Of a DNA stretch of 14,150 bases, positions 1 to 14,150 are shown in pieces. Each line of letters begins with the position of its first letter. The stretch's first letter is position 1. Location: the NCBI GenBank assembly GCA_036338595.1, contig JAYZBV010000047.1, forward strand, positions 1 to 14,150, given 5' to 3'. The translations under genes were made by a program, and so were the position numbers. Origin of the DNA: Planctomycetota bacterium (lineage in GTDB: Bacteria; Planctomycetota; UBA8108; UBA1146). The notes beneath the pieces were generated by a model, which worked only from the letters and a program-made list of their open reading frames with translations, made no database searches and was not told where the DNA came from.

Positions 1-1
1 C

Positions 2-205
2 AGGAATAAGTACGGCTGGACCCCGCTGATGCACGCCGCCCGCTACTCTTCTACCCCGGAAGTCGTCACGCTGTTGCTGGAAGAGGGCGCCGATGCTCTG
101 GCGAAGTCCAAGGAAGGCAAGAAGGCCATCGATTACGCCGAGGAGAACGTCAAGTTGAAGGATACGAAGGCGTACTGGAAGTTGCACGACCAGTCGTTCG
201 AGTAG
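2..205 (+). CDS. Ankyrin-repeat protein, C-terminal fragment (5' truncated by window edge)
   Basis: Manual translation of frame +2 gives RNKYGWTPLMHAARYSSTPEVVTLLLEEGADALAKSKEGKKAIDYAEENVKLKDTKAYWKLHDQSFE*, with TAG at 203-205. G-x-T-P-L-x-x-A-A...V-x-L-L-L-x-x-G-A-D matches the ankyrin consensus, and GKKAIDYA is a typical degenerate terminal repeat. Not in the ORF track because it has no start in the window. Confidence 0.9.
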   Translation, partial: RNKYGWTPLMHAARYSSTPEVVTLLLEEGADALAKSKEGKKAIDYAEENVKLKDTKAYWKLHDQSFE

Positions 206-262
206 GGGCTGCGCTTCGGGTGAGGGACGAGTGAGTGGTGTCGAGTGCGGCGTGCCCGCCGG

Positions 263-1585
263 CTACTTCTCGCGGGTGGCGGTTTCTGGGGTGGGGACGG
301 GGACGCTTTCTCCCAGCATCTCGCGCGCCATATCGGCGATCTGTAGTGGCGGGGCCATCGCTTGTAGTTTGCGCCAGTCGCCGGTGCGGGTGTTGCCGAG
401 GATCAGCCAGGCGTTGTGGTCATCCTTGAAGGGGGTCCAGGCGCCGATCTTGGTCAGCACTTGCTTCACATCCGGCTTCTCTCCACCCAGTAGCAGCCAG
501 CCATCGTCGGGCAACTCGGCGGCATCGTGGTACGCCTTCATCCGTTCGACATTGTCGAACTCCGGATCGACCGTGATGGAGAGGATCACCACCTCGGGGC
601 CGATGCGATCCTCGAGGATGGCGCTGGTGTTCTTGAGGTTCTGGATGATGGGGGGGCAGACGCCGGTGCAGCGGGTGAACAGCACATGCATCAGCACCAG
701 TCGGTCGCGCAGCAGGTCGTCGAAGAAGCGCAGGGAGTTGCCGTCGTGATCGACCAGCACATTGTTGGGGAAGTAGTCGGCGGCCTCTGCGAGGCGACGG
801 AAGACCGCCGCTCGCTGTTCGATGCCGGAGGCGATCTCGGCGATGCCCTCGGCGCTGGAGAGTCCGTAGGTGCGGGCCCACTCGCCGGTCTGATCGTTGC
901 CGATCAGCACCGTGGCGGTGTGCTGTGTGATGTCGCCGGTGGCCGCATCGAGTGAACGAAGCAGTTGATCCATCGTCGGCTTGTCACCGGTGATGAAGCT
1001 CCATCCCGGCTCGGCGCCGAACAGGGCTCCAAACTTCTTGATGCGCGCGGGCGTATCGTTGGCGGGATCGACACTGACCGAGATGATTCGGATGGCGTCG
1101 CCGTGCTGCTCCTTCGTCAACTGCTGAACCCTGCGCATGGTGGCGGTCAGCGGCGGGCAGACGGTGGTGCAGGTGCTGAAGAAGACATTGATCAGCACCG
1201 TCTTGCCGGCGATCAGATCGGTGTGGAACTGAACCCGATTGCCGTCCTGGTCGAGCACCGATAGGTCGGCAATTTTTGGAGCCTCGATGAAGGCGGTGGC
1301 GCGCGAAGAATCCGCTTCGGTCGCCTCTTCGCAGCAGTCTTCATCTTTTTTGGGCTCCTGTACGGGCTTCTGTTCGCAGCACTCCTTGTCATCCGTCTTC
1401 GGGGTCGGCTGCTTGTCATCTTCGCAACAGGGCGGCTCCTGCGGCTCCTGAGAAGGGGACCCGGAGACCTGTAGAGACAACGCCATCGCATCGGGGCGCG
1501 GCGATGCATCCATCGCCGCATTCGTTGCACAGATGCAGATGATTGTCACGAGAGACATCAGTAGAAGTGCGCGCGCCATGGTCAT
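263..1585 (-). CDS. Secreted tandem SCO1/SenC-family copper chaperone (two SCO domains)
   Basis: Two thioredoxin-like SCO domains: LDQDG...FFSTCTTVCP...ISVSVDPANDTP...HTA (CxxxC at 1157-1171) and VDHDG...LFTRCTGVCP...LSITVDPEFD...HNA (CxxxC at 656-670). Each has the CxxxCP motif plus the downstream Cu-ligand His. N-terminal hydrophobic signal (MTMARALLLMSLVTIICICATNA) followed by an acidic Pro/Cys-rich linker. Confidence 0.93.
   Translation of the reverse strand: MTMARALLLMSLVTIICICATNAAMDASPRPDAMALSLQVSGSPSQEPQEPPCCEDDKQPTPKTDDKECCEQKPVQEPKKDEDCCEEATEADSSRATAFIEAPKIADLSVLDQDGNRVQFHTDLIAGKTVLINVFFSTCTTVCPPLTATMRRVQQLTKEQHGDAIRIISVSVDPANDTPARIKKFGALFGAEPGWSFITGDKPTMDQLLRSLDAATGDITQHTATVLIGNDQTGEWARTYGLSSAEGIAEIASGIEQRAAVFRRLAEAADYFPNNVLVDHDGNSLRFFDDLLRDRLVLMHVLFTRCTGVCPPIIQNLKNTSAILEDRIGPEVVILSITVDPEFDNVERMKAYHDAAELPDDGWLLLGGEKPDVKQVLTKIGAWTPFKDDHNAWLILGNTRTGDWRKLQAMAPPLQIADMAREMLGESVPVPTPETATREK
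1331..1429 (-). repeat. Three Cys-Cys-Glu repeats in the acidic N-terminal linker of the SCO protein
   Basis: PPCCEDDKQ / KECCEQKPV / EDCCEEATE; Cys-Cys codons at 1424-1429, 1376-1381 and 1331-1336 (spacing 48 and 45 nt). Confidence 0.8.
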
Positions 1586-1637
1586 CGTTGCACCTGTTCA
1601 AGGGTCCATCGGGTGAGTTCATGCGACAATCATACCG

Positions 1638-1676
1638 CCGCCGACCTGCTCCGCTGTTTGCGGATCTGGTCGGCGG
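1638..1676 (-). other. GC-rich inverted repeat (RNA hairpin) between oxidase stop and SCO start
   Basis: CCGCCGACCtGcTCCGC-tgttt-GCGGAtCtGGTCGGCGG: 17-position stem with 2 mismatches and a 5-nt loop, 12 nt downstream of the oxidase stop codon. No U-tract follows on the minus-strand mRNA, so it is not a classical intrinsic terminator. Confidence 0.7.
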
Positions 1677-1688
1677 GCACAGTTGACA

Positions 1689-4600
1689 CTAGGGGCAGTT
1701 GGTGAAGGAAACGCAATCGAGCGAGTCCGGCGTCAGATCGGCACCGCACTCGGTCGTGGGTGCTGCCGGTCCTTCGCCACCGACGAACAGGTAGTTCACC
1801 AGCGCCACCGCATCGGTGATGTCCACGAGTCCGTCATCATTGCAATCGGTTGCATCCATGCACAGCATCTGAGAACCGCCGAAGACGATGTTGAGCGTTT
1901 GCACCACATCTCCCAGGTCGAGGCCTCCATTTGCATTGGTGTCGCCACGCTGGAACCGTTGCGGCGCGATCGCCTCACCACAGGTGGGCACGATCGCATC
2001 GTCGCAGATGGTGTTTCCTCCGACACAGACGGTGAACGGCCCCGAGTTCTCGATCGGAATCGTGACCTCGAGGGTGCTGCCCGGCAGCGATGCGACCGGC
2101 ACCCCATCGATCGTTACATCCCACTGACCCATCTGGGTCGGCGAGTCCCACTGGATGGTCGCGAGATAGGTGGCAGGATCGATGCTGATGTCGACGACGG
2201 TCGGCGAAGTGGTGGCCACTCCCTCTGCCGTGATGTCGATGCAGGAAGAGGCACCGTTGACTCCATCGGCGACCGGTGTCAGGCAAAGCTGCTGGGTGCC
2301 GAGGGCATCCAGAGTGACACTCATCGAGGTCGCTTCTCCCGGAAGGTTCGCAAGCAACACTCCATCGAGGGTCGCTATGATCGAGGTCACGACGGTCGGA
2401 TTGGTCCAGTTGATGGCGAATGTGTTGCTACAGGGATCGACCACCGTTGCCGGATCGATGACCGGCGGTGTCGGGGCCAGCGCCATGGCGCAGTCTCCCG
2501 ATGGAGAATCGACCAGGTTGACGATGCCGACGACACAGTATGTGTAGCCACCCGGATCGATCGGATCGATGTGCGAGGTCTGATCGCCGGAAATTCTGCC
2601 AACTTCCGATCCATCACGGACCACCACGATCTCGTCGTAGAGGGTGTGATTTTCCCAGGCGAGTGCTGCTCCACCGCTGATGGGGAGACAGGCGAGTGCA
2701 CCCGGAGCGGGCGGCGTGATGGTCACATTACAGCTGACTGCCGTGGAAGGAAGGTCCTGGTTGACCGCGACCACCGAGTAGACATAGGTACCTGGAACCG
2801 CAATTTCATCGAGGTAACCGGTCGCCGTGCCCGGCATGATCGAGAGCAACTGGTTGTCACGGTAAATTTCCATCGTGACATAATCGATATCCGATGGAGT
2901 CCAGTTCAGTTGCGCACCGATGCCAGGAAGGGCACTGCAAGCGAGGTCCGAGACGGGCAGGGCAGGGATTCTGACATAGGGTTCGACCTTGAGCAGACCC
3001 CAGCAGCCGCCCGAGAAGGCGAAACTATCGAGCATCCGATACATGTAGGTGCCGGCTGAACGGGCTTCTCCACCCGCCTTGATCAGCACATTCTTGTGCG
3101 ACTGGGGACCGATCGGGCCCGATCCACCGATATTCATGCTCTGAGGGTTGTGGCCGATCCTGGTCGAACCGTCGGTGAAGGGTTGCCTTTGCCATGAGTG
3201 GCCAGAGACTCCGAAGGCGTGGCCATTGTCGCCACCGCCCGCCTGGGCAACACGGAACATCACCATCTGGCCCGCTTCTGCATCGCAACCGGGGGTCGCG
3301 GGGTCGAGGCACGGCAGATTGAGACAGCCTGCGAGAGAGGTGGTGGAACTGAACACGAGTGAATTGTCCATCGAACCCTGGGGTACCCATGGCGGCGAAG
3401 TTGTAATTCCCTGGCGCAGCCAGGTGGGTTCGGTCTTGTAGTTGTATCCGGCCGTGTTCTCCAGCTGATCCTCATCGAGACGGGAGTTGATCGTTCCCTT
3501 GGCAATGCGAGGGAACGAGTCCTGAACCTGCAGCACATATTCCCTGTAGATCAACAGCCCATCCTCATCGAGGATGTCCGCCTCGTAGCCACTTTTGGCC
3601 TCGACATAGCCGTTGCCATCATCGAAGTCGTAGAACCACTGCGATCCGGCCGGCTCGATCACCAGCGAGCCGAACAGGCCGTGCTTGTGATGGTTGAACA
3701 GATCGCCGTAGGAGCGCAGGTTCGTGACGCCGAACTCGATCGGCTGATACTCCACGGTGCCGTCAGGCTGAGCATGGATGGCTCCGGCGTACCAGGCATA
3801 GTGCTGGATGTCGCCAGGTCCGGCGAGGCTGTCCGGGTTCCAGCCAATATTGGTCGAAGAGCCCGATCCCATGTCGTGAGCGACCAGCTGAGGGCTGAGC
3901 CCGACCGTGGTCTGAACCGATTCGATGCCATTGAGCCGCGGCACGCCAATACCCGGAGAGATGCTGGCTGGCAGCATGTTGGTGAGGGTCACCTCGATGC
4001 ATTCTCCTGCGGAAGCTCGGATCACCAGCGGATCGACTTGCTTCTGCCCGGTCATGAACGGAATCATATCCTCCTCGTGGATGTATATGATTGCGTTGGG
4101 ATCGAACAGAGAGAACTTATCATTGTAGGACAGGCCCGCTCCACCGAGTAGATCGACCGCACGCCATGCCTGGATATTGATCGGGCGAATCGGCGGGGAT
4201 CCGGGACCGGTCGGGCAAAATCCTGACTGCAGCGGATGCTGCGGCCGAGGTGTCGCGCCGGAGTTGTTGGGCAGAAATGCGAGCCCTGGTTCAGGATCAT
4301 GATAGGCCCTGATGATTCCCCAGATCCCGTCACTGGCGCCCTTGTCGACCGAATCGAGATACATGTAGTCGGTCGCACCATGGCTTCCGGCGGTGTGTCT
4401 CAATCCATCGCCGAGCTTGAAGTACATCTCGAAGTGCTCCGAGATGCCATAGAACTGCATGTTGGTGAATCCTGAATTGGGGTTGGAGCCTTCCTGGAGC
4501 CAGCGGTTGCCGGTCACCGTGAAGGTGTGGAACTCCTCCTGAGCGCCATGGACGAGTGCAATCTTCACATTGTCACCCTCGTACGCACGAGCCAGCGGAG

Positions 4601-7600
4601 TGAAGGGATCGCCGTAGACGGACGAATCGAAGGCCAAATTGGCAGCAGCTCCGGCGGCTCCTCGAGTCGGAGGATCATTGCGGTAGTTGATGGTCTGTGC
4701 GCCACCCCCCATCGAGATCGCCTCGGGATTGTTCATGCCGGCCATGTCGGGGAAGGTGTCTTCCCCGTCTCCCACATCCTGCAGCTGAGATTTGGGCGCA
4801 TTGATGGGCATGTTGGCGCCGTCATATACCGGCATCCATTCACCGGTTTCGAAGACAAACTCCCGCATGCTGTCGGCACCCTGTACACCTGCCAGGATGT
4901 TGGCAGCCCAGGTCGTCGGACCGCCATCGGCTCTGGTTCCCAGTAGCGTGTTGCCGTTGGGGTAGGTCCAGATGGAGTCGGTCGGTTCGACCACTAACAC
5001 CGCGTAAAGCCCATGCTGCTGGTGAGAACTGGGGCCGAAGTGGTCATGAGTGAAGACCGAACGGATGGTGCGATCTTCTCCCTGATTGTTGACGAGGGGG
5101 TCGGCCCACCAGCGCTGTACAGTCGTCTGAGCGCCCATCCACTCATCATTGGGGCCTGGACCGAAGACCGGGTGAGATTCCTCGGTCAACAGTTGCTGGC
5201 CTCCGTTATTGGTGATCTGCCAGACATTGTTGGCGTGGATCCGCTCCCGGACTTCTTCCGGCGAGAAGGTACCGTCCTCGTAATTCCATCCGTTGGCACT
5301 GCCATCGGACGATGTGACATCGAACTTCACGAGGTGAATGTGCTGACCGATGATGTCGGTCGGCGTGAAGATCTGGAAATCATCGAGATTGAGATTGTTC
5401 GGCAACAGGTTGGTCGATTCGAACACGATGCACTCGCCGGAGTTGGCACGGAAAAAGAGTGGTTCCGGAGCCCGGGTTCCGTTGAGTGTCGGCATCACAT
5501 CCTCGTTGAGGACCGCAATCCGCGCCTGGCGATCGTGCCAGCCGAGTTCGTTGATGGTCATGTCAAACTGGATGTAGGCAGCCTTGTAGGTGCGAGTTCC
5601 GACCGGTCGGTTGAGGCCGTTTCCGTCGATGAATTGATCGGGGCAGGGATCTGCGAAGGGCGCTCCCGCCTGGGGAGCACGACCGTTGACGACAAAATAG
5701 CCGGGGTTTCCAGCACTGTCGAAGGACGGGTATCCGCGTCCGGGCCAGTTGTGGGAGTCGGTCACATCGACCGCAGTGGTGCCGAGGATTCCGGCGTGGA
5801 AATCCTGAGCAGCGACCTCGAGGGTGGTTCCACCGGGGGGGAGCAGTTCGATCTCTGCGGAATCGATGACCCTGCTGAAGCCGGTCTTGGCCGGGTGTGG
5901 ATCGTTGCTGTTGACACGCTGGAACACGGGATCGATCAGGTAGTGGCCGGCAATCCCTGCTTCGCCATCGGTGACGCTACTGGACTTGACGCGGTGACGT
6001 TGAAGACCTCCATCGTGAACCATCTCCAGCGGCGGTTGAGGAGCACGATGTCCAGCTTCCCCCGCGATGTAATGCGGGTATCCGGGGAACTCCGAGGTCG
6101 GCATCGGCGGCATCGCTTTACCCGGCATCGGCACTAGCCCTGGAACCGGTGTGCCCTGAACAATCTCACCGTCAGGCAAGTTTCTCGATGAACTTCCATC
6201 CTCGAATACATCGTGGGTTCTCCACAGGCTCCACATCCCCTGGGCGAAGTGGGGATACAGGTGGCAGTGAAAGAGGCTGTCGCCGGGAGTCTTGTTGCGG
6301 TTTCCACTGCCGGAGTAATTGATCTCGTAGGTGTAACTGCTACCGGGGGAAATCGACTGTGAATCGATGTAACTCGAGTTCGGGTTCCTCGGTTCAAACA
6401 ACCATTGATGAGCGTGAAGGTGGAACACATGGGTTTCGGACCCTATGTGAAGGTTTCTGAACCGGACTCCATCATTCATGTAGGAGTGATAGACATTCGA
6501 CGGGTCTTCGCTGTATGTCGCACTCTCGACGACGCCGCTGACAGGATTACTCGTGACCGGCATCGCCGGATCTCCATTGGCCCACGATTCGAGGAAGAAC
6601 TCCTCGAACTTGCATTCTCCACAGTTCCTCGCCGGACCATCTCCGAGACGGGTGGCGAGCACGGGAGCACCCATACCCCCGCATCCGTAATTGATGGCAA
6701 AGCCATCGCGAACACCTTTGTAGAGATTGTCCTCATGGAGCACGGGGTAGGCCTGTGTGATGCCGATCTCATCGTGGAAGATGATCACGAACTCACGGTA
6801 TGGATCTCCGCAGGTGCCCGATGGGGGAGCATCGAGGCAGTCCTCGCCGCCTGGAATGACCAGCGCAGTGAGGTCGGAGTGGATCGTGTTCAGGTTGTCA
6901 TCGAGGATTCGCAACAGTGGCTTGCCACTGGCATCGGTGGCGTTGTAGTCGATCTGTGGCGTCCCGTTGGGGTTCAATCCCGTGGTCGCTGAAGCCAGCA
7001 CCGCCTCGCTCACCTGTGATCGGTACCAGGTCGAACCTTCCGGTTGAACGGTGACCGCACCGAACAAGCCGCGGGCGACGGCGCCCTGGGCACCCTCTCC
7101 GCCGAGGCTCGACGATGGGGAGTTGAAGAGGAACTGGCCTTCCTTGGCGCAGTAGAATCGAAACATACTCGTCTGCATGGCAGCCAAAGGTGCGACTTGA
7201 TTGGCCCCCAGTGCCAGTCCCTCGCTCGATGGCGAACACGGTTCCAGGCCGTTGACATGGAACGCGACCGTTCTGGTTCCGTTATTGGAATCGAAGCCAC
7301 CGACACCATTGTTAGGGGGAGTGGTGGCGAGCAGATTGGTCAGCGTGATCTCGAGGCAATCTCCGACATTGGCTCTCAGCACCAGCGGTCGAGGCCGCTT
7401 GTTGTTCTTGAGGCGTACATTGCCGGGCGAGATGGCGCTTCCGGGAGAGATGGGGATGACATCGCTGGCGAGTGCGAAGATCATCCCGTGGGGATCTCTG
7501 GCACCAAATCGGTTGTACCAGATCACCTGATCCAGGGCGACGATGTCAGCAGTGATGGTCCGGTTGCACGGGACAGAATAAAACTGCGGGTCGGCCGTCT

Positions 7601-7670
7601 GAGCTGAGGTCGGCGTATACAGAGCCACGACCAACACCAGACAGGCACACTTGATTAGTTTTTTCAACAC
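1689..7670 (-). CDS. Large MnxG-like multicopper oxidase (candidate Mn(II) oxidase) with C-terminal FN3-like repeats and dockerin-like domain
   Basis: Cu motifs HVFHLHAHQW (6402-6431), FHCHLYPHFAQGMW (6231-6272; T1 Cys/His/Met), HIHLVKFD (HIH at 5334-5342) and FTHDHFGPSSHQQHGLY (~5004-5054). Repeated cupredoxin-start motifs (PLVLRANVGDCLEITLTN, PLFFRANSGECIVFESTN, PLVIRASAGECIEVTLTN) indicate a 6-domain architecture as in MnxG. The likely start is GTG 7670 (or TTG 7667) after GGAGAGTGGAG, giving signal peptide MLKKLIKCACLVLVVALYTPTSA-Q; the ORF-track start at 7865 adds an implausible 65 aa. Substrate is not proven. Confidence 0.9.
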   Translation of the reverse strand: MLKKLIKCACLVLVVALYTPTSAQTADPQFYSVPCNRTITADIVALDQVIWYNRFGARDPHGMIFALASDVIPISPGSAISPGNVRLKNNKRPRPLVLRANVGDCLEITLTNLLATTPPNNGVGGFDSNNGTRTVAFHVNGLEPCSPSSEGLALGANQVAPLAAMQTSMFRFYCAKEGQFLFNSPSSSLGGEGAQGAVARGLFGAVTVQPEGSTWYRSQVSEAVLASATTGLNPNGTPQIDYNATDASGKPLLRILDDNLNTIHSDLTALVIPGGEDCLDAPPSGTCGDPYREFVIIFHDEIGITQAYPVLHEDNLYKGVRDGFAINYGCGGMGAPVLATRLGDGPARNCGECKFEEFFLESWANGDPAMPVTSNPVSGVVESATYSEDPSNVYHSYMNDGVRFRNLHIGSETHVFHLHAHQWLFEPRNPNSSYIDSQSISPGSSYTYEINYSGSGNRNKTPGDSLFHCHLYPHFAQGMWSLWRTHDVFEDGSSSRNLPDGEIVQGTPVPGLVPMPGKAMPPMPTSEFPGYPHYIAGEAGHRAPQPPLEMVHDGGLQRHRVKSSSVTDGEAGIAGHYLIDPVFQRVNSNDPHPAKTGFSRVIDSAEIELLPPGGTTLEVAAQDFHAGILGTTAVDVTDSHNWPGRGYPSFDSAGNPGYFVVNGRAPQAGAPFADPCPDQFIDGNGLNRPVGTRTYKAAYIQFDMTINELGWHDRQARIAVLNEDVMPTLNGTRAPEPLFFRANSGECIVFESTNLLPNNLNLDDFQIFTPTDIIGQHIHLVKFDVTSSDGSANGWNYEDGTFSPEEVRERIHANNVWQITNNGGQQLLTEESHPVFGPGPNDEWMGAQTTVQRWWADPLVNNQGEDRTIRSVFTHDHFGPSSHQQHGLYAVLVVEPTDSIWTYPNGNTLLGTRADGGPTTWAANILAGVQGADSMREFVFETGEWMPVYDGANMPINAPKSQLQDVGDGEDTFPDMAGMNNPEAISMGGGAQTINYRNDPPTRGAAGAAANLAFDSSVYGDPFTPLARAYEGDNVKIALVHGAQEEFHTFTVTGNRWLQEGSNPNSGFTNMQFYGISEHFEMYFKLGDGLRHTAGSHGATDYMYLDSVDKGASDGIWGIIRAYHDPEPGLAFLPNNSGATPRPQHPLQSGFCPTGPGSPPIRPINIQAWRAVDLLGGAGLSYNDKFSLFDPNAIIYIHEEDMIPFMTGQKQVDPLVIRASAGECIEVTLTNMLPASISPGIGVPRLNGIESVQTTVGLSPQLVAHDMGSGSSTNIGWNPDSLAGPGDIQHYAWYAGAIHAQPDGTVEYQPIEFGVTNLRSYGDLFNHHKHGLFGSLVIEPAGSQWFYDFDDGNGYVEAKSGYEADILDEDGLLIYREYVLQVQDSFPRIAKGTINSRLDEDQLENTAGYNYKTEPTWLRQGITTSPPWVPQGSMDNSLVFSSTTSLAGCLNLPCLDPATPGCDAEAGQMVMFRVAQAGGGDNGHAFGVSGHSWQRQPFTDGSTRIGHNPQSMNIGGSGPIGPQSHKNVLIKAGGEARSAGTYMYRMLDSFAFSGGCWGLLKVEPYVRIPALPVSDLACSALPGIGAQLNWTPSDIDYVTMEIYRDNQLLSIMPGTATGYLDEIAVPGTYVYSVVAVNQDLPSTAVSCNVTITPPAPGALACLPISGGAALAWENHTLYDEIVVVRDGSEVGRISGDQTSHIDPIDPGGYTYCVVGIVNLVDSPSGDCAMALAPTPPVIDPATVVDPCSNTFAINWTNPTVVTSIIATLDGVLLANLPGEATSMSVTLDALGTQQLCLTPVADGVNGASSCIDITAEGVATTSPTVVDISIDPATYLATIQWDSPTQMGQWDVTIDGVPVASLPGSTLEVTIPIENSGPFTVCVGGNTICDDAIVPTCGEAIAPQRFQRGDTNANGGLDLGDVVQTLNIVFGGSQMLCMDATDCNDDGLVDITDAVALVNYLFVGGEGPAAPTTECGADLTPDSLDCVSFTNCP
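1692..1955 (-). other. Dockerin-type-I-like (duplicated EF-hand-like Ca loop) C-terminal domain of the oxidase
   Basis: FQRGDTNANGGLDLGDVVQTLNIVFGG...CMDATDCNDDGLVDITDAVALVNYLFVGG...ECGADLTPDSLDC: two DxNxxGxxDxxD-helix repeats. The Cys-containing F-x-R-G-D...P-x-x-x-C-G-x-D variant resembles the form common in Planctomycetota proteins. Confidence 0.85.
1956..2960 (-). repeat. Four tandem ~80-88 aa FN3/Ig-like domains in the oxidase
   Basis: Repeating pattern LNW/LAW/INW/IQW ... RDNQL/RDGSE/LDGVL/IDGVP ... MPGTAT/ISGDQT/LPGEAT/LPGSTL ... GTYVYSV/GGYTYCV/GTQQLCL/GPFTVCV, with Cys residues in each repeat. Confidence 0.75.
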
Positions 7671-8435
7671 AGCGCTCCACTCTCCACCTGCTATCCGGGC
7701 TGGAAGCGCCAGGCACTCACTGGAGCCCTGGTTCACTTGCGCCGGATCTGTTCGTGCTCCTGGCAGCGCCGCAGCCGATACATGGCGGTCTGGGGAAACC
7801 GCACGGCGACCGATGCAACAGGAGCAATAGTAAACACCCCCCCCAGACGAATAGATGACAAACACATCGGGTGGTCACCCGAAGCGAGCATCACATCTTC
7901 TCCAGTCAATCAATACGATCCTATTCATAGAGTGGAGATGGGACAAGGTACAGCCGCATATATCCGCACCATGATTGCATACATTACACGAATAGGAGAA
8001 GAGTCAGATGAGTCAGGTGCATCCCCTTCGGCGATGCCAGTATTCGACGATAATCGTGCAAATGCAGCAGATCAGGGAAATGATACTGATGTGGAGGTTG
8101 TCAACATGTCTAGTGTGTACTTCTTGTAACACTAATCAAATCAGTACCAATTTTGTGAGTAGAGCATTGTCTGTGAAGCCTCCTGTGGCTAGGATTCTGT
8201 CTGGGCATGATTCTTTTGTATGCTGTTCGTATGCATTTCAAATGGGGCGGGTGCTCACCTGGCGGGTTTGACCGTCTGGTACTTATCAGAGATGGCTCTG
8301 AGGCCATCTGTCGGAGGTGTTCATTCCCGGTTTGCTCGACCGGGTCCAGAGAACTGGGATGGAAATTTCGATATGACGAATAACCAAAGTCGTCGTCAGG
8401 CAACTGATGACACCGATGGAGGGAGAATCTGCGCG
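7671..8435. promoter_or_regulatory. Divergent promoter/regulatory region between the oxidase-SCO unit and the paralog pair
   Basis: ~765 bp between divergent starts, visibly more AT-rich than the flanking genes (e.g. 8100-8240). Contains a perfect TTGACA on the minus strand (8099-8104), palindromes GTTGTCAAC (8097-8105) and ACGATAATCGT (8047-8057), and an imperfect inverted repeat at 8111-8134. Exact promoters cannot be assigned. Confidence 0.6.
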
Positions 8436-10874
8436 ATGGTCACCCAACAGATCTACCGCAAGGTCTTACTTGCAATCATTGTTCTACTGATGCCTGCATT
8501 CGTAGCAGCACAGCAAAATGGCGTCGGAGAAGCTACCGAGGGAATCACCGGGGCTGCGGTCTCGGGAGAGATCGAGTTCATCTCGGTCGATGATCCTAAC
8601 GACCCCTACTCTGCCGGAACCCTGGTCGTTGCGGGGCAGGCCTGGATCATTCCAGCCAACCTCCTGATCGACCTGCCTGCCAACCGCCTGACGCTTCAGC
8701 AAATCATTGAACAGTCACCACCCGAGGCGCTCGCGCTGGGTGAGACTGGACTCGCGAAGGGAGACAGCACCGTTCGCGGACGAGGTGGAGCGATAGCCGA
8801 CATGCTCGGCAACCAGATGGCCGACGGCCGCAACATCGCAGGACTTGTCTTCATCCAGAAGAGTTCAGACTTCCTCACCGGAGATGTCACCTTCATCCAC
8901 CACACTGAGGGATATGTTTGCATCAATGGAGAAATGGGCGTCGACGGCACCGGAACGATGGTCAGGATCAACGATATAGACGCAGTCCATACGATCCAGT
9001 CCGGTCTCGGTTGTACCGATGGCATGCCCAACTGCAGTCCAGATCTTCGCTTTGGAAATGATCCCGAGAACTACACCGTTGTGTTCTCCAACGGATACCC
9101 GATGTGTATCCCCAGTACCGTCACCGGAGGTGCCCGCACCAGCGGATCCGACGCAAACGGTGAAGGCGATGAGTTCTGTCCCAATTACAACCGGGAAGGC
9201 CCGGTGCGCGGTAATGGAACCGAAGCGGAAGATTCTCGCTTCCAGGCTCCCTTGCAACTCGGAGACAATATTTCCGCAGAGGGAAATGTCGAGAACATCA
9301 ACGGTCAGAGCTTCTTCTCTTGCCACAGCATGGCCAATGGCAAGGCGATCACGACTCGTGACGATCCGACACAGCCCGCTTACCTGATGGCGGATGAGGT
9401 CGAATGGGATGCGCCAGGATTCTCCAATGAGCGCGTCAAGGTGCTGCTGATCGGATTCTCTACTCTCGATAGTTCACAGGTCGATATGTACGCAATGGAT
9501 GTCGATCCTGAGACCAACGAGAACCACCAGCGCTTGATCGGAAGTACCCGCAACAACCCGAATACGGTCGGCCATGGTATCGGTCAGGGACGCATGGGTG
9601 TCTTCAAGGTCACCTACGATGTCGACTTCCTCAAGGGAGCTCCCGTCGGTCCTCGCAATTCACCATGCACCCACCTGAACGCTTCCGGCTACGATGTTTG
9701 CCCGCAGGGCGGAACCATCAATGAGGAGTTCTCACTGCTGACTCCGATCACGCGGGAGTGTCTGTTCGTGTCCGTGCATGCCTCGGAACTCGATCCTGGT
9801 ATCGAGGCCTACAACATCCAGGGGGATGCCTGGACCCACGACCAGTACCTCACTCCGGCCGGCACCGGGTTCCCCGAATGGGACGAGATCGATCTCAATC
9901 GCATGTGGATGCCGATGATCTTCGCCGGTGAAAACTGGCATCTGGATCGTCGCCTAGGCCCTGGTGGCTGCTGGGATGACAACGATGACGGAGTGGTCGA
10001 TTGTGAGGATAACTCGGCGATTCCCATCGGAGACCTGCACCTCGATCCCTTCCCCTACTCTGGCATCAACCCGATGGTTGGCCTCCTGGGTGGTGGAAAT
10101 CTGGAACCCGAGGCTGATGAGGTTGACACCGTGCTCGGAGAGATCTGTGGAAACGGTATCGACGACGATGGCGACCTGGCCATCGACTGTGATGATATCG
10201 AATGCGAGCTGGATGCGGTCTGTGTCGCGCTCGAACAGGCCGGTGGCGAGATCGGTGAAGTGGGCCTCTGTGCCGATGGACTCGATAACGACGACGATGG
10301 GCTGATCGACTGCTTCGATCCGGAATGTTCCGGTTCTGCCGACTGCGTCGGTATTGGAGCCGTGCTCGCATTCACCTTCGTGCCGACCAACATGGAGCGG
10401 ATCTTCGGCTACTACCCCTTCGAGTATGCCGATCTGGATGGCGATCCGACCAACGGAGACGAGACGCTGATCACGATGATTCCCTTCGCCACTCCCGAAG
10501 GAGAGATCACCAGTTACGCAACCGATCTGAAGCCTGCTCCTGGAGTGCCGATCGAACTTCCAGTTCTGATCACCCCCTGTGAGGGCTTCAATGCTGCGCC
10601 TCAGGCAGCGCTACCAGGTGCGACGGGTATCGCAGTGCTCCAGGACACGGCCGTGATCGTTGCTGAATCGGATATGGCGACGGATGCAGATGGGGATCAC
10701 CTCACCATCACATTCGATCCTGGTACTGCAGGCGGAACACTGGCTCTGGTTGGTGGAGATTACGTCTACACGCCGGCGACTGGTTTTGTCGGAAATGAAT
10801 CCTTCACCTTCACTGCGACTGATGCTCATGGCGGTGAGACCACCGGCACCATCAGCTTCGAAGTGACGCAGTGA
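8436..10874 (+). CDS. Secreted protein: unassigned ~520-aa Cys/His-containing domain + acidic Cys/Asp motifs + one C-terminal cadherin/Big_9-like Ig domain (paralog 1)
   Basis: GGAGGGAG (8418-8425) precedes ATG 8436, giving signal peptide MVTQQIYRKVLLAIIVLLMPAFVAA-Q and 812 aa; the ORF-track start at 8220 is probably too far upstream. C-terminus NAAPQA...DADGDHLTI...YVYTPATGFVGNESFTFTATDAHGGETTGTISFEV is a typical bacterial Ig/cadherin-like repeat. Clear homology to the next gene. Confidence 0.88.
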   Translation: MVTQQIYRKVLLAIIVLLMPAFVAAQQNGVGEATEGITGAAVSGEIEFISVDDPNDPYSAGTLVVAGQAWIIPANLLIDLPANRLTLQQIIEQSPPEALALGETGLAKGDSTVRGRGGAIADMLGNQMADGRNIAGLVFIQKSSDFLTGDVTFIHHTEGYVCINGEMGVDGTGTMVRINDIDAVHTIQSGLGCTDGMPNCSPDLRFGNDPENYTVVFSNGYPMCIPSTVTGGARTSGSDANGEGDEFCPNYNREGPVRGNGTEAEDSRFQAPLQLGDNISAEGNVENINGQSFFSCHSMANGKAITTRDDPTQPAYLMADEVEWDAPGFSNERVKVLLIGFSTLDSSQVDMYAMDVDPETNENHQRLIGSTRNNPNTVGHGIGQGRMGVFKVTYDVDFLKGAPVGPRNSPCTHLNASGYDVCPQGGTINEEFSLLTPITRECLFVSVHASELDPGIEAYNIQGDAWTHDQYLTPAGTGFPEWDEIDLNRMWMPMIFAGENWHLDRRLGPGGCWDDNDDGVVDCEDNSAIPIGDLHLDPFPYSGINPMVGLLGGGNLEPEADEVDTVLGEICGNGIDDDGDLAIDCDDIECELDAVCVALEQAGGEIGEVGLCADGLDNDDDGLIDCFDPECSGSADCVGIGAVLAFTFVPTNMERIFGYYPFEYADLDGDPTNGDETLITMIPFATPEGEITSYATDLKPAPGVPIELPVLITPCEGFNAAPQAALPGATGIAVLQDTAVIVAESDMATDADGDHLTITFDPGTAGGTLALVGGDYVYTPATGFVGNESFTFTATDAHGGETTGTISFEVTQ
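10140..10346 (+). repeat. Two C-x-[ND]-G-x-D-[DN]-D-x-D-x-x-x-D-C-x-D-x-E-C acidic cysteine motifs in paralog 1
   Basis: EICGNGIDDDGDLAIDCDDIEC (10140-10205) and CADGLDNDDDGLIDCFDPEC (10269-10328), each followed by a fourth Cys. Resembles the disulfide-bonded Ca/metal-binding CxDGxDNDxDG repeat of extracellular proteins. Confidence 0.75.
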
Positions 10875-10920
10875 GCGCATGAAGATTATTGGCATCTTGG
10901 AAAACAGGAGAGTGGACAAC

Positions 10921-13900
10921 ATGTTCAACCAACTAGATAGAAAGAAGGCTAGGATGACATCTCTCACGAGATCCCTCGCCCTGCTGGTATCGATTGCGAC
11001 AATGTTCGCAGCCGCTCCGGCGCAAGGCCAGGTTTCGGAAAGCCCTCCCCCGACATCACGAGCAGTCGTGGTTCTGGGTGAGATCGAGCACGTCTTTGTC
11101 GACGACATGACCGACATGTTCTCGGCAGGATGGATCATCGCAGATGGTACTGCGGTGAGGGTTCCTGCGAATCTGCTGATCGATCTGCCCGCCAACCGGT
11201 TGACGATCAGGGACCTGATGGCTGGTGCTCCCGCTGACTGTGCCGCAAATGGCGAGTCCGGGCTGGGAAGTACCGATGAGTGCCTGCGCAGCAGGGGCCT
11301 GAATGGTGGTGGCTTGCAGGCGATGTGTAACCGTCAAGAGGATGGATTCATCATCGCGGGCGATATCTTCATCAACAAGTCGATGATCGGAAACGTCGCA
11401 GGGGGAATCATGCCGACGACAGTCGGTGGCTATGTCTCCTATATCGATCACGACCAGGGTTACTTTGTCGTCAACGGCGCGCTGAACCAGAAGCCCTCGG
11501 TAGACGGTGGTACCGACAAGCGAGGCGTCATCGTCAGGTTCAACGACCCCGAAACGCGACAGTCGATTCAGTCTGGCCTCGGTTGTGATCCTGCAAATGG
11601 AACCAACTGCAGTCCCGATCCTCGTTTCTGCACCGATCCCGACAACTACTCGATGACATTTGCGACCGGTTATCCGGTGTGCATTCCCAGTAGCGACACT
11701 TCCGATCCAGCCCGTGATGACGGTGCGGATCCGGCTACTGGAGCGGGTGACGAGTTCTGTCCGATGTGGAACCGTGAGCTTACAGGGCCACGCGAACGAA
11801 CTGTTCCGGACTCCAGGTTCTTCGTGCCGCTGGTCGTGAATGATCCGATCGGTGTCGAGGGTAACTTCGAGGTCGTCAACGGTATCCGCTTCTTCTCCAC
11901 ATACGGTGGAGGTATTGCGTTGGGTCTCAAGACCAGAGACGTACCCGATCAGCCCGACCATATGATCTGGGCAGAGGTGGAGGCCGATTGTCCACCCTTC
12001 GATAACGCCAGGATCAAGTCGCTCTGCATTGCGTTCACGACTCTCGATTCTTCCTGGATCGATATCTACAAGCTCCACAAGGATCCGGTTTCCGGTGAAG
12101 ACATGGAGTACCCATGGGGTTCGACGGTCGGAAACATCGGCACACGGTTCCATGGCATGCCTCCCAACGCTGGTGGCATCGCGAAGGTTGGCTACGATGT
12201 CGACTTCCTGCTCGGTGCCCCCGTGGTGCCGGGACACGGCCCCTGTGGAAACCTCTTGAACGCTGGTTATCTTGTCTGCCCCAATGGCGGCACGATGGCC
12301 GAAGAGGTGGCGTTAAGTGCGCCCATCATGCGCGAAGTCATCGGATATTCGCGTCACCGTCTCGAGTTGAACCCCGGCGTTTTCCCGGTCGATATGCTCG
12401 GTCGCGAGGCGCAACACGGCATGTACATCACGCCTATTGGTGTTGGACATCCGGAATTCGGTGAGATCAATCTCAACAAGGCTGATTTCCCGTTCGTCTT
12501 CGCAGGCATTCCGTGGAACCTTGATCGCCGTCTTGGCGTCGGTGGCTGCGCAGAGATCAATGATGAGCTGGCCTGTGAAGATCCAAATGTGGTTCCTCTG
12601 GGATCTCTGGCGTTGGATCCGTTCCCGGCCTCCGGCGATCCTGACTGGGTACAGCACTCCATCAACAACGGAGTTCCTCCCTTCACGGCGGAAATACTGT
12701 ACTCATACCATCCGTTTGGACCCGGCGATGTTCTGGATCCCGAGCCGGATCCGCCAGGAGACAGGACCTTCCCTCCGGTTTCAGATGGCTTGCAAGGGCT
12801 CCTCTGCGATGGGACCAACACAGGCCCGCAGGCAGGTGCCGATAGCCTTGCCGCGATCGAGGACACTGCCTCGGCGATGACCCTGGATGATCTGCTGTTG
12901 AACGATAGTGACCCTGATCTCGACACCCTCGAGGTGTTCATGGTCGAGGGAACCAGCCGAGAAGGGGGAACCGTGACCTCTGCGGGTGCACAGGTGACCT
13001 TCCAGGGGGCCCAGGATTACAACGGTCCCGACGAGTTCTTCTACAGCGTGACCGACGGTCATGGCGGTGTTTCTCGTGGTTCGGTAAGTGTTACCATCAC
13101 TCCCGTAAACGACAACCCGACTGGCCAGATCGACGAGGTCACGATGGCATCCGGTGCAGAGTTCCTCTTCACCGATGCATTGCTGCTTGCTAACGACCAT
13201 GATGTCGACAATGACCCGCTGACCGTCACAGCCATCACAGCAGCGGGAGTTTCCCCGGGAACCATGACCCCGACCGCTTCCGGTTGGTCCTTCCTTCCGG
13301 CGGGTCCTGGCCTGAGTGCATGGAGTTACACCATCGATGACGGAAATGGTGGAACCGCCATCTCCGTCGTTCGATTCTGGGTTGATAACACTGCCCCGGT
13401 GGCGACCGACGATGTGGCTACCATCGACGAGGATCATCAGGCAAATCTGGCGGTCTTGCTCAACGACACCGATGCGGATTTCGATACGCTGTCGGTCACG
13501 AGCGCCACGGATGGCCTGCTCGGCACGGTCGAGATCCTGCCAGGTGGCAATCTGCTCTACACTCCGGAACTGGATGCAAACGGCTCCGATTCCTTCTCAT
13601 ACACCATCACTGATTTGAAGGGTACTGAAGCATCCGCCTCGGTCACCATCACCATCAATCCGATCAACGATGCTCCGCGCGTATCGAACGATTCCGTGAC
13701 GACGCTCGAAGATCATGCTGTTGATATTCATGTGCTGGCCAACGATTACGATCCTGAAGGCGATAACATGACGGTGTCGATTCCGACCGCCGCCGCGTTC
13801 GAAGGATCGGTTCAAGTGCTCGCTGGAGGGGTCCTGCGCTTCACGCCGCTACCCGACTCGGCGCTTGGCCTGACGGCCAACTTCCAATACATCGTCACCG

Positions 13901-14150
13901 ATCCGTTCGGTGCCTTTGACACCGGTGTCGTCGATGTTCTGGTCATTCCAGTCAACGACCAGCCAGTGACGGGTATCGATACAGTGGTGATGCTTGAGGA
14001 CACAACGACAACATTGAATGTGCTTCTCAACGATTTCGATGTGGACAACGATCAGCTCAGGGTCATCGCCCTGGAGCCGCAGGCTGGATTCCCCGGCACG
14101 GTCACATGGGATATGAACGGTAATGTCACCATCGACCCGGATCCGGATGC
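10921..14150 (+). CDS. Secreted protein: same unassigned Cys/His-containing domain + at least 5 tandem cadherin/Big_9-like Ig repeats (paralog 2; 3' truncated by window edge)
   Basis: Manual translation of frame +1 is open from ATG 10921 (AGGAG at 10906-10910; alternative in-frame ATGs at 10879 and 10954) to the window end, >1076 aa: MFNQLDRKKARMTSLTRSLALLVSIATMFAAAPAQG-QVSE...GEIEHVFVDD...VPANLLIDLPANRLT...IQSGLGCDPANGTNCSPDPRF...GYPVCIPS...GDEFCP...YDVDFLLGAPV...WNLDRRLGVGGC...LDPFP. Absent from the ORF track because no stop is in the window. Confidence 0.92.
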   Translation, partial: MFNQLDRKKARMTSLTRSLALLVSIATMFAAAPAQGQVSESPPPTSRAVVVLGEIEHVFVDDMTDMFSAGWIIADGTAVRVPANLLIDLPANRLTIRDLMAGAPADCAANGESGLGSTDECLRSRGLNGGGLQAMCNRQEDGFIIAGDIFINKSMIGNVAGGIMPTTVGGYVSYIDHDQGYFVVNGALNQKPSVDGGTDKRGVIVRFNDPETRQSIQSGLGCDPANGTNCSPDPRFCTDPDNYSMTFATGYPVCIPSSDTSDPARDDGADPATGAGDEFCPMWNRELTGPRERTVPDSRFFVPLVVNDPIGVEGNFEVVNGIRFFSTYGGGIALGLKTRDVPDQPDHMIWAEVEADCPPFDNARIKSLCIAFTTLDSSWIDIYKLHKDPVSGEDMEYPWGSTVGNIGTRFHGMPPNAGGIAKVGYDVDFLLGAPVVPGHGPCGNLLNAGYLVCPNGGTMAEEVALSAPIMREVIGYSRHRLELNPGVFPVDMLGREAQHGMYITPIGVGHPEFGEINLNKADFPFVFAGIPWNLDRRLGVGGCAEINDELACEDPNVVPLGSLALDPFPASGDPDWVQHSINNGVPPFTAEILYSYHPFGPGDVLDPEPDPPGDRTFPPVSDGLQGLLCDGTNTGPQAGADSLAAIEDTASAMTLDDLLLNDSDPDLDTLEVFMVEGTSREGGTVTSAGAQVTFQGAQDYNGPDEFFYSVTDGHGGVSRGSVSVTITPVNDNPTGQIDEVTMASGAEFLFTDALLLANDHDVDNDPLTVTAITAAGVSPGTMTPTASGWSFLPAGPGLSAWSYTIDDGNGGTAISVVRFWVDNTAPVATDDVATIDEDHQANLAVLLNDTDADFDTLSVTSATDGLLGTVEILPGGNLLYTPELDANGSDSFSYTITDLKGTEASASVTITINPINDAPRVSNDSVTTLEDHAVDIHVLANDYDPEGDNMTVSIPTAAAFEGSVQVLAGGVLRFTPLPDSALGLTANFQYIVTDPFGAFDTGVVDVLVIPVNDQPVTGIDTVVMLEDTTTTLNVLLNDFDVDNDQLRVIALEPQAGFPGTVTWDMNGNVTIDPDPD
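12817..14150 (+). repeat. Tandem ~93-97 aa cadherin-like/Big_9 (tandem-95) Ig repeats
   Basis: Repeat starts NTGPQA (12817), NDNPTG (13108), NTAPVA (13387), NDAPRV (13666), NDQPVT (13954). Each contains L-[LA]-N-D-x-D-x-[DE]-x-D-x-[LM], and the four complete ones end with a Y-x-[VI]-[TD]-D-x-x-G motif. Confidence 0.9.

Follow-up and report, generated by a model that had tools for sequence, protein, structure and literature searches.

What could a group of secreted proteins be doing when a large multicopper oxidase resembling the manganese oxidase MnxG is encoded back to back with a tandem pair of proteins that carry no family name? The question is raised by a 14,150-nucleotide window that makes up one entire contig (C47) and carries four long ORFs. 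The original prediction read this window as a surface-displayed metal-oxidation system in a Planctomycetota lineage, and that placement of the host is supported. It also described four signal-peptide-bearing genes, and all four long ORFs were confirmed, with N-termini that look signal-peptide-like by eye. The window opens with the end of an ankyrin-repeat gene (2..205, plus strand). On the minus strand follow a secreted two-domain SCO1/SenC copper chaperone (263..1585), which lies downstream of the oxidase, and the MnxG-type multicopper oxidase itself (1689..7670; about 1990 aa, with a likely GTG start at 7670 in a frame open to 7865). Beyond a divergent intergenic region (7671..8435; about 765 bp, with reduced GC and little conservation), the plus strand carries paralog A (ORF 8220-10874, likely start 8436) and paralog B (10921..14150, in an ORF that runs from 10879 and is open at its end). 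One divergent regulatory region had been proposed for all four genes: the oxidase and paralog A do face it, but the genes for SCO and paralog B lie further downstream. RNA contigs from two studies start at 8231/8232, which hints weakly at a 5′ end within this region. Sigma-54 sites were as frequent in the window as expected (11 matches against 11.7) and none fits the divergent region; such sites upstream of homologs of the paralog domain (6/48, four from one clade, against 50/1016 background windows) were set aside.

The oxidase is a complete enzyme of the MnxG type, as had been predicted: all four copper motifs are present, and its best solved match is MnxG in PDB 9bxa (E 4.5e-106). The copper ligands (H479-H486, H533-C534-H535-H539-M544, H842/H844 and H940/H942) stand in MnxG order when aligned to 9bxa. 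The motifs HVFHLHAH and HCHLYPH...M (6234..6431, minus strand) supply type 1 and trinuclear ligands and are kept in the family orthologs, and the other two motifs are HIH and HDH...H (5010..5345, minus strand). Against the NCBIfam model NF041487 (MnxG) the protein scores 885 bits (E 9.6e-266, in 5 stretches) where the curated cut-off is 3100, a score reached in none of the 61 genomes scanned, the window oxidase included; on these sequence grounds it is filed as MnxG-type and not as an MnxG equivalog. A quick IQ-TREE phylogeny of 23 proteins grouped it among the long Gram-negative MnxG-types (SH-aLRT 99), with the Bacillus-type proteins outside on a long branch, and within that tree it belongs to a family-specific subclade distant from tested enzymes. 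The resemblance to P. putida GB-1 MnxG and Bacillus Mnx (9bxa) extends to a large oxidase with four copper motifs in the same order and to a secretion signal, whereas the window oxidase adds an FN3-like stalk and a dockerin-like tail and reaches 885 of 3100 bits, and the beta-propeller, SurA, ABC and MnxS/R genes are absent from the window. P. putida GB-1 carries two SCO1/SenC genes in its mnxG operon; here two SCO units lie downstream, fused in one protein. The predicted tandem SCO is real: Pfam PF02630 matches in 2 stretches (E 7.7e-33), and each domain has a CxxxC motif and a distal His (C139xxxC143 with H222, and C306xxxC310 with H390; mutual identity 32%). This protein likely loads the oxidase with copper. 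Homology alone is insufficient to show Mn oxidation (10.1101/2022.11.10.515945), and Mn-oxidase genes in Planctomycetota MAGs have already been published (PMC10732223); judged by its sequence, the window oxidase likely oxidises Mn(II).

The features that suggested surface assembly are less distinctive. The repeats of the oxidase stalk (1959..2972, minus strand) can be called FN3-like only by eye because Pfam fn3 gives no match, and the stalk is common to many secreted proteins of the genome (54 HSPs). The predicted dockerin tag exists as a dockerin-like C-terminal tail (1689..1958, minus strand), but at 19.3 bits it falls under the Pfam PF00404 Dockerin_1 gathering score of 22.9 (some relatives' tails narrowly exceed it), and it is lineage-wide and not special to this locus: 137 of 2321 called ORFs of the host genome carry the tail, 131 of them at the C-terminus. 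Cohesin-like matches in the genome (88% complete) amount to three weak single ones in frames of 400-470 aa, one of them above cut-off; the control matched in 3/14 genomes. That the roughly 137 tail-bearing secreted proteins are of mixed function, and that the oxidase subclade lies far from tested enzymes, would suit a reading in which oxidation of organic polymers or removal of surface reactive oxygen is the task of the whole set and the MnxG-type protein is not mainly a Mn oxidase; for the MnxG-like proteins of Nitrospina/Nitrospira a ROS function has been put forward (PMC3578206). This is quite improbable given the intact copper motifs and the likeness to MnxG over the full length, and the surroundings of the paralog domain repeatedly include oxidases of three types that are known to oxidise Mn(II).

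Over 559 aa the two paralogs share 45% identity, and both are mounted on Big_9/cadherin-like repeats, in keeping with the original description of related proteins on Ig repeats. That description also called them Cys/His-containing, but the domain they share has no invariant His (the best His column is 85% conserved in 124 sequences). This domain begins at 8562 in paralog A, which also has two acidic double-disulfide repeats and one Big_9; in paralog B it spans about 11059-12750, ahead of the Big_9/cadherin-like stalk. Paralog B runs on into contig C105 to a full length of about 1500 aa and ends in the same dockerin-like tail. About 560 residues long and without a family name, the domain has one Trp (W573 in paralog A, W546 in paralog B) that is invariant in 124/124 sequences; further Trp columns reach 54-63%, so that there is no second invariant Trp, and no WxW motif was found. 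Its invariant residues are chiefly Asp/Glu/Gly/Pro/Cys, with D223, D247, D253, D291, D322 and E331 invariant in 43 domain sequences. Sequence searches of Pfam, NCBIfam and the PDB gave no match, the ESM Atlas returned unnamed clusters or no result, and a divergent second domain copy from Methylococcaceae had no PDB match, MopE and CorA included. The domain is predicted to form two OB-like barrels and an Ig-like sandwich. Foldseek with two domain models found nothing at E<=0.001, and the best VIA Z values (6.8 and 4.8) belonged to generic Ig-like and OB-like matches; neither novelty of the fold nor a function follows from these searches with predicted models. Homology to MbnP, MopE, CorA, MtoX or MADH did not appear, by sequence or fold, among the matches listed, although matches to a single domain can be masked in a model of 596 residues. 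The idea that the Trp motif folds only on a partner was dropped when the low confidence of the first model vanished with a deeper, longer alignment. Searches of the literature on Mn oxidation, MauG and multicopper oxidases, on MauG partners, and on Planctomycetota plume mnxG/mcoA turned up no description of the domain or the cluster. Plasmids gave 3 weak partial matches only; cultured carriers include Methylobacter luteus and Polaromonas jejuensis.

Are these paralogs parts of the oxidase? The original prediction made them accessory or scaffold subunits of MnxG that replace MnxE/F in a dockerin-assembled surface complex. The Bacillus Mnx complex has small MnxE/MnxF subunits. Two small genes upstream of a Bacillus-type mnxG (locus L182) are presumably mnxE/F, to go by their position; searched in the host genome they give no better than E 0.27 and 0.55, and short divergent proteins are easily missed. 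The marine Planctomycetota family to which the host belongs has the paralog domain in 28/28 genomes and an MnxG-type oxidase in 14/28, and both are absent from the 33 genomes outside it. Among the 14 with MnxG the paralogs are divergently adjacent to it in nine, and MnxG-types are enriched among domain carriers elsewhere (20 of 48 outside genomes, where background samples gave 10/401 and 3/401); both domain-carrying Acidobacteriota have MnxG. All of this fits a subunit, but the paralogs persist in the 14 genomes of the family that yielded no MnxG, are unlinked to it in 4 of the 14 that have it, and outside the family have no MnxG within 10 kb at any of 50 loci. Nor was the domain found in eight of ten MnxG-bearing Acidobacteriota or in five further MnxG genomes (three of which overlap those eight), and the tail is genome-wide with only the few cohesin-like matches given above. 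MnxG with SCO is a dispensable block, absent from two genera. An obligate link between the paralogs and MnxG is largely refuted, the paralogs are not supported as a scaffold or as stand-ins for MnxE/F, and the subunit view as a whole is very improbable. Linkage to multicopper oxidases in general does exist, since 16 of the 50 outside loci hold one, though of another type, and on this point the original prediction was not refuted.

The steadiest companion of the domain is a long Tyr-type MauG/MbnH-like di-haem enzyme, present in 28/28 family genomes and in 2/33 outside. In 12/14 genomes of the two genera that lack MnxG, its gene immediately precedes paralog A on one contig and in the same orientation. 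The host ortholog (58%) is on contig C60, and the end of that contig shows synteny with the ankyrin gene that opens the window; by this synteny, which is not a sequence overlap, the enzyme is encoded just left of the window. Near the domain at outside loci the enzyme occurs in 21/50 (one weak), SCO in 15/50 and a MopA-like protein in 2/50. Five distinct fusions join domain and enzyme (P0037, P0038, P0125, P0126 and L066; P0126 and L068 are probably one gene), and fusions of domain and oxidase were found neither among 263 proteins nor among 4 longer matches. In a Nitrospirota sample the domain was present in 5/201 genomes and the enzyme in 16/201; all 5 domain genomes have the enzyme, 4 of them on one contig (p 2e-5 with the centre removed, for kin that are not independent), and 11/16 enzyme-bearing genomes are without the domain. 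The partnership is not obligate because 19 of 48 outside domain genomes, mostly incomplete MAGs, yielded no long di-haem enzyme, including 6/7 Pyrinomonadaceae-type genomes, which hold several MnxG-types instead.

MauG and MbnH oxidise their partner proteins, and the same has been proposed for CorB and SACCP. The long enzyme has two CxxCH motifs and, in 22/23 sequences, a Tyr in 'VVxFY' aligned to the Tyr of PDB 6e1c; from this alignment and the Tyr-His ligation characteristic of MauG/BthA (PMC6405878), the residue is probably the haem-2 ligand. BthA is itself a Tyr-type enzyme without a known substrate (PMC6405878). As in the pairs MbnH-MbnP, SACCP-MopE, CorB-CorA and MauG-MADH, an exported Tyr-type di-haem enzyme adjoins or is fused to a secreted partner with a conserved Trp, and copper genes are close by. 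Unlike in those pairs, the enzyme core is about 600 aa on a stalk and below all NCBIfam cut-offs (ortholog L022 scores 63/444 bits for TIGR03791 MauG and 82/363 bits for TIGR04039 MbnH), the partner is a different family with one invariant Trp and neither WxW nor an invariant His, and the pairing is frequent rather than obligate.

The composition of the domain bears on two other ideas. With invariant residues mainly Asp/Glu/Gly/Pro/Cys, it could be an unmodified carboxylate-rich surface protein that binds Ca2+/Mn2+ and collects metal or nucleates oxide for any oxidase, its clustering due to shared regulation; 41/48 outside genomes do have at least one of the di-haem enzyme, an MnxG-type or a linked three-domain oxidase (7/48 have none of the companions), and the enrichment of MnxG-types agrees. 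This reading is doubtful: it leaves the invariant Trp unexplained, and the di-haem enzyme is the partner in every one of the five fusions. Alternatively, SCO and a MauG-like protein could mature the domain into a copper/Trp-quinone enzyme that acts on a small organic or sulfur substrate, with manganese uninvolved. The mtoX-SCO1/senC-mauG cluster (PMC5739008) likewise flanks a secreted protein with SCO and a MauG-like gene, a trio that recurs around the domain, with SCO at 15/50 loci and the di-haem enzyme at about 20/50. A CTQ-like link between the Trp and a conserved Cys is conceivable, and paralog A retains 4/5 of the commonest His columns, which are conserved in 53-85% of 124 sequences. MtoX, however, belongs to the SBP56 proteins and its His and Trp are strictly conserved, while the paralog domain has no Pfam match; the two best-conserved His are lost from paralog B, and with neither an invariant His nor a second invariant Trp a quinone enzyme is rather unlikely. 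The SCO, moreover, directly adjoins a multicopper oxidase in most loci, which explains its presence.

A wider metal-oxidation toolkit is plausible because outside loci often hold other multicopper oxidases and SCO. The host genome (C53) and 22/28 family genomes have a three-domain oxidase with SCO following it, and 25/28 have an MnxG-type and/or a three-domain oxidase. We take the latter to be 'McoA-like' from motif and gene order rather than from comparison with the P. putida protein; the closest known counterparts are the P. putida mcoA-SCO locus and MopA, and in other phyla the domain is flanked by similar three-domain oxidases and by MopA-like peroxidases. In RNA libraries (marine, vent), contigs from close relatives cover all three gene kinds in 4/4 runs examined, as cover without a silent control stretch, in which depth cannot rank genes and gaps prove nothing.

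The reading we prefer, tentatively and at a probability of about 0.42, is that the window encodes a likely Mn(II) oxidase with its SCO chaperone and a tandem pair that are likely substrates or partners of the long MauG/MbnH-type di-haem enzyme. From the observed genes, motifs, co-inheritance, adjacency and fusions we infer the following chemistry. SCO would supply the MnxG-type oxidase with copper, and the oxidase would turn dissolved Mn(II) into mineral. The di-haem enzyme, via H2O2 and its Tyr-ligated haem, would oxidise the one invariant Trp of the domain, giving a Trp-derived metal site or quinone among the invariant Asp/Glu, and the modified domain would be held away from the cell on its Ig stalks. 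The modified proteins might then serve a shared extracellular Cu/Mn-oxidation toolkit (MnxG-type, three-domain oxidase with SCO, sometimes MopA-like) and would not cap MnxG in the manner of MnxE/F.

It is not settled which organisms are the Mn oxidisers of open and deep ocean waters, and a 2026 review names the need of Gram-negative Mn oxidases for accessory proteins as open (PMC13689576). In its broadest and unlikely form, the finding would mean that active Mn oxidation is carried out by a widespread, uncultured family of marine Planctomycetota, that a new long class of di-haem enzymes builds a Trp-derived metal site in a new protein family, and that this is the missing shared accessory arm of bacterial Mn(II) oxidation in at least eight phyla. 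Closer to hand, the paralog domain with its one invariant Trp gives a branch of the MauG-like enzymes that is still uncharacterised a concrete candidate substrate.

The window makes up the whole of contig C47 and opens with the 3′ end of an ankyrin gene (2-205). Its oxidase and SCO genes, which come next, form a known kind of system to which this contig adds a member. The SCO protein (263-1585, minus strand) has two domains, each with a CxxxC motif and a His. The multicopper oxidase (minus strand, likely starting at 7670 and reaching 1689) is of MnxG type: all four copper motifs are present, it matches the solved Bacillus MnxG with an E-value of 4.5e-106, and it scores 885 bits against the NCBIfam MnxG model, under the cut-off of 3100. 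The original prediction of an MnxG-like enzyme was borne out by a quick tree of 23 proteins (SH-aLRT support only, outgroups on long branches), where the oxidase falls inside the long Gram-negative MnxG-types as a family-specific subclade; the surrounding types include a Pseudomonas-type member at 2414 bits. In Bacillus and P. putida, Mn(II) oxidation is the work of MnxG-types, and the SCO genes of mnxG and mcoA operons have been proposed to encode copper chaperones (PMC13689576; PMC8218464). The oxidase of the window may well oxidise Mn(II).

Other features once ascribed to the oxidase fared less well: its supposed FN3 repeats find no Pfam fn3 match, and the tail read as a dockerin tag scores below the Dockerin_1 cut-off. 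A dockerin-like tail occurs in 137 of 2321 called ORFs of the genome (~6%; C-terminal in 131), a lineage-wide mark of secreted proteins that is uninformative on this locus. Cohesin-like matches number three only, each weak and single; with no clear scaffoldin, the tail is possibly a sorting or anchoring signal of the lineage. On contig C53 of the same genome (L158:10107-14559), an SCO-cytochrome c fusion follows another multicopper oxidase, which has three domains and a long poly-Asp tail. In one family genome, G016 (contig C219; L049:76-8848), an additional mnxG resembles the Pseudomonas type more closely (1500 bits), is accompanied by a beta-propeller and a tandem SCO, and falls outside the family clade.

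On the opposite strand lie paralog A (8436-10874) and paralog B (10921 to the contig end, running on into contig C105 through a 141-bp overlap and terminating in the tail that the oxidase also carries). Their unnamed domains are 45% identical; a duplication at family level gave rise to the A and B copies, which group as two sister clades. The domain occurs in 28/28 family genomes and 0/33 others (61 searched); the family-level relatives are mostly labelled Planctomycetota (UBA1146, TMED53), and some carry other labels. MnxG-types occur in 14/28 and were not found in two family genera (0/6 and 0/8 genomes), while the three-domain oxidase occurs in 22/28 and one or the other in 25/28. The domain belongs to the family core, and MnxG is dispensable within the family. 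Where both are present (n=14), they are divergent neighbours in nine genomes, undecided at contig ends in one and unlinked in four; set against this distribution, the original proposal that the paralogs are MnxG subunits is the least probable reading.

In the MnxG-less genera, a secreted CCP_MauG protein of 1550-1600 aa is encoded upstream of paralog A, sharing its contig and strand in 12 of the 14 MnxG-less family genomes. This di-haem enzyme is found in 28/28 family genomes, with weaker matches in 2/33 others. Its ortholog here (58%) sits on contig C60, whose end corresponds to the stretch that precedes the ankyrin gene in genome G008 and whose start is overlapped by contig C5, giving the order di-haem enzyme, small gene, ankyrin, SCO, MnxG, A, B, with synteny rather than sequence overlap bridging the ankyrin gap between C60 and the window. 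At the end of C60 (L159:8200-8588), the ankyrin gene start seems to hold in-frame stops relative to G008 and may be broken or misassembled. The enzyme has two CxxCH motifs ~340 residues apart and scores under the MauG and MbnH cut-offs; the Tyr of a VVxFY motif, kept in 22 of 23 homologs, aligns with the Tyr of PDB 6e1c, an MbnH. In MauG and BthA, Tyr-His ligation serves bis-Fe(IV) chemistry, and the enzyme may be among the unnamed members of the network in the same source (PMC6405878). In the MnxG-less genera, the genomes have a further two long di-haem paralogs in tandem (a single one in G022 and G025); in G012 (contig C8, 53586-61870) they adjoin the three-domain oxidase. In G297 (contig C50; L195:6582-15266), the di-haem gene is flanked on either side by a domain copy.

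No Pfam family matches the domain; a profile search gave 332 representatives at E<=1e-30, some via stalk repeats. AlphaFold2 on a 124-sequence alignment returned a pLDDT of 90.3 and a pTM of 0.90 over ~565 residues, and weak fold matches (Z at most 4.8) suggest that the model comprises a pair of OB-like barrels together with an Ig-like sandwich. The barrels may be remotely related to DUF5666; one protein (P0219) joins DUF5666 repeats to the domain, and such repeats lie beside SCO in Nitrospira loci (L105:8161-10209). The (nearly) invariant positions comprise six Asp/Glu, a number of Cys that likely pair up, Tyr257 and a single Trp; this Trp, W573 in paralog A and W546 in paralog B, is kept in 124/124 sequences. 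No His is invariant, and the two best His columns (85% and 79%) are kept in A and lost in B, so a Cys/His metal site is unsupported as a family feature. An unmodified metal-collecting protein is an unlikely alternative, and a Cu/quinone enzyme acting on another substrate a little less likely still.

A genome scan confirmed 270 stretches with the domain, the best 80 of which make 73 loci; removing 23 family members leaves 50 outside loci, many with <10 kb of flank. The flanks searched held no MnxG-type (0/50). The di-haem enzyme lies near the domain in 21/50 (one weak and later dropped), SCO in 15, another multicopper oxidase in 16, a MopA-like peroxidase in two and any oxidase in 26, the oxidase and MopA-like queries having been drawn from those same loci. 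Organic or ROS chemistry is a slim prospect, just below that of a Cu/quinone enzyme. Among loci of at least 15 kb (n=26), the counts are 14 for the enzyme, 10 for SCO, 12 for another multicopper oxidase and 16 for any oxidase. Five distinct domain/di-haem enzyme fusions were found, and no domain/oxidase fusion among the proteins checked. At L092:1565-8251 and L102:2-4408, animal haem peroxidases of MopA-like type, bearing calcium repeats, adjoin the domain along with SCO and a multicopper oxidase. Two 2500-aa proteins (P0127, P0128) combine the domain with a cohesin, a dockerin-like domain and repeats of Dictyostelium type. In five loci of Pyrinomonadaceae-type Acidobacteriota (L090, L096, L101, L117, L127), the domain lies downstream of a two-component/response-regulator cluster, with a sigma-54-like site upstream of it in four; these genomes have several MnxG-types, and the long di-haem enzyme was not detected in them.

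Kin are non-independent throughout the co-occurrence counts, and each background sample contains its own centre genome. The 48 genomes behind the outside loci carry the di-haem enzyme in 29 cases, an MnxG-type in 20 and some companion in 41. All five domain genomes in a Nitrospirota sample (5/201) also have the enzyme (16/201), and both in an Acidobacteriota sample (2/401) also have an MnxG-type (10/401); a Gammaproteobacteria sample gave MnxG-types in 3/401. Against the pairing, the enzyme went undetected in 19/48 domain carriers and the domain is absent from 11 of the 16 enzyme-bearing Nitrospirota. The domain was not found in five MnxG-bearing genomes, in a search without positive control.

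Twenty RNA runs from 17 studies match part of the window. In four examined in detail (labelled as hydrothermal vent in one case and as seawater or marine in three), both paralogs are covered by RNA contigs that are for the most part 90-99% alike, one of which runs from 8291 to 14150; pieces of the oxidase and the di-haem gene appear in 4/4 and of SCO in 3/4. These contigs stem from close relatives, with DNA carry-over possible and depth unusable for ranking genes.

Mn-oxidase genes have been reported in 15/29 Planctomycetota MAGs, in a study whose Supplementary Table 1 may list this family (PMC10732223), and Planctomycetota are unmentioned in the covered parts of a complete-genome survey (10.1101/2022.11.10.515945). 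Literature searches on Mn oxidation, MauG partners, lineage names and Planctomycetota mnxG/mcoA found no paper describing the domain/di-haem pair. MauG-like enzymes oxidise Trp of neighbouring partner proteins, as shown for MADH and MbnP, supported for MtoX and proposed for MopE/CorA (PMC11951088, PMC3912023, PMC3621798, PMC5739008), and the domain/di-haem pair is a variant of such MauG-partner systems. Gene content, motifs, co-inheritance and fusions, all observed directly, with the chemistry inferred, point tentatively (probability about 0.42) to a joint reading in which the oxidase would oxidise Mn(II) and the domain would be the substrate of the di-haem enzyme, which would give it a Trp-derived site serving a shared metal-oxidation toolkit.
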